DNA of 64,000 nt from an uncultured Clostridia bacterium (lineage in GTDB: Bacteria > Bacillota > Clostridia > Christensenellales > Borkfalkiaceae): positions 41,542-105,541 of the forward strand of contig CALVIN010000005.1 of assembly GCA_944330115.1 (NCBI GenBank), written 5' to 3'. Below the pieces are notes generated by a model, which worked only from the letters and a program-made list of their open reading frames with translations, made no database searches and was not told the origin of the DNA. Numbering within the stretch: position 1 is the first letter of the stretch; the number at the start of each line of letters is the position of its first letter. A program made the translations under genes and the position numbers. This document shows, piece after piece, positions 1 to 64,000 of this stretch.

Positions 1-658
1 CACCCTGCCCGAATACATAAATATCCGTTCGTTAGGGGATATCCCCCACTCTTTTTCAAAATCGCGGGCGAGCGCCGCCCCCTCTTCAACGGAGATGACG
101 GGCATATCGGTGCCGTTGGGCATTACCTTTATATCGCCCTTATAGCCGTATTGGCGAAGCACCGTTGCCGAGCTTGCGCTCACCGCCCACACATAGTCGG
201 CACGGCGGATGTTGCGCATTATTATGCTCATCATCACGGCGGTGATGAGGCGCGAGTGCGTCACGCGCATAAATTCGTCTTTAAAGCGGGTGTGAAAGGT
301 GTATACCACGGGGACGCCGTGCTTTTTTGCATACTTTAAAAAGTAGCCGCATATGGCAAAGGGCGAGTGCGCGTGGAGAAGCACGGGCTGCCTCTGCTCT
401 AAAAATTTTTTCAGCTTTTTATCGTGCCCCGGCATGGAGTTACGGAAACTTATAAAGGGCACGCCGAGCGAGAAGTTGTGGAACACGCCCGCGCAATACA
501 CGCGCTCGCCCTCTTCATCGTACTTTTTGCCGTATGAGGGGGCGATTATCTCGCAGTCGCACACCTTTTTAAGGTTTTTGCGGTAATTTTTGACGACGTT
601 GGTGCCGCCGTCTACCTGCGGGTACCAGCCGTCTATGCCGAGCATTATCGTCTTATTC
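1..658 (-). CDS. Glycosyltransferase, GT4/GT-B-like, N-terminal part only (gene runs off the window start)
   Basis: Own minus-strand translation from ATG 658-656: MNKTIMLGIDGWYPQVDGGTNVVKNY...LLHAHSPFAICGYF...VVYTFHTRFKDEF. The frame is open to position 1. The ATG overlaps the stop of the upstream ORF (AAAAATGAATAA). It is absent from the ORF track because it is truncated. Confidence 0.55.
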
Positions 659-2095
659 ATTTTTTACACGCTTTTTAGCCCTTGTATTTTTTATTATAAG
701 ATCGAATATCGTGATGAAGATGCCGATGAATATATAGATATAATACACCGAGAAGCGCCAGAAGAACACCGACCAGGCGAGCGCCGCGCCCGCCGCAACG
801 TTGAACGCAAGCACGCCCATGCCCTCTACCACGCCCGAGTTGCCCGGAGTGGGTATGAAGGATACGCCGAATGTGGCAAACACGTTGAGCGACATTATCA
901 TAAAGAACATGCCGTTTACCTCGCACGAGAGCGCGTTCATAACAAAGTAGGGCACCGAGAAGGTGAGGAAATTTTCGGCGAAGCAGCAGATAAGAAAGAG
1001 AACGAGGCAAACGGGGCGCTTTACTATTATTTTGAACGACTTTGTGAAGTCGTCGACGATTTTGAGCGCCTTTGCCATCGTCTTATACTTGTTTTTTACT
1101 ATGTGCAGCTTTACGCCGGCGTTTATGAACCAGCCCGTGAGCTTGTGCGCAAGCTTGGGCATGAAAACGAAAAAGGCGATGAATACGGGCAGAATTAGGT
1201 TGGCGGCAAAGCCCACCCAGCCGCACACCATGAGCAGCGTTTTGCCCACGCCCACGTTATCGATATAGCCGAGGGAGACGCCGAGTATCATGAACAGCGC
1301 GCCGAGGAAGGTGAAGCCGAAGATGCTGCCGAAGTAGCGAATGAGCACCACCGCCGAGGAATCGGCGCCGCTTACGCCCTTTGTGGTCATGTAGTATATC
1401 TGCATGGGCTGTCCGCCCGTGGAAAAGGGCGTTATGCCGTCGTAAAACTTGCCCAAAAAGCTGGTTTTTATTGCCACGCCCGGGCGCACGCGGCCTATCA
1501 CCGCCTTGTTTACCACGCAGAATTTGAGACAGTCGACTATCATCACGCCCAAAATTACCGCAAGCAACATGAGCGCGCCCGAAAGGTTTATGCTCGACAT
1601 GGCCTCGCCGAAGGTCATGCCGTCCTCCGATATCTCGCCCGAAATGCCGAACAGGCTCCAGAGGCCCAGGGCTATTATTACGATGAGGACGATGTTCCAT
1701 ATCCAGCCGCGCTTTCTTTTGGGCGGCTGTGCGCTTTTAAGCCCGCCGCCGTTGCTCTCTGCGCCTGCGGGGGCTGCGATATCTGCGGCGGGCGCATCGC
1801 CCGAAGCTCTCCCTTCATCGCCGCCGTTCGTGCCGCCTTCGCGCGTATCGCCCGCGTCGCTTTGGGCGGCGGGGATATCTGCGGCGCTTTGGGCGGGGGT
1901 ATTTTCCGCCGTTGCGCTTTGGGCGGGCAGCGCGTTTACGCCGGCCTCCTGCCCTTCGGGGGGCACTCCGCCCTGCGCGGCCTCGTTATCGCACCCTGCG
2001 GCGGTGCAATTTTTTGATGTTTTGTTTTGATCCACTTGAATAACTCCGGATATTTTTGACCGCCGCGGGCCGTGCCTCGGGCGGCGGTACGGCAA
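653..2095 (-). CDS. Flippase-like / lysyl-phosphatidylglycerol-synthase TM-domain family membrane protein (UPF0104-like) with a low-complexity Ala/Gly/Pro-rich N-terminus
   Basis: 480-aa ORF. The C-terminal ~330 aa are polytopic membrane sequence (FGISGEI...GITPFSTGGQPMQIYYM...IPTPGNSGVVEG) typical of this family. The true start is uncertain. Confidence 0.55.
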   Translation of the reverse strand: MPYRRPRHGPRRSKISGVIQVDQNKTSKNCTAAGCDNEAAQGGVPPEGQEAGVNALPAQSATAENTPAQSAADIPAAQSDAGDTREGGTNGGDEGRASGDAPAADIAAPAGAESNGGGLKSAQPPKRKRGWIWNIVLIVIIALGLWSLFGISGEISEDGMTFGEAMSSINLSGALMLLAVILGVMIVDCLKFCVVNKAVIGRVRPGVAIKTSFLGKFYDGITPFSTGGQPMQIYYMTTKGVSGADSSAVVLIRYFGSIFGFTFLGALFMILGVSLGYIDNVGVGKTLLMVCGWVGFAANLILPVFIAFFVFMPKLAHKLTGWFINAGVKLHIVKNKYKTMAKALKIVDDFTKSFKIIVKRPVCLVLFLICCFAENFLTFSVPYFVMNALSCEVNGMFFMIMSLNVFATFGVSFIPTPGNSGVVEGMGVLAFNVAAGAALAWSVFFWRFSVYYIYIFIGIFITIFDLIIKNTRAKKRVKNE

Positions 2096-2209
2096 GGGTA
2101 AATTTGCCGCAACATTTTAGATATTATATATTATATCGACGGATATGTCAATTTTAACGCAAGTTTACAGGGCAATAAAAAAATATCGCTGCCGCAAAAA
2201 ACATTTTAA

Positions 2210-2241
2210 GGCGCGCGCCGCAATTTTTTGCGGCGCGCGCC
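2210..2241 (-). terminator. GC-rich hairpin downstream of the degV-like gene
   Basis: GGCGCGCGCCGC-aatttttt-GCGGCGCGCGCC is a 12-bp perfect stem with T-rich sequence following on the minus strand. Confidence 0.5.
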
Positions 2242-2261
2242 CGTATGATGCTTAAAAAAAC

Positions 2262-3152
2262 TTACTGTCCGCGCTTATCGGAGGCAAAGAAGAAGAGCGC
2301 GACCGTGCCGGGGCCGGTGTGCGAACCTATTACCGTACCTATGGGGTTTATTTCCACCTTGCCGTTTAAGTTGTGGAAGGCGTCCTCTATCATGCCCTTG
2401 AGCTGATTTGCCTCGTCATCCATCATCGAGTGGCTTATGTAGCACTTGCCAGAATACGCAAGGCCGCCCTCGGCCTGCTCGCACATGCAGGCGAAGAGGT
2501 CCTTTATGGCCTTCTTTCTGCCGAGCGCCTTGCGGCGTACGATGAGCTTGCCCTCGCAGTTGACGTCCATTACGGGGCAGATGTTGAGGAGGGTGCCTAT
2601 GGCCGCCGCGGGGCCGGATACCCTGCCGCCGCGCTTGAAGTGCGCAAGATTGGTGGCAAAGAACCAGTGCTTTACGCGCAGCCTGTTATCTTCCACCCAC
2701 TTTTTGAGCTCGTCGATGCCCATGCCGCCCGCCTTGAGCTCGGCGGCCTTATCTACGAGCAGGCCGTAGCCCGAGGACGCCGCAAGCGAATCGACCACAT
2801 ACACCTTGCGGTCGGGATACTTCTTCTGCATGGCCGCCTGCGCCGCGAGCGCCGACTGCCAGCCGCCCGAAAGGCCGGAGGAGAACTCTATGTGAAGAAG
2901 GTCGTACCCTGCGGCGAGCACCGGCTCGAAAACTTCGCACAGCTCTTCGGGAGTGACCTGCGATGTGGTGGGCATTGCGCCCGCATCTATCTTGCCGTAA
3001 AACTCGGCGGGGGTTATGGTGGAATAGAGGTCGTCGGCGAAGTCTTTTCCGTCGATTATATAGTGATATTTGCCGAACGCGCAGCCGAGCGACTTTAAGT
3101 GTTCGGCGGATATATCGGCGGTAGAGCAGCATGTAATTTTGTAGTCAGCCAT
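2262..3152 (-). CDS. DegV family fatty-acid-binding protein
   Basis: MADYKITCCSTADIS...TSQV...DSLAASSGYG...IGSHTGPGT are DegV hallmarks. I placed the start at ATG 3152 because an AAAAGGAGAAG SD lies upstream; the track ORF starts 11 codons earlier. Confidence 0.85.
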   Translation of the reverse strand: MADYKITCCSTADISAEHLKSLGCAFGKYHYIIDGKDFADDLYSTITPAEFYGKIDAGAMPTTSQVTPEELCEVFEPVLAAGYDLLHIEFSSGLSGGWQSALAAQAAMQKKYPDRKVYVVDSLAASSGYGLLVDKAAELKAGGMGIDELKKWVEDNRLRVKHWFFATNLAHFKRGGRVSGPAAAIGTLLNICPVMDVNCEGKLIVRRKALGRKKAIKDLFACMCEQAEGGLAYSGKCYISHSMMDDEANQLKGMIEDAFHNLNGKVEINPIGTVIGSHTGPGTVALFFFASDKRGQ

Positions 3153-3556
3153 ATTACTTCTCCTTTTAATTTGCCGCGCGCGCATTCGCCGTGCCCGCTA
3201 TGGCATAGCGAATGGAAATAAAACGGGCCCGTCCCGGACAGGCGGACGGCGGTACAGATAGGGCGCGCCGCGCATATTTATTTTATTTTTTATCAAGTCC
3301 ATTTTATTATAATTTTAAAGAAAAATCAATTCATTGCGGCGTAAAATGCATGTGCCTGCCTTCTACGGTTTAATTTGGCCGCTCTACCGCAAAATATGCA
3401 GCTCTACCATGAGTAGAATGGCAGTTTTTGCCGCTTTTACGGGGCGCTCTGCGCCACAAGAGCGCGCCCGAAGCCCGCCGCAATGCAACGATATGCCGTC
3501 ATGCGGCAATTAGCCGCCATACAAATAAAAAATTCCGCACAAAAAATAATGCGCGG

Positions 3557-3638
3557 AATTTTAAATTTTAATTTAAATTTTAATTAAATTGAATTTTAAT
3601 TAAATTGAATTTTAATTTTAATTTTAATTTTATTTTTT
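3557..3638. repeat. A/T-only microsatellite-like tract (aattttaattaaatt type) next to the 3' end of rex
   Basis: About 80 bp contain only two G and no C. Internal periodic units are present (aattttaattaaattg x2, aatttt x4). Confidence 0.9.
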
Positions 3639-3668
3639 GCGCTTTTTATGGCGCGGAAATGACGCATT

Positions 3669-4280
3669 TTACAGCAGGCTTGCAAGTATTGCAAGGCTTG
3701 CGGCTACGTCGATATTGCGCACCACGACGCTTTCGGGCGATTTGAGCTGCACGGGGGCGAAGTTTAATATGCCCTTTATGCCCGAGCCGACCAGCCCGTC
3801 GCACACCTGCTGCGCCGCCGAAGCGGGCACGGCCAGAATGGCGAGCACGGCGCCGTATTTTTGCACGGCGGAGGCAACCTCGCTATCGACGCTTATCATT
3901 TTGCCGCCTATCGACGTGCCTATCTTTTCGGGATCGCTGTCGAACGCCTCCACTATGTCGATGCCGTACTTCGCAAAGCCGCCGTAAGAGAGCAGGGCAC
4001 TGCCCAGCCCGCCGACGCCGACGAGTATGGCGTTTTTCTTTTTATTGCAGCCGAGGTAGTCCTCTATGGCGGCGATGAGTTCGGTGCGCACATACCCCAC
4101 CTTGGGGCGGCCCGAGCTGCTTGTGTAAGCCAGATCCTTGCGCACGAGCACCTCGCCCATGCCGAGCGCGGCGGCTATCGCGCCCGAGGATATGTATTTA
4201 TCCCCTTCGGGCAGCGACTTTAAATAATTTAAATATATCGGCAGCCGCTGAAGGGAAATTTCGGGTATATCTCTCGTCAT
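3669..4280 (-). CDS. rex: Redox-sensing transcriptional repressor Rex
   Basis: MTRDIPEISLQRLPIYLNYLKSL...ILVGVGGLGSALLSY is a winged helix plus a Rossmann GxGxxG motif. ATG 4280 lies 2 nt after the glcK stop and has a GAGGGA SD. Confidence 0.9.
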   Translation of the reverse strand: MTRDIPEISLQRLPIYLNYLKSLPEGDKYISSGAIAAALGMGEVLVRKDLAYTSSSGRPKVGYVRTELIAAIEDYLGCNKKKNAILVGVGGLGSALLSYGGFAKYGIDIVEAFDSDPEKIGTSIGGKMISVDSEVASAVQKYGAVLAILAVPASAAQQVCDGLVGSGIKGILNFAPVQLKSPESVVVRNIDVAASLAILASLL

Positions 4281-4282
4281 GG

Positions 4283-5230
4283 TCAATCCCTCATGGCGAG
4301 CGCCGCGGCGCCGTACGCGCCTGCCTTGCTGCCGAGCGAGGCCTTTACTATTTTTACAGGTGCATAGGCCGTTCCGCCGAACAGCTCTTTATCGACATAC
4401 GTCTGCACGGGAACGATGAGGTTATCGCCCTGCTCGCTCACGCCGCCGCCGAGCATGATGACTTCGGGACGGAAGATGTTTGCAAGGTTTGCAAGGCCGC
4501 ATGCAAGGTATTTCGTGTACCAATCGACGACTTCCTTTGCGTCGATATCGGTGTGATAGAAGTCGAACGCCGTCTTCCCGTTGGCGGTATCGGAGGTGTA
4601 TTTTGTCCACATGGCAGAGCGGGGGTTGTCCTCCATCTGCCTGCGGGTGCGGCGAACGAGCGCCGTGGCCGAGCAATACGCCTCGAAGCAGCCGCGTCTG
4701 CCGCATGTGCATACGTCGCCGTGGCGCTCTATCACCATGTGGCCTATTTCGGCGCCGGCCGACTTATAGCCCTCGAAGAGCTTGCCGTCGATTATTATGC
4801 CGCCGCCCACGCCCGTGCCTAACGTTACGAGTATGCTGTTTTTATAGTTCTTGCCCGCGCCGAACTTTGCCTCGCCGAGGGCGGCCGCGTTGGCGTCGTT
4901 GGTGACCTTTACGGGTATGCCTATGCGCTCCTCTATCTTCTTTGCGAGGGGATAGTCGCGGAGGTTTAAGTTGCCCGAGAACACGAGCACGCCGTGCTCG
5001 CTGTCTATCACGCCGGGGCAGCCGACGCCCACATACGCCTCCTCCTTGGTGCCGCCGCACTTTTTGAGCATGGAGAACACAAGTTCGCCGATGATGTCGC
5101 ACATGAAGTCGCCGCCGTTTTCAGAACCGGTGACCGCCACGTCCTCTACGAGGGCCTTGCCCTCTCCGTCCAAAACGATGCCCTTTATGGTCATTCCGCC
5201 AATATCGATGCCAACATAATACTCTGCCAT
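4283..5230 (-). CDS. glcK: ROK-family glucokinase
   Basis: GIDIGGMTIKG at the N-terminus and the zinc motif GHMVIERHGDVCTCGRRGCFEAYCS. Confidence 0.85.
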   Translation of the reverse strand: MAEYYVGIDIGGMTIKGIVLDGEGKALVEDVAVTGSENGGDFMCDIIGELVFSMLKKCGGTKEEAYVGVGCPGVIDSEHGVLVFSGNLNLRDYPLAKKIEERIGIPVKVTNDANAAALGEAKFGAGKNYKNSILVTLGTGVGGGIIIDGKLFEGYKSAGAEIGHMVIERHGDVCTCGRRGCFEAYCSATALVRRTRRQMEDNPRSAMWTKYTSDTANGKTAFDFYHTDIDAKEVVDWYTKYLACGLANLANIFRPEVIMLGGGVSEQGDNLIVPVQTYVDKELFGGTAYAPVKIVKASLGSKAGAYGAAALAMRD

Positions 5231-5400
5231 TTATATCCTCCGTGCGGCGCAGCGCATTGAGCGAGCGTGCCGCGCAAATAAGTATTTTATTACTCATATA
5301 GTTTACTATTTATGCAGCCGTTTTGTCAAGTATTATCTGAAAATTGCAAACAGCTTTTGTTATTTTTTAAATGGCGCCCGCACAAAGGCCGATGTAAGGG

Positions 5401-5436
5401 CGCCGCGGGGCTGCAAATTTTGCAGCCCCGCGGCGG
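5401..5436. terminator. 36-bp perfect palindrome (copy 1), likely a bidirectional terminator after the ABC gene
   Basis: CGCCGCGGGGCTGCAAATTTTGCAGCCCCGCGGCGG. An identical copy lies at 7929-7964. Confidence 0.6.
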
Positions 5437-5506
5437 ATATTTAAACAATTATTTTAATGCATGCCCTCATATCGGCAATGGGATGACGGCATTTAAGGCT
5501 ATTTTT

Positions 5507-7801
5507 TTAACCGTCTGCCAAAAATTTTGCCGCGCTCTTTTTTGCCGCGCCGAGATATATGAACAGCACGCCCAGGGCAAACACGGCGAGCGTTGCAACA
5601 ATGACCGCAACAATGCCGAGCGGAGCTAAATATACCGGCATTGCGCCCGCAACGGCAAACGACACAGCATTCCATGCGGGGATAGCGGCAAGGCCTATTA
5701 AAAGACCTGCTATAAATGCCGCCGCAACCGCCACAGCCAGCTGACAGACGAACATCGCCGCACAGTTCGCGGGGGAGAGCCCGAACGAGCGCAAAATGCC
5801 CACCTCGCGCCCGCAGCGGGCAAAGGCATATATGGCATAAAAGACAAGCGCCGCAAGCGCGCACACACCCGATACGGCGCACACTATGGCCAAAATACCG
5901 ACTATAGTATCGAACCAACTCTGCGCCTCGACAATATATCCCGAGAGGTATGAATTTTCGGAATAGCCCGCCGCCTTGAGCTCCTCTATGTCGCCGGCAC
6001 TATATTCGGGCAGGCATATACCACTGTTGTCGTCCATGCGCCAGTCGCCGCCGACAGTGAACATCTTATCGGCGTCCTCCTCCGAAAATATAAGATCGAA
6101 ATCTGTTTGAAGGGAGTAAAACAGGCCGGTTATGGTAAACGAAAAGGGAACATAGCCGCCGCCCGGCGTGATGACGTTAAACGTGACCTGCGTGCCGAGC
6201 AATGCCTCCGCACCGCCATTCTCCAGGGCATAGTTCTCTGAAACAAACACCTCTCCCTCTTCGGGCCCGCCCTCCGTTATAGGCGCAAAGTAATCATCGT
6301 CAAGCACGGACGGATATGTATTTGCATACACCTGGTAAATGCCGCTGTAAAATCTGGAATCATAGAATTTAAAGAATTTTTGCCCACAGTCGGCAAATTC
6401 ACTCCAAAATATATCTTCCGGCACTATTATGCGCCCTTCAAAATCTTCGCTCAACTCTTCGTCGAGCTTACCGCCGCTGTATGCAGCGCTCTCGGAATCG
6501 TATATACATTTTACGATATAGTTGCCGGCCTGCTTGCCTATCATATCCTCAGCGCTTTCCGCACCGTAGCTGCGGCAATATTTCTGCGCTGCGGTAAGAC
6601 TTATGGCGATGCCCTCGCCGAGGTCGGCAGAGCCGTATACAACGGGGAAGAAGCAGGTATCGGAAATATATATCCGCCTTATGGGAATTTCCGGGATATC
6701 TGCGCCCGATACAAAAAGCGAACCGCTCCATTCGTAAAATGGAACGGCGCCGTACTTTTCGCCAAGCTCTTCGAACTGCTCGTCGCTTATGGGAGAATAG
6801 TCCCCGTTATTGAAATAATGATCAAGAGATTCGCCGTAATCTCTGCCCCAGGGTGCGTCGTAAGATTTCTCATAAATTTCGGTATAACTTACATAGTCGC
6901 GCTTGAGTTCGTATACGGGCGAGCCGTCGTTGCGCAGAGCGGCCACCGTCCCGGATATATCGTCCGCCAGAAAGATGTTTGAGCATGTTATAAGCGAAAA
7001 AAGGCACACCACAAGGAAAACCATGGTGAGCGCCACCGCGAGCGCCGTGCGGCGAAGCGTTTTGCCGGCAAGCCAGAAGGCGGTTTTTGCACCAAAGCGG
7101 GGCGCGGCGGTGTTTAACTTCGACGTGGCGCCGCCCGAAAAAATTGCGGGCGGCGCGCTTATACGGTCTTCGGAACGTTCGTTGTTTGCTGTATCGGAAA
7201 CTATTTTGCCGCGCTTTAAAACTATGATACGGTCGGCAATATCCTCGAAATACTCGCGCTCGTGCGTGGATACGAGCACCAATCTTTGCCGCGAAATATC
7301 CTTGAGCAGCTTTGCCACAGCGCGGCAATTCTCCTCGTCGAGGTTGGCGGTGGGTTCGTCCGCAAACAGCACCGGGCGGTTGGCCATTGCGGCGCGCAGT
7401 ATAGCGGCGCGCTGCACCTCGCCGAAGGACAGCTCAGAGGGCTTGCGCGCAAGCAGCTCCTTTACGCCGAACTCCTCCGTAAGCGACGCGCAGTCGGCGC
7501 ACCTGCCGGGGAAGAGCTTATCTATGAGCGCAAAATTTTCTTTTACGGTGAGGCTGTCTGAAAGCCTGCCGCCCTGAAACACATACGAACAATAATTTTT
7601 GCCGTAAGAACTTTTTACTCCGCCGGAAGTGGCGCTGTCGGCGCCGCTAAGGATATTCAAGAGCGTAGTTTTGCCGCTGCCGCTCTCGCCGCAGATGAGC
7701 ACCAGCCCGCTTTCGCCGAATTCGAGCGAACAGGGCGCAAGCGCCGTCACCTCGCCGCGGCTCGTCTTGTAGATTTTACATATATTTGTTGCCGTAAGCA
7801 T
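5507..7801 (-). CDS. Fused ABC transporter: N-terminal ATPase, large extracytoplasmic region and C-terminal FtsX-like permease (MacB-like architecture)
   Basis: Walker A GESGSGKTTLLN, signature LSFGEVQR, Walker B VLFADEP; then TM segments and the C-terminal GILRSFGLSP FtsX-type motif. Confidence 0.8.
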   Translation of the reverse strand: MLTATNICKIYKTSRGEVTALAPCSLEFGESGLVLICGESGSGKTTLLNILSGADSATSGGVKSSYGKNYCSYVFQGGRLSDSLTVKENFALIDKLFPGRCADCASLTEEFGVKELLARKPSELSFGEVQRAAILRAAMANRPVLFADEPTANLDEENCRAVAKLLKDISRQRLVLVSTHEREYFEDIADRIIVLKRGKIVSDTANNERSEDRISAPPAIFSGGATSKLNTAAPRFGAKTAFWLAGKTLRRTALAVALTMVFLVVCLFSLITCSNIFLADDISGTVAALRNDGSPVYELKRDYVSYTEIYEKSYDAPWGRDYGESLDHYFNNGDYSPISDEQFEELGEKYGAVPFYEWSGSLFVSGADIPEIPIRRIYISDTCFFPVVYGSADLGEGIAISLTAAQKYCRSYGAESAEDMIGKQAGNYIVKCIYDSESAAYSGGKLDEELSEDFEGRIIVPEDIFWSEFADCGQKFFKFYDSRFYSGIYQVYANTYPSVLDDDYFAPITEGGPEEGEVFVSENYALENGGAEALLGTQVTFNVITPGGGYVPFSFTITGLFYSLQTDFDLIFSEEDADKMFTVGGDWRMDDNSGICLPEYSAGDIEELKAAGYSENSYLSGYIVEAQSWFDTIVGILAIVCAVSGVCALAALVFYAIYAFARCGREVGILRSFGLSPANCAAMFVCQLAVAVAAAFIAGLLIGLAAIPAWNAVSFAVAGAMPVYLAPLGIVAVIVATLAVFALGVLFIYLGAAKKSAAKFLADG

Positions 7802-7928
7802 TTGAAATTACCTCTTTTATGTATACCTCGCACAAGGTATCGCGATTATAATTATACATATCGCTTGTAAAATAATGTGCATGAAGTTGTAATAAAAGTG
7901 TAAAATATTGCTGTCTGAACATGTAAAA

Positions 7929-7964
7929 CGCCGCGGGGCTGCAAATTTTGCAGCCCCGCGGCGG
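7929..7964. terminator. 36-bp perfect palindrome (copy 2), downstream of dut and upstream of the ABC gene
   Basis: Identical to 5401-5436. Confidence 0.6.
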
Positions 7965-8173
7965 AAGTTACTTACGGGTTGTTTTATTTATATGTATCGC
8001 TATTTATATGCATCGTTATTTTTGATATGCTGCGTTATTTGGGGCATACTGCGCCGCCAAAGGCATATATATCCCGATCGGGTGGCATATATGCCGCAAT
8101 TAACGGCATGCGCGCCGCCTGCAAACGACGTACGCGCCGCCTGCAAACGACATACCCGCCCGCAGAGGGCAGG

Positions 8174-8611
8174 TCAATTTTTGCCGGTGGAGCCGAAGCC
8201 GCCCGCGCCGCGCTCCGTGGAGGAGAGTTCGTCCTTCTCCTCGAATACGGCGGTGATGTAGGGCGTTATGACGAGCTGGGCGATGCGGTCGCCGGGGGCG
8301 ACGGTGCGCGCCTCTTTAGAGTGATTATGCAGGGCCACCTTTACCTCGCCGCGGTAGTCGCAGTCTACCACGCCCACCTTGTTTGCGGGGGCAAGGCCCT
8401 GCTTTGTGGCGAGGCCGCTGCGCGCGTATATCAGCCCTGCATAGCCCACGGGGAGTTCCAGCGCTATGCCCGTGGGGATGACGGCAGTTTCGCCGGCGGG
8501 GATGGTCACCTCTTCATTCAGGCAGGCATAGAGGTCGGCGCCCGCGGCATACTCGCTGCCGTATGCGGGAATTTTGGCGTTTTTATCGAGTTTTTTTATG
8601 GCTATATTCAT
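8174..8611 (-). CDS. dut: dUTP diphosphatase
   Basis: KLDKNAKIPAYGSEYAAGADLYA...ARSGLA...GVVDCDYRGEV...ERGAGGFGSTG are trimeric dUTPase motifs. Confidence 0.9.
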   Translation of the reverse strand: MNIAIKKLDKNAKIPAYGSEYAAGADLYACLNEEVTIPAGETAVIPTGIALELPVGYAGLIYARSGLATKQGLAPANKVGVVDCDYRGEVKVALHNHSKEARTVAPGDRIAQLVITPYITAVFEEKDELSSTERGAGGFGSTGKN

Positions 8612-8685
8612 GTGCGTTTTTACCTTTTATTTTGCGGTATTTGCGGCATATTGCCGCACCAATGGGGCACGCGAGCTTGCGGCCG

Positions 8686-9681
8686 TTATTTGTTGCCCTT
8701 TGTTTTTACGTATGTGAGCAGCCTGGCACCGCCCACCCTTACGGTGTTTGTGAACTTCATGCCGAGTGCGCGCGCAAATTTAAGCGCTGGCTCGTTGCGC
8801 TCGTCTATCGATGCCGAGAGCTCGAACGCGCCCATCTCGGTAAAGGCGTGATCAAACGCGGAGTTCACCGCCTCGGTGGCGTAGCCCTGCCTGCGGCAGT
8901 CCTTATTTACCATGCAGCAGACGTCGAACGCCCTTTCGCCGAGCGGCTTAAAGAATATGCAGCCTATCATCTTGCCGGTATCTTTGAGCTCTATCGCAAA
9001 GGCGTTTGCGCTGCCCATGCACGTCTTGTGCAAAAATTCCGCCGTCTTTTCACGCGAGCATGCGGGTTCGATATACTGCATGGTCTGCTCGTCGCCGAGC
9101 ATTTCAAACAGGTCGTCCTCGTCGCTTGCGAGGAAGGCGCGCAAATATAGCCTGTCCGTTTCGGAGACCATCTGCACCACCTCGTCCTTTTCGAGCGAGG
9201 GCTTTACGAGTATCACGCGCTGATTTGACGAGCCGCGGAAAAAGAGGTCGGGATTTTTGAGTTCCTCCACAAAGCGGCCGTCGACGAGCACGTCGATGCA
9301 CTTCAAAAGGCGCATGCACACCTCGGGATCGCCCTTTTTGCCGGTGAGCAGGTCAGATTCAAAGTTATAGCCCGTCCACGCCCACACCGATTTATCGGGG
9401 AACTTTGCGCGCAGGCGCTCCATGAAGTCGACGAGGGCGAGCTGATTTTCGGGCTCGAACGGGTCGCCGCCGAGCAGCGAAAAGCCCTTTATATACGAGC
9501 GCGAGAGCCCGTCGAATATCTTTTGCTCGGTCTCCTCGGTGAAGGGCTCGCCGTAGCAGAAGTCCCACGTCTCCTGATTGAAGCACCCCTTGCAGTGGTT
9601 GCGGCAGCCGCTTACATACAGCGAAACGCGCACCCCGGGGCCGTTGGCTATGTCGTAATATTTTATTGTTCCGTAATTCAT
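8686..9681 (-). CDS. nrdG: Anaerobic ribonucleotide reductase activating protein (NrdG) fused to a C-terminal GNAT acetyltransferase-like domain
   Basis: N-terminus: YDIANGPGVRVSLYVSGCRNHCKGCFN (radical-SAM CxxxCxxC) and SLLGGDP. The C-terminal ~150 aa (RLYLRAF...DDLFEML...RRQGYATEAV...ERNEPALKFARALGM) look RimJ/RimL-type GNAT. Confidence 0.8.
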   Translation of the reverse strand: MNYGTIKYYDIANGPGVRVSLYVSGCRNHCKGCFNQETWDFCYGEPFTEETEQKIFDGLSRSYIKGFSLLGGDPFEPENQLALVDFMERLRAKFPDKSVWAWTGYNFESDLLTGKKGDPEVCMRLLKCIDVLVDGRFVEELKNPDLFFRGSSNQRVILVKPSLEKDEVVQMVSETDRLYLRAFLASDEDDLFEMLGDEQTMQYIEPACSREKTAEFLHKTCMGSANAFAIELKDTGKMIGCIFFKPLGERAFDVCCMVNKDCRRQGYATEAVNSAFDHAFTEMGAFELSASIDERNEPALKFARALGMKFTNTVRVGGARLLTYVKTKGNK

Positions 9682-9859
9682 GATTGCCCCCGTAATATGC
9701 GCGAATTAACGGCATATCAACAAGAATTTTTTATGGTAGTACCGCGCCCGCGGCGCGGCCTGTAAGGCAGTTTTGTTGAGTGTATTTAATAGTATGCGCC
9801 GCGCATTAAATAATGCGCGGCGCGCTTAAAATATTGTTTTGCATTTGAAAGATTGCGTG

Positions 9860-9982
9860 CACTAACCCTTCCGAGGCTCGCATACGCTCGCCCCACCTTC
9901 CCTATAGGGACGGCGAGAGCGGCTGCGCTGCTTGTGAAACCCCTCCGTCACTTCGCGACACCTCCCCTCAAAGGGGCGGTAA
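9860..9982 (+). repeat. Composite intergenic repeat (AACCCTTCCGAGGCTC module plus short GAAACCCCTCCGTCAC / CCTCCCCTCAAAGGGGCGG hairpin module)
   Basis: Related copies were seen by eye at 27008-27075 (inverted), 35089-35136, 43732-43795 and 61389-61636. Confidence 0.8.
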
Positions 9983-10177
9983 GTATTACCTCTTTACGCG
10001 CCCGCCTATCGGCCTTGAAGATGCGAGCAAGACAAGGCACGATCAACGCGGAGCATAAACTTCAGAGAAGCGAGCAGAACGCGGCGCGCGAGGAAAACCT
10101 GAGGGAGTTTACTGAAGCGTAAATGACCGAAGGTTGCCGCAGCGCAACAAAGTTATGCGACGCTTATATGAAGTTTA

Positions 10178-12304
10178 TTACAAGTGGAGGACGCGTGCTT
10201 TAATTTCCTTCGTCTTCCCCACATTCCAGAAGTTTTCGCCGAGATATCCGCAGGTGCGGCGCGTTACGTTCATCTTGCGCTGGTCCTTGTTGTGGCAGAT
10301 GGGGCACTCCCACTCGTAATTATCGTTTATCATTATTTCGCCGTCGTAGCCGCATACCTGGCAATAGTCGGACTTGGTGTTGAACTCGGCGTACTGGATA
10401 TTGTCGTATATGAATTTTACGACGTCCTCCATTGCGGCGAGGTTGTTGCGCATGTTGGGTATCTCCACATAGGAGATGGCGCCGCCCGAAGAGATCTTCT
10501 GGAACTGGCTTTCGAACTCGAACTTGTGGAATGCGTCGATATGTTCGCGCACGTCGACGTGGTAGGAGTTGGTGTAGTAGCCCTTATCGGTGACGTCCTT
10601 TATGGTGCCGAAGCGCTCCTTATCGATGCGGGCGAAGCGGTAGCACAGGCTCTCTGCGGGGGTGCCGTAGAGCGCGAAGCCGATGTTGGTCTGCTCCTTC
10701 CACTTGTCGCAGTGATCGCGCAGGCAATGCATTACTTTGAGCGCGAACTCCTGGCCCTTGGGCGTGGTGTGCGACTCGCCCGTCATCAGTTTGGTCACTT
10801 CATACAGGCCTATATAGCCGAGCGAGATCGACGAATAGCCGCCGAAGAGGTATTTATCTATCTTTTCGCCCTTATCGAGGCGGGCGATGGCGCCGTACTG
10901 CCAATGTATGGGCGATACATCGGACGAGACGCCCATGAGCGCATTGTGGCGCACCATGAGTGCATCAAAGCACAGCTGCAGCCTCTCTTCCATGAGATCC
11001 CAGAACTTCTTTTCATCGCCCCTTGCAAGTATGCCTATCTGGGGAAGGTTTATGGATACGACGCCCTGGTTGAAGCGGCCTTCGAACTTGTAGTTGCCGT
11101 TTTCGTCCTTCCAGGGTGCGAGGAAGGAGCGGCAGCCCATGGGTGAGAATACGTTGCCCTCGTAATTTTCGCGCATCTTCTTTGCCGAGATATAGTCGGG
11201 ATAGAGGCGCTTTGAAGAGCACTTTACCGCAAGCTTGGTGAGGTAGTCGTACTTGCCGCCCTTTAAGCAGTTGTTTTCGTCGAGCACGTACACGAGCTTG
11301 GGGAACGCGGGGGTGACGTATACGCCCACCTCGTTCTTGATGCCCTGGTAGCGCTGGCGGAGTATCTCCTCTATTATCATGGCGTTCTCTTCGATGTAGG
11401 GATCGTCGGGCTTTAAATAGAGGAACAAGGTGACGAACGGCGACTGACCGTTGGTAGTCATTAAGGTGTTTATCTGGTACTGTATGGTCTGAACGCCGGC
11501 CTTTAACTCGTCTTTAAGGCGCATGGCGACTATCTTGTCCTTCTCTTCCTGGCTTATCTCGTCGCCGAACTGCTCGTTGCACTGCTTCATGTACTTCTCT
11601 TTAGTGCGGCGAAGGTATTTGCCGAGATGGGCCATGTTCACAGACTGGCCGCCGTACTGCGAGGACGCGACGGAGGCGATTATCTGCGTTACCACCGTGC
11701 ACGCAACCTGGAAGGACTTGGGGCTTTCGATCATCTTGCCGTTCATTACCGTGCCGTTATCGAGCATATCCTCGATATTTATAAGGCAGCAGTTGAATAT
11801 GGGCTGAAGGAAATAGTCGGCGTCGTGGAAGTGGATGGCGCCCTCGTCGTGTGCCTTGGAGATATATTCGGGCAAAAGGATCCTGCGGGTGAGGTCCTTT
11901 GAAACTTCGCCCGCGATGAGGTCGCGCTGGGTGGACGCCGTGCGGGCGTTTTTGTTGGAGTTCTCCTCCATTACGTCCTTGTTGGCGTTGCGTATGAGCG
12001 AAAGTATGCTCTCGTCGGTGGTGTTGGCCTTTCTTACGAGCGCCCTTTCATAGCGGTATATGATGTAGGACTTCATGAGCTCGTACTTCTGCAGCTCCAT
12101 GAGCTTCTCCTCCACCATATCCTGGATATCTTCGACCAAAAGGCGCGCTCTGTGGCGGGACGATATGTCGTCGACGATGGCGGTTATCTGCTCATCGGTT
12201 ATCCTGTCTTCGGGATCTACCGACGCATTTGCCTTTTGTATGGCGACGGCTATCTTGTTGCCGTCGAAATCGCACGTTGTGCCGTCTCTCTTTATAACTT
12301 TCAT
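10178..12304 (-). CDS. nrdD: Anaerobic ribonucleoside-triphosphate reductase
   Basis: ATP-cone N-terminus (MKVIKRDGTTCDFDGNKI), C-terminal Zn ribbon CQVCGY...CPICH and glycyl-radical tail RRTCGYLG. The start is ATG 12304, preceded by GAGGAGG. Confidence 0.95.
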   Translation of the reverse strand: MKVIKRDGTTCDFDGNKIAVAIQKANASVDPEDRITDEQITAIVDDISSRHRARLLVEDIQDMVEEKLMELQKYELMKSYIIYRYERALVRKANTTDESILSLIRNANKDVMEENSNKNARTASTQRDLIAGEVSKDLTRRILLPEYISKAHDEGAIHFHDADYFLQPIFNCCLINIEDMLDNGTVMNGKMIESPKSFQVACTVVTQIIASVASSQYGGQSVNMAHLGKYLRRTKEKYMKQCNEQFGDEISQEEKDKIVAMRLKDELKAGVQTIQYQINTLMTTNGQSPFVTLFLYLKPDDPYIEENAMIIEEILRQRYQGIKNEVGVYVTPAFPKLVYVLDENNCLKGGKYDYLTKLAVKCSSKRLYPDYISAKKMRENYEGNVFSPMGCRSFLAPWKDENGNYKFEGRFNQGVVSINLPQIGILARGDEKKFWDLMEERLQLCFDALMVRHNALMGVSSDVSPIHWQYGAIARLDKGEKIDKYLFGGYSSISLGYIGLYEVTKLMTGESHTTPKGQEFALKVMHCLRDHCDKWKEQTNIGFALYGTPAESLCYRFARIDKERFGTIKDVTDKGYYTNSYHVDVREHIDAFHKFEFESQFQKISSGGAISYVEIPNMRNNLAAMEDVVKFIYDNIQYAEFNTKSDYCQVCGYDGEIMINDNYEWECPICHNKDQRKMNVTRRTCGYLGENFWNVGKTKEIKARVLHL

Positions 12305-12436
12305 GTAACTCCTCCTCAAGTGGCGCGCATTGCCGCGCAGAACAGAACTTATACTATATTTGCCAACGCTTTTGCGGCTTTCGGCCGCGAAGTTTAAAGA
12401 TATTTCCCCTTATCTTTGGCGAACACCTATATCATA

Positions 12437-12452
12437 CCACACATATTGTGCT
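12437..12452. promoter_or_regulatory. NrdR box 1 (overlaps the putative nrdD promoter)
   Basis: CCACACATATTGTGCT resembles the NrdR palindrome consensus (acaCwAtATaTwGtgt). On the minus strand a TTGACA (12460-12455) and TATGAT (12436-12431) flank it. Confidence 0.6.
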
Positions 12453-12465
12453 TTGTCAATACTAA

Positions 12466-12483
12466 AAACACAATATCTTGTAT
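12466..12483. promoter_or_regulatory. NrdR box 2
   Basis: AAACACAATATCTTGTAT. Its centre is about 30-31 bp from box 1, about three helical turns, as is typical for tandem NrdR boxes. Confidence 0.55.
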
Positions 12484-12970
12484 AATAATTTGTTATATAT
12501 GCCGCAGGGCGGGCACAGCGGAACGCATGCCATAGCAAAAAATACGGCGCGCCGGCAATATTTTTTTGTGCCGCGGCGCGGCGCGATATACGCAAAACAG
12601 ACACTTTTTTGGCAGTTTTTGCGCATTCGGGCGCCATTTTGGCATATGCCGCCCCTCGCCGCACAGTACTATCAAGTATATAACAGATATAGTGCGCTGT
12701 CAAGCGGAGCACCACAATATGTTGTATGTTATTTTATTTCAATGTGCAACCTGCCACAAAGCCGCCGTTTTGGCGCAAATATCGCCGGCAGGCGGGCGGT
12801 GTTGATAAACAGGCGGGCAATGTTGAAAACTTTTTACAATACCGCCCAGCCGCGGGGGCGTGCGGCGTGAAAAAAACTTACAGCGCGTACAAAGGGCGGG
12901 CGCAACACATGCAAAGGGCGGGCACCCCGAAAACGGAGCCCCGCCGAAATTTTACGCAATTTAAACAATA

Positions 12971-13414
12971 TTATATATAATTTGCCAGCGCGGAGATATC
13001 CAGCTTCCACTCCGACACGCGGTTGCGGCGGGCGTGCGCCTCGTTGGCCTCGCCGAGAGCTTTGCGGTATTCGCCATAGCTGCAGCCGTTGACCTGCATG
13101 AAGTGGTCCTCGGCGGCGCGCACGTTGCCCTTGAGCTGCGTGCGGCCGATGTGAATGACGGCGTGGCAGGCGGGGCACACGGCGATTATTGCCTTTAAGC
13201 GCTGCACGCAGTTCTTTTCGTCATACTCCCACTGCTCGTGCGCCTCCAGCCTGCTTGAGGGCGCGCCGCATATCATGCACTTCCCGCCCGCGCGGGCATA
13301 CACCTTTTTGCGCACGGCGTCCCACTGCGCCTTTGTGAGCAGGCTGCGAAGGTTTGAATACCAGCAGCTGTCCGGCACGAGCTCGAAATTTAATTTTAAT
13401 TTTTTATTTTCCAT
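12971..13414 (-). CDS. HNH-like zinc-finger nuclease-family protein
   Basis: GGKCMICGAPSSRLEAHEQWEYD...VCPACHAVIHIG shows CxxC...H...CxxCH spacing. The first ~10 codons (MENKKLKLNFE) are encoded by the A/T tract. Confidence 0.5.
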   Translation of the reverse strand: MENKKLKLNFELVPDSCWYSNLRSLLTKAQWDAVRKKVYARAGGKCMICGAPSSRLEAHEQWEYDEKNCVQRLKAIIAVCPACHAVIHIGRTQLKGNVRAAEDHFMQVNGCSYGEYRKALGEANEAHARRNRVSEWKLDISALANYI

Positions 13415-13570
13415 AAATTTATTTTTATTTTTTATAAAAATACAATTTTAATTTGATTTTTTTAATTGAATTTTTATACGATTTCAGTTCAATCGATTGA
13501 ACTTATTTTTATTTTATTTTCCGCAAAAAATTAAAAATAAAATAAATTTTAATTAAATATTTTAATTTAA
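13386..13570. repeat. A/T-rich tract between the glpK 3' end and the HNH gene start, with an internal palindrome TTCAATCGATTGAA
   Basis: About 185 bp, overwhelmingly A/T, reaching into the last codons of glpK and the first codons of the HNH gene. Confidence 0.85.
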
Positions 13571-15046
13571 GCGCGAGCGGCGCACGGCGCGTTGCCAGCC
13601 CGAAATGAGGCGAGAGCGCTCGCCCTCCTCCATCGAGGGGGAAAATACCCTGTCTACCTGCATGTTGCCGCGCAGCTCGTCGAGCCCCTTCCAGAAGCCG
13701 GAGGAGAGCCCCGCGATATACGCCGCGCCCAGCGAGGTCACCTCGGTTATGGCGGGGCGCACCACCTCGCAGCCGGAGATATTTGCCTGGAAGTCCATCA
13801 AAAAGTTGTTGGCGCTTGCGCCGCCGTCTACGGCGAGGTGTGAAAGGGTTACGCCCGAGGCGCTCTCCATGGCGCGGAGGACGTCGTTTACGCGGTAGGC
13901 TATGCCCTCGAGCACGGCGCGCACGACGTGCTCCTTTTTTGCGCCGCGCGTAATTCCGCTGAGTATGCCGCACGCCGAGCCGTCCCAATAGGGCGCGCCC
14001 AGCCCGTTGAAGGCGGGCACGAAGTACATGCCGGCGCTGTCCTTCACCCTTTCGGCGAGTTCCTCCGTTTCGGCGGCCGAGGATATGAGCCCCAGTCCGT
14101 CGCGCAGCCACTGCACGGCCGCGCCGCCTATGAATACCGAGCCCTCGAGCGCATACGAGGGCCTGCCATCCACGCACGCGGCGAGGGTGGTGAGCAGCCC
14201 GTTTTGCGTGCACGCCCTGCCGCCCGCGTTCATGAGGAGAAAGCAGCCCGTGCCGTAGGTGTTCTTTGCGTCGCCCTCGTTTACGCACAGGTGGCCGAAG
14301 AGCGCCGCCTGCTGGTCGCCCGCAACGCCGCGTATGGGGATACTTCCGCCGAAAAAGCTGTTTTGCGTTACGCCGAAGTCGCCGCCGCACGCCTGAACTT
14401 CGGGCAGCATGCAGCGCGGCACGCCGAACAGCTTTAACAGCTCGCCGTCCCATTCAAGCGCGTGTATGTTGAACAGCATGGTGCGCGAGGCGTTTGTATA
14501 GTCGGTGGCGAACACCTTGCCGCCCGTGAGCCGCCATATAAGGTATGTATCCACAGTGCCGAACAGCAGCTCGCCCCGCTCCGCCCGCTCGCGCGCGCCG
14601 GGAACATTGTTTAATATCCACTCCAGCTTTGTTGCAGAAAAGTAGGGGTCGGGTATGAGGCCCGTCTTTTGGCGTATCATATCCGAGAAACCGAGCTCTT
14701 CGAGCTGACGGCAGCGCTCCGCCGTGCGGCGGCACTGCCACACTATGGCGTTGCACACCGGTCTGCCCGTGGCGCGCTCCCACACTATGGCCGTTTCGCG
14801 CTGGTTGGTGATGCCTATCGCGGCGATATCGGCGGCGGTTGCGCCCGCAAGCTCCATGGCCTTTTGCACGGCGCGCTGCGAGGAGAAGAACAGCTCCTCG
14901 GGATCGTGCTCTACGAGCCCCGGGGCGGGGTAGAACTGCTCTACCTCGCGCCCGTATGACGAAATTGCCGCGCCAGACTTATCGAAGAGCACGGCGCGCG
15001 TGCTCGTAGTGCCCTGGTCGAGGGCGATAACATACTTTGTCATCAT
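13562..15046 (-). CDS. glpK: Glycerol kinase
   Basis: YVIALDQGTTSTRAVLF...GITNQRET...AGDQQAALFG...LAVDGGAS are FGGY kinase hallmarks. Confidence 0.95.
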   Translation of the reverse strand: MMTKYVIALDQGTTSTRAVLFDKSGAAISSYGREVEQFYPAPGLVEHDPEELFFSSQRAVQKAMELAGATAADIAAIGITNQRETAIVWERATGRPVCNAIVWQCRRTAERCRQLEELGFSDMIRQKTGLIPDPYFSATKLEWILNNVPGARERAERGELLFGTVDTYLIWRLTGGKVFATDYTNASRTMLFNIHALEWDGELLKLFGVPRCMLPEVQACGGDFGVTQNSFFGGSIPIRGVAGDQQAALFGHLCVNEGDAKNTYGTGCFLLMNAGGRACTQNGLLTTLAACVDGRPSYALEGSVFIGGAAVQWLRDGLGLISSAAETEELAERVKDSAGMYFVPAFNGLGAPYWDGSACGILSGITRGAKKEHVVRAVLEGIAYRVNDVLRAMESASGVTLSHLAVDGGASANNFLMDFQANISGCEVVRPAITEVTSLGAAYIAGLSSGFWKGLDELRGNMQVDRVFSPSMEEGERSRLISGWQRAVRRSRLN

Positions 15047-15089
15047 TCACCTGCTGTTTTTTTGCGCAGAAAGTTTTACCTGCCCGCGC

Positions 15090-15175
15090 AAAAAATAAAT
15101 TTAAAATAAAAAATAAAATAATTTAATTAAAATTTAATTTAATTAAAAATTGATTTTTTATTTTATATAATATAC
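15090..15175. repeat. A/T-only tract at the 3' end of the nitroreductase gene
   Basis: aaaaaataaatttaaaataaaaaataaaataatttaattaaaatttaatttaattaaaaattgatttttta overlaps the stop codon region. Confidence 0.85.
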
Positions 15176-15676
15176 GAATTTTTCCTTGCGGGGCTTGGGC
15201 TCGCGCTCTTCGGCGGCGTAGCCTATCACGCAGTTGCCTATGCCCTCGTAGTCGCCCTCTACGCCGAGGTCCTTTAAAAGGTTTTTGCCCTCATCGGTAT
15301 TAAAGGTCTCCTTGGCGCGATGTATCCAGCAGCTGCCCAGTCCCAGCGCGTGCGCGGCGTTGAGCATGTTGCCCATAACTAACGAGCCGTCGTATATATA
15401 GGTGTTGGCGCTTCTGTCGGCGAGCACCACCAAAACTGCGGGCGCGCCGTAGAAGGGATCGCCCTCCCTGCCCATAATTTGCGCGTTTATGGCGGAGAGC
15501 CTGTCGCGCACCTCCTTATTGGTCACCGCCAAAATTATGCAGGGCTGCCTGCCCATGCCGCTTGCGGCATACTCGCCCGCCTCTATCACTTCGTTCATAA
15601 GCTCCTCGGGGACGGGGTCGGGCCTGTACTTTTTGATGCTTCTGCGCGTTATCATATTTTCGACTATGGCGTTCAT
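15158..15676 (-). CDS. Nitroreductase family protein
   Basis: MNAIVENMITRRSIKKYRPDPVP...RQPC...HALGLGSCWI. The start is ATG 15676 with an AGGAGA SD; the track ORF begins 26 codons upstream. Confidence 0.8.
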   Translation of the reverse strand: MNAIVENMITRRSIKKYRPDPVPEELMNEVIEAGEYAASGMGRQPCIILAVTNKEVRDRLSAINAQIMGREGDPFYGAPAVLVVLADRSANTYIYDGSLVMGNMLNAAHALGLGSCWIHRAKETFNTDEGKNLLKDLGVEGDYEGIGNCVIGYAAEEREPKPRKEKFVYYIK

Positions 15677-15972
15677 ATATACATCTCCTGTATTTGTTTT
15701 TAATACATTATAGCACATTCCGCCGCAAATGCAAGCCCCTTTAAAAACATACACATTTACAAAATATTAACGATTTGCAAATTAAATTTTAACGGGCGGG
15801 CTATAATATGCATATGTAACAGGAAACATGGGCGCAAATGGGCGCAAGGGGGCGACATGCGCCGCCCGAAAGTGCGACAGATATAAAAAATAGTTTATAG
15901 CGCGTTTATAAAAACTTTATAAACATTTAACAAATGCGGCGTATAGTAAATACAGATACAAGGAGAACGTTT

Positions 15973-16641
15973 ATGGAAAATTCGGCTGTACTGCCCGCCG
16001 AAACTGTGGAGGAAAAGGGCAAGAAAAAGGCGCTCACCATATTCGGCTATGACGTGCGCTATTTTATTATCGGCATGATAATATTTTCCTTTTTTGGCTT
16101 CTGCGCCGAAAATGCTGGCAGAATGGTGACAAAACACATATTCGACTGCCGCCACCAGCTGCTGCCCTTTTTGTTTGCCTACGGCATTGCGCTGCTTGCC
16201 GTATACATACTTATGGGCACGCCCAACGAGCTGAGGTTTTTTAACATACGCATATTCAAAAAGAAGTCGCTCAAAACAAAGATACTTTCGCACATAATTT
16301 ACTTTGCCGTGATATTCGCCTTTATTATGATAGGCGAGATAGCCGTGGGCATGATATACGAAAAGTGCGCGGGCGTGATACTTTGGGACTACAGCGACAT
16401 ACCCACCCACATAACGCGCTACACATCGGGGATAACCACCCTTTTGTACGGCGGGGGCGTGTATGCCCTGATGGCGTTTGCCTTTGAGCCGATGATGAGG
16501 CTTATATCCAAGATGGGCACCAAGGCCGCCACCGTTATCGACTGCACACTGGGCGTTGCGATAGTTTTGGACTTTATTATTATGATAGTCGTAACCTTTG
16601 CCACGGGCAGCGCGCCTGATTATTGGAGCGTGGCGTGGTAA
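15973..16641 (+). CDS. Polytopic membrane protein (DUF1113 / 'ABC-transporter type IV'-like)
   Basis: Several TM segments and a VILWDYSDIP motif. ATG 15973 is preceded by AAGGAGA. Confidence 0.55.
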   Translation: MENSAVLPAETVEEKGKKKALTIFGYDVRYFIIGMIIFSFFGFCAENAGRMVTKHIFDCRHQLLPFLFAYGIALLAVYILMGTPNELRFFNIRIFKKKSLKTKILSHIIYFAVIFAFIMIGEIAVGMIYEKCAGVILWDYSDIPTHITRYTSGITTLLYGGGVYALMAFAFEPMMRLISKMGTKAATVIDCTLGVAIVLDFIIMIVVTFATGSAPDYWSVAW

Positions 16642-16660
16642 AAAGCCGCACGGACGCCTG

Positions 16661-16794
16661 AAATTAAAATTAAAAAATAATTAAAAAATAATTAAAAAAT
16701 AATTAAAAAATAATTAAATAAAAATTAAAATACATAATTTAATTAAATAATTTAATTGCAATTTAAATCAATTTTATTTTTTAAAACGCCGCTT
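16661..16794. repeat. A/T-only tract between convergent genes; 11-bp unit aaaaaataatt x4
   Basis: gaaattaaaattaaaaaataattaaaaaataattaaaaaataattaaaaaataattaaataaaaattaaaa... Confidence 0.9.
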
Positions 16795-16857
16795 TTGCGG
16801 CGAAAAGCTCAACCACGGTTTGCTCATACCGTTTCTCTCCTTTTGCTTTTTAAAGTA

Positions 16858-16891
16858 ATATGCCGCGCGCAAAATTTTGCGCGCGGCATAT
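16858..16891 (-). terminator. Perfect 34-bp palindrome after the GH4 gene
   Basis: ATATGCCGCGCGCAAAATTTTGCGCGCGGCATAT, flanked by T/A runs. Confidence 0.6.
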
Positions 16892-16912
16892 TGCGTTATT
16901 TAAAAAAACAAT

Positions 16913-18307
16913 TTAAAGTACGGAGAGATCATAAAAATCGTCGAGATAGGCGCGCGTGTTTATGCACATCTCCTTGAACAGCGCGTAGCTTTGGTCCATC
17001 GAGAGGCCGTCGCACAGCGCCTGATTGCAGAAGGAGAGATAAATTTTGTTTAAATCGCGCTCCTTTATGCCCTCGTAGCACACCTCGATATTTGTTGAGG
17101 CGCGCTGCACTAAATTTAATACGGCCTTGGGCAGCGGGTTGGCGGCGACAGGCTTTACCTGCCCGTTTGAAAATACGCAGTTTGTTTCTACCACGGCGCC
17201 ACGGGGAAGCTGCGGCATCTGCCCTAAATTGGGCATATTTACGTTTGACACCACCGTTTCGAAGCCCATTATTGCCTTCATCAGCTCCACCGCCTCCTCG
17301 GGCGATTTTTTTACGGGGAAGGGCCTGCGGCCTTCGGCCATTTCAACAGTTTCGGCGACGCGCTCGGCCTGCTGCCTCTCGCGATAGTCCACCGTGGTGA
17401 GGTTGAACAGCCAGCTCTTCACCGTTTGCGGGTCCTTTAAATACCAGCCGCGCGGCATGAACTCGGCAAGGTGCCTGTCGCCCGCGGCGGCGAGCGCCCC
17501 GAACTTGTTGAACATATCCATCTTTACCTTGTTGCCGTAGCAGAACGGGTCGGTTTTAAAGTCGAAGCGGCCGTGCCCCTCCTGCTCGCAATAGCCATCG
17601 TCATAGAACCTCTTTTCAAACTCGGGTATGAGCGCCAAAAGGTCGATATCCTTATACCGCGCCTCGGTTATCCAAGTGAAGTGGTTTACGCCGCAGGCGT
17701 CGGTGTAAATCTGGCTGCGGTGCACGTCAAGCCCCATTATCTCCTTTAATGCGCAGCACAAAAATTCCTGCGCGTGGAACACCTCGTGGCAGCAGCCGAA
17801 GGCCTTTATGCCGTGGAACACGTCGTACAGCGTCTTTACGCATATGCTCATGGGGTTGGTGAAGTTTATCACCCACGCATTCGGGCATATCTCCATTATC
17901 TTTTTGGCGAAGCCCTCGTATATGGGCACGGTGCGCATCGCGCGCAGCACGCCGCCGGGGCCGGCCGTATCGCCCACCGACTGCCACACTCCGTATTTTT
18001 CGGGCGCGTGCACGTCGCTGCGCATCTCCTTGAAGGTGCCGGGCAGAATGGATATCACCACAAAGTCGGCGCCCGAGAGCGCGCCCTCGATATCTTTATA
18101 CACGACATAGTCGAACTTTGACTTTGCTGCGGGGTCGGCGTTTATATGGCCGCCTATGGCCGCATTGCGCTGCGCGGCGGGGATATCAATGTCATACAGC
18201 GCTATCTCGCCGCCCAGTCCCTCGGCCACGGCCAGGTCCGACATGAACACCCTCGCCCACATCTTTGAGCCGCCGCCTATATAGGCTATCTTTATCTTCT
18301 TCATCAT
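16913..18307 (-). CDS. Glycoside hydrolase family 4 (NAD+/Mn2+-dependent alpha-glucosidase/galactosidase type)
   Basis: KIAYIGGGSKMW Rossmann N-terminus, NFTNPM and GCCHEVF motifs. Confidence 0.85.
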   Translation of the reverse strand: MMKKIKIAYIGGGSKMWARVFMSDLAVAEGLGGEIALYDIDIPAAQRNAAIGGHINADPAAKSKFDYVVYKDIEGALSGADFVVISILPGTFKEMRSDVHAPEKYGVWQSVGDTAGPGGVLRAMRTVPIYEGFAKKIMEICPNAWVINFTNPMSICVKTLYDVFHGIKAFGCCHEVFHAQEFLCCALKEIMGLDVHRSQIYTDACGVNHFTWITEARYKDIDLLALIPEFEKRFYDDGYCEQEGHGRFDFKTDPFCYGNKVKMDMFNKFGALAAAGDRHLAEFMPRGWYLKDPQTVKSWLFNLTTVDYRERQQAERVAETVEMAEGRRPFPVKKSPEEAVELMKAIMGFETVVSNVNMPNLGQMPQLPRGAVVETNCVFSNGQVKPVAANPLPKAVLNLVQRASTNIEVCYEGIKERDLNKIYLSFCNQALCDGLSMDQSYALFKEMCINTRAYLDDFYDLSVL

Positions 18308-18388
18308 TTACCCCTTGAATTTTATTTTATAAGCGCCCTTAAAATGGCGTTGGTTGCGGCATATTGCCGCGTCAATTTGCATTTTGCC

Positions 18389-18850
18389 TCACCTTCTGCC
18401 CTGCAAAAAGGCGAGCACTTCGGCGGGGTTTTTATCGGGAGATACGCCCGCCTTGGCGTAGGTTATTATGCCGTCTTCAATTACGAAAGTGGTGCGTATG
18501 GTGCCCACCGTAACTTTGCCATACAGCTTTTTTTCGCCTATGGCGCCGTAGGCGTTATGCGCCGCCCTTTCGGGATCGGACAGGAGGATGAATGGAAGAG
18601 AGTTTTTCTCTTTGAACCTTGCGTGCGAGGCGGGCGAATCTTTGCTTACGCCGACGACCTCGGCGCCCAGCGCTTTAAGCTGCGGATATAGCGCGCCGAA
18701 GGCGCACGCCTGGCGGGTGCAGCCGGGAGTGCTGTCTTTGGGATAGAAGTATAGCACGAGCGTTTTGCCCGCGAAGTCTGAAAGGGTGTATATCTTGCCG
18801 CTCTCGTCCGAGAGGGCAAAATCGGGGGCCGTTTGGCCGATAGCAAGCAT
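18389..18850 (-). CDS. bcp: Thioredoxin-dependent thiol peroxidase (Bcp-type peroxiredoxin)
   Basis: GQTAPDFAL...LVLYFYPKDSTPGCTRQAC. The start is ATG 18850 with an AAGGAGG SD. Confidence 0.85.
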   Translation of the reverse strand: MLAIGQTAPDFALSDESGKIYTLSDFAGKTLVLYFYPKDSTPGCTRQACAFGALYPQLKALGAEVVGVSKDSPASHARFKEKNSLPFILLSDPERAAHNAYGAIGEKKLYGKVTVGTIRTTFVIEDGIITYAKAGVSPDKNPAEVLAFLQGRR

Positions 18851-18977
18851 ATATGCCGCCTCCTTTTTTAATTTTACAAAATAATTATACACCGTGCGGC
18901 GCGCCCTGTCAACAGCGGCGCGCCGCAAAACCCCTCCCCGCAGGACGTCCTGCGGGGAGGGGTTAACCAAAATTGAT

Positions 18978-19685
18978 TTAATTGCCGCTTACAAGCTGCA
19001 GATAATACTCGTCTATCGCCTTGTCGCCGCACTCCGAAACAAACTGCTCCTTGGTGCAGTCTTTGATTATACTGCCCTTGTTGAGCACAAGGAACCGCGT
19101 AGCAGTTTTTGCAAGCTCATCGAGGATATGGCTGGATATTATCATGGTAACATCTCGCTCGGCATGAATTTTTAAAAGTGCGTTCCTTATCTCGAGTATG
19201 CCCTGCGGATCAAGCCCGTTGATAGGTTCGTCGAACAACAGCAGATCGGGTTCTCCCACCATGGCAAGCGCTATGCCGAGGCGCTGCTTCATGCCCGTTG
19301 AAAAGGCGGCCACATTCTTTTTGCCTACGTTATGCAGTCCCACGAGCTCCAAAAGGCCGTTTATATCCTGCGGCGCATATTTCACCCCGAGGGCAAGCGC
19401 CTTTGCCTTTATATTTTCATAGGCGGACATATCGAAATAATATGCCGGGCGCTCGATGAGCACGCCGATGCGCACCTTGGATTTAAAATGCTCTTTATTT
19501 AAAACAATTTTACCCGAAGTGGGCCGCAGCATATTGCCAATGAGCCTTAAAAGCGTGGTTTTGCCCGCGCCGTTGTTGCCGACGAGGCCATATATTTCAC
19601 CCTGCTCTATGATAAAATTTACATTGTGCAGCACCGTCTTGTTGCGGTAATTTTTCCCGATCCCGTCAACTTTTAAAAGCTCCAT
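18978..19685 (-). CDS. ABC transporter ATP-binding protein (ABC-2 / lantibiotic-bacitracin-type exporter)
   Basis: GNNGAGKTTLL, STGMKQRL, LLLFDEP. The start is ATG 19685 after GGAGGAG. Confidence 0.85.
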   Translation of the reverse strand: MELLKVDGIGKNYRNKTVLHNVNFIIEQGEIYGLVGNNGAGKTTLLRLIGNMLRPTSGKIVLNKEHFKSKVRIGVLIERPAYYFDMSAYENIKAKALALGVKYAPQDINGLLELVGLHNVGKKNVAAFSTGMKQRLGIALAMVGEPDLLLFDEPINGLDPQGILEIRNALLKIHAERDVTMIISSHILDELAKTATRFLVLNKGSIIKDCTKEQFVSECGDKAIDEYYLQLVSGN

Positions 19686-19686
19686 T

Positions 19687-20466
19687 TCAGTAGCTCCTCC
19701 TTCTGACCGCCACATAGCTGAGAAGCGTGAAAACTATCGTGTAGCATATGCCGAGCACAAAGGGGATCACCGTATAACTTTTTCTATTGCTCAAAATGTT
19801 GAATCCACCAAAAACGGTATAAGGATCAATATCGAACCTATCAATTTCTAAATGCATCTTTTCGGCCAATAATGCTACCGTATCATTTATAAAGTCATAC
19901 AGCATGGGGCCGAGCAAAAACATATAGGGCAGAACGATTATTAAAACAATATATTCCCTTTTTATCAGCACGCACAGCAGCATGAGCAGCGAACCTATCG
20001 CCACGGCGTTCATCATCTGCGCAATATAAAACAGATAAAAAAAACCAATCGTAAAACTATCCCTTTCGGGGTTATACATCATCCAGTCATCCGGGTTTGC
20101 GGCAGCCGCAAATATTATATTCACGATAAAATTGAATATATAATACAGCAGACATAAAGCGAATATATAAAATAATTTGGAGAGTATGTAATATGCCTTA
20201 TCCGCCCCGGAATAAGAGGGGAAAATATTTTTTATGAACCCTGAAGAAAGATCCTTTGCAACAAACGGTACTACAAATATCCATGATACTCCCGGCAATA
20301 TATTGTCACTAAATAAATTTGAGTACACGGAAAAATTATTAGAAATTTGGGACTCTATCCCAAAAATCGAATTAAGAGATGTAGCAAAAAATAAAATTAT
20401 TAATAATATCAATAAGACTTTCGACTTAGATATTTTATATAAATCCGCACGCAACATTTTAAGCAT
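19687..20466 (-). CDS. ABC-2-type permease
   Basis: Six or so TM segments. The start I chose overlaps the stop of the upstream mini-ORF (ATGCTTAA). Confidence 0.55.
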   Translation of the reverse strand: MLKMLRADLYKISKSKVLLILLIILFFATSLNSIFGIESQISNNFSVYSNLFSDNILPGVSWIFVVPFVAKDLSSGFIKNIFPSYSGADKAYYILSKLFYIFALCLLYYIFNFIVNIIFAAAANPDDWMMYNPERDSFTIGFFYLFYIAQMMNAVAIGSLLMLLCVLIKREYIVLIIVLPYMFLLGPMLYDFINDTVALLAEKMHLEIDRFDIDPYTVFGGFNILSNRKSYTVIPFVLGICYTIVFTLLSYVAVRRRSY

Positions 20467-20569
20467 AATAACGTCCATCCTTTGGCATTGCCAATCCGAT
20501 TGCAAGCGCTATAATGCAGATGACCGCACAGACAGCGCACAGCAATATTCTTCTTGCCGATTTTAACAT
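20459..20569 (-). CDS. Small (36 aa) hydrophobic peptide, translationally coupled to the ABC-2 permease
   Basis: Own translation: MLKSARRILLCAVCAVICIIALAIGLAMPKDGRYYA. A strong SD (AAGGAGAG) lies 7 nt upstream. It is below the ORF-track length cutoff. Confidence 0.35.
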   Translation of the reverse strand: MLKSARRILLCAVCAVICIIALAIGLAMPKDGRYYA

Positions 20570-20690
20570 AACAAACTCTCCTTTAGATATTCTTTGTTAC
20601 AGCAACTACGCTATAACCATTTGTATTATAGCACCGCTTACTAGTTTGTCAATAAGCGGAAGAAAAATTTTACAAACGCGAACAAAAAAA

Positions 20691-20724
20691 GCGCGGTATC
20701 GCAACTTCTGTTGCGATACCGCGC
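20691..20724 (-). terminator. Intrinsic terminator after the P-type ATPase gene
   Basis: GCGCGGTATCGCAAC-ttct-GTTGCGATACCGCGC with a T7 run on the minus strand. Confidence 0.8.
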
Positions 20725-20760
20725 AAAAATATGCTGATTTATTTCAACTTAACGCAAGTT

Positions 20761-23472
20761 TCATTTCACCGCGCGGGTTTTGCCGTGCGCAAACAGGCTG
20801 CGCACGAGCTTTACAACTTCCGATACGACTATTATGCTGAACGCCATTGCGAATACCTTGAGCCAGTCGATGATGTTGAGGCCGTTGGTATCGAACACGT
20901 CGCCGCCGAACTGCGTTATTATTATCTGAAGCACGAAGGTGCCTGCAAATACGGCGAGCATGATGTGGTTTTTGAGGAAGTTTTTGAATATGCTGGTGTT
21001 GCCGAGCTCCCTCGAGTTGAAGGCGTTGAACAGCTGGAAGAGCACGAACAGCGTGAATACCGCCGTGGCCTGGTGCCCCTCCTCTATGCCGAGGAAGTTG
21101 AGCTCGGTCTGCAATACGACGATGAGCGTCATATACAGGCCGTTTACTATTATGCGCGAGAGCATATCCTTTGTGACTATGCTTGAATTTCTCGGCGTGG
21201 GACTGCGGTCCATGAGGCCGTCGCGCATGGGTTCGAGGCCGAGCGTTACGGCGGGAGGGCCGTCCATGATGAGGTTTATCCACAGCATCTGCAGCGCCGT
21301 GAAGGGGTTGCCTATGTCGAGCACCACGCAGATAAACACTATGAGCATGGACGAGAGGTTTACCGTGAGCTGGAACTGAATGAAGCGCTGGAAATTTTCG
21401 TATATGCCCCTGCCCCACTGCACTGCCGTGACTATCGTGGAGAAGGAGTCGTCCAGAAGGACGATGTCGCTCGCCTCCTTCGAAACTTCGGTGCCCGTTA
21501 TGCCCATCGCAACGCCGACGTCGGCATTCTTTATGGCGGGGGCGTCGTTTATGCCGTCGCCCGTTACGGCGACTACGTTGCCCTGCGCCTTGAGCGCCTT
21601 TACCACGCGCATCTTTATTACGGGGGTGGAGCGCGCTATAACGCGTATCTTCTTTATTATCTCGGAGAACTCCTCGTCGGAGAGGTTCTCCACGTCCTTT
21701 GCCTCCACGGCGATGTGGTCGTCGTCGAGTATGCCCAGCTGGGTGGCTATCGCCTTGGCGGTGATTATGTTGTCGCCCGTGAGCATCTTTATATCTATGC
21801 CGGCATGGCGGCAGCGCTCTACGGCGGCGAACACGTCGGAGCGGAGAGGATCGGAGATGACGACGAAGCCGTCGAATATCATGCCGCTCTCAACTAAGGC
21901 GCGCTCGTTGTCGAAGTCGTACTCCCTTTCGAGGGTGCGGTGCGCAAGGCCGATAACTCTCCCCGCCTGCGCCTGGTAGGAGGCGATGGCCTCCTCCGCC
22001 GCCCTCTTATCTTCGGGCGCCATGTTGCACATGGATATTATCTTTTCGGGGCTGCCCTTGGTGTATGCCACCGCCTCGCCCATCTCGTCGACGACGGTAG
22101 TCATGTTCTTGGTTTCGGAAGAGAAGGGGTAGCGGTATATCTGCCTGTACCCGCCGCGCACCGACCGGTATTCCACGCCCGACTTGTGCGCCGCCACGAG
22201 CATTGCGCACTCGGTGGGGTTGCCTATGAACTCCGTCCTGTCGCCATTAAAGTGCACGTCGGCGGTGGAATTTACGCAGAAGTTGCGCATCATTGCGCTG
22301 TCTTTGGGGATCTCTGCGGGAGAGAGGCGGGTGTTGCCCGTCTGCACGTCGGTCACCGTCATTCTGTTTTCGGTGAGGGTGCCCGTCTTATCCGAACATA
22401 TTACGTTTATGCAGCCCACAGTCTCGCAGGCGACGAGCTTTTTGACGAGCGCGTTCTGCTTTGACATCTTTATTATGTTTATTGCAAGCGTCACCGCCAC
22501 TATCGTGGGCAGGCCCTCGGGCACGGCGGCAACTATGAGCACGATACTGTCGATAAACGCTTCGGAGAACAGACGGAATATCTCGTTTGCGTGCATGTTT
22601 GCAAACAGCAGCGCGGGATCGGGGCCTGCAAACCCCGCGACGAGTATCTCTATCACCTGCACCACAAATATGAGTGCGGCGGCTATCGCGCCCACCGTGG
22701 TTATGAGCTTGCCGAGCTTTGCAAGTTTTTCCTGCAGGGGGGTGCTCGACTTATCCTGATTGGTGAGCTCGCGGGCTATCTTGCCAAATTCGGTATTGTC
22801 GCCCACGCCCGTTATCACGGCGCGGCCCGAGCCGCCCGTTATAAAGCAGCCCGAATAGAGCATGTTGTGCCGCTCGGCGACGGGGGTGTTTTCGGCCGGG
22901 CAGATAAAGGAGGCGTCCTTTTTTACCGCCATACTCTCGCCGGTTAGGGCGCTCTCGTCGGACTGGAGCTGGGTGCTCTCTATAAGCCTGCCGTCGGCGG
23001 GCAGCTTTGCGCCCGTCTCAACACATAAAATGTCGCCTACCACCACCTCGCGCTGGGGTATCATCGTTACCTCGCCGCCGCGCACCACCTTCACCTGCGT
23101 ATCTTCGCCTATGCGCGAGAGCGCCTCGAACGCCTTTGCGCTGCGGTGCTCCATTACGACGGAGATGGCCACCGAGATGACTACGGCGACTACGATGCCC
23201 ACGCACTCTATCCAGTCGAATTCGCCGCCCGTGCACACCGAAACAATCTGCACGGCGATGGTTATGGCGAGCGCTACGAGCAGAATGATGAGCATGGGCT
23301 CGCACAGCGCCTCCCAGATGCGGCGAAGGATAGACTTGGGCTTTTCGCGCGTGAACTGGTTTTGGCCGTAAGTTTTGCGGCTCTCTTCCACCTCGGACGG
23401 GGACAGACCCTTGGAAGGGTCGACCTTCATTTCCGAGAGGACGTCATGCGCGGACTGCATGTACTCCTTCAT
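20761..23472 (-). CDS. Cation-transporting P-type ATPase (P2-type, Ca2+/Mn2+ exporter-like)
   Basis: CSDKTGTLT phosphorylation motif, TGES, TGDGINDAPA, 10-TM layout. Confidence 0.9.
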   Translation of the reverse strand: MKEYMQSAHDVLSEMKVDPSKGLSPSEVEESRKTYGQNQFTREKPKSILRRIWEALCEPMLIILLVALAITIAVQIVSVCTGGEFDWIECVGIVVAVVISVAISVVMEHRSAKAFEALSRIGEDTQVKVVRGGEVTMIPQREVVVGDILCVETGAKLPADGRLIESTQLQSDESALTGESMAVKKDASFICPAENTPVAERHNMLYSGCFITGGSGRAVITGVGDNTEFGKIARELTNQDKSSTPLQEKLAKLGKLITTVGAIAAALIFVVQVIEILVAGFAGPDPALLFANMHANEIFRLFSEAFIDSIVLIVAAVPEGLPTIVAVTLAINIIKMSKQNALVKKLVACETVGCINVICSDKTGTLTENRMTVTDVQTGNTRLSPAEIPKDSAMMRNFCVNSTADVHFNGDRTEFIGNPTECAMLVAAHKSGVEYRSVRGGYRQIYRYPFSSETKNMTTVVDEMGEAVAYTKGSPEKIISMCNMAPEDKRAAEEAIASYQAQAGRVIGLAHRTLEREYDFDNERALVESGMIFDGFVVISDPLRSDVFAAVERCRHAGIDIKMLTGDNIITAKAIATQLGILDDDHIAVEAKDVENLSDEEFSEIIKKIRVIARSTPVIKMRVVKALKAQGNVVAVTGDGINDAPAIKNADVGVAMGITGTEVSKEASDIVLLDDSFSTIVTAVQWGRGIYENFQRFIQFQLTVNLSSMLIVFICVVLDIGNPFTALQMLWINLIMDGPPAVTLGLEPMRDGLMDRSPTPRNSSIVTKDMLSRIIVNGLYMTLIVVLQTELNFLGIEEGHQATAVFTLFVLFQLFNAFNSRELGNTSIFKNFLKNHIMLAVFAGTFVLQIIITQFGGDVFDTNGLNIIDWLKVFAMAFSIIVVSEVVKLVRSLFAHGKTRAVK

Positions 23473-23553
23473 AAAAACCTCCGTTTAGAAATAAGTATAC
23501 CGGAAATAGAGGCTGCGCATACGCGCGGGCCTGCGCGGCCGATCTCCGCGCAC

Positions 23554-23588
23554 AAAAAAATACCCGCAAGCTGCCCTTCAGCTTACGG
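23554..23588 (-). terminator. Leader terminator (expression platform of the upstream riboswitch)
   Basis: Minus strand: CCGTAAGCTG-aaggg-CAGCTTGCGG followed by a T7 run, inside the ATPase 5' UTR. Confidence 0.6.
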
Positions 23589-23621
23589 TTTAAAAAAACT
23601 CACCGTATAGCCGAAAGAGGT

Positions 23622-23720
23622 TATACGTGAGTCTGATAATTTAAGGCAGGCCAGGCGCAATGCCACGATGTTGGTTGACTGCCACTCGCTTGCGCGAGCT
23701 TACTACTCCCCCACGGGATT
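23622..23720 (-). promoter_or_regulatory. Probable yybP-ykoY (Mn2+) riboswitch aptamer
   Basis: The minus strand reads CGTGGGGGAGTAG-[GCTCGC-gcaa-GCGAGT hairpin]-GGCAG...CTGCC...TATCAGACTCACG. The GGGGAGUAG hallmark and a 3' xCAGAC element close a CGTG/CACG helix. It sits upstream of a P-type ATPase, a known association. Confidence 0.55.
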
Positions 23721-23870
23721 TGATTGTAATTAAATGATAACAGAACGGGCGGGGGATGTCAACAGAATTTTTGTAAAATTTACGAAATTTATGTATTTTT
23801 TACAGCCGTGAATTCTTTGCGGGCTGCGCGCGGACGGCAAAAAAAACGGCGGGATTTTTGCAGACAAAGG

Positions 23871-24482
23871 TCACTCCACGGCGCCGGCGGAGGAATTTTG
23901 CGAATGCTCAAGCGCCTCGCCGGCATCTTCTGCGGGAGCGTTAAAAAATACCGCGTTTATAAAGCGGGCGGCGCGGGCGCAGTCCACCACATACTTCACC
24001 TGCTTTTTTACCGGCCTCCGGCCGCGGGAGATATAAAAGGTGACTTTGCCGTAGTTTAAATTGCCCGAATACGCCCAGCCGTTGAGCACAAAGGCAAGTT
24101 TTGCGCGCGAGGCCGTCACCCTTACCACCTCGGCGGCGGGGATATACTCGCGCTCCCCGTTTTTGTGGCAGAGCACGAAGAAGCCGTCGTGACGGTAGGC
24201 TATGGTGTAGGGCGCGGCGCGGCCGCTTACGCTCGCGTCGTTTACGGCGCGGCAAAAGAGCAGCACGCACAGCACGCCGTCGGCGGCGATGAGCACGGCC
24301 GTTATGCTCCAGAACAGCCATATGGTGCCGCGGAAGAACAGCACGTTGAGCGACTGGACGAGCACGAGCAGGCACGCGCTTATTATTATGGCGAGGAACA
24401 CCGAGCCCGTTATCGCCTCCCTCTTGTTTATGGTAACGCGCCCCGCTATGGGCGTTATCTTTATTCCGTCTTCATTCATCAC
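23871..24482 (-). CDS. Hypothetical membrane protein (two TM segments plus a C-terminal soluble domain)
   Basis: 203-aa ORF with hydrophobic segments (SVFLAIIISACLLVLV, LFWSITAVLIAADGVLCVLLF). I recognise no family. Confidence 0.45.
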   Translation of the reverse strand: MMNEDGIKITPIAGRVTINKREAITGSVFLAIIISACLLVLVQSLNVLFFRGTIWLFWSITAVLIAADGVLCVLLFCRAVNDASVSGRAAPYTIAYRHDGFFVLCHKNGEREYIPAAEVVRVTASRAKLAFVLNGWAYSGNLNYGKVTFYISRGRRPVKKQVKYVVDCARAARFINAVFFNAPAEDAGEALEHSQNSSAGAVE

Positions 24483-24763
24483 TGCACCCGTATACAGCGG
24501 AAGTCCTTAAAAATTTTGCCTGTATTTTACCGCTGCGCAAACTATTTTATCACCGGCGGACGGAGATGTCAAATAAGCATTTTTTTGCGCATATGCAATT
24601 TTTAGGGCGCAGAGGAAAAAAATTTGCGCATGTTTGCCCTTTTTGCGGTAAAAATACCCGCCTTTTGCATAAAATATCGGCGGGCGGCCGCATTTTTGCG
24701 GCCGCCCGCCCAACTTTTGACCGATTGTAAATTTTTGCCGCCCGCGGCGGCTCACGCAGCGCC

Positions 24764-25066
24764 TCAGCCGGCCTTTACTATATCTATGAGCGTGGTCACG
24801 CCCTGCTCGTCGAGCTGGTCGTAGATATCCTCGCGCACGTTTATGAGCGACATCTTTGCCTCGCCGAGCTTCTTTTTGGTGGAGAGGAGCAGCATTACCC
24901 CCTCCTTGGTGAGTTTTTTAACTCCGCCGCAGTCGATGACGAACTGCTTTACGCCGCCGAGGTTGTCCTTGAAAAAGGCCTCGGTCGCGGGAATGCTCTC
25001 GGCGCACACGTCGCCCTCGAGCCACACCGTCAAAAGGTCGCCCTCGCGCTGACTTCTTATATCCAT
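24764..25066 (-). CDS. STAS-domain protein (anti-sigma-factor-antagonist-like)
   Basis: 100 aa with the typical STAS pattern (LTVWLEGDV...FVIDCGGVKKLTKEGVMLLL...LINVREDIYDQLD). No partner kinase or phosphatase lies nearby. Confidence 0.7.
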   Translation of the reverse strand: MDIRSQREGDLLTVWLEGDVCAESIPATEAFFKDNLGGVKQFVIDCGGVKKLTKEGVMLLLSTKKKLGEAKMSLINVREDIYDQLDEQGVTTLIDIVKAG

Positions 25067-25349
25067 ATTACCCTCCGCGGCAGCGCCGCTTACTCTTTCA
25101 GTTCAGTTAATATAACTTACGGAGCGGGTTTTGTCAAGTCTTTTGCCGCCGCAAAGCGGGGCGTAAATGGCTGAAAACAGAGCTTTCAAAGGGAAACCTG
25201 CCGCATTTTGTCATATATTGCCGCCCGCGGGTGCCCGCTGCACGCACCAAAAATGCCGCCGTTTTGCGCTCCGCGCCTGCGTGCGCGACTACATTATATA
25301 GTCGCCCCTCTCGCAGCCTTCCGCCGGCACGCGGCCGCGGGTCAGCGCG

Positions 25350-25419
25350 GAAAAAACTTTAAAAAAATATAAAAAATTTTTGATTTACCCCTTGACAAAC
25401 GGCAAATAGATGGTATAAT
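25350..25419 (+). promoter_or_regulatory. Near-consensus sigma-A promoter with an A/T-rich UP-like tract
   Basis: UP-like aaaaaactttaaaaaaatataaaaaattttt, then -35 TTGACA (25392-25397), a 16-nt spacer, and an extended -10 TGgTATAAT (25411-25419). Confidence 0.7.
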
Positions 25420-26163
25420 GAAGGTACAAAAAGATAAAAACGAACAAAAAATGTTAGCGCTAAACATTTTAACGAATAACTTTAAAGAGGTAAAAGATGA
25501 CTTTTAAGTAGCCCCGAAAGGGGGTCAATGTTATACCGTAGAGCGGGGAGCGAAAAGCGTACCGCCCGTTGATATAAATTGAATAGCAAAAAGGAGGTAA
25601 ATCAAAATGACCAAAAAAATTCTTTACTTCCGCAAAGCTACTACGTTATAAAAGGAGGGTAGTCCAATGAACAGTTTTACCCGGGAGACCTTATTCTGAA
25701 AACACGGTTTTAATTTCGCAGGGATTTGAATCGGTTTTCTGAAATCAGGTCTGAAACCGAAGGACCGCACGTGAACGGATACGAGCGGAAAAGTCCCGAA
25801 CAAAAAATTCTATCAGATTTCAAAAGTCTGCGAAAGAGTTGAGATATTCGGACAGAAAAATTTTTTAAAGACCTGAATGAAGGGTTTTTAATTCCGGATA
25901 CAAAGATTCCGACGGACGGGAAATTAAAAAACAATTTGCCTGTATATTGAAATTTGAACGCGGAAGCGCGAAAGAAGAGAAAATTTTAGCGACGGACAGA
26001 TCCACTCCCATCTTGAAACGTTGAGGATACTGAAGTTTGAGGGCTGAAGACCGAAAGCACAGCGATTCGACCTGTATGGCGTTTGCCGCAAGTGCATGGA
26101 TGGCACCGTATAAAAAGCGGAAGCGGGTCTCGAAATTAAAATTTAATAACTTTGAAAACAATA

Positions 26164-26192
26164 CCTGCACAGACGTAATTGTGCAGGTTTTT
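26164..26192 (+). terminator. Internal terminator-like hairpin inside the ncRNA candidate
   Basis: CCTGCACA-gacgta-a-TTGTGCAGG followed by TTTTT. It could produce a shorter isoform of about 765 nt or simply be a structural helix. Confidence 0.35.
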
Positions 26193-26728
26193 GTGCCCGA
26201 ACTGCCGGTTTTAAGGGAAGGCGCGCATTCCCCCTCTGCCGCAAAGTTTTGCAGGACCGGCCGAGAGATGGGCAACAATAATATTTAAAGGCCGAATTGG
26301 GCGGGCAGAGCCGCCCGCATACAGAGCATGTTAAACGGTCTGTCTATCAACGTGTGCGGGAGGGCGATGCAACGGCCGCAAAATAGCGAAGCCCACGGGT
26401 CTTTGAATGAGCTTTTTTATCTTGAAACTGCGTATCTTTATATCCTGAAACATTATCGGAAAAATTATCGGAAACATAATTGCGGAAATGTGCCGTAGCA
26501 TACGGCACATCAGACCTGCGCACACCGCGCGGGCGTACAGGAACGAGAATTTCGCAGTCGGGAGCAAAAAAGCCGCTCCTTACACCGCGCAGCACGGCGC
26601 GGCAGGAGTTTTAAGCGCAAGTGCGGAAGGGAAGCGCGCAGTTATTGGGCAACTGCAAACCGCACATAAGGAGCCGACTTATAAGGCGCTTTGATCTTGG
26701 CGCCGAAGCTCCGTGACTGTGTAAAAGT

Positions 26729-26768
26729 ACTCCCCTTGCGGCCAAAACCGCTCGGGGAGTGTTTTTTT
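26729..26768 (+). terminator. Intrinsic terminator ending the ncRNA candidate
   Basis: ACTCCCC-tt-GCGG-ccaaaa-CCGC-tc-GGGGAGT, then G and a T7 run. Confidence 0.75.
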
Positions 26769-26927
26769 ATAAAAATATAAGGGCAGATGTGCCGCAGGCA
26801 ACCCGGCCGCAGCCATTAGCGGCCGCAGGGAGCACCGTGGCCGCGGTGTTAAACGGTTATATAGTGTGGAATAAAAACGCCGTGCTTTTATAAGTGCGGA
26901 AAAACATCTTATAGTATGAAGGCAAAA

Positions 26928-26960
26928 TTACGGCGGAGCGATTTTCCTCGCTCCGCCGTA
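26928..26960 (-). terminator. Hairpin closing the minus-strand repeat block (convergent with the ncRNA terminator)
   Basis: ACGGCGGAGCG-attttcc-tCGCTCCGCCGT, T-rich on both sides. Confidence 0.4.
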
Positions 26961-27007
26961 TTTACATTTGCCCCTCCGCCTCCCCTTTAAGGACGAGTGC
27001 GCGGCAC

Positions 27008-27300
27008 ACCTTGCCGTCCCTATAGAGAAGGTGGCAGATGCGAGCACAGCGAGCATATGACGGAAGGGTTTATATATGCGCATTCTTTTAACCCTTCTGG
27101 CACGGCTGTGCGCGCCACCGTCTCGCGCGGTGCAAGGTAAACACCGCGCTTGGTCACCGTTCGCGCCTGACATATGCGCTCACTCATCTCGCTGAGGCAC
27201 GCACAATGGGTATCCATTGTGCTATGAAATGCCTTGCTCGTCCTTCAGGGGAGACGAGGGAATATGTTACGCCGCTCTCTCCGATACCTGCCCTCTGCAC
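27008..27300 (+). repeat. Partial copy (C) of the ~320-bp structured repeat plus an inverted AACCCTTCCG module
   Basis: Core 27125-27245: GCGCGGTG-caaggtaaa-CACCGCGC, TTGGTCACCGTTCGCGC, ATATGCGCTCACTCATCTC, GCACAATGG-gtat-CCATTGTGC, TATGAAATGCC. It is collinear with 31298-31420 and 61695-61815. Confidence 0.8.
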
Positions 27301-27307
27301 CCGTGCG

Positions 27308-27548
27308 GTGAAACCCCACCTTTAATTCCTCCCCTCAAAGGGGAGGTAAATTAGTAGTATGCCCCCTCAAAGGGGAGGTGGGTTGAGCGGACTGTGCCGC
27401 TCCTTCGAGGACGAGCGAGGCAAATGCGCGAAACTGTATAGCGCGAAACGCATAATAACGGGCGGGTGGGCGGGACCACTCCACCGCCCCTTTGAGGGGA
27501 GGTGGCGCGCGAAGTGCAACGGAGCGTGACGGAGGGGTTTCACCCTCC
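27308..27548. repeat. Cluster of GC-rich hairpin repeats (CCTCCCCTCAAAGGGGAGG x3 plus the long GAAACCCCTCCGTCAC module in inverted orientation)
   Basis: Hairpins at 27328-27347, 27361-27380 and 27483-27506; ...AACGGAGCGTGACGGAGGGGTTTCAC at 27509-27545. Confidence 0.85.
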
Positions 27549-27580
27549 CCACTCTGCCATAGCGCGGACAGGCCGCGCCA

Positions 27581-28435
27581 TTACAGGCAGCAGAGCACAT
27601 TCAAGTCGGCGGAGATGCACAGCGAGCGCGGCGCGATCTCCTCGGGAGCGTAGGCCTCGCCGTAGTTTATGCAGGCGTAGCGCGCCTTTTTGTTGCCGTA
27701 CGTCATGCGCCAGAACGGATACTTTATTATCACGGGCGTGTTCATGCCAACGCCGAGCTCTAAAAAGAGCACGCGCCCGCCCGAATACTCCTTTAAAAAC
27801 TGCGCGTAGCGCTCATACGCCGCGTGCCAGCCCGCGTCCTCAACAAACTTATCGTCGGAGCGCAGGTTGGTGGTCATGGGGCCGCCGCACACGGGGCAGC
27901 GGGGAATGAGCGAGGCGGGGATCTTCATATCGCGCTGCTCGCGCAGCATGGCGCGCACCTGCTCCTCGTTATCGAAAGTTTTGTTGCAGCACGGCTTGGC
28001 GCACTGAAAGAGGCCGTAGTCGCCCTGCGTGTAAAAGAGGCGCGACTTATCGAAGCCCGCCACCTGAAAGCGGTGGTCGACGTTGGTAGTTATAACAAAA
28101 TAATTTTTATCCTTTACCAGCCTTAAGAGGGCGAGATACACCTCGCCGGCGGGCTGGTCGTAGCGGTTGTAGTATATATGCCGCGACCAATACGCCCAGA
28201 ACTCCTCCTCGGTGGGGAAGGGGTAAAAGCCGCCCGTATACATATCGTGGAAGCCGTACTTTTTTTCGAAGTCGGCAAAATACTTTTCGAACCGCGCGCC
28301 CGAGTAGCTGAACCCCGCCGCGGCCGAAAGCCCCGCGCCCGCGCCTATCACGATGGCCTCGGCATCGCTCATCCACTGCGCAAGCACCTTCAATTTGCCC
28401 TCTGTATCATCAGATTGCGGCAAGTTCGCGCTCAT
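27581..28435 (-). CDS. Sir2-family protein, macrodomain-linked (SirTM-like ADP-ribosyltransferase candidate)
   Basis: GAGAGLSAAAG Rossmann motif, TTNVDHRF, QGDYGLFQC, and a Zn ribbon C..CC ... CPVCGG. It overlaps the upstream macro gene by 26 nt. Confidence 0.75.
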   Translation of the reverse strand: MSANLPQSDDTEGKLKVLAQWMSDAEAIVIGAGAGLSAAAGFSYSGARFEKYFADFEKKYGFHDMYTGGFYPFPTEEEFWAYWSRHIYYNRYDQPAGEVYLALLRLVKDKNYFVITTNVDHRFQVAGFDKSRLFYTQGDYGLFQCAKPCCNKTFDNEEQVRAMLREQRDMKIPASLIPRCPVCGGPMTTNLRSDDKFVEDAGWHAAYERYAQFLKEYSGGRVLFLELGVGMNTPVIIKYPFWRMTYGNKKARYACINYGEAYAPEEIAPRSLCISADLNVLCCL

Positions 28436-29168
28436 ATATCTCCTCGTCCTCCTTTGAAAATACGTTGAAGATCACCTTTAACCCGCCCGCGGCCGAAAGT
28501 TTTTCCTTTACCGCCGACACGGCGACGGCGCACGCCTGCTCTTTGGGGTAGCCGTACACGCCCGTGGATATGCAGCAGAAGGCTATCGAGCGCAGCCCCA
28601 TCTCTGTCGCCCTGTCCATGCAGGAGAGGTAGCAGCTCTTAAGGTCGGCGCGGTTTTGCGCGGTGACGGCGCCGCTCACCTGCGGGCCGACGGTGTGGAA
28701 TATGTATTTGCAGGGCAGGTTATAGCCCTTAGTTACGCGCACCCTGCCGTTCGGCTCGAGCGCGCCCTTCATCATCGAGTTGCAGTCCAGCCGCACCTGC
28801 ACGCCCGCCGCCGAGTGTATGGCGTTATCTATGCAGCCGTGCAGCGGCACGAAACAGCCGAGTAGCGCGCAGTTGCAGGCGTTTACTATCGCGTCGGCAT
28901 TGAGGCGGGTTATATCGCCCCGCCACAGCGCGATGTTGCCGCGGTATTCCAGCTTATCCACGTCCACCACGCCCTTTTGGCGGGTGCAGTCGGAGAGGTA
29001 TTCGTCCTGCAGGCGCAAAAATTCTTCGCCCGCGGGCACGGGCGGGCGCACGTTGCACAGCGCGCGGAAATAGTCCGGCTTGCGCTCCTCCGCAAGTTTG
29101 GGGGCGCTTTCGCCGCGCTCGGCGCTTAAAATACCTATCAGTTTATCGAGAAGTTGACTTCTGTCCAT
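28410..29168 (-). CDS. Macro-domain protein (ADP-ribose / O-acetyl-ADP-ribose hydrolase type)
   Basis: GDITRLNADAIVNACN...GCIDNAIHSAAG...IAFCCISTGVYGYP are canonical macrodomain motifs, preceded by an ~80-aa N-terminal extension. Confidence 0.85.
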   Translation of the reverse strand: MDRSQLLDKLIGILSAERGESAPKLAEERKPDYFRALCNVRPPVPAGEEFLRLQDEYLSDCTRQKGVVDVDKLEYRGNIALWRGDITRLNADAIVNACNCALLGCFVPLHGCIDNAIHSAAGVQVRLDCNSMMKGALEPNGRVRVTKGYNLPCKYIFHTVGPQVSGAVTAQNRADLKSCYLSCMDRATEMGLRSIAFCCISTGVYGYPKEQACAVAVSAVKEKLSAAGGLKVIFNVFSKEDEEIYERELAAI

Positions 29169-29183
29169 AATTTTCCAACGCCC

Positions 29184-29810
29184 TTAAATGCTCTTTAACA
29201 CCACCGCGCCGCAGGGGCAGGCGGCCATACAGTTGCCGCAGCGCAGGCAGTGCCTCTGCGCTATGCTCGCCCTGCCGCCCTCAAAACTTATGCAGCCCTG
29301 CGGGCACACCTCGGCGCACTTGCCGCACGCCGTGCAGCTCTCCGTTATAAAGTAGGCGGGCTCCGCCGAAGCATCGCCGCCGAATGTGAAATTTATGCGC
29401 TCTATCGGCAGTTTTGAGAGGTCGAACACCTCTCCCCTGCCGCGATATATCCTGAACGCCGCAAGCGCCGCGCGCGAGGCTTCGGTGGGGTATATCTCAT
29501 ACATATACCTGTTTTTATCGAGCAGCGTGCGCAGCTCCTCCTCTCCCGCCTCACGGCACAGGCCGCTCACCGTTATGGCTACGCTCGTAAGCGTGGAACT
29601 GCCCTTTATGCCGGTGAGCGACAGCTGCGGGCGGGACTTTAAGCGGGAATAGAGGCTCTTGCCGCGCGCCGTCAAAAAGTACAGCCCGCCCTCGTCGGCG
29701 TCCATTATGTCAACCGCGCAGGTGACGGGGTTGCCCTCGCCGTCCGCCGTGGCCATCACCACGGTGTGGATATCGTCGCGCAAAAATCTGAATATCTGCA
29801 GAGCGTCCAT
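29184..29810 (-). CDS. Pyridoxamine-5'-phosphate-oxidase-like FMN-binding domain fused to a 2x[4Fe-4S] ferredoxin domain
   Basis: N-terminal split-barrel-like sequence (VVMATADGEGNPVTCAVDIM). C-terminal CTACGKCAEVCP and CLRCGNCMAACP. The start is ATG 29810 with an AAGGAGG SD. Confidence 0.7.
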   Translation of the reverse strand: MDALQIFRFLRDDIHTVVMATADGEGNPVTCAVDIMDADEGGLYFLTARGKSLYSRLKSRPQLSLTGIKGSSTLTSVAITVSGLCREAGEEELRTLLDKNRYMYEIYPTEASRAALAAFRIYRGRGEVFDLSKLPIERINFTFGGDASAEPAYFITESCTACGKCAEVCPQGCISFEGGRASIAQRHCLRCGNCMAACPCGAVVLKSI

Positions 29811-29874
29811 GCCCGCCTCCTTGAAATTATTTTGCATTACTTGCCCCGCCGCCGCAGGGCAACGGCCTGCCGAT

Positions 29875-30513
29875 TTACTTGCCTATTACCGAGAAGCGCT
29901 CGTTGATGTGCTCGCCCTTTTCAAGCTCGTCGATCATGGCGATGGCGTAGTCGGCATAGCTGATGCGGCTTACGCCCTCGGCATTTTCGAAGTACTCCTC
30001 GCCGCCGACAAGGTATTCGCCCGTGCGTTCGCCGTCGGCAACGAAATCGGCTGCGGGCGAAAGGAAGGTCCACTTTACGTCATTCCTCTTTCTGAGGTCG
30101 GCGAGCGCCTCGCCCTGCGCGTTTGCAAGCGGCTTGAACATATCGGGGAAGCTCTCGAGGTCCTTCACCTGCAGGGTGTGCTCGGGGTTGACGTATAAGC
30201 TGCCCGCGCCGCCCACTACGAGCAGGCGGATGCCCGTGCCGCTGAGTATGTCGCACAGGTGCTTGAGCGAAGTTTTGTGCTGAGGTATGGTTTCGGGCGT
30301 CCACGCGCCGAAGGCGTCGATGACCGCGTCAAAACCCGCAAGATCGGCGGGGGTGAGATCGAAGAGGTCCTTCACCACCTTTTTGGCGCCGCCTGCCACA
30401 TCGCTCTTTTCGGAGCGCACAAAGCCCGTCACGTCGAACCCGCGCGCGAGCGCCTCCTCGGTGAGCAGCTTGCCCATTCTGCCTGCCGCACAAACTATTG
30501 CTAACTTTTTCAT
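29875..30513 (-). CDS. NAD(P)H-binding oxidoreductase (NmrA / atypical SDR-like)
   Basis: MKKLAIVCAAGRMGKLL Rossmann start. ATG 30513 has a GGAGGAA SD. Confidence 0.7.
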   Translation of the reverse strand: MKKLAIVCAAGRMGKLLTEEALARGFDVTGFVRSEKSDVAGGAKKVVKDLFDLTPADLAGFDAVIDAFGAWTPETIPQHKTSLKHLCDILSGTGIRLLVVGGAGSLYVNPEHTLQVKDLESFPDMFKPLANAQGEALADLRKRNDVKWTFLSPAADFVADGERTGEYLVGGEEYFENAEGVSRISYADYAIAMIDELEKGEHINERFSVIGK

Positions 30514-30585
30514 TTTAATTTCCTCCTGAAAATACAAATTATAGTTGTAACCTTTTTGATTACATCCATAATATAGCACCACAAT

Positions 30586-30608
30586 GTTGTAATGTCAAGC
30601 ATTACAAC
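30586..30608. promoter_or_regulatory. Palindromic operator candidate (copy 1), upstream of the NAD(P)H-oxidoreductase gene
   Basis: GTTGTAATG-tcaag-CATTACAAC. 22 of its 23 nt recur at 31171-31193. Confidence 0.6.
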
Positions 30609-30689
30609 AAAGTTTTTTCAGGAAATTTTAAGGGCCCGCACGCGGCGGGCCCGTTACTTTTTAAATATAATATAAAATATATTGCGTTT

Positions 30690-31133
30690 TTACGCCGAGG
30701 GCGCGCCGCCCGCCTTTTGTTTGAGCTCTTCCGCAAGCGAGGCAAGCGTAACCTTTTTGAGCTCGTTTTCCATGGCGCGCTGGGCGTCGGCGAGGCAGTC
30801 GTCGAGCAGGGCGTGTATGTTTTTGCCCACGGGGCAGTCGGGGTTGGGGTGCTCGTGAAAGTGGAACAGCTCCCCCTCCACGCTGTCGACGGCGCGGTAC
30901 ACGTCGTATAAAGTTATGTCGTTTAGGTCCTTTACAATGCTTGCGCCGCCGCTGCCGGCCTTTACCTCCACCATGCCCGCGGCCTTTAAACTTAAAAGCG
31001 TGCGGCGAATGACTACCGGGTTGACCTGAACGCTGTCTGCAATAAATTCAGAGGTAGTTTTGCGCCTGCCGCCGAACAGATAGATGACGAGCAGCGTATG
31101 CACCGCCACCGTAAAGCGCGAAGTTATTTTCAT
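30690..31133 (-). CDS. Rrf2-family transcriptional regulator
   Basis: MKITSRFTVAVHTLLVI...SEFIADSVQVNPVVIRRTLLSLKAAGMV is an Rrf2 winged helix. Confidence 0.85.
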   Translation of the reverse strand: MKITSRFTVAVHTLLVIYLFGGRRKTTSEFIADSVQVNPVVIRRTLLSLKAAGMVEVKAGSGGASIVKDLNDITLYDVYRAVDSVEGELFHFHEHPNPDCPVGKNIHALLDDCLADAQRAMENELKKVTLASLAEELKQKAGGAPSA

Positions 31134-31170
31134 ATTTCATCTCCTGTAAGCACAATTATACCCGCCAATT

Positions 31171-31193
31171 ATTGTAATGTCAAGCATTACAAC
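31171..31193. promoter_or_regulatory. Palindromic operator candidate (copy 2), upstream of the Rrf2 gene
   Basis: ATTGTAATGTCAAGCATTACAAC. Confidence 0.6.
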
Positions 31194-31276
31194 CTGATTT
31201 TAGGTGTTTAAGTGGACAAAGGTAACCCTTTGGAAATGGTAAAGCGCGAGCATGGCACACCCTGCGTAAGCGCAAT

Positions 31277-31594
31277 TTTCCAAAATAAATATAATGTCGC
31301 AAGGCGGGGTCTCAAGCAATGTAAGGGCAACATTGCTTTCGGTCACCGTTCGCGCTTTTGTCTATGCGCTCACTCATCTCATTGCACACGAAAGGCGGGT
31401 GTCCGCCTTTCTATGAAACGTGCAATTCGTCCCGCCGCCGCAGGACCCTATTTGCTGCGGTCAGCAGGCTCACCGAGAGGGAATTGCCGCAACTATATAT
31501 TATGAGAGCATTTTAAGGTTGCGGCAAGGGGGAGCTGGCTCCCCAAATCTCACGGAAATTGTTCGGCAGCACCAGCCGAACAATTTCGTGAACC
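31277..31594 (+). repeat. Structured ~320-bp repeat, copy A (ends 2 nt from the stop codon of the minus-strand HD gene)
   Basis: Collinear with 61680-62019. Multiple hairpins are present, and compensatory differences between copies are listed in the findings. Confidence 0.85.
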
Positions 31595-31596
31595 TT

Positions 31597-32187
31597 TTAG
31601 ATTATCCCCTTCTCCAACTCGTCGAGGGTCAAGGTGTATGCCGGGATGAAATTTTCGATAAAATAGTTGACCGAGCGCATGTTGCGGGAGGTTACGTCGT
31701 CCCTGATGCTCTTTTCGGCCTTTTCAAACTCGGTGTTGCCGCAGCGGCGCTCTTCTAAGCACTTGATATATGCCGAGAGCCTGTCGGCCGCCTTTACTAT
31801 CTTCCACTCCTCGCTCGAGGTATCGGCCTTTACATAGGGCGCGAGCTCCTCCCTTATCTCTTCGGGAAGCGTTGATAAGAGCTTTTCGCACGCCTCGCCC
31901 TCGATATCCTTATACGCGCCCGTTATAGAGCGGTTGAAATACTTTATGGGCGTGGGCAGATCGCCCGTTATCACCTCGGGGCACTCGTGATAGATGGCGT
32001 ACAGCACGCACTTCTGGCTATCGACATTGCCGCCGAATATCTTATTTTCGATGATGGCAAGCGCGTGCGCGATGAACGCCACCTGCTGGGAGTGCTCCAT
32101 TATGTTCTCTTCGCGCACGGAGCGCATGAGCGACCACCGCCTGATATACTTCATTCTGTCCATAAAGGCATAAAAATTATAGGGCAT
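31597..32187 (-). CDS. HD-domain 5'-deoxynucleotidase (YfbR-like)
   Basis: MDRMKYIRRWSLMRSVREENIMEHSQQVAFIAHALA...YHECPEVITGDLPTP. Confidence 0.8.
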   Translation of the reverse strand: MPYNFYAFMDRMKYIRRWSLMRSVREENIMEHSQQVAFIAHALAIIENKIFGGNVDSQKCVLYAIYHECPEVITGDLPTPIKYFNRSITGAYKDIEGEACEKLLSTLPEEIREELAPYVKADTSSEEWKIVKAADRLSAYIKCLEERRCGNTEFEKAEKSIRDDVTSRNMRSVNYFIENFIPAYTLTLDELEKGII

Positions 32188-32414
32188 ATTAAAAACCTCG
32201 CACTATTTATATATATTGTACGCGCGTGCGCGCGTGCTTTTTGGTACGCAGCCGCAAGGCCGCCTGCGCAAATACATGCGGCGCGCCGCCGCAAGATACA
32301 GCTTGTATCATATAAATTATACTATAAATTGCCGCCGAATTCAATAAATCGGTTGACTTGCAATGCCGTTTGGCATATAATTTTTTTACAGCGCAGAAAT
32401 GGCGCTGCGCTTAC

Positions 32415-32520
32415 AAATCAAATACCGTCGGGGGTGCCCGCAAGATGCGGGCTGAGATCATACCCTTTGAATCGGCAAGGTAATGCTTGAGCGATAGTAC
32501 ATTGGCCATATAGAAGGTCG
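32415..32520 (+). promoter_or_regulatory. TPP (THI-box) riboswitch
   Basis: GGGGTGCC...GGGCTGAGA..ACCCTTTGAA..CAAG-GTAATG-CTTG-AGCG matches the TPP aptamer core (CUGAGA, ACCC, AUAAUG-type loop, GCG). It sits upstream of a ThiT-like transporter. Confidence 0.75.
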
Positions 32521-32626
32521 CTTTTCTTTATTTTGCGCGTAAATGAAGATGAGCGGCCCTTTTTGATGTGCGAAAGGCACGGTTTATCCGTCCCGATCAC
32601 GGCGGTAATTTAAAGGAGGAATTTTT

Positions 32627-33865
32627 ATGAATTTTTCTATGCTGGCTTTCGGCGACCTGCTCGGCGACATTGAAAACTACTTCGCCAACTTTGCTTCGCC
32701 TGCCGACAGCTGCCGCACGGTGATGCTGTGGATAGCCATAGCGCTTGTGCTGGCCTTTGTTGTGACTACTGTTGCAATAAAATTCACCGCTCCCAAGCCC
32801 GTAAACGGCGAGGAGGTAAAGGACGGCAGGCAGAAACTTGCAAACAGAATATTTTTGTTTATTGCCCTTGCCTATGTGGTGGCGGCGATAATATCGTTCA
32901 GCGCCTTTTATTACAGCGACGTAAACGCAGGCGAGGACTACCTTATCCCCATCACGTTCTATCCCCTGCTCGTGTTTGCGATAGTTGCGATAGCGGGCGC
33001 CATTGCCGTGGCATTCAAGCCCGTAAAGGCCGTAAAAATTGCCGCACTCACCATAGGCGGCTGCGCGCTTGTGGCAGCCATTGTGTGCCTTATAGTTTAC
33101 TACGCGACGGGCGACGCCAGCGAGTGGAACGGCGTTGAGCTTACGGGCAGCGACCAGGCGTGGCTGTATGCGAGCGCCATAATACTTGCCGCCGCCATAG
33201 TTGTAGTTTCCATGCTGACCGACAGGGTAAAGGGCTTCGACACGCGCGCCATCACCTTTGCCGCGGTGTGCGTGGCGCTCTCGTTCGCGCTCTCTTACAT
33301 AAGGATATTGCACATGCCCATGGGCGGCTCGATAACCCTTGCCTCCATGCTGCCCCTCATGCTCTACAGCTATATGTTCGGCTGCCGCAGGGGCCTTATC
33401 GCAGGCCTCGTTTACGGCTTTTTACAGGCCATTCAGGACCCCTGGCTGCTCCACCCCGCACAGTTCGCGCTCGACTACCTCGTAGCGTTCATGGCGATAG
33501 CGCTCACCGGGTGTCTTAGGAACGTGCCCGCGCTTAAGGGCAAGATGCGCACGCAGTTCACTTTGGGCGCGATAATAGCCGGCGTTACCCGCTTTGTTTC
33601 GCACTTCTTTTCGGGCGCGTTTGCATTCGGCGTGTTCGGCGCGGGCTATGCCGATGACTACGGCATTGCCATACTCTCCAACCCCTACATCTACTCGCTG
33701 ATATATCAGTCGATGTATGTAATTCCCGAAGTTATAATAGCCATTGTTGTGGGCGTGCTGCTTATGTCTTCGGCAAACTTACGCAGGCAGATAGTGCGCT
33801 ACGGCAACTTTGAAAAGAGCGTGGAGAGCGTGCCCCCTGAGGCCATTCCCGCAGAGAGCAAATAA
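32627..33865 (+). CDS. thiT: ThiT/YuaJ-like thiamine transporter S-component with an extra ~200-aa N-terminal multi-TM extension
   Basis: The C-terminal half (MPMGGSITLASMLPLMLYSYMFGCRRGLIAGLVYGFLQ...HPAQFALDYLVAF) resembles ThiT. The N-terminal half has about 5 further TM helices. Confidence 0.65.
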   Translation: MNFSMLAFGDLLGDIENYFANFASPADSCRTVMLWIAIALVLAFVVTTVAIKFTAPKPVNGEEVKDGRQKLANRIFLFIALAYVVAAIISFSAFYYSDVNAGEDYLIPITFYPLLVFAIVAIAGAIAVAFKPVKAVKIAALTIGGCALVAAIVCLIVYYATGDASEWNGVELTGSDQAWLYASAIILAAAIVVVSMLTDRVKGFDTRAITFAAVCVALSFALSYIRILHMPMGGSITLASMLPLMLYSYMFGCRRGLIAGLVYGFLQAIQDPWLLHPAQFALDYLVAFMAIALTGCLRNVPALKGKMRTQFTLGAIIAGVTRFVSHFFSGAFAFGVFGAGYADDYGIAILSNPYIYSLIYQSMYVIPEVIIAIVVGVLLMSSANLRRQIVRYGNFEKSVESVPPEAIPAESK

Positions 33866-33905
33866 TAAATTTATTTTACGCGCAAAAATAGCATTTGTAT
33901 TTAAA

Positions 33906-33950
33906 GGTGCGCTGCCGCAAAATTGCGGCAGCGCACCATATTTTTTATTT
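33906..33950 (+). terminator. Intrinsic terminator after thiT
   Basis: GGTGCGCTGCCGC-aaaatt-GCGGCAGCGCACC, then T-rich sequence. Confidence 0.8.
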
Positions 33951-34047
33951 GATTTTTATTTAAATTAAATTTATTTTTTTATTTTTTAATTTAATTAAAT
34001 TTAATTAAATTTAATTAAATTTAATTATTTTTTTAATTTATTTTTTT
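33939..34047. repeat. A/T-only tract between convergent genes; 11-bp unit aatttaattaa x4
   Basis: ...ttaatttaattaaatttaattaaatttaattaaatttaattatttttttaatttattttttt... Confidence 0.9.
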
Positions 34048-35039
34048 CAGCAGGGCAAAAGGGCGGCCGTGCCGTCTTTTTGGCGCTCGCAGGGATATAC
34101 CAGACCCATCTGCGCCCGGCACTCGTCCAAAAGGCGCATAGTGTCTATCGTCGACTGCGGCGGGCAGTAGGCGCTCACTTTGCGGCCGCCCGATATCTCT
34201 TCGGCGGCGCGGCGGAACTGCACGGCGTATTTTAAGCTATTATCGCAAAAGCGCTCGCCGTTTTTGCCGGTAAGGCGGGCGTGCGACGCCGCATGAAAGT
34301 ATGGCACGCAAATTTTGCCCTGCGTGCCGCAGATCTTAAGTCCCTCGCCCGCAAGGCTTGCGCGGGCTATGTATATGTTGGCCTTGAAGGCGCCGTAGTC
34401 CATGACGACGCGCTCGCGCTTATCTACGCCGCCCTGCAGTTTGCCGCGGCAGGTTATGCCTTTTGGCATGCCGAACAGCTCGTACATATACCTTATGGGG
34501 TATATGCCGATATCGAGCAGCGCGCCGCCGATGAGGGCGGGCGACTTGTGGCGCTCCTTTTCCATAAACGGGAGCATGGGCAGGGCGTATGTGGCCGAAA
34601 CGGCCGTGATATCGCCGATTTTGCCCGACTTTACCCACTCGCGCACCTTTATTGCCGTATCGTTGAACCACGTCCACATGGCCTCGGCGAGGTACACGCC
34701 CTTGCTTTTTGCCATGTCGAAGAGCTGCTGCGCGCCGCCTTCGTTTACCGTGAGCGGCTTTTCACACAGCACGGGCACGCCGAGCTGTATGCACAGCTGC
34801 GCGAGCGGCAGGTGGCCGTTGTGGGTGACGGCGATATACGCGCCGTTTACGCCTTTAGCGGTGAGCGCTTCGCGCGCATCAAGGTATGCCGTTGCGCCGT
34901 ACTGCGCGGCAAATTGCCGTGCGCGCTCCCCGGTTCTGTTCCAGCAGGCGACGATTTTGCCGCCGTCCTTTATAAGTTCGCGGGCGACGGTGTGCGCAAT
35001 GCCGCCGCAGCCCAAAAAAGCCCAACCGAAATTTTGCAT
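34047..35039 (-). CDS. Gfo/Idh/MocA-family oxidoreductase
   Basis: FGWAFLGCGGIAHTV Rossmann N-terminus and the EKP motif (LCEKPLT). Confidence 0.85.
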   Translation of the reverse strand: MQNFGWAFLGCGGIAHTVARELIKDGGKIVACWNRTGERARQFAAQYGATAYLDAREALTAKGVNGAYIAVTHNGHLPLAQLCIQLGVPVLCEKPLTVNEGGAQQLFDMAKSKGVYLAEAMWTWFNDTAIKVREWVKSGKIGDITAVSATYALPMLPFMEKERHKSPALIGGALLDIGIYPIRYMYELFGMPKGITCRGKLQGGVDKRERVVMDYGAFKANIYIARASLAGEGLKICGTQGKICVPYFHAASHARLTGKNGERFCDNSLKYAVQFRRAAEEISGGRKVSAYCPPQSTIDTMRLLDECRAQMGLVYPCERQKDGTAALLPC

Positions 35040-35088
35040 ATCATTTTTTTCCTTTAGTGATTTAATATAGTTTGCGACGTTTCCGCTT

Positions 35089-35214
35089 GTGGAACCCCTC
35101 CGTCACTTCGTGACACCTCCCCTCGAAGGGGCGGTACCAAATGCGGCAAGATTTACCTCCCCTTTGAGGGGAGGTGGCGTGCGAAGTACAACGGAGCACG
35201 ACGGAGGGGTTTCA
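35089..35214. repeat. Inverted pair of GC-rich hairpin repeats (MITE-like configuration)
   Basis: Left: GGAACCCCTCCGTCACTTCGTGACACCTCCCCTCGAAGGGGCGGT. Right: CCTCCCCTTTGAGGGGAGGTGGCGTGCGAAGTACAACGGAGCACGACGGAGGGGTTTC. The outer ends are inverted repeats of each other. Confidence 0.85.
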
Positions 35215-35246
35215 TAACTGTCTGAAACAGAAAGCACCTCAATCAA

Positions 35247-36365
35247 CTACCCGCATTTGGCGAATTGCAGGATATCGACGAGCACGGCGAAGGCGAGTAT
35301 TAGCACAAAGCCCGCCGCGTGAATGGCGGCTTCTATTTTGCGCGGGACGGGTTTGCCGCGCACCCACTCGATAAGGCAGAACACCACCTTGCTGCCATCG
35401 AGCGCGGGAATGGGCAGCAGGTTGAACACGGCGAGGTTTACGCCGATGTACGCCGCTATCTCCAAAAAGCCCTGCACGCTCTGCGAGGCGAGCTGCGAGG
35501 TGAGCTTTATTGTGGTGACCGGCCCGCCTATCGCGCCTATGCCGATATCGCCCGTGAGCAGTTCGCCGAGCACCGAAAATATGGTGCCCGCAATGCGCAG
35601 CGAATAGCCGAACGCGCGGCCTATACTCTCAAAAAAGGGGAAGCGGTAGCTTGCGGCCCCCACCTGCCAATAGGCGGCGCCGTCTTCGCGCACCTCGGTA
35701 TCCAGCCCGAGCGCGCCCCACAGGCGGGAGGTATCGGAAAAGTTTTCAAAGTTGCAGTCGCGGCGGAGTGTTACCGAAATTTCGGCAAGGGCGCCGCCGC
35801 GCACCACCAAAAAGTTGGCCGCCTCCCCCTCGGCGCGCCCCTCGAGCGCAGACATCAGATCGGAGGTGAGATACACGCCCTCCCCCTCCGCCTCCAGAAT
35901 GATATCGCCCGCCACAAAGCTGTTGGCGGCGTTGAAGCCCTCGGGATAGGTGACGCCGTCGATCCTTACCACCGTCTGCCCGAACGCGAGAAAGGAGATG
36001 ATAAGCAGCAGCACCGCCGTTATATAGTTGAACAGCGCGCCCGCGATCAGCACTATTATGCGCTGCCACGGCGGTTTTGAATTGAAGCTGTCGCGCTTTA
36101 ACAGCTCGTCTTCCTGCTCGCCCTCGAATGCGCAGTAGCCGCCGAGCGGTATGGCGCGCACGGAGAACAGCTCGCCCGAGCGCGACCTGCGCTTTATTAT
36201 GGCGGGGCCGAAGCCTATGGCGAACTCGTTTATTTTAAAACCGAGCGCCTTGCCGGCGGTGTAGTGCCCGAACTCGTGCACGGTTATCATGGCAAGAAGT
36301 ATGAGTATGGCGAGCGCCACCGCGCCCGCGGCGTTGAGTACGGCCGTGACCGAAAGCAGTTGCAA
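35247..36365 (-). CDS. rseP: RIP (site-2) zinc metalloprotease RseP/YluC-like
   Basis: HEFGH motif in TM1, a central PDZ-like region, a C-terminal LLPIPALDG motif. Confidence 0.85.
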   Translation of the reverse strand: MQLLSVTAVLNAAGAVALAILILLAMITVHEFGHYTAGKALGFKINEFAIGFGPAIIKRRSRSGELFSVRAIPLGGYCAFEGEQEDELLKRDSFNSKPPWQRIIVLIAGALFNYITAVLLLIISFLAFGQTVVRIDGVTYPEGFNAANSFVAGDIILEAEGEGVYLTSDLMSALEGRAEGEAANFLVVRGGALAEISVTLRRDCNFENFSDTSRLWGALGLDTEVREDGAAYWQVGAASYRFPFFESIGRAFGYSLRIAGTIFSVLGELLTGDIGIGAIGGPVTTIKLTSQLASQSVQGFLEIAAYIGVNLAVFNLLPIPALDGSKVVFCLIEWVRGKPVPRKIEAAIHAAGFVLILAFAVLVDILQFAKCG

Positions 36366-36529
36366 TGTGCCCCCTTTTTTATATAGTGATGAAGTAACAA
36401 CCCTATACTATTTGCGCGCCCGCGGCCTTAAGCTGCGGGCGCGCAAAAACATATTTTATGTAATATACGGCGCCGCGGCAAAATAATTACTTTTAAACGC
36501 ACCGCACGGCCGCAGCCGTACAAAAGCGC

Positions 36530-37675
36530 TTAAAGCGAGCGTATGGCCTCCTCTGCGCGCGCCCTGGCGAGGGCGTCGATATTGCACAGCTGCTCGTAGC
36601 TTATCACCTTTTCTGCCGCAAAGCCCTCGGTAACGCGGGCAATTACCGTATATATATCGGTGAACTTTATGCCGCCCGCAAGGAAGGCGTGCACGGCCAC
36701 TTCGCCCGCGGCGTTGAGGGCGCAGGGAAGTATGCCGCCCGCCCGCGCGCAGCTGCACGCCAGATCGAAGCAGGGGAACGTGCCCTTTTGCACGGGGGAA
36801 AACTCCAGCGTGAGCGCCTTGGAAATATCGAGCCCGGCGCCGCTCATTCCGGTGCGGCGGGGTGCGGTGAGCGCGAGCTGAATGGGCAGCTTCATAGTGG
36901 GGTGCGAGAGCTGGGCAAGTATTGCGCCGTCGCACAGCTCCACCATTGAGTGCACTATGCTCTGCGGGTGAATGAGGGCGGTTATTTTATCGTACTCCGC
37001 CCCGAACAGGTGGTGCGCCTCGATAATTTCAAAGCCCTTGTTGAGCATGGTGGCGCTGTCCACCGTTATCTTTGCGCCCATATTCCACGTGGGGTGGGCG
37101 AGCGCCATTGCGGGCGTAACGCCCTTGAGCTGCTCGGGCGTAAAATTTTTGAATGGCCCGCCGCTTGCCGTGATTATGAGCCTTTTGAAGGGCGCATGCA
37201 GATCGAACCCCAGGCACTGCCATATTGCCGAATGCTCGCTGTCTACCGGGCGGATGTCCGCGCCCGTGCGGGATGCGAGGGGCATTACGATATCGCCGCC
37301 GCAGACGAGCGTCTCTTTATTGGCGAGGGCGAGCGTTTTGCCCGCGCGAAGCGCCGCGAGCGAATATTTTAGCCCCGCAAAGCCGCTCGCTGCGACGAGC
37401 ACGACGTCGGCCTCTCCGAACTCGGCCGCGCGCAGCGCGCCCTCCTCTCCCGCGCAGAAGCGCGTATTTTTTGGTACTTCGGTCTTTTTGGCCGCCTCCT
37501 CGTTGGCAAGCGCGGCGTAATCAGGCCGCACCTGCGCGAGCTGCCGCGAAAAGAGCTTGTATGAGCTATTTGCCGCGAGCGCGACTATTCTGAACATATC
37601 GGGGCGGGCGAGCGCGACTTCTATCGCCTGCCTGCCTATGCTGCCAGTGCTGCCTATAAGAGCTATTTTTACCAT
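36530..37675 (-). CDS. dxr: 1-deoxy-D-xylulose-5-phosphate reductoisomerase
   Basis: MVKIALIGSTGSIGRQA..., PVDSEHSAI, HPTWNMG. The start is ATG 37675; the track ORF starts 27 codons upstream. Confidence 0.9.
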   Translation of the reverse strand: MVKIALIGSTGSIGRQAIEVALARPDMFRIVALAANSSYKLFSRQLAQVRPDYAALANEEAAKKTEVPKNTRFCAGEEGALRAAEFGEADVVLVAASGFAGLKYSLAALRAGKTLALANKETLVCGGDIVMPLASRTGADIRPVDSEHSAIWQCLGFDLHAPFKRLIITASGGPFKNFTPEQLKGVTPAMALAHPTWNMGAKITVDSATMLNKGFEIIEAHHLFGAEYDKITALIHPQSIVHSMVELCDGAILAQLSHPTMKLPIQLALTAPRRTGMSGAGLDISKALTLEFSPVQKGTFPCFDLACSCARAGGILPCALNAAGEVAVHAFLAGGIKFTDIYTVIARVTEGFAAEKVISYEQLCNIDALARARAEEAIRSL

Positions 37676-37850
37676 AACTGCTCCCGTATGCGTGCGGGGG
37701 GCGGTATTTTGCGGAGAGCCCGAAAAAGAGGGCCCGGCTAAAAATATTATACCCATACCCGCCGCGAATAATGACTTGAATGTGCTAAAAGTTGCCTTTG
37801 TAATTAAAAAATTTCCCGCCCGAACGGGCGGGAGCGATATAGAACTATGT

Positions 37851-38726
37851 TTATGCCATGAAGATAAAGGCGAGCAGCACGACTATGCCCGCAAAGAGGG
37901 TGCCGTCGAAGCGGTCGAGCATGCCGCCGTGGCCGGGCAGAAGTTTGCCCATATCCTTGATACCGCACTCGCGCTTTACGGCGCTTTCGAACAGGTCGCC
38001 GAACTGCGTTGCAACGGACGTGACGAGGCCGACGATTATCATCGCCACCACCTCGGGCATGGCCACCGAGAGCGAGGGCGTGCCGCCGAGCGCGATGAAG
38101 AGGTAGTATGCCGCGACTGCGCCCGCAATGCCGCCTATCACGCCGCCGACTGCGCCCACCACCGTTTTGTGGGGACTTACGACAGGAGCGAGCTTGAAGG
38201 GTATGAACCTGCCGAGCGCCATGCCGATGAGGTATGCGCCCGCGTCGGTGAAGGGCACGCACATGAACATGAATATTACGGCGAGCATGGAGTTGCCCTC
38301 TTCGGGCAGGTGGTTTACCGCCGAGAGCACCGCCGTGAGCAGCCCCGCATATACGAGGGTAAAGAGGCAGACGAGCGTGCTCTTCATATTTGAGCGGGCG
38401 TGGTCGGCCACAAACATCACGCACACCGCGAGGGCGCCCGTGCCGAGGGCTATTGCCGTGCCTGTCCAGCCGTCGGAGCCGATGAGATATACAAAGAGGG
38501 CATACATGGGCACGGCGAGCGTGCTGAAAGTTATTGTTACCGCCCTCTGCAGCGCAGACACGCCGCCGAAGGCGCGGATGAGTTCGAACGAACCTGTCGC
38601 GGCGACGATGCAGAAGAGCGCATCGAACAGCAGCGAGCCGTATCCGCGCGGTATGAGCCACTTTGCCGCGCACAGCGCGACGACTACGAGCACATACACC
38701 ACGCTCGTTAAAGTTCTTGCTTTCAT
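37851..38726 (-). CDS. cdsA: Phosphatidate cytidylyltransferase
   Basis: MKARTLTSVVYVLV... and C-terminal SAVKRECGIKDMGKLLPGHGGMLDRFD. The upstream part of the 547-aa track ORF overlaps uppS in another frame and is Arg-rich noise. Confidence 0.85.
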   Translation of the reverse strand: MKARTLTSVVYVLVVVALCAAKWLIPRGYGSLLFDALFCIVAATGSFELIRAFGGVSALQRAVTITFSTLAVPMYALFVYLIGSDGWTGTAIALGTGALAVCVMFVADHARSNMKSTLVCLFTLVYAGLLTAVLSAVNHLPEEGNSMLAVIFMFMCVPFTDAGAYLIGMALGRFIPFKLAPVVSPHKTVVGAVGGVIGGIAGAVAAYYLFIALGGTPSLSVAMPEVVAMIIVGLVTSVATQFGDLFESAVKRECGIKDMGKLLPGHGGMLDRFDGTLFAGIVVLLAFIFMA

Positions 38727-38863
38727 ACTATTCCTCGAAAGCGCCCCGCGGCGTTGCAAGCGCGGGGCACGAAATTTATTGTGTTTTTTAGCTGCCAAAA
38801 GCGGACTGCCGCAGCGCCGCCATAAAGCGGGCGCAGCGTTAAAATATTGCCGCCCTTTAAAAG

Positions 38864-39556
38864 CTATACCCTGCCGAAGCGGCGGTTGCGGCGCGCATAT
38901 TCGCGCAGCGCCCTGCCCAGTTCCTTTTCGTCGAAGTCGGGGAAGAGCGTATCGGTGAAATACAGCTCGGAATAGGCCGACTGCCACAGCAAAAAGTTTG
39001 AAAGGCGCAGTTCGCCGCCCGTCCTTATTATCATGTCGGGATCGGGTATGCCCCAGGTGTATAAAAAGCGCGAAAAATTTTCCTCGGTCACCTTCCCGCC
39101 CATCTCGGCGGCAAGATTTGCGGCGCGCACTATCTCGGCGCGGCCGCCGTAGTTTACGGCAAACACGAGGTGAAAAGCGGCGTCCTTTTTTGAACGGGCG
39201 CACACGGCGGTCATCTTTTCGGCCACGTCCTGAGGGAGCGCCGAAAGGTCGCCTATTATGCGTATCTCCACGTCGCTCTCGACGAGCCGCGGGGCGTATT
39301 CCTCGAAATACCTGCGGAAGAGGACGTATAAGCCGTCGAGCTCCTCCTGCGGGCGGGAGAGATTTTCGGTTGAGAGGGCATAGAGGGTGAGATACTTTAT
39401 GCCTGCGGCGCGCACGGAGTCGACAAGTTTTACTATGCGCTTCATGCCGGCGTCGTGGCCGAGAGAGCGGGGCAAAAAGCGCCGCTTGGCCCACCTGCCG
39501 TTGCCGTCCATTATTATGCCCAGATTAACGGGCAGAACACCGGGAGCGCTCTGCAT
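38864..39556 (-). CDS. uppS: Isoprenyl transferase (undecaprenyl-diphosphate synthase)
   Basis: IIMDGNGRWAKRR...RTGGELRLSNFLLWQSAYSELYF. Confidence 0.9.
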   Translation of the reverse strand: MQSAPGVLPVNLGIIMDGNGRWAKRRFLPRSLGHDAGMKRIVKLVDSVRAAGIKYLTLYALSTENLSRPQEELDGLYVLFRRYFEEYAPRLVESDVEIRIIGDLSALPQDVAEKMTAVCARSKKDAAFHLVFAVNYGGRAEIVRAANLAAEMGGKVTEENFSRFLYTWGIPDPDMIIRTGGELRLSNFLLWQSAYSELYFTDTLFPDFDEKELGRALREYARRNRRFGRV

Positions 39557-39557
39557 A

Positions 39558-40130
39558 TCAGACGGTCATTATTTCCTTTTCTTTTTCGGATACGACGGCG
39601 TCGGTCTTGGCAACGGCCTCGGAGACCTGCTTTTCGACGTCCTTTTCGTATGCCGAGAATTCGTCCTCGGAGATGGACTTGTCGTTTTTGAGCTTTTTGA
39701 GGGCGTCCATCGCCTCGCGGCGGACGTTGCGCTCTGCAACCTTTGCATCCTCGCCCATCTTTCTTATCTTTTTAACGAGCTCCTTCCTGCGCTCCTCGGT
39801 GAGTTCGGGGAACACGAGACGGATGACCTTGCCGTCGTTGGTGGGCGTGAGGCCGATATCCGATACGAGTATTGCCTTTTCCATCGCCTTTAAAACTGAA
39901 ATGTCATAGGGTGCTACAACAAGGCACCTGCCCTCCTGCACGGAGATACTCGCGGCCTGGTAGATGGGCGTTGCGGCGCCGTAATAATCGAAGGTCACTC
40001 TGTCGAGAATGTGAGGGTTCGCGCGGCCGGCGCGTATTACGGAGTAGTCCCCTTCTAAAACGCTCACCGTTTTTGAGAGCTTGTCGTCGAGAACGAGCAT
40101 TATTTCTTCTACCTGTTCGTTATCTATCAT
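39558..40130 (-). CDS. frr: Ribosome recycling factor
   Basis: RAGRANPHILDRVTFDYYGA...LTEERRKELVK. Confidence 0.9.
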   Translation of the reverse strand: MIDNEQVEEIMLVLDDKLSKTVSVLEGDYSVIRAGRANPHILDRVTFDYYGAATPIYQAASISVQEGRCLVVAPYDISVLKAMEKAILVSDIGLTPTNDGKVIRLVFPELTEERRKELVKKIRKMGEDAKVAERNVRREAMDALKKLKNDKSISEDEFSAYEKDVEKQVSEAVAKTDAVVSEKEKEIMTV

Positions 40131-40141
40131 GATATTTCTCC

Positions 40142-40852
40142 TTAATTATTATCTATAAGCGTGCCGATCTTTTCTCCGCACACGGCTTTTACTATCGAAT
40201 TTTCCTCGTCCAGACCGAAGGCGAGGACGGGTATGTTGTTTTCCATGCACATGGTGGCGGCGGTGGCGTCCATGGCCTTTATGCCGTTTTTGATTATGTC
40301 CATGTAGTTTAAGTGGTCATACTTCTTTGCGGCGGGGTTGAGCTTGGGGTCGCTGTCGTATATGCCGTCGATATTCTTGGCCATAAGCAGCACGTTTGCC
40401 TGAATTTCGCACGCGCGCTGCGCGGCGGCCGTATCGGTGGAGCAATAGGGGTTGCCCGTGCCGCAGGCCATTATAACTACCCTGCCCTTTTCGAAGTGGT
40501 GCAGCGCCTTGCGCAGAATGTAGGGCTCGGCGACGGAAGTCATTATGAGCGCCGTCTGTACCCTGGTGGGTATGCCGCGCTGCTCGATGGCGTCCATCAT
40601 GGCGAGCGAGTTCATTACCGTGGCGAGCATGCCCATCTGGTCGGCCGTGGTGCGCTCCATGTGCGTACCCTGCCTGCCGCGCCAGAAGTTGCCGCCTCCT
40701 ATAACGAGAGCCACCTCTACGTTCATCTTTTTTATGGCGACTATCTGGTCGACGACGCGGGCTATCACGTTTTCATCGAGGCCGTGCCCCGCGGGGCCGG
40801 CGAGCGCCTCGCCCGAAAGTTTTATGAGCACTCTTTTGTATTTGGGCTGCAT
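40142..40852 (-). CDS. pyrH: UMP kinase
   Basis: YKRVLIKLSGEAL...VIGGGNFWRG...TGNPYCSTDTAAA. Confidence 0.9.
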   Translation of the reverse strand: MQPKYKRVLIKLSGEALAGPAGHGLDENVIARVVDQIVAIKKMNVEVALVIGGGNFWRGRQGTHMERTTADQMGMLATVMNSLAMMDAIEQRGIPTRVQTALIMTSVAEPYILRKALHHFEKGRVVIMACGTGNPYCSTDTAAAQRACEIQANVLLMAKNIDGIYDSDPKLNPAAKKYDHLNYMDIIKNGIKAMDATAATMCMENNIPVLAFGLDEENSIVKAVCGEKIGTLIDNN

Positions 40853-41010
40853 TGCTGTTTTTCACCTCCGCAAAATGATCCGCAGGTGTAATTATAGCAT
40901 ACTCCCGCCAAAATTTCAATACCTATCATACAAATACTTTGCAAACTTATGCCGGGAGAAGATAAAATTTTTATAAAAAAGGGCCGGACAAAATATCCGG
41001 CCGCAAAAGC

Positions 41011-41580
41011 TCAACGTGAAAGCGCGGCCGCACGCACTTCGTCGGCCTGCTTTAAGCACTCCTCCACCTTTTTGCTGTATACATCCACGCCGAAGCCGGG
41101 GTTTGCGGCATCGTCGAGGATATCTATGCGGCGCAGCCGCCAGCTCTCGCGCAGGCAGCTCCACACCACCACGAGCACGGCGCCCGCAACGGCGCAGCCC
41201 CAGCCGGCGAGCGACACGGCGAGGTTGGGCGCGAACAGCCCTGCCACCACCAGCGCAACACCCGCCGCCATGGCGGCTATGCCCGCGATTAAAATGGCGG
41301 CAAGTTTTATTTTGCGCTTTTTCTTCTCGCCGTCGGGCGCGCCCGCGGCGGCGCGGGCCTCGCTGCACAGTTCGTCGACCTCGGCCTCGAGCTCGGCGAG
41401 TTTTGCATAGGAGGGGTCGTCCTTGTCGCGCTCAAAATTTATGGTAGAATACATCTTGCCCCCTTCTTCGCTCTCGCTTACGGAGGAGACGGTGTATCCC
41501 AGCCTGAAGTATCTGTCGATATATGCGTCCTTATATACGCTTTCAAGTTTTATCTGCTTGGTCTCTGTATTCACTGACAT
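41011..41580 (-). CDS. Hypothetical membrane protein (soluble N-domain, Lys-rich linker, two TM helices)
   Basis: The start is ATG 41580 (MSVNTETKQIKLESVYKD...) with a GGGAGAG SD; the track ORF starts 41 codons upstream. TM region: LAAILIAGIAAMAAGVALVVAGLF. Confidence 0.45.
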   Translation of the reverse strand: MSVNTETKQIKLESVYKDAYIDRYFRLGYTVSSVSESEEGGKMYSTINFERDKDDPSYAKLAELEAEVDELCSEARAAAGAPDGEKKKRKIKLAAILIAGIAAMAAGVALVVAGLFAPNLAVSLAGWGCAVAGAVLVVVWSCLRESWRLRRIDILDDAANPGFGVDVYSKKVEECLKQADEVRAAALSR

Positions 41581-41792
41581 ACTCTCCCGCCGCCGCAAAG
41601 TGCCGCGGCAGCCGAAGGCAGAGCGGCAAAAATTATGCCGTGCGGCGCACAGGGCACCGCGATTTCTGCTTATTCTATTAAGATTATAGCACCGAAAAGG
41701 CAAAAATACAACAAAATTTTGTTATCGGCGCCGTATAAGTGCAAGCGGCGCGGGAAAAGATGCCCGCGCCGCAAATTATTTTGCCTTTAATT

Positions 41793-42692
41793 TTAGTTCT
41801 TCTTCATAGCGGCAACCTGCTTTGCCACTTCTTCGGAGAGGTCTTCGCTCTTCTTTTCGATGCCCTCGCCCATTTCATAGCGGACAAACCTTGCAACCTT
41901 GAACTTGCTGCCGATAACTTCAGCAACGGTTTTGGAATCATCCTTTACGAAGGGCTGGAGCATGAGGCAGTTTTCGGAATAGAACTTGCCGAGCTTGCCC
42001 ATTACTATCTTTTCGAGTATCTCCTTGGGCTTCTTGGCGTTCTTTTCGTCGTTCTGCATCTGAACGAGCATTATCTCCTTTTCCTTTTCGATGACGTCTG
42101 CGGGAACCTCGTCCTTGGTTATATAGGAGGGACGGGATGCAGCTATCTGAAGGGCTACGTCGTGGAGAGTCTCTTCGCTGCCTGCGGCCACGTCTACGGC
42201 GTCTACCATAACGCCTACCTTGCCGCCCATGTGGATATAGGTTTCGATCTTGCCCTCGGTCTCATAGATGGCAAACCTGCGGAGGGAGATCTTTTCGCCG
42301 ATGACTGCCGTCTGCGCGGTGATAAAATCTTTCACCGTGCCGCCCTCTGCGGGGCAGGCGAGAAGGGCGTCTACGTCGGCGGGCTTGTTGTCGGCCGCGA
42401 TCTTGGCAACGGTATCGACTATGCCGTGGAACTTATCGCCCTTGGAGACGAAGTCGGATTCGCAGTTGATCTCTACGAGCACGCCGGTGTTGCCGCTTAC
42501 ATATGCGCCTACAACGCCCTCTGCGGCGATGCGGCCCTCTTTTTTAACTGCCTTGGCTATGCCGCGCTCGCGGAGGAGCTCTGCGGCCTTTTCCATATCG
42601 CCGTCAGCATCCTGCAATGCCTTTTTGCAGTCGAGCATGCCGGCGCCGCTCTTTTCGCGGAGAGTCATAACGTCTTTAGCTGTGAATGCCAT
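41793..42692 (-). CDS. tsf: Translation elongation factor Ts
   Basis: TAKDVMTLREKSGAGMLDCKKAL... Confidence 0.95.
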   Translation of the reverse strand: MAFTAKDVMTLREKSGAGMLDCKKALQDADGDMEKAAELLRERGIAKAVKKEGRIAAEGVVGAYVSGNTGVLVEINCESDFVSKGDKFHGIVDTVAKIAADNKPADVDALLACPAEGGTVKDFITAQTAVIGEKISLRRFAIYETEGKIETYIHMGGKVGVMVDAVDVAAGSEETLHDVALQIAASRPSYITKDEVPADVIEKEKEIMLVQMQNDEKNAKKPKEILEKIVMGKLGKFYSENCLMLQPFVKDDSKTVAEVIGSKFKVARFVRYEMGEGIEKKSEDLSEEVAKQVAAMKKN

Positions 42693-42714
42693 AATTTTTG
42701 ATCCTCACTTAAAA

Positions 42715-43470
42715 TTATTCTGCGCTCTCTTCGGCAGCCTCTGCTGCCTCTGCGCCCTCTGCCGCGGGCTGCTCCTCTGCAGGAGTTTCGCCCTGGTTTG
42801 CCTCGATGACTGCGTTGGCTATTACGGACGCGATGAGCTTTATTGCCCTTATTGCGTCGTCGTTGCCGGGGATGACGTAGTCTATAAGGTCGGGATCGCA
42901 GTTGGTATCGGTGATGGCGATGATGGGTATGTTGAGCTTGCGGGCCTCGGCTACGGCGATGTCCTCGTTGTGGGGATCCACTACGAACATCATGCCGGGA
43001 AGCTTGGTCATGTTGCGGATGCCGTTGAGGTTGGTCTGAAGCTTAGCCATCTCCTCCTTGAGCTTTGCAACTTCCTTTTTGGGAAGAAGGTCGAACTCGC
43101 CGGTCTCCTCCATCTTCTCGAGCTTGGTCATGCGGTCGATGCGCGAGCGGATGGTTTTGAAGTTGGTGAGGGTGCCGCCCAGCCAGCGGGAATTTACATA
43201 GAACTGGCCGCAGCGCTCTGCCTCTTCCTTGATGGCCTCCTGAGCCTGCTTTTTGGTACCTACAAAGAGGATGGTCTTGCCCTCTTTAACGCTCTCTACA
43301 ACGTAGTTGTATGCCTGCTCGATGAGGCCTACAGTGAGCTGAAGGTCGATGATGTGAATGTCGTTGCGTGCAGCATAGATGTAGCGGGCCATTTTGGGGT
43401 TCCACTTTCTCGTCTGGTGGCCGAAATGAACGCCCGCTTCGAGAAGCTGCTTCATGGTGATAACTGCCAT
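42715..43470 (-). CDS. rpsB: 30S ribosomal protein S2
   Basis: [22 protein letters not shown]... Confidence 0.95.
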
Positions 43471-43602
43471 TTTAAATTCCTCCGTTTAACCTCCCCGCAG
43501 ACGCCGCAGTGCGTTTTTTCGCTTGCGCTTACGGCCGCATTGAAAAAATTTTACGGCCACGGAGCGCGGGCTCTGCGAGTGTGAATTTTTTATAGCTTGA
43601 AT

Positions 43603-43631
43603 ATTTTATCAAAAAATTTATTTGTTGTAAA
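43603..43631 (-). promoter_or_regulatory. Putative rpsB-tsf promoter
   Basis: Minus strand: TTTACA, 17 nt, TGaTAAAAT. Confidence 0.5.
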
Positions 43632-43731
43632 GCAAAAACACGCCATAAATGCAGTATAGCATCAGCATTTTTAAATATGCCGCTCGGGCGGGCCGTACAC
43701 GCTCGGCTGACCCTGCCATATTGCCGCGCGA

Positions 43732-43885
43732 GGTGAAACCCCTCCGTCACGCTCCGTTATACTGCGCGTGCCACCTCCCCTCGAAGGGGAGGTAATATAG
43801 AAAGGAGACGAGGGGAGGCGCGGCCTCGAAGGGGAGGTAAATATAGAAAGGACGCGTACCCAAAGGGGAGGTGAATACAGAAAAG
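43732..43885 (+). repeat. GC-rich hairpin repeat (long variant) followed by about 3 degenerate tandem GAAGGGGAGGTAAATATAGAAAGGA units
   Basis: GTGAAACCCCTCCGTCACGCTCCGTTATACTGCGCGTGCCACCTCCCCTCGAAGGGGAGGT, then repeats at about 43783, 43826 and 43861. Confidence 0.85.
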
Positions 43886-44010
43886 AAAACGAGGGAGAGC
43901 GCCTGCGCGATTTTTGTTAAAAAGTTTTAAAATGTGTTTACGCGGGTATAAATATAATAGAACCTATTGGCGAATAACCTATTGGTACACAACCTATTTG
44001 GAGGTAGGAT

Positions 44011-44487
44011 ATGAGCGAAGAAAAGAAGCCCGAAGTTGAGGGCGAAAACGCAGGCGAAAATAAGGCCGAAGAACCCAAAAAAGAGGGAAAATTTTCCAGC
44101 TTTTTTAAGAAGATGGGGCAGAAAATAGACGATGCGGCGTATGACTCGCGCCTTTCATCCGACTTCAACAAAAAGCACCCCGAATATCACGTTTATACGG
44201 GCACGGGCGTGTTTGCTTCCAGCCCCGATGTGTATGTTGAGGAACACCTCGACGGCGAGGAGAAGTACGTTGTGGCGTACGGCACCGACGAAAACATAAA
44301 GGCGGGCTGCCTTATAAAGAAGGACAACAGCGCCACAGTCTATCACATAGCCGAGGTGACGCCCGCAACGCTCACCGTTGAATTTGAGGGCAAGACCAAC
44401 GAAAAGCCCGCCCAGAAGATAGTTTTGGGCGAAGAGGCCGAAAAGGTCGCCGTTATAAAGGTGGGCGACGAATTTTATAAAGTTTAA
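44011..44487 (+). CDS. Hypothetical protein (acidic/Lys-rich N-terminus, beta-rich C-domain)
   Basis: 158-aa ORF. GGAGGT SD 6 nt upstream of the ATG. No family recognised. Confidence 0.5.
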   Translation: MSEEKKPEVEGENAGENKAEEPKKEGKFSSFFKKMGQKIDDAAYDSRLSSDFNKKHPEYHVYTGTGVFASSPDVYVEEHLDGEEKYVVAYGTDENIKAGCLIKKDNSATVYHIAEVTPATLTVEFEGKTNEKPAQKIVLGEEAEKVAVIKVGDEFYKV

Positions 44488-44495
44488 ACATCCGC

Positions 44496-44618
44496 AAAAA
44501 ATCAAAAAATAATTAAAAAATCAAAAAATAATTAAATTTAATTTAATTTTATTTAATTTTATTTAATTTAAAAAATAATTAAATAATTTAATTAAATAAT
44601 TTACCGTAAAATATTTAA
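44496..44618. repeat. A/T-only tract between a stop codon and a bidirectional terminator
   Basis: atcaaaaaataattaaaa x2, then atttaatttt x2, then aataatttaattaaat... Confidence 0.9.
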
Positions 44619-44656
44619 AACGGGCTGCCCGCAAATTAGGGCGGCCCGTTTTTTTA
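44619..44656. terminator. Bidirectional intrinsic terminator
   Basis: AACGGGCTGCCC-gcaaatta-GGGCGGCCCGTT, with a T7 run on plus and a T-rich flank on minus. Confidence 0.75.
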
Positions 44657-44657
44657 T

Positions 44658-45605
44658 TTATAATTCCCCCTCCCCCGCTTCGTCGGCGGGGAGGATATTT
44701 ACCACCTTGCCGCCGCTTATTTCGGCGATAAAATATTTCACCTCGAACAGCCCCTCACCGCGCTCGTACACAAGCCCCGCGGCGTTGGGGCCGTACTTTT
44801 TTTGCGCGCCCTCGCTCGGCAGGGCGACGTCGGTATATCCGCCCAAATAATCCTTCAATGCCCCCTCCCTGCCCTTCAGCTCATCCGAGAGGTAAACTTC
44901 TGCCCCGCCGCACAGCACGCTTTCAAAGAAGGCGGCGGCGAGGGCGAAGGGCGCAGGTTCGCGCGAGGGCCTCGTGTAGCGCCCGCAAAGCGCAAATTTT
45001 TCGCCGTCGAAGGAGTAGCTGCTGTGGCAGACGGCGCGCGTGCAGCCGCCCGTGCGCTCGGTTATATTGAGTTCCTCGCCGAAGGTGACGCCCCCGCACC
45101 CGCCGAAAAACACCATATTTTCGCCGCGGAAGAGAGCGAGCGCGTTTTGGCCGCGGACGGCGGCGTATTCACACCCGCCCGTGCGCACGGCGCTTATTTT
45201 TGCCGTGCAAAACTTTTCGGAGAGGGCGCAAACCGTGCCCTTTCCCCCTCCGTCCGGCTCGGCGGCGGCATATATCCCGCCGAAGCGAAACACCGTGATC
45301 AGAGCTCCCGCCGCGCGCCCCTGCGCTATGACCTCTATCCTGCCCTCGCGCTCGGGATAGCGGGCTATGTATATGCCCCGCTCGTCCTCGGAATAATAGC
45401 TGTTGCAAAAGGCGTGCGGGGTGTGAAAAAAGCCCTCGTCGATAAAAAAATTGAGCGCGCCCCTGCACGAACAGGGCGCGATTTCGGCAAAGGCGCCCCT
45501 GCTTAAATCGATATCGGCAAACCGCTCGAACATATCGATCATGCCCACGAACTGCCCGTCAAGTTTTAGCGCCGCGCGCCCGGCAGACAAAAAATATACC
45601 CTCAT
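44658..45605 (-). CDS. Hypothetical protein
   Basis: 315-aa ORF with protein-like composition. No recognisable motifs. Confidence 0.45.
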   Translation of the reverse strand: MRVYFLSAGRAALKLDGQFVGMIDMFERFADIDLSRGAFAEIAPCSCRGALNFFIDEGFFHTPHAFCNSYYSEDERGIYIARYPEREGRIEVIAQGRAAGALITVFRFGGIYAAAEPDGGGKGTVCALSEKFCTAKISAVRTGGCEYAAVRGQNALALFRGENMVFFGGCGGVTFGEELNITERTGGCTRAVCHSSYSFDGEKFALCGRYTRPSREPAPFALAAAFFESVLCGGAEVYLSDELKGREGALKDYLGGYTDVALPSEGAQKKYGPNAAGLVYERGEGLFEVKYFIAEISGGKVVNILPADEAGEGEL

Positions 45606-45742
45606 TTTTCCACCTTAAAATTATTTTCATCTTTATATTTTAACGTATTAACGGCGCGCTTTATGTCAATATATACCCATGTAAAAATATTTGCGTCGCA
45701 ACGCAGGCGGCGATTTAGCGGAAGGCAATAAAAGGAGGAACT

Positions 45743-46339
45743 ATGAACAAGATAAACGGCTATACCGAAGACGAGGCGCGGGCATTTGTGCAGTATATGT
45801 ACGCGGGCAAGCGCGCGGGCAGGACGCTTTCGTCGCTGTTCGAGGGCTATGCGAAGAAGTCGGGCAGGGCAAAGGGCAGCGTGCGCAACTATTACTACGC
45901 GCTGCTGCGCAGCACGGGCAACAAGGAGGTGAAAAAGCTGCTGCGCGGCACCGACCTTAAGGCCGAGCCCGTGCGCGCCTTCACCGACGAGGAGACAGAC
46001 ATGATATTAAGGCGCATACTCACCGAAAAGAGCAAGGGGATTTCGGTGCGGCGCGCCGTGTTGGAGCTTGCGGGCGGGGACGACAAGCTGATGCTGCGCT
46101 ACCAGAACAAGTACCGCAACGTGCTTGCAAAGCAGCCCGAGCGCATACAGAGCATAAAGCGCGAGTGCGGCATACCCGAGGACGAGGGCAAGCGGCAGAT
46201 AGAGCGCGAGATAGACGGGCTGTATGACAGGCTGGCCTCCTCTCTGCGTGAGGAGAACGCGCGACTTAAGGGCGAGATAGAGAGCTTGAAGGGCGAAAAC
46301 GCGCGGCTGAAGTTACAAGTAAAAAATTTACAGTCATAA
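45743..46339 (+). CDS. Hypothetical protein with a C-terminal coiled coil (possible Myb/SANT-like helical N-domain)
   Basis: 198 aa, AGGAGG SD, C-terminal heptad-like LREENARLKGEIESLKGENARLKLQVKNLQ. Confidence 0.5.
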   Translation: MNKINGYTEDEARAFVQYMYAGKRAGRTLSSLFEGYAKKSGRAKGSVRNYYYALLRSTGNKEVKKLLRGTDLKAEPVRAFTDEETDMILRRILTEKSKGISVRRAVLELAGGDDKLMLRYQNKYRNVLAKQPERIQSIKRECGIPEDEGKRQIEREIDGLYDRLASSLREENARLKGEIESLKGENARLKLQVKNLQS

Positions 46340-46443
46340 ATTCCACCTCCCCTCCCATACTGCTTTTAAAGGGCGCTGAAAATGCACCAAGTTGCGGCAT
46401 ATGTTGCGCCGTTTTGCGCATACGCCGCGCCCAAAGGAGCGAT

Positions 46444-46653
46444 ATGAAGGAATTTATTTTGGGGCTTGCCGCAGGCATGGCGGGCGGAGCCATACTCGTT
46501 GCCAACAGCTGCAAGCTGAGGCAGATGATCAGAAAGAACCAGGAGGAATTTTTGCAGAAGGCCGAGAGTTACATCGACGAAAAGCTGGAGCAAGCCTCCC
46601 CGCAGCCCGCTCAGGCGCAGGCCGAGGGCGGAAGCAAAAAGAAAGAAGGCTGA
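46444..46653 (+). CDS. Small membrane-anchored protein (YtxH-like architecture)
   Basis: MKEFILGLAAGMAGGAILVA TM segment followed by a charged helix. AAAGGAG SD before ATG 46444. Confidence 0.4.
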   Translation: MKEFILGLAAGMAGGAILVANSCKLRQMIRKNQEEFLQKAESYIDEKLEQASPQPAQAQAEGGSKKKEG

Positions 46654-46862
46654 AAAACCTTGTTTTAAGGCGCGCGCCGCGGCAGTTGCCGCGGCGCGCC
46701 CGCATTTATACGATGCCATGTGCGATGCCAATATTTAATTGACGCATATATCCGCCCGCCGCTTGCAAATGGCGCGGCGGTATGTTATAATTTTATAAAG
46801 CCGCACGGCGCTGCGGCATACTGCCGCACGGCGTGAACGGTGCGGCGGCAACGGAGGAACTT

Positions 46863-47279
46863 TTGGCAAGGTACATAGCTTTCGACATAGGCGACAGGCG
46901 CATCGGCGTGGCCGTATCCGACCCGTTCAACAGCTACGCGCTGCCCTCGCAGACGTACGTGCGCAAGGGGTTTGCAACCGACATTGCGGCGCTTACGGCG
47001 CTGGCGGCCGAAAAGGGCGCTACCGACATAGTGTGCGGGTTGCCCGTGAACGCCGACGGCACGCCCTCGGAACAGACCGAAAAGACCGAGCGCTTTATAC
47101 GCGCGCTTGAAGAGGCGTTCGGCAAGGAGGTGTTCCGCGAGGACGAGAGATATACCTCGATAGTGGCGCACGAACAGCTGCACGAGAGCGGAAGGCATGC
47201 CAAAGAGCACAAAAAATACGTCGACGCGCTGGCCGCGGCGAGCATACTCGACGGATTTCTTTCAAAACTCAAAAAATAA
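46863..47279 (+). CDS. ruvX: Holliday-junction-resolvase-like pre-16S rRNA nuclease RuvX/YqgF
   Basis: RYIAFDIGDRRIGVAVSD... I placed the start at TTG 46863, 5 nt after GGAGGA; the track ORF starts at GTG 46833. Confidence 0.75.
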   Translation: MARYIAFDIGDRRIGVAVSDPFNSYALPSQTYVRKGFATDIAALTALAAEKGATDIVCGLPVNADGTPSEQTEKTERFIRALEEAFGKEVFREDERYTSIVAHEQLHESGRHAKEHKKYVDALAAASILDGFLSKLKK

Positions 47280-47289
47280 GGAGATGACA

Positions 47290-47598
47290 ATGGACGAAGA
47301 AGAAAAGCTTGACGACGGCATAATAGAGCTCATCGACGACGAAAACAACGTTGTGAAGTTCAGGCTGCTCGACGTTACCGAATACAAGGGCGAGAAATAC
47401 ACGCTGCTGCTTGCCGCCGAGCCCAACGACGAGATAGCCGAGGACGAGGTGGTGATATTCCGCCTCAACGAAAAGGAGGAATCGCTCGAACCCATCGAGG
47501 ACGAGGCCCTGCTGCAGGAGATATTCGACTTCTATCAGGAGGAGACCGAGGGCGAGGACGTGTATATCGACGAGGACGGCGGGGACGACGAAAATTAA
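47290..47598 (+). CDS. DUF1292-family acidic protein
   Basis: IELIDDENNVVKFRLLDVTEYKGEKYTLLL... is the usual ruvX neighbour. The start is the ATG 6 nt after AAGGAG. Confidence 0.7.
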   Translation: MDEEEKLDDGIIELIDDENNVVKFRLLDVTEYKGEKYTLLLAAEPNDEIAEDEVVIFRLNEKEESLEPIEDEALLQEIFDFYQEETEGEDVYIDEDGGDDEN

Positions 47599-47686
47599 AG
47601 CGCCCCTGCCCCTATATAAACTGCCAACTATATAGAATTGACGGGCGCGGCATTTGCCGCGCCCTTAAAAAATTATTTTGTAACAT

Positions 47687-47722
47687 AAAACCCTGCCCGC
47701 GGAATTCCGCGGGCAGGGTTTT
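47687..47722. terminator. Bidirectional terminator
   Basis: AAAACCCTGCCCGCGG-aatt-CCGCGGGCAGGGTTTT. Confidence 0.8.
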
Positions 47723-47739
47723 ATTAAAAGCGCATTAAA

Positions 47740-48684
47740 TCAATACTTGGTTATTACAACAGACTTTACGACGATGGCGGCGTTGGGCACGCTGTACTCA
47801 ACGGCCGTGGCCTGCTCGGCGATGTCCTCTATCCTGTCGACCTCTGCGGAAGTCGAGGTAGTGAAGTCGCTGTCTTCGTTATACTCGTCGTCGATGTAGT
47901 CCTCTATGGCATCCTTGAGGGAATCGAGGGTGTCGCTGTCGGCATCGCTTGAAAGGTAGCCGAAAGTGGCATAGCTCGACGTGGAGAGCGAGGAGCTGGT
48001 GCCCACCTGAATGGCAAACAGGCTGGTTGCGCAGTTGTATTCATAGTCGTGCTCGAGCACCTGGCCGCCGGACGTCTTTATGAACACGTGCGCCTCGGCG
48101 ATGTTGTCTATTACCTTGGGGGTATAGTACATCTTTAAGGAGCCGTATTCGGCGCCGCGCTGGCCGTTATCTATGACGTGGTCATTGTTGGAGAACTCGC
48201 CTATAAGGGTATGATATGCGTCCTCGTCGGATACCGTCATGTTGCCGTCGGCGTCGTAGGAATAGTCGGTATAGACCGAGGGAGTGAGCGCGCCCGAGTT
48301 GAACAGCGAGAGATAGTCGTCCTCCTTGTAGTACGACGAGTCGTTGAGATAGTCGTCGAAGGCGCCGTTTTCGGAGGCCTCGGCATAGGCCGCCTCTTCA
48401 TAGGCATAGCCGCCGCCGTACCAATCGTTGGTAGCGTAGTTGTGGATGATGGTGTTATCGTAAAAACCGGACTCCGCAAGCTCGATGAAGTGGCGAACGG
48501 TCTGGGGATACATATTCCTGTAGAGGGTGTATTCGATGACGTATTCGGTGCCGTTGAACTCGAGAGTGATCTGTGCACGGGGGTGATTAGTTTCGAGCGT
48601 GCAGCCGGCAAGTGCCGCAGAAGCGCCTATGGCCGCCGCAACAGCTACGCCGAAGATGGCGCGCTTTAACCTTTTGAATGACAT
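47740..48684 (-). CDS. Lipoprotein with a divergent cyclophilin-type peptidyl-prolyl isomerase-like domain
   Basis: Lipobox AALAGC at the signal-peptide end. YPQTVRHFIELAESGFYDNTIIHN resembles the cyclophilin core. Confidence 0.5.
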   Translation of the reverse strand: MSFKRLKRAIFGVAVAAAIGASAALAGCTLETNHPRAQITLEFNGTEYVIEYTLYRNMYPQTVRHFIELAESGFYDNTIIHNYATNDWYGGGYAYEEAAYAEASENGAFDDYLNDSSYYKEDDYLSLFNSGALTPSVYTDYSYDADGNMTVSDEDAYHTLIGEFSNNDHVIDNGQRGAEYGSLKMYYTPKVIDNIAEAHVFIKTSGGQVLEHDYEYNCATSLFAIQVGTSSSLSTSSYATFGYLSSDADSDTLDSLKDAIEDYIDDEYNEDSDFTTSTSAEVDRIEDIAEQATAVEYSVPNAAIVVKSVVITKY

Positions 48685-48907
48685 ATATGCCGCCTTGAGG
48701 AAAAAATTTTGTTCCTTATATATTTTTGCTGATACTATTGTATTTTACTTAATTTTAACGGGGCAGTCAAGCAATTTACGGCGCGGCAGATAAATTTCAC
48801 CGCTTTGCCACCAAATTTATAAATATTTTGCGGCCGCGCCCGCCTTGCGGCGCCATTGCGCCCGCCGTCTTTGCCGCGCCCTGCCCTTGCTCCCGCCGCG
48901 GCGGGCG

Positions 48908-48953
48908 CAAAACGGGGCGGACAGCAAAACCTGTCCGCCCCGTAAGCTTTTTT
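48908..48953 (-). terminator. Intrinsic terminator after rplL
   Basis: ACGGGGCGGACAG-caaaac-CTGTCCGCCCCGT is a 13-bp stem with T-runs on both strands. Confidence 0.8.
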
Positions 48954-48966
48954 AAATTTCTTAAAA

Positions 48967-49347
48967 TTATTCCATGGCTGCGGTTGCGCCTGCTGCCTTG
49001 AGGTCGGCAACGATCTTCTCTGCCTCTTCCTTGGCAACATTCTCTTTGAGCACGCCGCCCTTTTCAACGGCTGCCTTAGCCTCTACAAGGCCGAGACCGG
49101 TGAATGCGCGAACGACCTTGATAACGTCGATCTTCTTAGCGCCAACGTCCTTAAGAACTACGTTGAACTCGGTCTTCTCTTCAGCTGCGGGAGCGGCTGC
49201 TGCTGCGCCTGCTGCGGGAGCGGCTGCTACTGCTACGGGAGCAGCTGCGGATACGCCGAACTTCTCCTCGAGAGCCTTTACGAGCTCGTTGAGCTCAAGC
49301 ACGGTCATGTTGCTTATTTCGTCGATAAACTTATTGATATCTGCCAT
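48967..49347 (-). CDS. rplL: 50S ribosomal protein L7/L12
   Basis: [32 protein letters not shown]... Confidence 0.95.
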
Positions 49348-49469
49348 TTTAAACTTCCTCCGATTTATTTTTTATGGTTATTTTTGCCCTGTTATTTTGC
49401 GCGGGCACGCACATACTCTTTATGCGGCGGGTATGGGGCCGTGTGTTCCGCAAATTTTATGCGGGAATT

Positions 49470-49991
49470 TTACGCCTTGTTTTCGGCAACTCTTGCAAGC
49501 ACGCGAACGATACCCGATACGAGGTTGTTGAGCACACCTGCGAAGTTGGAGAGAGGCGCCTGCATGGAGCCGAGCATCTTTGCCACGAGCTCTTCCCTGG
49601 AAGGCATGGTTGCTAAGGCTTCCACACCCTTCTTGTCAACATAAGCGTTGTCTACATAGCCGCATTTTACAACGATCTTGGTGTCGTAGTCTTTTGCCGA
49701 CTTAACCATGAGCTTGGCCGCGGTAACTTCGTCCGCGCTGAAAGCTATGGCAGTGGGGCCGTTTAAAGCTTCATCGAAATCTTTAACGCCCATGTCGTTG
49801 AAAGCCTTTCTTACGAGCGTGTTTTTGTAGACCTTGTATTCGCAACCGGCTTCCCTGCACTTGTTCCTGAGTTCGGAAACTTCGGCAACGGTGAGCTTGT
49901 TGTAGTCCACTAAAACTACCGCCTTAGACGCCTTGATCTTAGAGGTTATCTCTTCGACAACCAGCTTCTTGGCTTCGAAATTAGCTGACAA
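49470..49991 (-). CDS. rplJ: 50S ribosomal protein L10
   Basis: (M)SANFEAKKLVVEEITSKIKASKAVVLVDYNKLTVAEVSELR. TTG start at 49991, 8 nt after AAAGGAGG. Confidence 0.9.
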   Translation of the reverse strand: MSANFEAKKLVVEEITSKIKASKAVVLVDYNKLTVAEVSELRNKCREAGCEYKVYKNTLVRKAFNDMGVKDFDEALNGPTAIAFSADEVTAAKLMVKSAKDYDTKIVVKCGYVDNAYVDKKGVEALATMPSREELVAKMLGSMQAPLSNFAGVLNNLVSGIVRVLARVAENKA

Positions 49992-50155
49992 TCTTTGTAC
50001 CTCCTTTAAGAAATTAAAAAAGCCTTTGCGCCGCGCGGCGTAAAGGACATAAAAAAAGAATATATCTTTGCGATGATCTCTTTTAAACCTTAACACCTCG
50101 GCAGGAAATTGAGCGTTGAAAACGCGCCTGCTGTCTGCGGCATCTTTGTTTTGCG
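49992..50155 (-). promoter_or_regulatory. rplJ leader with an attenuator-type terminator (L10-leader-like)
   Basis: About 160-nt 5' UTR. Minus strand: CCTTTACGCCG-cg-CGGCGCAAAGG followed by CTTTTTT, just upstream of the SD. The position and architecture fit Firmicute L10 leaders. Confidence 0.45.
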
Positions 50156-50160
50156 TGAAT

Positions 50161-50189
50161 ATTATATTGAATAACGAGGGGTTTGTCAA
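50161..50189 (-). promoter_or_regulatory. Consensus sigma-A promoter of rplJL
   Basis: Minus strand: TTGACA (50189-50184), 17 nt, TATAAT (50166-50161). Confidence 0.7.
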
Positions 50190-50270
50190 TTATTTTTGTC
50201 GTGTAAACACAAAAAATTTTTTATTTTTAAAAAATGCGCCGCATGTTTTTGCGGCGCAACCTTAAATAAG

Positions 50271-51470
50271 TCATTCGCATTTATCGGCGCGGGACGGGAT
50301 GAAGTATAGTATAGCCGCCGCTGCCGCCAGCAGCGCAAGGAATACCTCCGCCACTTGAAAATTTATGCCGCCCGCCGCTATAAGTATGATCTGTGCGGAA
50401 ACCGCCACATATACGGGCACTTCGATGCGGAGCGGCAGGGCGTGAACGGCGTCTTTGCGCGAGCATCTGCGGCAGAACACCGCCTCTGCTATAAACGACG
50501 CAACATACAGCGCAGCCGCAACGCAAGTTACGGCAGTAAATTCCGTCAGCGAAAAAAGCAAAGTTAAAAAGCAGAAAATAAATGTTCCGAGCCGCGAAAG
50601 GAACAACGGCGAAGGGGTGTGCGCAAACCGCCTGTGCAGTATTGCGCTTGCAAGCAGAAAAAGGAGCACTATGCCGAATATTATAGCCACCCTGCCGGCA
50701 AAACTTGTTTCGCTTATTTCAATAAGATGCAGGTCGGCCAGACTATGTATATTCATCATATACGCTATGGCTGCAGCCGCAAACAGCGCCGTTGCGGCAA
50801 AAATAAGCGTATTGCATATATGCAGCGCGCTTATTTTATTTTGTACGGCCCTTGTATGAAACAGCGACAATATTGCAGACGCCGCGCAGCCGGCCGCAGC
50901 GTAGGCCATCGTTAAAAATATATAGCCGTATACCGTTAAGTTATAGAAAACAAGTTCGGGAATATAGCCGAAAAATGCGATCAGCGAAGCGCAATAATAG
51001 AGTTTAGTCATCTTTGCGAGGTGAGTTTTATCCTCATCGGAGTAGTCGCACGCGTTTAAAAAGCGGTACCTGCCCACCTGCCACAATACAAATCCGGCGA
51101 GCAGAAAGGCCGTGAGTACGCCCAATCCGACGAACTTCGCCCACGTTTCGTTTATGCTGTAATAGCATATCAGGGCGACCACATAGCCCACCGCCGCCGA
51201 AACCGCAGAAAATGATATAAACATTGTGAGCAGCGTGCGGCGACGGTTTGCCAGCGCGCCGTCGGCGGGATCGACGCTCTCCTTTAAAAGATAGTCGCAG
51301 CTGACGCCGAAAAGTTCGGCCATCTTTACTATTTTATCCGTTTCGGGGTAGGCGGCATCGGACTCCCACTTCGAAACAGCCTGACGGGAAACGCCCAGGC
51401 TGTCGGCAAATTGCTCCTGCGTTATGAGGGCCTTTTTGCGGAGTGCGTAAATTTTTTGCCCGATAGTCAT
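50271..51470 (-). CDS. XRE-family HTH domain fused to a polytopic membrane domain
   Basis: IGQKIYALRKKALITQEQFADSLGVSRQAVSKWESDAAYPETDKIVKMAELFGVSCDYLL, then about 9 TM segments. Confidence 0.75.
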   Translation of the reverse strand: MTIGQKIYALRKKALITQEQFADSLGVSRQAVSKWESDAAYPETDKIVKMAELFGVSCDYLLKESVDPADGALANRRRTLLTMFISFSAVSAAVGYVVALICYYSINETWAKFVGLGVLTAFLLAGFVLWQVGRYRFLNACDYSDEDKTHLAKMTKLYYCASLIAFFGYIPELVFYNLTVYGYIFLTMAYAAAGCAASAILSLFHTRAVQNKISALHICNTLIFAATALFAAAAIAYMMNIHSLADLHLIEISETSFAGRVAIIFGIVLLFLLASAILHRRFAHTPSPLFLSRLGTFIFCFLTLLFSLTEFTAVTCVAAALYVASFIAEAVFCRRCSRKDAVHALPLRIEVPVYVAVSAQIILIAAGGINFQVAEVFLALLAAAAAILYFIPSRADKCE

Positions 51471-51658
51471 TTAGTTCACCTCTGTTTTTAGTTTATTTTA
51501 TCGGCTTTGAGTAAATTATATCACCTATGCGGGATACATTCAATAGCTTTGGGGTTGCGTTTTGTAAAAACAGGGTTGACATTTAAAACTTAACCGTTTT
51601 TTCAACTTGAACAGCCGATGCACATCCTCATAAAGCGCATATTATACAGATCGAAAAA

Positions 51659-51700
51659 GCCCCTGCGGGGCGCAGTTCTGCGCCCCGCAGGGGCCTGTTT
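51659..51700 (-). terminator. Intrinsic terminator after the QueD-like gene
   Basis: GCCCCTGCGGGGCGCAG...CTGCGCCCCGCAGGGGC is a long stem with CTTTTT on the minus strand. Confidence 0.75.
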
Positions 51701-51827
51701 TACAGGCGGTATTAAAAAATAAAACTTACAATCAAACTTACACTTTGCCGCACGGGCGGCTTAAAATGTTGCTATACGCGGCTTAAAATGTTGCCGAAAG
51801 CGGCTTGAATACCGCCATGCGCGGCTG

Positions 51828-51890
51828 AAAATATATTTAAAAAATAATTAAATTAAATTTAATTAAATTAAATTTTTAATTTATTTTTTA
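51828..51890. repeat. A/T-only tract abutting the stop codon of the QueD-like gene
   Basis: aaaatatatttaaaaaataattaaattaaatttaattaaattaaatttttaatttatttttta. Confidence 0.9.
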
Positions 51891-52454
51891 TGCCTTTTTA
51901 TAGCCGCACTTGGGGCATACTCCCTTTTCGTTGAGGGCTATGCCGCAGAGAGGGCAGCGCTCGATGTTGTTGTGCGTGTCAAATTCCGCCGATGCCGCGT
52001 TTACGCCGCTGGTAAAGGTTATCTTTGCGATGTTCAGCTTGTCCTTCAGGAGGTCGTAAACTATCTTTATCATGCCCTCCACCGTCATCGTCTCCTTGGT
52101 TACGACGAGGCGGCAGTCGGGGTATGCCGTGGCGAGTTCCGTTTTGAATGCCGCGCCCTTCATCTTGTTCTGCGGCGCGCCGTTTTTTATGCCCTGCTTT
52201 TCATATACTTCCAAAATTGCGGGCAGAAGGGGGTCGTCCTCGCGCAGAATGAGCGCATGGTCGAAGTTTTTGAGCACCTCCCACGCCGTCTTTTTTATTT
52301 CGTTGCAGGGGAAAACCATGTTTACGCCCTCTTCTATGCTGTCCTCTACCTCTATCGTGAGTATGCCGGTGTGGCCGTGCAGATACTGCGCCTCGCCCTT
52401 AAAGCCGTAAAATCTGTGCGCATATTGTAAATCTAATGTAGTGATGCTTCTCAT
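51888..52454 (-). CDS. 6-pyruvoyl-tetrahydropterin synthase / QueD-family protein with a C-terminal zinc ribbon
   Basis: AHRFYGFKGEAQYLHGHTG (HGH motif). C-terminal CPLCG...CPKCG. Confidence 0.65.
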   Translation of the reverse strand: MRSITTLDLQYAHRFYGFKGEAQYLHGHTGILTIEVEDSIEEGVNMVFPCNEIKKTAWEVLKNFDHALILREDDPLLPAILEVYEKQGIKNGAPQNKMKGAAFKTELATAYPDCRLVVTKETMTVEGMIKIVYDLLKDKLNIAKITFTSGVNAASAEFDTHNNIERCPLCGIALNEKGVCPKCGYKKA

Positions 52455-52660
52455 AGTAAACTCCTTATGTTTTGCATTTTTTGTTTGCCGCCGCTTTTCC
52501 GCGCGCAGCTAAATCTTATTAAGATTTGTTCTTGATAAGAGAATAACATACGAGAAACGGTTTGTCAATAGCAAAATGTAAAGTTGCAAATATTAGTGCA
52601 TACTGCACAAATTATATGGCAAAAAATAAGGCGGACAGACCATCCGCCTTGAATTTTATT

Positions 52661-53350
52661 TTAGCCTTTATTATAGTTTACCTTCACGCCGGGGCCCATC
52701 GTGGAAGTGAGCGTTACGCTCTTGATGTACTGACCCTTTGCAGCCGAGGGCTTAGCCTTTACTATGGCGTCCATGAGGGCGTTGAAGTTTTCGGCTATCT
52801 TTTCTGCGCCGAACGACTTTTTGCCGATGGGGCAGTGGATGATCGCCGTTTTATCGAGGCGGTATTCAACTTTACCTGCCTTAACTTCCTGAACGGCCTT
52901 TGCAACGTCCATGGTAACGGTACCTGACTTGGGGTTGGGCATGAGGCCCTTGGGGCCGAGGATACGGCCTATGCGGCCGACTACGCCCATCATGTCGGGC
53001 GTGGTGATCATTACGTCGAAATCGAACCAGTTTTCGTGCTGGATCTTCTGGATGATCTCCTCTGCGCCGACGATATCTGCGCCTGCTGCGGCGGCTGCGT
53101 CGGCCCTTTCACCCTTTGCAACTACCAAAACCTTCTTGGTTTTGCCGGTGCCGTTGGGGAGCACTAAAACGCCGCGCACCTGCTGATCGGCCTGACGGGG
53201 GTCAACGCCGAGGCGAACGTGGAGCTCTATAGTTTCGTCGAACTTTGCCTTTGCGGTGGAGAGCGTGAGGTTTACCGCTTCGGCTACGTCGTATGCCTTG
53301 GAATGATCGTAAGATTTAACGCTTTCTGCGTATTTCTTGCCAACTTTCAT
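52661..53350 (-). CDS. rplA: 50S ribosomal protein L1
   Basis: [12 protein letters not shown]...[13 protein letters not shown]... Confidence 0.95.
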
Positions 53351-53433
53351 TATATTATAATCCTCCGTGTGGTATTTTCGAGGGGTTCGACTTTTGGGTT
53401 ACTATGTCCCCTCTCCCACATATTCAAATGCGC

Positions 53434-53859
53434 TTACTCTTCTACGGTAACGCCCATAGAGCGCGCGGTGCCCTTTACCATGCTTATAGCCGCCTCTAAG
53501 GTGGAGCAGTTTAAGTCGGGCAGTTTGGTTTTAGCTATCTCTTCAACCTGAGCCTTGGTAAGCTGGCCTACCTTGTCCCTGTTGGGACGGGCGCTCGCCG
53601 TATCGATGCCGAGGGCCTTTTTAACGAGCACGGGCGTAGGGGGAGTTTTGAGGATGAAGGTGAAGCTTCTGTCCTGATAGATGGTAACTATGCAGGGAAT
53701 TATAAGGCCGGCCTTATCGGCGGTTTTAGCGTTGAATTCCTTGGTGAAACCGGGAATGTTGATGCCGTGAGGGCCGAGGGTGGAACCTACGGGGGGCGCA
53801 GGGGTGGCCTTGCCGGCAGGGAGCTGCAATTTTACTACAGCGGTGATCTTCTTTGCCAT
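53434..53859 (-). CDS. rplK: 50S ribosomal protein L11
   Basis: [34 protein letters not shown]... Confidence 0.95.
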
Positions 53860-53935
53860 AAATAAAAGTCCTCCTATGTGGTAATAACGAAACGCGCCAT
53901 GAAAAAGGTGTATTTAGCGCGCTCTCCCACGAAAA

Positions 53936-54295
53936 GCAAGCTCACGCAAAATCTTTGCCTGCGGCAAATCTTTTGCCGTGAATTTATAATAGTGTCGCAG
54001 GGCGCTTAACGCCCGAACTAAATTCGGGCTACGCCCTCCGTCATTATTTATTTGGGAAAGGGTTCACGAAAATCTTTTGCCTGCGGCAAAATTCTTTTCG
54101 TGATATTTATAATATTGTCGCAGGGCGCTTAACGCCCGAAATAAATTCGGGCTGCGCCCTCCGGCATTATTTATTTTGGAAATGAGCTCACGGCAAAATC
54201 TTTGCCTGCGGCAAATCTTTTGCCGTGAAATCTATTTGGTCGTGAAAGTGCAAAACGTGCGAACTGAATTCGGGCTGCACTTTCTCGGCAAAATC
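53936..54295. repeat. Tandem repeat of 121-124 bp units, about 2.8 copies, each made of two hairpin modules, between nusG and rplK
   Basis: Units start near 53941, 54062 and 54186. Module 1: CACG(G)CAAAATCTTTGCC-tgc-GGCAAATCTTTTGCCGTG. Module 2: AGGGCGC-ttaa-CGCCCGAA-ataaa-TTCGGGCTGCGCCCT. The third unit is diverged. Confidence 0.85.
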
Positions 54296-54354
54296 AATGT
54301 AAAAAATGCCGTCAGTTGGGGCATACTGCCGCGCCAAACGCAAAACGCCGCCCT

Positions 54355-54897
54355 TTAAGCTTCGGGGGCGTCGATCTTTCTTATCTGGATATACTCGACC
54401 TCTACGTCGGTGTTCCTGCCGAAGAGCTCTACGTTTACGAGCGCCTTCTGGGAGGTATCGTTGAGCTCCTTTATGGTGCCCTCGAAGCCCTCGAGAGGGC
54501 CTGCGTCGATGCTCACCCTGTCGCCCACGGCGAAGTTTGCGTCTACCGCCACCTCTTCGAGGCGCATCTTGCGTATCTCGGCCTCCTTCATGGGAATGGG
54601 CCTGCCCTGCGGGCCGACGAAGCCGGTGACGCCGCGGGTGTTGGTCACCCAATACCAGAGCTGGTTGGAGTATATCATCTTTATGAAGACATAGCAAGGC
54701 AGCAGCTTGCGCTCAACGACTTTGCGCTTGCCGTTCCTCTCCTCTATGGTGGTCTCCGTGGGGATCTTCACGTCGAAGATCTGCGTCTGGAGATTGTTGT
54801 TTTCGATTAGCCTTTCGAGGCTGTCCTTCACCATCGATTCGTAGCCCGAATAGGTATGAAGGATATACCAGCAAGGCTGCTGAGCGGTATTCTCCAT
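54355..54897 (-). CDS. nusG: Transcription termination/antitermination factor NusG
   Basis: WYILHTYSGYESMVKDSL...GFVG...KOW-type C-terminus. Confidence 0.95.
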   Translation of the reverse strand: MENTAQQPCWYILHTYSGYESMVKDSLERLIENNNLQTQIFDVKIPTETTIEERNGKRKVVERKLLPCYVFIKMIYSNQLWYWVTNTRGVTGFVGPQGRPIPMKEAEIRKMRLEEVAVDANFAVGDRVSIDAGPLEGFEGTIKELNDTSQKALVNVELFGRNTDVEVEYIQIRKIDAPEA

Positions 54898-54903
54898 AGC
54901 CGT

Positions 54904-55137
54904 TTATGCTCCGATGCTTGTGATGAGATCGAGAAGTGCCTGAAGGCCGAAGTTTATAGCCGTAACTACCACAAGGAACACGATAACTACCGCGAGCACG
55001 ACGCCCGTGGACTTTAATACCTTGGGGAAAGTGGGCCAGGTGACCCTTTTGAGTTCGGAAAAGGTTTCCTTGAGTTTTCTGCCCATGCGAACGAAAATGT
55101 TGGGCTTTTTGATATCGTCTTTGTTGGATGCCGCCAT
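54904..55137 (-). CDS. secE: Preprotein translocase subunit SecE
   Basis: FSELKRVTWPTFPKVLKSTGVVLAVVIVFLVVV. Confidence 0.85.
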   Translation of the reverse strand: MAASNKDDIKKPNIFVRMGRKLKETFSELKRVTWPTFPKVLKSTGVVLAVVIVFLVVVTAINFGLQALLDLITSIGA

Positions 55138-55235
55138 AAAATTAACCTCGTAAAAGCGCGCTTTAAGCGCGCCGTTGTGCGCGGCTTTTTGCGCCGCGCA
55201 GCGCCGTAGCTCTGTTTAAGCCTGCTTTGCCGACC

Positions 55236-55400
55236 TTACTTGGTCTCCTTGTGTTCGGTGTGCTTTTTGCAGAAAGGGCAGTATTTGGAGATGGTAAGCC
55301 TGTCGGGATCGTTGCGCTTATTCTTGAAACTGTCGTAATTCCTGTGCTTGCATTCGGTGCACTCGAAGGTTATTTTGGCTCTTACTGATGCCTTCTTCAT
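55236..55400 (-). CDS. rpmG: 50S ribosomal protein L33
   Basis: Own translation (below the track cutoff): [54 protein letters not shown]. Confidence 0.85.
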
Positions 55401-55452
55401 TGTAGAAAAACTCCGTACAAAAAAATTACACCCCTCTTGAGGATGTGCAGAA

Positions 55453-55481
55453 ATTTTAGCACATTATGGGGGCGCTGTCAA
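55453..55481 (-). promoter_or_regulatory. Putative promoter of rpmG-secE-nusG
   Basis: Minus strand: TTGACA (55481-55476), 17 nt, TAAAAT (55458-55453). Confidence 0.55.
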
Positions 55482-55617
55482 TCAAAAAATACGGTTTTAA
55501 AAAAATTTAAACTTTTTTTGGGCGCTTTTATTATATAATAGTAAAGCGCGCACAGGCAGACACAATATATTGTATGTGCCCGCCTGCACACCACAGCCCG
55601 CAAAGGGGCCTTTGAAC

Positions 55618-56157
55618 TTACTTTTCGTATACCGAGCGCGAAAGCATGCCTATGTAGGGCAGGTTGCGATACATATTGGCATAGTCGAGCCCGTAGCCCA
55701 CCACAAATTCGTCGGGAATATCGAAGCCGACGTAGTCGGCGTCTATCTCGGCCTGCCTGCGCGAGGGTTTGTTGAGTATGCAGCACGTCTTTACCGAGAG
55801 GGCGCCGTCAGCAAGCAGCCTCTCCTTTACCGCCTTTAAGGTGTGGCCGGTATCGATTATGTCCTCGGCGATGAGTATGTGCCTGCCCTTTGCGCTGAAC
55901 CCGCGCGAGATGGATATTTTAACTTCGCCCTGGGGCGTGGTGGAATCTTTATACGACGACGCCTCGATAAACGAGAGCGTGAGCGGAAGTTTTATCTCCC
56001 TTATGAGGTCGGCGCAGAAGATGGCGCCGCCGCGCAAAACTCCCAGCACGGTGAGGGGCATGCCCTCGTATTCGCGGGTGATGACCTCGCCCAGCTCCTT
56101 TACCCTGGCCTTTATCTGTTCTTCGGTGAAGAGTACTCTCTCTATTGCTTCGTTCAT
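55618..56157 (-). CDS. hpt: Hypoxanthine phosphoribosyltransferase
   Basis: VLGVLRGGAIF...ILIAEDIIDTGHTL...GYGLDY. The start is ATG 56157. Confidence 0.9.
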   Translation of the reverse strand: MNEAIERVLFTEEQIKARVKELGEVITREYEGMPLTVLGVLRGGAIFCADLIREIKLPLTLSFIEASSYKDSTTPQGEVKISISRGFSAKGRHILIAEDIIDTGHTLKAVKERLLADGALSVKTCCILNKPSRRQAEIDADYVGFDIPDEFVVGYGLDYANMYRNLPYIGMLSRSVYEK

Positions 56158-56295
56158 TTTTTCCCTCGTATTTTTTGATTTTATCCTCTGCCTCTGCACA
56201 TTTCCGTTTTAAAGAGTACGCGGCGGCGGGCGCGTTGCATGCGCCCGCCGCCGCGTTTTGTACCAAAACGGTATAGCGCTCTATGTGAGGCAAAT

Positions 56296-56739
56296 TCAGT
56301 TGAGTTTATCCTCGCCGCTCACCGAAAAGGCGTATACGTCCCTGTCTTCGGGGAAGATGGGGCCGCTTATTACGGGAAGATTTAAGGGTGCGACGTATGC
56401 CGACGCCGTGAGGTTGGTGACAGCCGCGCGAAGATAGGGGAAGAGCAGCTTGGTGCCCTCTATTACGAACTCCCGCTCCTGCTCGCTGCCGGTGGCGACG
56501 TCCTCCACCTCGAAGGTGCCCACGAGAGTTACGTGGATATCGAAGGGCTTGGGCTCGGCTTCGGTGCTCTCCACCTTCATGGAGAGGGCGATAAAGTTGA
56601 GCTTATCGTTGTCCTTGACCTTTCTCACCTGGCGGGAGAACTGGGGTTTGATGTCTAAACGGGCATTGGGTTCAAGCCTTACCCTGTTCATTTTGAAGGA
56701 AAGTTCCTCGGCGCCTACGCCTCTGAAATTAATTTTCAT
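56296..56739 (-). CDS. SecB-like chaperone-family protein (tentative)
   Basis: 147 aa. The beta-rich N-half and LLFPYLRAAVTNLTASAYVAPLNLPVI resemble SecB-fold proteins. This is a motif-level call only. Confidence 0.4.
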   Translation of the reverse strand: MKINFRGVGAEELSFKMNRVRLEPNARLDIKPQFSRQVRKVKDNDKLNFIALSMKVESTEAEPKPFDIHVTLVGTFEVEDVATGSEQEREFVIEGTKLLFPYLRAAVTNLTASAYVAPLNLPVISGPIFPEDRDVYAFSVSGEDKLN

Positions 56740-56967
56740 TGTAAATATCTCCTCAGATCACTAAAAGTTTTTAGGTGTTAACCACTTATATTTTAAACCA
56801 AAACGCGCAAATACCAAACAGTTTTGAGGCATAATTTTTTATTTAAGCGCAAATTTATCAAAATTTTTGGCAAAAGCGGGCAAAAGCGGAGCATAAAGGC
56901 ACAAAAAGGCGGCAAAATGCGCAAAAAAGGGCTTGATAATTGGCGGCGTTTATAATATAATAAGTCT

Positions 56968-58764
56968 GTGAAACCTGTAGATTTGGGCAGTTTACGCAAA
57001 CTGCTGTTAAAATGTGAAAAGCCTTCGCGCTATACCGGCGGAGAATACGGCGCGCCCGAGCCCGTGTGGGGCGCGGGCGGCTTCAATTTTTGCATGTGCT
57101 TCCCCGACCTGTACGAAGTGGGCATGAGCAACCTGGGCATAAAGATAGTCGCCGGCTCGTTCGAGCAGCGCGGAATGTGCGCCGACTTCTGCTTTGCGCC
57201 CGCACGCGACTTCGGCGAAGGGCTGAAAGAACTCAATGTACCCCTCTACTCGCTTGCGCTGAAGGCGCCGCTCAAAGACTTTGACATGCTCGGCTTCTCC
57301 CTTCAGTATGAGCTGAGCTACACAAACGTGCTGTATATGCTCGACCTTGCGGGCATACCTTTGACCCGCGAGGAACGGCGGGGCGGCAACTACCCGCTGA
57401 TAGCTGCGGGCGGGCCGTGCACGGCCAACCCCGAGCCGCTTGCCGACTTCTTCGACATATTCTTTATAGGCGACGGCGAGAGCGTCGACGCCGACGTGGC
57501 GCAGATCTTTGTTGAATGCGGCGGCGCAAACGATGACTTTTACGAAAGAATAGCCGCGCTCGACGGCGTATATGTGCCCGCGCTTGCCGAAGGCCCCGTA
57601 TCGGCGGCCGAAAAGGAGGGCTTTAAAGTGAAGAGGGCGCTTATAAGCGACCTCGACGGGGCGATATTCCCCACGCGCATAGCCGTGCCCAACTGCGAGA
57701 GCGTGCACGACAGGGCCGTTTTGGAGGTGATGCGCGGCTGCTACCGCGGCTGCAGGTTCTGCCAGGCGGGCTTTACATACCGCCCCGTGCGCAAGCGCTC
57801 GGTAAAGACGCTCACCGCGCAGGCGTGCGCCCTGATAGACGGCACGGGCTTCGGCGAAGTCAGCCTGAACTCGCTCTCCACGGGCGACTACGGCAGGCTG
57901 CCCGAGCTTATAGCAAGCCTTAAAGGCGCGCTGCCGCCAGAGATTACGCTGGCGCTGCCCTCGCTCAGGGTAGACAGCTTTGAGGGGCAGTTTGCGCAGG
58001 ACGCGCGCAAGACTTCGCTCACGTTTGCGCCCGAGGCGGGCACGCAGAGGCTGCGCGACGTTATAAACAAGGACATCACCGAAGAGGAGATACTGCGGGC
58101 AGCGCAGAGGGCGTTCGATGCGGGATATTCGGCCGTCAAACTGTATTTTATGATAGGCCTGCCCACAGAGACCGACGACGACCTTGCGGGCATTTGCCAT
58201 ATATGCGAGAAGATACGCGCCATATATGCCGAGGTTAAGCGTCCCAAGGCGCTGAGAATATCCGTTTCGGCGGCGACATTCGTGCCCAAGCCCTTCACCC
58301 CCTTCCAGTGGGAGCGGCAGATAGGCGAGGACGAAGTGAGGCACAAGCAGGACTACCTGATAAAGCACCTGCCCCGCGGCGTTAAGTTCAGCTGGAGCGC
58401 ATACTATCCCTCCCTTCTGGAGGCCGTGCTTGCCCGCGGCGACAGAACGCTTGGCAAGGTTATACTCTCCGCCTACAAAAAAGGCTGCACCTTCGACGGC
58501 TGGGACAACCTGTTTTGCGAGAGCGGCTGGCGCGAAGCCTTCGATGAACGGGGCATATCCCCGCACCTATTCGTGCGCGAACGCCGTGAGGACGAGGTGC
58601 TGCCGTGGGACTTTATCGACATGATGATAGACAAAAAATTCCTGCTTTCCGAGCGCAGGCGCGCCTATGACGGCAAGGTGACGGGCAGCTGCCTCACCGG
58701 CTGCCACGCCTGCGGCATGCAGAAAAGCTGCCCTGCGGCGAGGGGGGAATATGATAGCATTTAA
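56968..58764 (+). CDS. B12-binding-domain-like radical SAM protein (TIGR03960-type)
   Basis: KPSRYTGGEYG N-terminus and CYRGCRFCQAG cluster motif. GTG start. Confidence 0.8.
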   Translation: MKPVDLGSLRKLLLKCEKPSRYTGGEYGAPEPVWGAGGFNFCMCFPDLYEVGMSNLGIKIVAGSFEQRGMCADFCFAPARDFGEGLKELNVPLYSLALKAPLKDFDMLGFSLQYELSYTNVLYMLDLAGIPLTREERRGGNYPLIAAGGPCTANPEPLADFFDIFFIGDGESVDADVAQIFVECGGANDDFYERIAALDGVYVPALAEGPVSAAEKEGFKVKRALISDLDGAIFPTRIAVPNCESVHDRAVLEVMRGCYRGCRFCQAGFTYRPVRKRSVKTLTAQACALIDGTGFGEVSLNSLSTGDYGRLPELIASLKGALPPEITLALPSLRVDSFEGQFAQDARKTSLTFAPEAGTQRLRDVINKDITEEEILRAAQRAFDAGYSAVKLYFMIGLPTETDDDLAGICHICEKIRAIYAEVKRPKALRISVSAATFVPKPFTPFQWERQIGEDEVRHKQDYLIKHLPRGVKFSWSAYYPSLLEAVLARGDRTLGKVILSAYKKGCTFDGWDNLFCESGWREAFDERGISPHLFVRERREDEVLPWDFIDMMIDKKFLLSERRRAYDGKVTGSCLTGCHACGMQKSCPAARGEYDSI

Positions 58765-59338
58765 ATACACAAAGACGGACGGCGCGGAGTACATCTCCCA
58801 CCTAGACCTGCTGAGGCACATCGACCGCACGCTGCGCCGCGCAAAGATAGAGGTGAAATACAGCCAGGGCTTCCACAAGCACCCGCGCATATTCATGGGC
58901 AACCCACTTGCGCTGGGAGTGCGCTCGGTGAGCGAATACTGCACGGTGGATACCGACTTTTGCGGCGACTTCCTCCCCCTCTTCAACGAGCACTCGCCCG
59001 GCGGCATAAAGTGCCTTGCGGCGAAGGTGACGCAGACCAACCCCAACTTTGCCGAGAGCATAAAGGCCTGCCGCTACGAGGCCGAGGGCATAGCGCCCTT
59101 CGACGTGCACGAGATACAGAGCTGCGCGAGCATAGTGATAACCGATCTGCGCGGGCGCACGGTGGATATCCGCCCGAGGATATGCTCGGTTGAATGGCAG
59201 GGCGAAAAGCTGCTGTTCACCCTGTATTGCGGCGAAAAGAACCTGCGCCCCGACCTGTTCTGCAGCTACCTCTCGCAAAAATACGGCGGCGAGGCGGCGT
59301 ATATTTTAAAGACAGAGAGCTTCGGCACGATGTTTTGA
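58751..59338 (+). CDS. Radical-SAM-associated protein (DUF2344 / TIGR03936-type)
   Basis: IAFKYTKTDGAEYISHLDLLRHIDRTLRRAKI...FHKHPRI. It overlaps the upstream radical SAM gene by 14 nt. Confidence 0.8.
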   Translation: MIAFKYTKTDGAEYISHLDLLRHIDRTLRRAKIEVKYSQGFHKHPRIFMGNPLALGVRSVSEYCTVDTDFCGDFLPLFNEHSPGGIKCLAAKVTQTNPNFAESIKACRYEAEGIAPFDVHEIQSCASIVITDLRGRTVDIRPRICSVEWQGEKLLFTLYCGEKNLRPDLFCSYLSQKYGGEAAYILKTESFGTMF

Positions 59339-59434
59339 ATTTTTAAAATTTTTATTTAATAATATCAGAATTTTTTGCGCAATTTATTTTTTACGCAAAA
59401 AATTAAATAAAAAATATTTTTAATTTATTTTTAT
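59339..59434. repeat. A/T-rich tract right after the stop codon of the DUF2344 gene
   Basis: ttttaaaatttttatttaataatatcagaattttttgcgcaatttattttttacgcaaaaaattaaataaaaaatatttttaatttattttta. Confidence 0.8.
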
Positions 59435-59679
59435 CCGCGGCAAAAAACGCACTCTCTTTAATTGCTTTTTATTTTATTTTGCCGCAAAACAATACGAAAA
59501 TTGAGTAAAATACAGCCGAAACGGCTATAAAACACACAAAACGCGGCCAAAAACGGCGAGATCACACATACTGAAAAAAATAATTTAAACAGGCGCGTTT
59601 TAATATTTGATCTAACTGTATTTTAATTTTTAAAATTTTACATATACGGCGCAAAAATCTTGCGCCCGCAATAAAAAAT

Positions 59680-61146
59680 ATGGCAAAAAAAGTAATTTAT
59701 TTTGACAAATTATGCGGCTTTTCGGTGACGGCCGTCACCGAAAACAAAAGGCTGATAGACTGCCGCTTTGTGGTTGAAGACGACGGCCCCGCTGTGGGCG
59801 ATATTTACCGCGGAAAGGTTGTCAACGTGCTCGAGGGCATGCAGGCGGCGTTTGTCGACTGCGGCCTGGGGCGCAACTGCTACCTCTCCGCCGACGACCT
59901 GGCATACGGCACCGAGGGCGGCGTGAGCGCGCTGCACCCGGGCGATGAAATAATGGTGCAGATAGCCAAGCTGCCCGGCGGAAAAAAGGGCGCAAAGGTG
60001 ACGCAAAAGCTCTCTTTTGTGGGAAAGACGCTGATATATCTGCCGAATACCGACTTTGTGGGCATATCCCACCGCATAGAGGACGACGAACTGCGCGAAA
60101 GCCTGATATTTGCCGCAAAACGCGCCAAAAAGAAGAACGAGGGGCTGGTCATACGAAACTCCGCCCCCTTCTGCAAATACAATCAGATATCGGGCGAACT
60201 TGTATTTTTGCGCACGATATACGAGCGCACCGCCGAGGCATACGAGCGCGCCAAGGCGCCCGAGCGCATCTTCAGGGACTTCACCATGCCCGTGCGCGTG
60301 ATGCGCGACTTCACCGAATACGACGTTTCAAAGATAGTTACGGGCGGCGAGGAGCAGTTCCGCGAAGTTGAGGACCTGCTCAAGATAATGCCCGGCGGCA
60401 AAAAAATAAAGCTGGAGCTGTTTGCGGGCAGGCGCAACATGTTCGACGCGGCGGGCATAATCGACCAGATAGTAGCGGCGTGCTCTCCCCGCGTGGAGCT
60501 GGGCAACGGGGCCTACCTTATTATGGAGCGCACCGAGGCGCTCACCTCGATAGACGTAAACACGGGCGGCTTCACCGGCGACGACAGCCTGGAATACACC
60601 GTGTATCAGACCAACCTTGCCGCCGCGCGCGAGATAGCGCGGCAGATAAAGCTGCGCGACGCGGGCGGGCTGTTTGTTGTGGACTTTATCGACATGGAGA
60701 AGCCCGCGCACCGCAAGGCGCTGTGCGACGAGCTGGAGAAGGCGCTTAAAAACGACAGGGCGCCCTATAAGGTGCTGCCCATGTCTGACTTCGGGCTGGT
60801 GGAATTTACGCGCAAGCGTACGGCGGCGGAGCTGAGTTCCTTTGTGCTGAAGCCCTGCCCGGTATGCGGCATGGGCGAGGACTTTTCCGACGGGTTCTAT
60901 GCGCTGCTGGTGCACGCAGAGGCGCTTAAAGCGCTCGACAGGGGTGCGGCGGCCGTGAGCATAAAACTGCGCCCAGAGGCGGCGGAAGCGCCTGCAAAAA
61001 ACAAGGAGCTTGCAGAGAGCATACGCGCAAAATTCCCCGAGGCGGAAGTTTACCTCATTCCCGACAACACCAAAAAGAGCCGCGAAATATTCTCCCGCGG
61101 CGAAAAAAAGCATACGCCCGCGGAAAATGAAATAAAAATAATTTAA
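59680..61146 (+). CDS. rng: Ribonuclease E/G family (RNase G-like)
   Basis: S1 domain GDIYRGKVVNVLEGMQAAFVDCG, then IDVNTG, and a C-terminal Zn-link CPVCG. Confidence 0.85.
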   Translation: MAKKVIYFDKLCGFSVTAVTENKRLIDCRFVVEDDGPAVGDIYRGKVVNVLEGMQAAFVDCGLGRNCYLSADDLAYGTEGGVSALHPGDEIMVQIAKLPGGKKGAKVTQKLSFVGKTLIYLPNTDFVGISHRIEDDELRESLIFAAKRAKKKNEGLVIRNSAPFCKYNQISGELVFLRTIYERTAEAYERAKAPERIFRDFTMPVRVMRDFTEYDVSKIVTGGEEQFREVEDLLKIMPGGKKIKLELFAGRRNMFDAAGIIDQIVAACSPRVELGNGAYLIMERTEALTSIDVNTGGFTGDDSLEYTVYQTNLAAAREIARQIKLRDAGGLFVVDFIDMEKPAHRKALCDELEKALKNDRAPYKVLPMSDFGLVEFTRKRTAAELSSFVLKPCPVCGMGEDFSDGFYALLVHAEALKALDRGAAAVSIKLRPEAAEAPAKNKELAESIRAKFPEAEVYLIPDNTKKSREIFSRGEKKHTPAENEIKII

Positions 61147-61308
61147 AATTATTTAATTATTTTTTGCGTAATTTTATATAGCGAAAAAATATATTTATTT
61201 TTAAATTAAATAAATTGTATTAAAATTGCCGTTTTTTTTATTAAATAATTAAATAAATTGTATTTAAAAATCAAGTATTTTAATTGAATAAATTTTAACA
61301 AATAAAGC
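61135..61308. repeat. A/T-rich tract between the rng stop codon and its terminator
   Basis: About 170 bp, almost all A/T (aaataatttaaaattatttaattatttttt...aaattaaataaattgtattaaaatt...). Confidence 0.85.
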
Positions 61309-61340
61309 AGGCTGCACACACAGCCTGCTTTATTTTTAAT
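61306..61340 (+). terminator. Intrinsic terminator of rng
   Basis: AAGCAGGCTG-cacaca-CAGCCTGCTT followed by TATTTTT. Confidence 0.8.
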
Positions 61341-61388
61341 TGTATAGACAGCTTTCCGGCGCACAAAAAATGTGGCGATACAGTCATT

Positions 61389-61636
61389 TAACCCTTCCGA
61401 GGCTCACATATGTTCGCCCCCCCACCTCCCCTTCGAGGGGAGGTGGATTTGCCGAAGCGTTAGCGAGGCAAAGACGGATGGGTTTCACTTCCAAGCAAAT
61501 AATAGCGCGAGGCTGAATTTAGTTCAGCCGTTACGCGCAAAACAATATTTGCAACTCCAATTTACTGAACGGTGAAACCCCTCCGTCGCTCCTCACCGAG
61601 TTCGTCGCGCCACCTCCCGCTCAAAGGGGAGGTGAC
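61389..61636. repeat. GC-rich hairpin repeat cluster (AACCCTTCCGAGGCTC module, CCACCTCCCCTTCGAGGGGAGGTGG hairpin, degenerate inverted module, long plus-orientation module)
   Basis: 61389-61446, 61473-61489 and 61571-61636 match modules at 9860-9982, 27308-27548, 35089-35214 and 43732-43795. Confidence 0.85.
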
Positions 61637-61679
61637 CAATAAGGTGAAAATGCCGCGTTCAAAACGCACGGCATTAAAC

Positions 61680-62019
61680 TTTCAAAATAAATATCGCAAG
61701 GCGGGGTCTCAAGCAATGTAAGGGCAACATTGCTTTCGGTCACCGTTCGCACGGGACGTATGTGCTCACTCATCTCATTGCACACGAAAGGCGGGTGTCC
61801 GCCTTTCTATAAAATGTGCCGCTCGTCCCAATTTGCGCATACCTGCGCATCTGCCGTTTCCCTTCGGGAGCCTCGGCAGGGCAGCGCTTCGCTCGCGCAC
61901 CAAAGGGGGAATTGCCCCGATTATATAATATGTGAGCCCTTATAAATCGGGGCAAGAGGGAGCTGGCTCCCCAAAATTCACGAAGATTTTTCGGCGGCAC
62001 CAGCCGAAAAATCTGTGAG
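61680..62019 (+). repeat. Structured ~320-bp repeat, copy B (ends about 4 nt from the stop codon of the minus-strand gene 62023..62460)
   Basis: Collinear with 31277-31594. The 5' 120 nt are nearly identical, the central part is variable, and the 3' hairpins are conserved through compensatory changes. Confidence 0.85.
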
Positions 62020-62022
62020 CTG

Positions 62023-62460
62023 TTAAAGGTATCTCTTCAACTTCCTTTCAAAGCCCTCTTCCAAAGCTATCAGCTGCTTTAAGAGTTCAGCCACCTCGCC
62101 GTCCATTTCGCCTGCGTCCGTTTGAGTGGTTTTAAGGCTGGTTATACCCGTCATCGTGCCCTTTATCATCATCTGCGCGATGTGCTGCGAGGAATTGTCA
62201 GCGACGGTATTCATCTTTATCGCCGACCACATCATGGCCTTTTTTACGGGGTTAGGCTCCTTCACCTCCACGCCCAGCGCCTGCGCGAGCTGCGCCGCCC
62301 TGCCCGATATATGTTCATACTCCTCGTGTTCGCGCATGATCTCCTCGCGAATGCCCTCGTCCTCCACTTCGGGCAGGATATCCGATATAGATTGCAGCGC
62401 GAGCTGCGCGTTGCGGTAAATTTCGGCGAGAACCTCGCCTTCGCACTTATTCTTTTCCAT
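62023..62460 (-). CDS. Hypothetical all-helical protein
   Basis: 145 aa with predicted helical heptad-like composition (LAEIYRNAQLALQSISDILPEV...). No family recognised. Confidence 0.45.
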   Translation of the reverse strand: MEKNKCEGEVLAEIYRNAQLALQSISDILPEVEDEGIREEIMREHEEYEHISGRAAQLAQALGVEVKEPNPVKKAMMWSAIKMNTVADNSSQHIAQMMIKGTMTGITSLKTTQTDAGEMDGEVAELLKQLIALEEGFERKLKRYL

Positions 62461-62629
62461 AGGCCTCCTTTTTTATAAGTATGCCCCCGCGCGCGGCGCA
62501 TTATACGCCCCGCACTCAACGCCCACAACGCCCCGCCCTCACGCCCGCAACGCCGCCGACTGAAAAAACGTGCGCAGCAAAATTTTATACAATTATGCAC
62601 GGCAAATGGCCTTATGCCGCCGTTTTTGC

Positions 62630-62780
62630 TTGACAACGGCGCGCGCGTATGGTAAATTATTATGCGAGCCGCTCGGGACGGGCTCTTTTTTAAGTGCCAA
62701 AATTTTTTAATGGCCGCCCGCGACGCTTTTTTGCAGCGCGCAAATTCCCGGCGAGACTGGTTAGAGGAGGCATTTTTTTA
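62630..62780 (+). promoter_or_regulatory. rplU promoter and leader with an attenuator-like hairpin (L21-leader-like)
   Basis: TTGACA (62630-62635), 17 nt, TGgTAAATT. The leader hairpin GAGCC-gctcgggacg-GGCTC is followed by a T6 run about 90 nt before the rplU ATG. Confidence 0.45.
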
Positions 62781-63095
62781 ATGTACGCTATTTTTGAGAA
62801 CGGCAGCAAGCAGTACAGGGTAAGCGAAGGCGACACCGTTAAGCTTGAAAAGCTGAACGCCAACGTTGGCGACACCGTTGAGTTCCCCGTAGTTTTAGTT
62901 GCCGACGACAAGGGCATACAGGTAGGCGCAGAGGTTGCAAACACCACCGTTACCGCCACTGTAGTTGCTCAGGGCAAGGCCAAGAAGATAATCGTCTTCA
63001 AGTACAAGGCCAAGAAGAATGAACGCAAAAAGCAGGGCCACAGGCAGCCCTTCACCGAAGTTAAGGTGACGGCAATAGGCGCCAAGGCTGAGTAA
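62781..63095 (+). CDS. rplU: 50S ribosomal protein L21
   Basis: MYAIFENGSKQYRVSEGDTVKLEKL... GAGGAGG SD. The track ORF starts 29 codons upstream. Confidence 0.95.
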   Translation: MYAIFENGSKQYRVSEGDTVKLEKLNANVGDTVEFPVVLVADDKGIQVGAEVANTTVTATVVAQGKAKKIIVFKYKAKKNERKKQGHRQPFTEVKVTAIGAKAE

Positions 63096-63116
63096 GCAGA
63101 GAGGAGGCAGAATAAG

Positions 63117-63392
63117 ATGATACTTTTTAATTTATTTGCGCATAAAAAAGGTACCGGCTCCTCGCACAACGGCAGGGACAGCGAGGCTAAGAGATTGGGC
63201 GTTAAGCGCTCTGACGGACAGTTTGTGCTTGCGGGCAACATACTTGTAAGGCAGCGCGGCACCAAGTTCCACCCCGGCAATAACGTGGGCATCGGCAAGG
63301 ACGACACGCTGTTCGCACTCATCGACGGCACCGTGAAGTTCGAGCGCGTAGGCAAAGACGGCAAGCAGGTTTCCGTTTACGCCGCCGAGTAA
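63117..63392 (+). CDS. rpmA: 50S ribosomal protein L27 with an N-terminal propeptide-like extension
   Basis: [30 protein letters not shown]... The FA/HKKG junction resembles the Prp cleavage site of Firmicute L27. Confidence 0.95.
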
Positions 63393-63551
63393 AATTTTTA
63401 TACCGTAAAGGCGCGGCGCGTGCAGTTTTGCACGCGCCGCTTTACTTTTTATTATATAGTTATTTTGCCGTTTTATTATATTATTTTGCCGTTAGTTCAG
63501 CCATATTGCGGCACTAATTGAATATACCGCTATGCCGTCGCAAAATTTTAA

Positions 63552-64000
63552 CTAAAATACTATACCTTCTCTGTTTGTTACGAGCGCCGTTATGCACAGC
63601 ATACCGTTATTCGTCAGCAGTATAGTAACTCTGCCGTATTCGGCGGCCGTACAATTCTCGCTCCACACCACACCGTCGGCGGCGCGCTCCTTTACTATCT
63701 CATAGCCATAACTTGTGAGCACCTGACTGAACTGCTCGGGCGAGCTGTTGCAGGTTATGCCGTATAAACTTATTTCGGGGTCGGCGATCTCTATTGTAGT
63801 TACAAACATGCCGCCATCGGAATAGTCCGGCCAGGCGGTGCAGATATACCTTACATACGGCCCGGCTGCGGTATAAAACCCCTCTCCCTCATCTATGACA
63901 ACAGAATCGGGCGTGTAAAAGGCGCTTGCGCCGAACCAGCCGGCCTCCGACATATACCCGTTGAAATCGGTATATGAAACCTCTTCGGTTATCCAGAAAT
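63552..64000 (-). CDS. Hypothetical protein, probably truncated by the window end
   Basis: The track ORF starts at Met 63953, but the frame stays open upstream to position 64000 (...FWITEEVSYTDFNGYMSEAGW...). Confidence 0.4.
   Translation of the reverse strand, partial: FWITEEVSYTDFNGYMSEAGWFGASAFYTPDSVVIDEGEGFYTAAGPYVRYICTAWPDYSDGGMFVTTIEIADPEISLYGITCNSSPEQFSQVLTSYGYEIVKERAADGVVWSENCTAAEYGRVTILLTNNGMLCITALVTNREGIVF

Follow-up and report, generated by a model that had tools for sequence, protein, structure and literature searches.

We find that the 64,000-nt stretch of DNA analysed here (the window) carries on its plus strand what appears to be a member of a real class of very large, structured RNAs that has apparently not been described before. 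As judged from its sequence, the RNA is built of four parts: a ~300-nt ultraconserved 5' domain, a ~340-nt rod, a conserved 3' core and a variable tail (Table 1). Our best explanation as a whole, namely that this is an independent ~1.3-kb RNA of an undescribed class that acts via its fold, together with a proposed role for micro-ORF translation, is one that we consider probable. The initial annotation of this DNA had suggested a stand-alone, ornate structured RNA, and that core proposal is borne out by fixed synteny, covariation, a rod fold that is kept among relatives, and the lack of a match in Rfam.

Table 1. Features of the RNA unit, with positions counted in the window.
Feature	Position	Strand	Basis
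A/T-rich UP-like tract	25352-25391	+	5' of the -35 hexamer, read from sequence
Sigma-70 promoter, TTGACA, 16 nt, TG-n-TATAAT (extended -10)	25392-25419	+	12/12 match
Predicted full-length transcript, ~1,343 nt	25426-26768	+	start placed at A, 7 nt past the -10
5' hairpin, invariant loop with palindrome AGCGCU (25456-25461)	25448-25470	+	RNAalifold pairs 26-33/41-49
SD1 (AAAGAGGT) and sORF1, ATG ACT TTT AAG TAG, M-(T/K)-F-K	25484-25511	+	sequence and alignment
CCCC-GAAA-GGGG hairpin, GNRA tetraloop, directly 3' of sORF1 stop	25512-25523	+	invariant in all copies
SD2 (AAGGAGGT) and sORF2, M-T-K-K-I-L-Y-F-R-K-A-T-T-L	25591-25651	+	frame conservation
SD3 (AAGGAGGG) and sORF3, M-N-S-F-T-R-E-T-L-F	25652-25699	+	nearly invariant nucleotides
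Rod domain, ~340-nt imperfect long hairpin	25728-26068	+	covarying closing helices, conserved fold
Rod apical loop AAUUCCGGAUAC, palindrome UCCGGA (25893-25898)	25890-25901	+	position and invariance
3' core module 1, ACCUG/CGGGU (26070-74/26124-28)	26070-26128	+	mostly invariant
Inside module 1: CCGC/GCGG and hairpin GUGC/GCAC	26086-89/26117-20 and 26092-95/26103-06	+	
Internal 10-bp hairpin and U5, terminator-like	26163-26193	+	conserved in every relative
Three-way junction, GCCGGU/ACCGGC (26204-09/26256-61)	26204-26261	+	covariation
Junction hairpin GGGAA/UUCCC, loop GGCGCGCAU, palindrome GCGCGC (26221-26226)	26215-19/26228-32	+	loop invariant
Junction hairpin CUGC/GCAG	26236-39/26251-54	+	
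Variable 3' tail with conserved islands	26290-26728	+	
Tail module GUGCGG/CCGCAC enclosing hairpin GCAGUU/AACUGC	26621-26/26660-65 and 26638-43/26651-56	+	
Terminal intrinsic terminator	26729-26768	+	hairpin of -21.6 kcal/mol and T7

The promoter and the intrinsic terminator that had been singled out from the sequence both stood up to closer analysis. The former is the only 12/12 match between 23000 and 29000, a region with 11 promoter-like sites against 3.9 expected by shuffling; both of its hexamers are invariant and its spacer is variable in the 18 aligned lineages, and an A/T run followed by GATTTACCCC is kept in most lineages of the alignment. Sequence conservation starts at the promoter. 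At the other end, ACTCCCC (26729-26735) pairs with GGGGAGT (26754-26760) to form the terminator stem. Of the 16 representative lineages scanned, 12 have a strong terminator, different in sequence, between +1170 and +1400, and a comparable hairpin, rich in GC, is visible in the aligned tails of three more; the terminators of other lineages are equivalent in function with unrelated sequences. Transcription of the unit and the ends of its RNA are predicted from these signals, and the promoter suggests high expression.

The unit does not resemble a protein gene. GC content is 0.37-0.42 in 25400-26150 vs ~0.58 in the flanks, in keeping with the lower GC described earlier, mainly for the 5' half, and the plus strand is purine-rich in this interval because GC skew and AT skew are both positive. 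Between promoter and terminator the plus-strand ORFs are of 83, 68, 56 and 44 aa and the longest minus-strand ORF is of 137 aa; neither the 83-aa nor the 137-aa ORF has a Pfam match. The 83-aa ORF (from a TTG; 70 aa from the ATG at 26076) was tested as a gene because its end coincides exactly with the end of strong conservation, and it was rejected on its non-triplet indels, lack of periodicity and lack of a Pfam match. Variable columns fall into the three phases as 39/37/38 (counted in the rows of the 70-aa frame and of the 3' core), without codon periodicity, and there is no consistent conserved frame across the element, nor any at all beyond about +920. Gene finders call several short spurious ORFs in the element, and its relatives in protein databases are five such calls only, three of which were traced back, all to the same clade. 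The check for coding conservation that the initial annotation had put forward thus argues against a protein gene or pseudogene. Its statement that no credible ORF is present holds for protein-sized ORFs but not for three conserved, SD-preceded micro-ORFs, to which we return below.

Homologs in Clostridia, also proposed as a check, do exist: homologous units occupy the same chromosomal position across ~18 species-level lineages of 'Candidatus Coproplasma'-like Clostridia. The unit is always antisense to all neighbouring genes, always sits between a STAS gene and either a Na+/H+ exchanger, a SIR2-like cluster or an HD gene, and is present as a single copy per locus. Its constant upstream neighbours are a membrane protein gene and the STAS gene; the 203-aa membrane protein has no Pfam family, and the other neighbour is a weak-STAS protein. 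Positions 25361-26290 of the window align at 69-84% to 17 loci, with DNA identity of 86-96% in the 5' 335 nt and 41-77% in the rod, and the adjacent STAS protein has 47-74% identity across lineages; conservation of the unit exceeds that of the flanking coding genes. Within the species of this window there are 0-2 SNPs in the ~870-nt core vs 6-10 in the ~200-nt upstream spacer. These relatives (about 16-18 lineages of one narrow clade) were reached via protein search and contig look-up and then via exact DNA seeds from invariant stretches, and all of them were found through exact seeds of 20-23 nt, the CCCC-GAAA-GGGG hairpin providing a 23-nt seed; a scan of genome contigs by way of the STAS protein yielded none. 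As far as searched, within reach of exact seeds, the element is confined to 'Candidatus Coproplasma'-like gut Clostridia. The hosts are uncultured anaerobes that are common in the gut of chicken, mouse and human. Most of the homologous sequences are metagenome contigs or MAGs, and at least two of the loci (L013 and L017) have a mosaic appearance that could reflect chimeric assembly. What seemed to be a 55-nt duplication in one strain contig proved to be a scaffold N-gap with overlapping ends.

Covariation, another proposed check, is likewise seen. The 49 proposed pairs are 92.7% paired, vs 35-44% when the 3' partners are slid, and 18 pairs have changed on both sides, vs 8.5 +/- 1.9 in shuffles (0/500 reach 18) and 3-8 in slid controls, although the shuffle statistics are inflated by kinship among few, related lineages from one clade. 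The 67 G-U cells in these pairs point to the plus strand as the one that folds. The folding energy of the first 900 nt has a z-score of -4.75. The rod is closed by two long-range helices (25728-25732/26064-26068 and 25734-25739/26053-26058) that covary among lineages (GAAUC/GAUUC, AAAUC/GAUUU, AGAUC/GAUCU, GUUUCC/GGAAAU, GUUUUG/CAAAAC). Its minimum-energy fold is rod-like in 16/16 lineages (0.87 vs 0.17 for shuffles), and of the 54 pairs that RNAalifold predicts for it, 20 are compensatory; the modelled rod shape is thus kept despite 41-77% sequence identity. In nhmmer, the profile of the element weakly matches its own reverse complement in the rod region. The apical loop lies no more than 8 nt from the rod centre in every lineage, and its core UCCGGAUA is invariant while the flanking stem covaries (UUUC/GAAA vs UUCC/GGAA). 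We considered a local hairpin, UUCUGAAAAC/GUUUUCGGAA, in place of the long-range helix and rejected it, since for both informative substitutions (L030 and L050) the compensating change is in the long-range partner alone, but the local hairpin may be an alternative state. The three invariant loops of the RNA, without any sequence variation, hold the 6-nt palindromes AGCGCU, UCCGGA and GCGCGC. It is equally possible that the AGCGCU and GCGCGC loops pair within one molecule (GCGCU with GGCGC) or that palindromic loops kiss symmetrically between molecules, as in OLE and GOLLD.

In the 5' domain, positions 25448-25470 are identical in 45/45 copies. The domain also holds three conserved micro-ORFs of 4, 13-20 and 10 codons, each with a strong SD site, that are absent from the initial annotation. 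In sORF1 (25497-25511) the variants are ACT/AAG/AAA and TTT/TTC, with invariant start and stop codons. In sORF2 (25607-25651) an in-frame ATG without a stop is found in 16/16 lineages, across 15 distinct variants with 3-nt length changes, and shuffled segments match this pattern in 1.1-3.6% of trials; SD spacing, start codon, frame and the absence of stop codons suggest that it is a translated small ORF. It ends at a TGA overlapping the ATG of sORF3 (25667-25699) in 7/16 representative lineages. The 5' end of the RNA probably binds ribosomes as well. In the predicted fold, SD2 pairs with codons 6-8 of sORF2 (UUUACUUCC), and the GGGUA of SD3 with a UACCC within its ORF; covariation is seen in 4/81 pairs only of the predicted 5'-domain fold, which, SD pairings included, is essentially without covariation support because the domain is almost invariant. 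One might ask whether the RNA is chiefly an mRNA whose product is one or more micro-peptides, such as M-T-K-K-x-L-Y-F-x-K-A-T-T from sORF2, with the remaining ~1 kb serving as a structured 3' UTR for control of stability or translation. The proper spacing of the strong SD sites would suit this, as would the sORF2 frame, kept through its 15 variants with 3-nt indels, and the synonymous (ACC/ACG/ACU, CGC/CGU, UUC/UUU) and conservative (K/R, L/F) changes within it. But the peptides have just 4, 13-20 and 10 residues, the near absence of synonymous variation in sORF3 and in the KATT codons of sORF2 points to constraint at the RNA level, and a downstream 1 kb with covarying helices and invariant loops goes far beyond what a 3' UTR usually needs. 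We regard such an mRNA as unlikely.

The 3' core continues the pattern of a conserved RNA structure. In module 1 the inner hairpin is GUGU/ACAC in L035 and L051, and further on an internal hairpin followed by U5 occurs at +660 to +770 in 16/16 representative lineages (here +738 to +768), with one compensatory change from A-U to G-C (L040 and L041). The conserved U5 had escaped the initial annotation. Beyond this hairpin the conserved structure goes on, and in the three-way junction 11/15 pairs have changes on both sides. A terminator-like hairpin at this position, three leader-peptide-like micro-ORFs and SD sequestration could also be expected of a cis-regulatory leader or attenuator, in which the micro-ORFs and the hairpin with its U5 would control read-through into a lost or distant gene. 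We think this highly unlikely: the sequence 3' of the hairpin is conserved and covarying, the micro-ORFs end ~460 nt 5' of it, and nearly all lineages have a second, strong terminator. Moreover, in every lineage examined with flanking DNA, the genes to either side of the unit are encoded on the other strand and no same-strand gene follows it, which bears out the earlier claim that the unit is not a leader for a downstream gene.

Within the tail, the alignment reveals conserved islands (UAGCGG, UCGCAGNCGG and GGUCUGUGUA), and the hairpin arms of the tail module vary yet stay complementary across 13 lineages; we judged this module by per-sequence folds, without a formal pair count, because the MAFFT alignment is out of structural register. 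The hairpins listed in the initial annotation are all in the sequence, and CCCC-GAAA-GGGG, TCGGTTT/AAACCGA and 26164-26187 are conserved in relatives. Those at 26299-26318, at 26490-26508 and GGCGC/GCGCC are present but lie in the poorly conserved part of the tail and are lineage-specific, and the same is true of ACACCGCGC, which does occur twice, as had been noted. One could also see the whole unit as a protein gene in decay, a remnant of a mobile element or prophage, or a non-functional AT-rich spacer with chance promoter-like and terminator-like sites. Its GC below that of the genome and its several short spurious ORF calls would agree with this, but the idea is largely refuted and now barely credible, as the element surpasses the flanking coding genes in conservation, has compensatory substitutions, occurs once per locus at a syntenic site that is fixed, and is without frame-consistent protein remnants, flanking element repeats (by repeat search) or matches in phage (INPHARED), plasmid or viral (IMG/VR, two seeds) collections. 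A mobile cassette suggested by a ~110-nt inverted similarity (27437-27542 vs 23743-23850) was rejected, since the repeat search gave no long terminal repeats; this similarity sits among dispersed REP-like hairpins.

How might an independent structured RNA make use of its micro-ORFs? We propose that ribosomes load on them while the 5' domain is leaving the polymerase; loading would have to precede the final fold, because each of the three SD sites is paired once the conserved fold is complete. Early translation might then protect and stabilize the long untranslated body, in the manner of the 5' ribosome-binding stabilisers of Bacillota, and it could also choose between local and long-range pairing of the GGUUUUC segment at 25733-25739. 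The folded body would subsequently scaffold proteins or further copies of its own RNA. These roles as stabiliser, folding switch and scaffold are drawn by analogy. A more specific model is that of a translation-gated, self-assembling giant RNA, in which ribosomes crossing the micro-ORFs during transcription would steer the folding of the 5' domain and of the long-range helix, and which would form homo-oligomers or a large RNP via the invariant AGCGCU, UCCGGA and GCGCGC loops. We give this model only a small chance of being right; if true, the RNA would be akin to OLE, GOLLD and ROOL, which assemble from RNA alone, but with a built-in coupling to translational state.

The initial annotation had failed to recognize hallmarks of known RNAs, and our scans agree. 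With Rfam 15 at gathering score, the sole match in the whole 64 kb is an L10 leader at 50007-50158, outside the element, and a permissive scan of 25100-27000 gave only scattered matches to unrelated families (E 0.27-8.4). There were no Rfam matches inside the element of seven homologous loci, no covariance-model match to GOLLD, ROOL, OLE, HEARO, raiA, RNase P, tmRNA, 6S, SRP or group I/II introns, and no tRNA or tmRNA in the 64-kb window by ARAGORN. Because many conserved islands contain GGA, we also considered a CsrA/RsmA sponge and rejected it, as GGA is not enriched (30 observed vs 26.7 +/- 3.6 in dinucleotide shuffles). We found no described equivalent of the element in the literature, and element seeds do not occur in the part of the supplements of Fremin & Bhatt 2021 (PMC8040213) that was covered (200/408 files).

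Having found such an RNA, why should it matter? To our knowledge, bacterial structured RNAs >1 kb are essentially unknown besides ribosomal RNA, and the largest that we know to be described is GOLLD, at ~800 nt. An unrelated class of 1.2-1.4 kb would lengthen the short list of 'ornate' RNAs with unsolved chemistry, and ribosome-binding sites and micro-ORFs inside the most conserved domain would be a feature that other ornate classes lack. The three palindromic loops, the 150-bp rod, the switchable helix and the three start codons are testable handles, and they bear on large bacterial RNAs as assemblies, scaffolds or sensors of translation.

Among known systems, OLE RNA (RF01071), from anaerobic Bacillota, is likewise large, stand-alone and multi-domain, and its conservation is high. 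The partner genes of the OLE RNP are oapA, oapB and oapC. The OLE gene adjoins the gene for a membrane-protein partner, and a membrane protein gene and the STAS gene lie beside this RNA, but such adjacency says little because the neighbourhood is syntenic throughout the clade. OLE forms dimers by symmetric kissing of a loop whose core is palindromic (PMC12286853); the RNA described here has invariant palindromic loops. It differs from OLE in being ~2x longer, in having no sequence or structure match to it, in lacking a recognized oapA-type gene, and in its SD-preceded micro-ORFs. GOLLD (RF01998) and ROOL (RF03087) are similarly ornate, very large bacterial RNAs with their own promoter and terminator, and they stand out for their kissing loops and conserved loops. 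Typically they occur in prophages or near tRNA genes, whereas this RNA has no tRNA in 64 kb, no viral or phage copy and a fixed chromosomal synteny. GOLLD is ~800 nt and ROOL ~580 nt long; at 1.17-1.4 kb the element exceeds the 'GOLLD, ROOL or OLE size class' in which it had initially been placed, and it alone has micro-ORFs. GOLLD and ROOL form RNA-only multimers (PMC12286853).

The rod invites comparison with 6S RNA, a stand-alone, abundant RNA that sequesters RNA polymerase and is dominated by a long imperfect rod. 6S RNA is ~180-200 nt long with a central open-promoter-like bubble, whereas here the rod is one of four domains and has no match to 6S in Rfam. The pairing of a structured RNA with a small ORF is shared with dual-function RNAs such as RNAIII/hld of S. 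aureus, SR1/SR1P of B. subtilis and VR-RNA of C. perfringens, which are structured regulatory RNAs with a translated small ORF. Their ORFs are of 26-43 aa, in RNAs of 200-500 nt that act by antisense pairing; our RNA has ORFs of 4-20 aa and no homology to them. Finally, a 5' SD or short ORF without a downstream coding role is also found in 5' stabilisers such as STAB-SD of cry genes and the ermC and aprE leaders, where, as Agaisse and Lereclus in 1996 and the Bechhofer laboratory are said to have found, a bound or stalled ribosome shields downstream RNA from 5'-end-dependent decay. Those stabilisers are single short elements before protein genes, whereas here three SD/ORF units lie in a 300-nt ultraconserved fold ahead of what appears to be a noncoding body.

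Comparison across related genomes shows the ~1.3-kb RNA unit to be conserved and to form a folded RNA of several domains, with boundaries of its own and what appear to be ribosome-type signals at its 5' end. The strong promoter and downstream intrinsic terminator claimed for it in the initial annotation are both borne out, as is its lower GC and A-rich character (GC falls to 0.37-0.42 where flanking DNA has ~0.58, and the plus strand is rich in purines). The promoter's -35 and extended -10 elements are unchanged across lineages and only the spacer between them varies; from this strong, constitutive-type promoter we infer that the RNA would be abundant. Counting from the inferred start at 25426, a strong GC-rich terminator of lineage-specific sequence lies at +1170 to +1400 in 12 of 16 representative lineages, and the tail alignment gives a comparable terminal hairpin in 3 more, the remaining contig being truncated. 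All 16 also carry a 10-bp hairpin followed by U5 at +660 to +770. Because the terminators or terminal hairpins recur across lineages, we take the conserved object to be a unit of 1.17-1.4 kb; the internal hairpin may produce a shorter isoform of ~770 nt, and is not the sole RNA end because conserved, covarying structure lies 3' of it. Two related contigs, L017 and L018, stop exactly past this hairpin. A human gut metagenome contig (L042; 1,394 nt, 106x coverage) is almost exactly the RNA unit, +26 to ~+1419; either an abundant transcript in that sample or a shared element at whose two ends the assembly broke could account for this.

Features of the RNA unit and its surroundings (+n, position from the inferred start)
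Feature	Position	Strand	Details
Promoter	25392-25419	+	TTGACA, 16 nt, TG-n-TATAAT; sole 12/12 match within 23000-29000
5' domain	+1 to +335		86-96% identity in relatives
sORF1			M-(T/K)-F-K; stop codon abuts invariant CCCC-GAAA-GGGG hairpin
sORF2			13-20 codons; partly in variable stretch
sORF3			10 codons
Middle	+336 to +635		41-77% identity in relatives
Long-range helix	25728-25739 / 26053-26068	+	most informative; closes ~340-nt domain (rod)
Rod cap loop			AAUUCCGGAUAC; core UCCGGAUA invariant
3' core	+636 to +775		82-96% identity in relatives; hairpin + U5
3' core module			ACCUG/CGGGU around two further helices
3' core three-way junction	26204-26261	+	11/15 pairs changed on both sides
Tail nested module	26621-26665	+	inner hairpin arms vary, complementarity kept in 13 lineages
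Terminal intrinsic terminator	26729-26768	+	hairpin -21.6 kcal/mol, then T7
Upstream neighbours	24764-25066 (weak-STAS protein)	-	then 203-aa membrane protein; P-type Ca-ATPase
Downstream neighbours		-	SIR2-like protein, Macro-domain protein, others
81-aa ORF	26928-27173	-	overlaps bidirectional terminator; borderline Pfam match only
Divergent SIR2-like / Macro-domain proteins	27581-28435 / 28410-29168	-	26-nt overlap
REP-like hairpins	27331-27347, 27363-27379, 27483-27503; also 9960, 35115-35175, 43773-43838, 61424-61633		
Ribosomal protein L10 leader (RF00557)	50007-50158	-	69.2 bits, gathering score 44; only Rfam family in window

Within the species, 10 contigs are 98-100% identical; the ~870-nt core has 0-2 SNPs, vs 6-10 in the ~200-nt spacer that precedes the promoter. 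Distant relatives were reached from the STAS protein by way of its five database relatives (62-97% identical) and their contigs, by scanning GTDB species genomes with an exact 20-nt seed, and by scanning metagenomes with an exact 23-nt seed. Clustering at 97% identity sorts the 46 copies that the three routes yielded into 18 groups, a narrow clade reached by exact seeds and made up in large part of MAGs and metagenome contigs; the copies belong to 'Candidatus Coproplasma' species and to unnamed Clostridia MAGs, from chicken, human and other gut samples. Relatives align to 25361-26290 at 69-84%, and conservation is modular, with sequence outside the 5' domain, middle and 3' core poorly conserved. 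Across lineages the adjacent STAS proteins are 47-74% identical and the ATPases 78-90%. Each locus has one copy in a fixed position, with the STAS operon on one side and a Na+/H+ exchanger (three lineages), a SIR2-like cluster or an HD gene on the other. The flanking genes in the window are all on the minus strand, and in all lineages examined every neighbour is antisense to the unit, in keeping with the earlier claim that no same-strand gene lies downstream. No copy was found in phage, viral-contig or plasmid collections. Two loci, L013 and L017, from different samples and assemblers, each have the promoter and STAS gene of their own species (compared with loci L011, L018 and L027) together with a middle and 3' core of L027 type, 100% identical between the two and apparently including an L027-type rod; this mosaic could reflect either inter-species recombination of a rod 'cassette' or a chimera that the assembler joined through the ultraconserved 5' domain. 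The variable tail holds two tandem copies of a 12-nt unit, GAAA(C/A)ATTATCG, at 26447-26470 in the window and a single copy in 5 of 6 same-species contigs compared, a strain-level difference.

The unit does not behave as a protein gene. As the initial annotation had it, there is no plus-strand ORF of 100 aa or more: the longest frames between promoter and terminator are 83 aa (plus strand, TTG start) and 137 aa (minus strand), and neither matched Pfam. We tested the 83/70-aa frame as a gene because its end coincides with the end of strong conservation, and rejected it; non-triplet indels disrupt it in relatives, and its variable columns (39/37/38 by phase) lack codon periodicity, leaving no coding conservation for a protein-sized frame. 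Its only relatives among 5.8 billion proteins are five spurious ORF calls; the three that were traced to contigs fall within the same clade. Six-frame translations match relatives in fragments only, as DNA-level conservation predicts, with no match past ~+920.

What is conserved instead is a fold, which supports the proposed structured, stand-alone RNA. Scanning for stacked columns that are compatible and covary, together with inspection, gave nine helices. In A2, the alignment of the 16 lineages, 92.7% of cells in 49 pairs are paired vs 35-44% in controls with the 3' partners shifted 1-3 columns, and 18 pairs change on both sides, vs 3-8 in these shifted controls and 8.5 +/- 1.9 in shuffles (0/500 reach 18), the shuffle statistics being optimistic because the sequences are related. 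The plus strand is the RNA, because 67 G-U cells among the proposed pairs would be A-C mismatches on the opposite strand. The long-range helix varies as GAAUC/GAUUC, AAAUC/GAUUU, AGAUC/GAUCU, GUUUCC/GGAAAU and GUUUUG/CAAAAC, and the domain it closes is predicted as a single long imperfect rod when the 16 lineages are folded individually (rod-like fraction 0.87 vs 0.17 in dinucleotide shuffles, 0.3% of which reach 0.8; mean z-score -3.8). RNAalifold on ten lineages gives the rod 54 nested pairs, 20 with compensatory changes, and its profile weakly matches its own reverse complement (nhmmer). The folding z-score of the first 900 nt is -4.75. In the three-way junction the hairpin loop GGCGCGCAU is invariant, and conserved sequence islands remain in the tail.

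The 5' domain is nearly invariant, so its predicted fold is based on energy rather than covariation. It holds three units of Shine-Dalgarno (SD) site plus ATG. The sORF2 frame is testable because it lies partly in a variable stretch: in 16/16 lineages, with 15 distinct variants (segment lengths 31-38 nt), an ATG is kept 4-12 nt past the SD, in frame with an invariant AAA-GCU-ACU-ACG block and stop-free. Shuffled segments do the same in 1-4% of trials, a statistic made optimistic by the relatedness of the lineages. Given also synonymous (ACC/ACG/ACU, CGC/CGU, UUC/UUU) and conservative (K/R, L/F) changes, and a terminal TGA overlapping the sORF3 ATG in seven lineages, we consider sORF2 a maintained reading frame. 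Coding and RNA-level constraints overlap, since sORF3 and the KATT codons are almost without synonymous variation and all three SD sites are paired in the predicted fold, SD2 (GGAGGUAAA) with codons 6-8 (UUUACUUCC) of sORF2. Right after sORF3, a GGUUUUC segment could pair with the sORF3 end, a nearby CUGAAAGCC or a distal strand, and compensation supports the distal partner alone. We infer that ribosomes would engage the 5' domain co-transcriptionally, as the SD sites would be free only until their partner strands are transcribed. Ribosome stabilisers at 5' ends are known in Bacillota, and with this timing they suggest that engaged ribosomes would protect the long untranslated body; the ribosomes may also bias folding.

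Elsewhere in the window, a REP-like palindromic hairpin family, CCCCTC(A/G)AAGGGGAGGT, is dispersed, intergenic and often paired (16 matches at <=3 mismatches in 64 kb vs 0.07 expected), with similar copies downstream of the RNA unit at locus L019. Three lie in 26960-27580, a stretch of ~620 nt that separates the stop codon of the SIR2-like gene from a bidirectional terminator (26929-26960) and has no called gene in related contigs. Among these hairpins, downstream of the SIR2-like gene, is an inverted similarity (27437-27542 vs 23743-23850; ~110 nt, 75%) that brackets the RNA unit along with the STAS and membrane-protein genes and was not reported by the repeat search. The Macro-domain/SIR2-like pair, which resembles sirtuin-macrodomain operons, occurs or is missing in related species as one block with PNPOx/ferredoxin, NAD-binding and Rrf2 genes. 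Despite a thiamine-transporter-like gene (32627-33865), no TPP riboswitch in the window matched at gathering score; locus L032 has a sub-threshold match at 307-402 (-) (33.2 bits vs 54.3, E 0.009).

No Rfam 15 family matches the RNA unit at gathering score or in a permissive scan, the check that the initial annotation had called for; the window has no tRNA or tmRNA, and a necessarily non-exhaustive literature search found no description of the unit. Every test of OLE, GOLLD or ROOL membership (Rfam models, homologous loci, tRNA, phage/viral collections) came out negative. A 6-nt palindrome (AGCGCU, UCCGGA or GCGCGC) occurs in each of three invariant loops, and OLE and GOLLD multimers are held by symmetric palindromic kissing loops (PMC12286853); self-association by analogy is only a lead, and the AGCGCU and GCGCGC loops could equally well contact each other within one molecule. 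The unit had been placed in the size class of these RNAs; it is indeed large, ornate and stand-alone as they are, but it is about twice their length, and it further differs in being chromosomal and syntenic and in having micro-ORFs. Dual-function RNAs are alike in principle only. We rate the unit as a new class among the large structured RNAs known from bacteria, one that has unusual extra features.

Follow-up and report, generated by a model that had tools for sequence, protein, structure and literature searches.

What is the hairpin-rich sequence that recurs beside gene ends in this stretch of Clostridia DNA, and is its structure maintained as RNA, as DNA, or for no host function at all? A first-pass annotation of the window (by which we mean the whole 64-kb stretch analysed here) had reported a multi-copy element of about 320 bp, with copies A (31277-31594) and B (61680-62019) and a partial copy C (core at 27125-27245). 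All three were found, in one orientation; the six stem comparisons listed for them hold in the sequences of A, B and C; and the ends of A and B lie 4-7 nt from minus-strand stop codons (31597 and 62023). Copy C is not partial as had been thought, being a complete core. With our covariance model R1 the cores were placed, all on the minus strand, at 31309..31433 for copy A (117.9 bits), 61706..61829 for copy B (114.1 bits) and 27120..27244 for copy C (121.4 bits), the last within a 1.3-kb non-coding stretch. The model detects no fourth copy in the window, the next best match reaching only 11 bits against 114-121 bits for these three. The string GGTCACCGTTCGC likewise occurs three times in the window with zero mismatches, and TGCGCTCACTCATCTC three times at no more than one mismatch, against a chance expectation of 0.32. 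Each copy folds much more stably than shuffled sequence whichever strand is read (z = -6.1 and -6.8 for copy A, -4.6 for copy B).

The idea of a single 320-bp element did not survive closer comparison, as its parts occur independently and in other orders and orientations, and the widely conserved motif is only about 125 nt long. Around this core lie separate modules: RE, a long hairpin beside the stop codon; a GGGGAGC/GCTCCCC hairpin (GGGAGC/GCTCCC); M2, a hairpin with an AT-rich loop; a CAATTTGCGC motif; and the LE end, AATGTCGCAAGGCG. Motifs for LE, M2a, M2b, RE1 and REh gave 67-191 matches in 784 kb and surround the core in a variety of ways, and several are commoner than the core itself in the sequence searched; 47 of 128 cores have no such module within 330 nt. 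Two sister genomes (L058 and L098) illustrate the flexibility of the arrangement. In both, the core sits between M2 and RE, reversed relative to those modules, and L098 carries an extra 195-bp core-less LE-M2-RE unit that is missing from L058; of this composite only the common hairpin end TTTTGTGAG is repeated. The unit as a whole is thus a mosaic of REP/BIME type, built of short, extragenic palindromic modules in variable order.

How widespread is the core? Counting copies beyond the window and building a covariance model had both been proposed as checks, and both proved informative. A pattern of two conserved blocks, scanned over one genome per bacterial species, matched at least 110 stretches outside the window. 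Copies were trimmed to their common part (115-132 nt), 88 were aligned, and the model R1 built from this alignment was run over 724 kb, where it recovers the three window copies and 128 copies overall, that is, at least 128 in 100 stretches (the window plus 99 loci). Among the matches listed, all hosts are metagenome-assembled Clostridia from animal guts, labelled Candidatus Coproplasma, Candidatus Scatosoma or uncultured Christensenella or Christensenellaceae, and several contigs per genome carry the motif, with 11 contigs in the assembly CANREQ01. Copy number in this group of gut Clostridia is at least 10 per genome. Contig ends often coincide with motif copies, and the motif explains why assemblies of these genomes break at its sites; at the copy B locus the assemblies of other samples also break in strain comparison, while copy C is 98% conserved between strains at a locus that is simply conserved. 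The motif was absent from viral contigs in exact and relaxed pattern scans, and blastn against plasmids and phages gave no match.

Nor does the motif correspond to a described family. A scan of the window with Rfam 15, also proposed at the outset, returned only the L10 leader at the gathering threshold and no significant family for the motif, and over copies A and C at E-values up to 10 there were only chance-level matches (Magnesium-II, mir-8186, snoU13). Searches of full-text literature with sequence strings and keywords gave primer coincidences and unrelated papers only. We regard the core as a new and strongly supported structured module, with no counterpart among the families of Rfam 15 or in the literature searched.

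Read on the minus strand of the window, the consensus runs 5' GGGACGAG, P3a, a pyrimidine-rich bulge, P3b, GAGAUGA, P2, GGUGACCGA, P1, GAGAA 3'. Three covarying helices (P3, P2 and P1) are joined by near-invariant, purine-rich junction strands (GGGACGAG, GAGAUGAGUGAG, CGAACGGUGACCGA and GAGAA), and about 35 nucleotides per core are unpaired and near-invariant. The consensus P2 consists of G-C, U-A, G.A, A.G, GCGC, a variable loop of 6-11 nt, GCGC, G.A, A.G, A-U and C-G, and P1 of 8 bp closed by the loop GUUGYCCUUAC. Core A has the same order, 5' GGGACGAA, P3a/P3b, GAGAUGA, a long irregular P2 (G-C, U-A, G.A, A.G, GCGC, loop), GGUGACCGA, P1, GAGAC 3'. Part of the invariance seen in the junction blocks follows from the scan pattern itself, which demanded them, and only 17 model matches lack the exact search pattern; among these 17, the full-length matches differ at few block positions, and the weakest or truncated ones are degenerate or lack the blocks.

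Covariation across the helices is strong. Over the 128 copies, 94.9% of helix cells are paired, compared with 69.7% in shuffled alignments and 25-47% in slid controls, and double-changed cells number 850 against 254, a value reached by none of 500 shuffles; double changes occur in 25 of 27 pairs. The 88-sequence alignment gives the same picture, with 94.8% of pair cells standard (69.6% shuffled; 24-49% paired when partners are shifted by 1-3 columns) and changes on both sides in 625 cells (193 shuffled). Covariation so far above the controls is what comparative analysis expects of a structured non-coding RNA motif. Within the window, copies A and B differ by one double change over the 27 modelled core pairs, a compensated P2 pair (GCAC/GUGC in B, GCGC/GCGC in A), whereas A and C differ by 14 double changes with no single change and one broken pair, every helix of C differing from A with compensation.

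The same kind of change is seen between orthologous copies at one locus, which further sustains the view, taken from the start, that selection acts on secondary structure. Two stretches (L050 and L083) carry the core at the identical site of an integrative mobilisable element, and the flanks align on both sides. One flank is a tRNA-Gln attachment region containing three TGTGGGG repeats; the other holds a tyrosine integrase gene in convergent orientation, with a relaxase-like gene beyond it. Over the 27 pairs these two cores differ by 8 double changes, 1 single change and 1 broken pair, with identical conserved junction strands, although the integrase genes are only some 70-75% identical (our visual estimate from the alignment). 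The sister genomes L058 and L098 differ by two compensated pairs, both in P3a. Compensation in place at orthologous sites points to purifying selection on the fold at fixed loci, beyond the similarity expected of recent copies.

These comparisons bear directly on whether the core is a selfish repeat with no host function, whose structure would look conserved only because gene conversion keeps exchanging a restricted set of perfect-palindrome helix variants. Such a process would account for the recurrence of the same helix variants (e.g. P1 CACGGCG/CGCCGUG) with different partners within and between genomes, for double changes almost without single-step intermediates, as between A and C, and for the replacement of a whole intergenic cassette within one species (see below). 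It sits poorly with junction strands that stay identical while every helix changes between orthologues in elements as diverged as those just described, with the strand and tRNA association of the core, and with the way that tandem G.A pairs give way to Watson-Crick pairs only as matched pairs. We consider this explanation very doubtful.

The behaviour of these G.A pairs also revises the description of the conserved blocks as single-stranded. The blocks are indeed conserved, but the two longest pair with each other. In six copies the U-A pair beside the G.A tandem has become C-G, and the G.A/A.G tandem itself gives way to CU/AG, GC/GC or AA/UU, again as matched Watson-Crick pairs (L036:4653, L040:3356 and L005:1299). 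Together these exchanges indicate that the two blocks pair in one long irregular helix with tandem G.A pairs. GAGAU may further face GGUGA as G.A, A.G and U.U in a loop-E or C/D-box-like arrangement, for which covariation offers no support because the positions do not vary. For the same reason, invariance of the junctions, a search for tertiary covariation by mutual information found nothing outside the helices. A K-turn at the G.A pairs beside P2 was considered and rejected, as the G-C and U-A pairs, one of which covaries, leave no 3-nt bulge. Complementarity of the P2 loop to the 5' GGGACG is seen in only about a third of copies, and is thus not general. One feature is unusual for RNA: G.U pairs are no commoner than A.C mismatches (62 and 46 cells), a scarcity that would also fit selection on DNA hairpins or recombinational swapping of helices.

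Which strand is read? The junction strands are purine-rich with G.A pairs on the minus strand of the window, where the opposite strand would have C.T mismatches. A tRNA gene is found no more than 300 nt away from 23 of the 128 cores, where cores placed at random in these loci yielded 4.4 on average and 9 at most, and in all 23 the tRNA is on the core strand. The G.A junctions and the tRNA-adjacent copies both point to the reverse of the orientation chosen in the first-pass annotation, and the core is most likely an RNA read from the window minus strand. Promoter-like sites directed into the core number 14 in the sense and 4 in the antisense direction, though a site within 220 nt upstream is present in only 14 of 99 copies. 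The suggested placement near gene ends is upheld across the family: upstream genes share the strand of the core by 63 to 38, and genes downstream more often converge on it than run with it, again by 63 to 38. That the core could itself be a tRNA or tmRNA was rejected, ARAGORN calling no tRNA in the window and only the neighbouring intact tRNAs at cores.

The tRNA-linked copies have two recurrent layouts. In the first, found with tRNA-Arg(ACG) at seven loci (L002, L017, L019, L029, L038, L063 and L100) and with tRNA-Val(GAC) at L031 and L101, the series opens with a consensus promoter and a copy of tRNA positions 1-26, continues with the core and then an anticodon arm, copied or mimicked, and ends, past a short spacer, with the intact tRNA. 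At the tRNA-Pro loci L055 and L010 the partial tRNA copy extends through the anticodon arm, and the core stands in place of U47 in the variable loop, with a T-arm-like hairpin after it. The core lies between a consensus promoter and a tRNA in L029, L031 and L055. In the second layout cores are downstream of tRNA-Leu (L011, L013, L042) or tRNA-Arg (ACG in L049, L105 and L090; CCG in L028), in the order tRNA, terminator, antisense copy of the tRNA 3' end, core. At the Leu and Arg(ACG) loci the T-arm, acceptor strand and CCA are then repeated in sense beyond the core, and stretches long enough to show it have a second terminator. The joints of these chimeras coincide exactly with the core ends. 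Both layouts would fit a single crossover in which a small circle, or a duplicated segment, with a tRNA fragment plus the core recombined with the tRNA gene. A group I or group II intron in a tRNA gene was rejected, because the "exons" are truncated tRNA copies beside an intact tRNA and intron models do not match.

A more far-reaching possibility, one we regard as tentative, is that the core represents an unrecognised class of small ornate RNA: a three-helix fold of about 125 nt with a loop-E or K-turn-like junction, present as a multi-copy, tRNA-linked cassette with a dedicated biochemical role. The cassette would be grafted into hairpin loops, terminators and tRNA-derived scaffolds, and its role could be the recruitment of a specific protein, self-assembly, or catalysis of RNA processing. 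Even spread as RNA is conceivable, and would account for insertions at sites that are single-stranded in the folded tRNA (between positions 26 and 27, and the variable loop).

Copies A and B allow the modules to be read as a gene. On the minus strand the order is stop codon, RE, small hairpin, promoter-like M2, a leader of about 60 nt, the stem-enclosed core and a U-rich tail. In copy A, the RE hairpin (31551..31590, minus) starts 7 nt past the stop codon of an HD/YfbR-like gene (31597-32187, minus) and has a 13-bp stem with an A-run and a U-run, resembling a bidirectional terminator. It is followed by the small hairpin GGGGAGC-CA-GCUCCCC (31529..31545, minus), a separate module, and by the M2 hairpin (31484..31527, minus; TTGCCGCAAC...GTTGCGGCAA), which contains a sigma-70-like TTGCCG-17-CATAAT directed at the core; the promoter scan places this site at 31527..31499 on the minus strand. 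A putative leader with a C/U-rich start (GGCAAUUCCCUCUCGGUGAGCC..., 31434..31498, minus) would connect the promoter-like site to the core in the predicted transcript. Beyond the core, CCCCGCC (31303..31309, minus) forms the 3' strand of a closing helix, P0, with GGCGGG at 31431-31436, and the U-rich LE tail UUGCGACAUUAUAUUUAUUUUGG follows (31280..31302, minus) in terminator-like fashion, as judged from its sequence and from the allele comparison below. In copy B, the RE hairpin (61979..62017, minus) begins 5 nt past the stop of a 145-aa gene (62023-62460, minus), the M2 hairpin (61912..61955, minus; TTGCCCCGATT...AATCGGGGCAA) carries TTGCCC-17-CATATT, a weaker promoter-like site recognised by eye and below the scan threshold, and the LE tail CCCCGCCUUGCGAUAUUUAUUUUGAAA occupies 61680..61705 (minus). 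The modules of A and B thus resemble a small-RNA gene placed directly after a protein gene, with a predicted transcript of about 210-235 nt.

Locus A in other samples shows how the core relates to its surroundings. The HD/YfbR-like protein is 100% identical, and the Rrf2 promoter is identical in the four contigs that reach it, but the spacer exists as two alleles. Allele 1 is that of the window; allele 2, found in L111, L114, L115 and L116 and, over the short part available, in L113, keeps this module order with every stem different but compensated, and has no core. The M2 arms covary between A, B and allele 2, the RE stem is fully different yet compensated in allele 2 and in copy B, and the small hairpin reads GAGGAAC/GUUCCUC in allele 2. 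Where allele 2 has GCGCAGGG-AAA-CCCUGC followed by UUAUUAUUUU, the shape of a plain intrinsic terminator, allele 1 has GGCGGG-[core]-CCCCGCC followed by the U-rich tail. From this comparison, core A occupies the apical loop of a terminator-like hairpin, and its enclosing helix is the stem of that hairpin. A closing helix P0 of at least 6 bp is present in 30 of 111 copies against 19 expected, an enrichment so weak that the terminator-loop arrangement is not general, and with a minority of copies showing it we rejected P0 plus U-tract as a general terminator-embedded design.

The arrangement at copy A, in which P0 and the U-tail would form a terminator only with the core folded, is one reason to ask whether the core is a catalytic or ligand-sensing RNA, either a new self-cleaving or self-processing ribozyme or an aptamer controlling the terminator stem P0. 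Near-invariant purines at a compact multi-helix junction, combined with helices of variable sequence, are typical of ribozymes and aptamers, and tandem head-to-tail units occur in L010. The hammerhead ribozyme, with its consensus of CUGANGA, GAAA and UH around three helices, provides a specific comparison: GAUGAG-helix-CGAA in the core resembles CUGAUGA-stem II-GAAA, with tandem G.A pairs stacked on a helix. Unlike the hammerhead, the core lacks C3, U4, G12-A13-A14 and a UH cleavage site, having GA for C3-U4 and GGUGACCGA for GAAA, and no Rfam match was obtained; a hammerhead identity was therefore rejected. More generally, no ribozyme or riboswitch family was matched even at an E-value of 10, the class of downstream gene is inconsistent, and P0 with a U-tract is confined to a minority of copies. 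A riboswitch identity was likewise rejected, as the neighbours are unrelated (ABC transporter, LRR protein, ROK/PMI, AdhE, aminotransferase) and form no coherent gene set. A catalytic or sensing role thus appears improbable.

A further explanation is that the core acts as single-stranded DNA, as the recognition structure of a non-autonomous element (REP/REPIN-, PATE- or integron attC-like) on which a strand-specific HUH/Y1 transposase, or a recombinase, would act in trans from another place in the genome, the hairpins being kept for that enzyme. Many copies per genome (11 contigs of one metagenome-assembled genome among the matches listed), contigs that break at copies, precise ends together with a presence/absence allele, tandem arrays as in L010, partial tRNA duplications that flank some copies as at integration sites, and the copy between the tRNA-Gln att region and a tyrosine integrase are all compatible with this, as is the lack of a G.U excess over A.C; tandem G.A pairs are stable in DNA as well. 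The original suggestion of an IS200/IS605-derived, PATE-like origin belongs here, and the loci examined do not support it. The core does share with PATEs and with TnpB/IscB omega-RNAs a strand-specific, hairpin-rich, non-coding and multi-copy nature without terminal inverted repeats. However, among the neighbours at 110 loci no Y1, TnpB or transposase recurs, no tnpA, tnpB or iscB is adjacent or recurrent, and the protein families that do recur reflect housekeeping genes and synteny, without a TnpB, IscB, reverse transcriptase or integrase partner. The absence of a recurrent neighbour family argues against an IS-derived end and against an adjacently encoded guide RNA of TnpB, IscB or IS110, though an enzyme acting in trans might be encoded farther away in the genome. 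The Rfam models for HEARO, IS605-orfB-I/II and introns gave no significant match to the core. Unlike IS-bounded PATEs, the core is found within hairpin loops and tRNA copies, not between IS LE and RE hairpins.

Other observations also weigh against a single-stranded DNA element. The core ends, GGGACGAG and GAGAA, do not form inverted repeats, and the copies lack variable flanking direct repeats; without terminal inverted repeats or target duplications the core is not a classical MITE, an identity that we rejected. Orthologous copies persist between species with compensation, which indicates long-term retention, not turnover. Co-orientation with tRNA genes (23/23) and with upstream genes is most simply explained by transcription, though a replication-strand bias could mimic it, and some 35 near-invariant unpaired nucleotides exceed what known transposase end sites need. 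On balance we judge a single-stranded DNA role unlikely, if worth keeping in mind.

The closest repeats on record, those of bcr1 type and the REP/BIME or BOX mosaics, all differ from the core. The bcr1 repeat of the Bacillus cereus group is transcribed as a multi-hairpin RNA kept by compensatory changes and has no internal transposase; direct repeats of 5 bp flank it, and some strains have copies whose structure has decayed (PMC3184786). Like bcr repeats, the core is about 155 bp or smaller, lineage-specific, interspersed, intergenic and found in Firmicutes, but unlike bcr1 it has no target duplication, and it shows a near-invariant junction across many species, orthologous retention and strict tRNA association. 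The extragenic position, often at gene 3' ends, and the short hairpin modules in varying order and orientation, some of them resembling terminators, recall the REP/BIME repeats of Enterobacteria and the BOX and SPRITE repeats of pneumococcus. REP units are simple hairpins of about 35 nt. The pneumococcal SPRITE has been listed as resembling a Rho-independent terminator (PMC3184786). None of these shows the three-helix junction of the core, which spans 125 nt and keeps about 35 unpaired nucleotides conserved. The invariant multi-helix junction, orthologous retention and strict tRNA linkage make it a family separate from bcr1 and from REP/BIME/BOX.

Among large structured RNAs, ROOL and GOLLD combine highly conserved junction nucleotides with strongly covarying helices, have no known function and are frequently found beside tRNA genes; they are 500-800 nt long, usually single-copy and often located in prophages. 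The core differs in being only about 125 nt long, in having at least 10 copies per genome, in its absence from viral contigs, and in not matching the corresponding Rfam models.

Taken together, these observations show the conserved entity to be a structured module of about 125 nt, which most likely works as an RNA domain transcribed from the window minus strand. Two of its junction strands pair, and P2 is thereby prolonged into an irregular helix whose tandem sheared G.A pairs recall loop E or a K-turn. Surfaces of that style usually bind protein or make tertiary contacts. The domain behaves as a cassette with precise ends that can lie in the loop of a terminator-like hairpin (copy A), between repeat modules or inside partial tRNA copies, the last probably co-transcribed with the intact tRNA. 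We infer that the core is transcribed and may serve as a protein-binding domain or as one that stabilises or marks transcripts, and that it could spread without a transposase of its own by recombination between copies, through cassette replacement, tandem duplication and Campbell-type integration of fragments. To the prediction that the core is a protein-binding or fold-forming RNA domain propagated by recombination we give an even chance of being correct.

Dispersed bacterial repeats are usually written off as selfish DNA, but this core has the comparative signature of a functional RNA, with an invariant junction, freely covarying helices, conservation at orthologous sites and ties to tRNA transcription units. 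The model R1 could be used to annotate the motif. Should the core be a DNA-level element, it would be a new type of structure-dependent mobile cassette without a visible transposase. If it is a functional RNA domain, it would constitute a new class of structured RNA in a poorly studied part of the gut microbiome, and would show how, in nature, a portable RNA module can be joined to terminators and tRNA scaffolds.

At locus A, the spacer between the HD/YfbR-like gene and Rrf2, two alleles occur within one species, that of the window (31134-31596) and that carried by contigs of other samples (L111:2407-2769, L114, L115 and L116), and column identity between the two is about 62%. Their flanks are identical, except near the stop codon (TAA vs TGA). 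Finding such divergent spacer alleles inside identical flanks suggests, on comparison of the sequences, that the entire cassette has been exchanged via recombination. The structured core module is also carried by an integrative mobilisable element at tRNA-Gln (L050:944-3816, also in L083), which encodes a 431-aa tyrosine-integrase-like and a 349-aa relaxase-like ORF, both called from motifs identified by eye. In this element, three TGTGGGG direct repeats adjoin the 5' end of the core, and these are possible arm-type sites.

Within the core, the loop of the long irregular helix P2 is hypervariable: stem and loop together occur in 83 distinct variants among 118 core copies. About a third of the P2 loops terminate in (A/U/C)CGUCCC (for example at window 61748-61756). 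This loop end is complementary to the 5' GGGACG of the same core, and the two could pair in an optional pseudoknot.

Core copy C lies within some 1.3 kb of non-coding sequence (window 26250-27580) that is crowded with hairpin modules; two further metagenome assemblies match this sequence at 98% identity, save for one 12-bp and one 4-bp indel. The hairpin CCTCCCCTYRAGGGGAGG(T) makes up a second family of repeats (D13 and D15; 9954-9981, 27321-27348, 27476-27505, 35109-35136, 35148-35177, 43767-43794 and 61417-61446), which frequently come two together and lie close to copies B and C as well as elsewhere in the window. Five copies of a 41-nt repeat (family D6; 8021-8061, 8623-8663, 18336-18376, 54298-54338 and 63478-63518) are centred on the palindrome TTGCGGCATATTGCCGC. 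Many intergenic spacers are occupied by strikingly AT-rich quasi-tandem tracts (3552-3647, 13381-13568, 15094-15183, 16661-16796, 33933-34046, 44483-44613, 51828-51900 and 61190-61279), built of TTAATTAAAT-like units with a period of about 10-11 and nearly all A/T; these are possibly curved-DNA or UP-element-like promoter regions. The sole Rfam family above its threshold in the window is the ribosomal protein L10 leader (RF00557; 50007-50158, minus strand, 69.2 bits).

The modules around the core also occur apart from it. At window 53946-54280 a unit of about 123 bp is repeated three times in tandem (families D11, D14 and D18); each unit includes TATAATAGTGTCGCAGGGCG... and a hairpin, and resembles LE (AATGTCGCAAGGCGGGG), the U-rich-tailed end module found in copies A and B. 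Comparison of sister genomes (L098:4250-5400 vs L058:4600-5700) reveals a 195-bp composite of LE, the promoter-like hairpin M2 and the terminal hairpin RE, lacking the core, which is present in L098 and absent from L058; it sits immediately after another composite, with the shared hairpin end TTTTGTGAG duplicated at the joint. Downstream of the M2 promoter-like site (window 31434-31483 and 61830-61911, and M2 modules in the other loci), the leader starts with GGCAAUUC(A/C)CC(U/C)C. Since this C/U-rich start looks like an anti-Shine-Dalgarno seed, the core-less composites could give rise to short regulatory RNAs of one family, each about 90 nt long.
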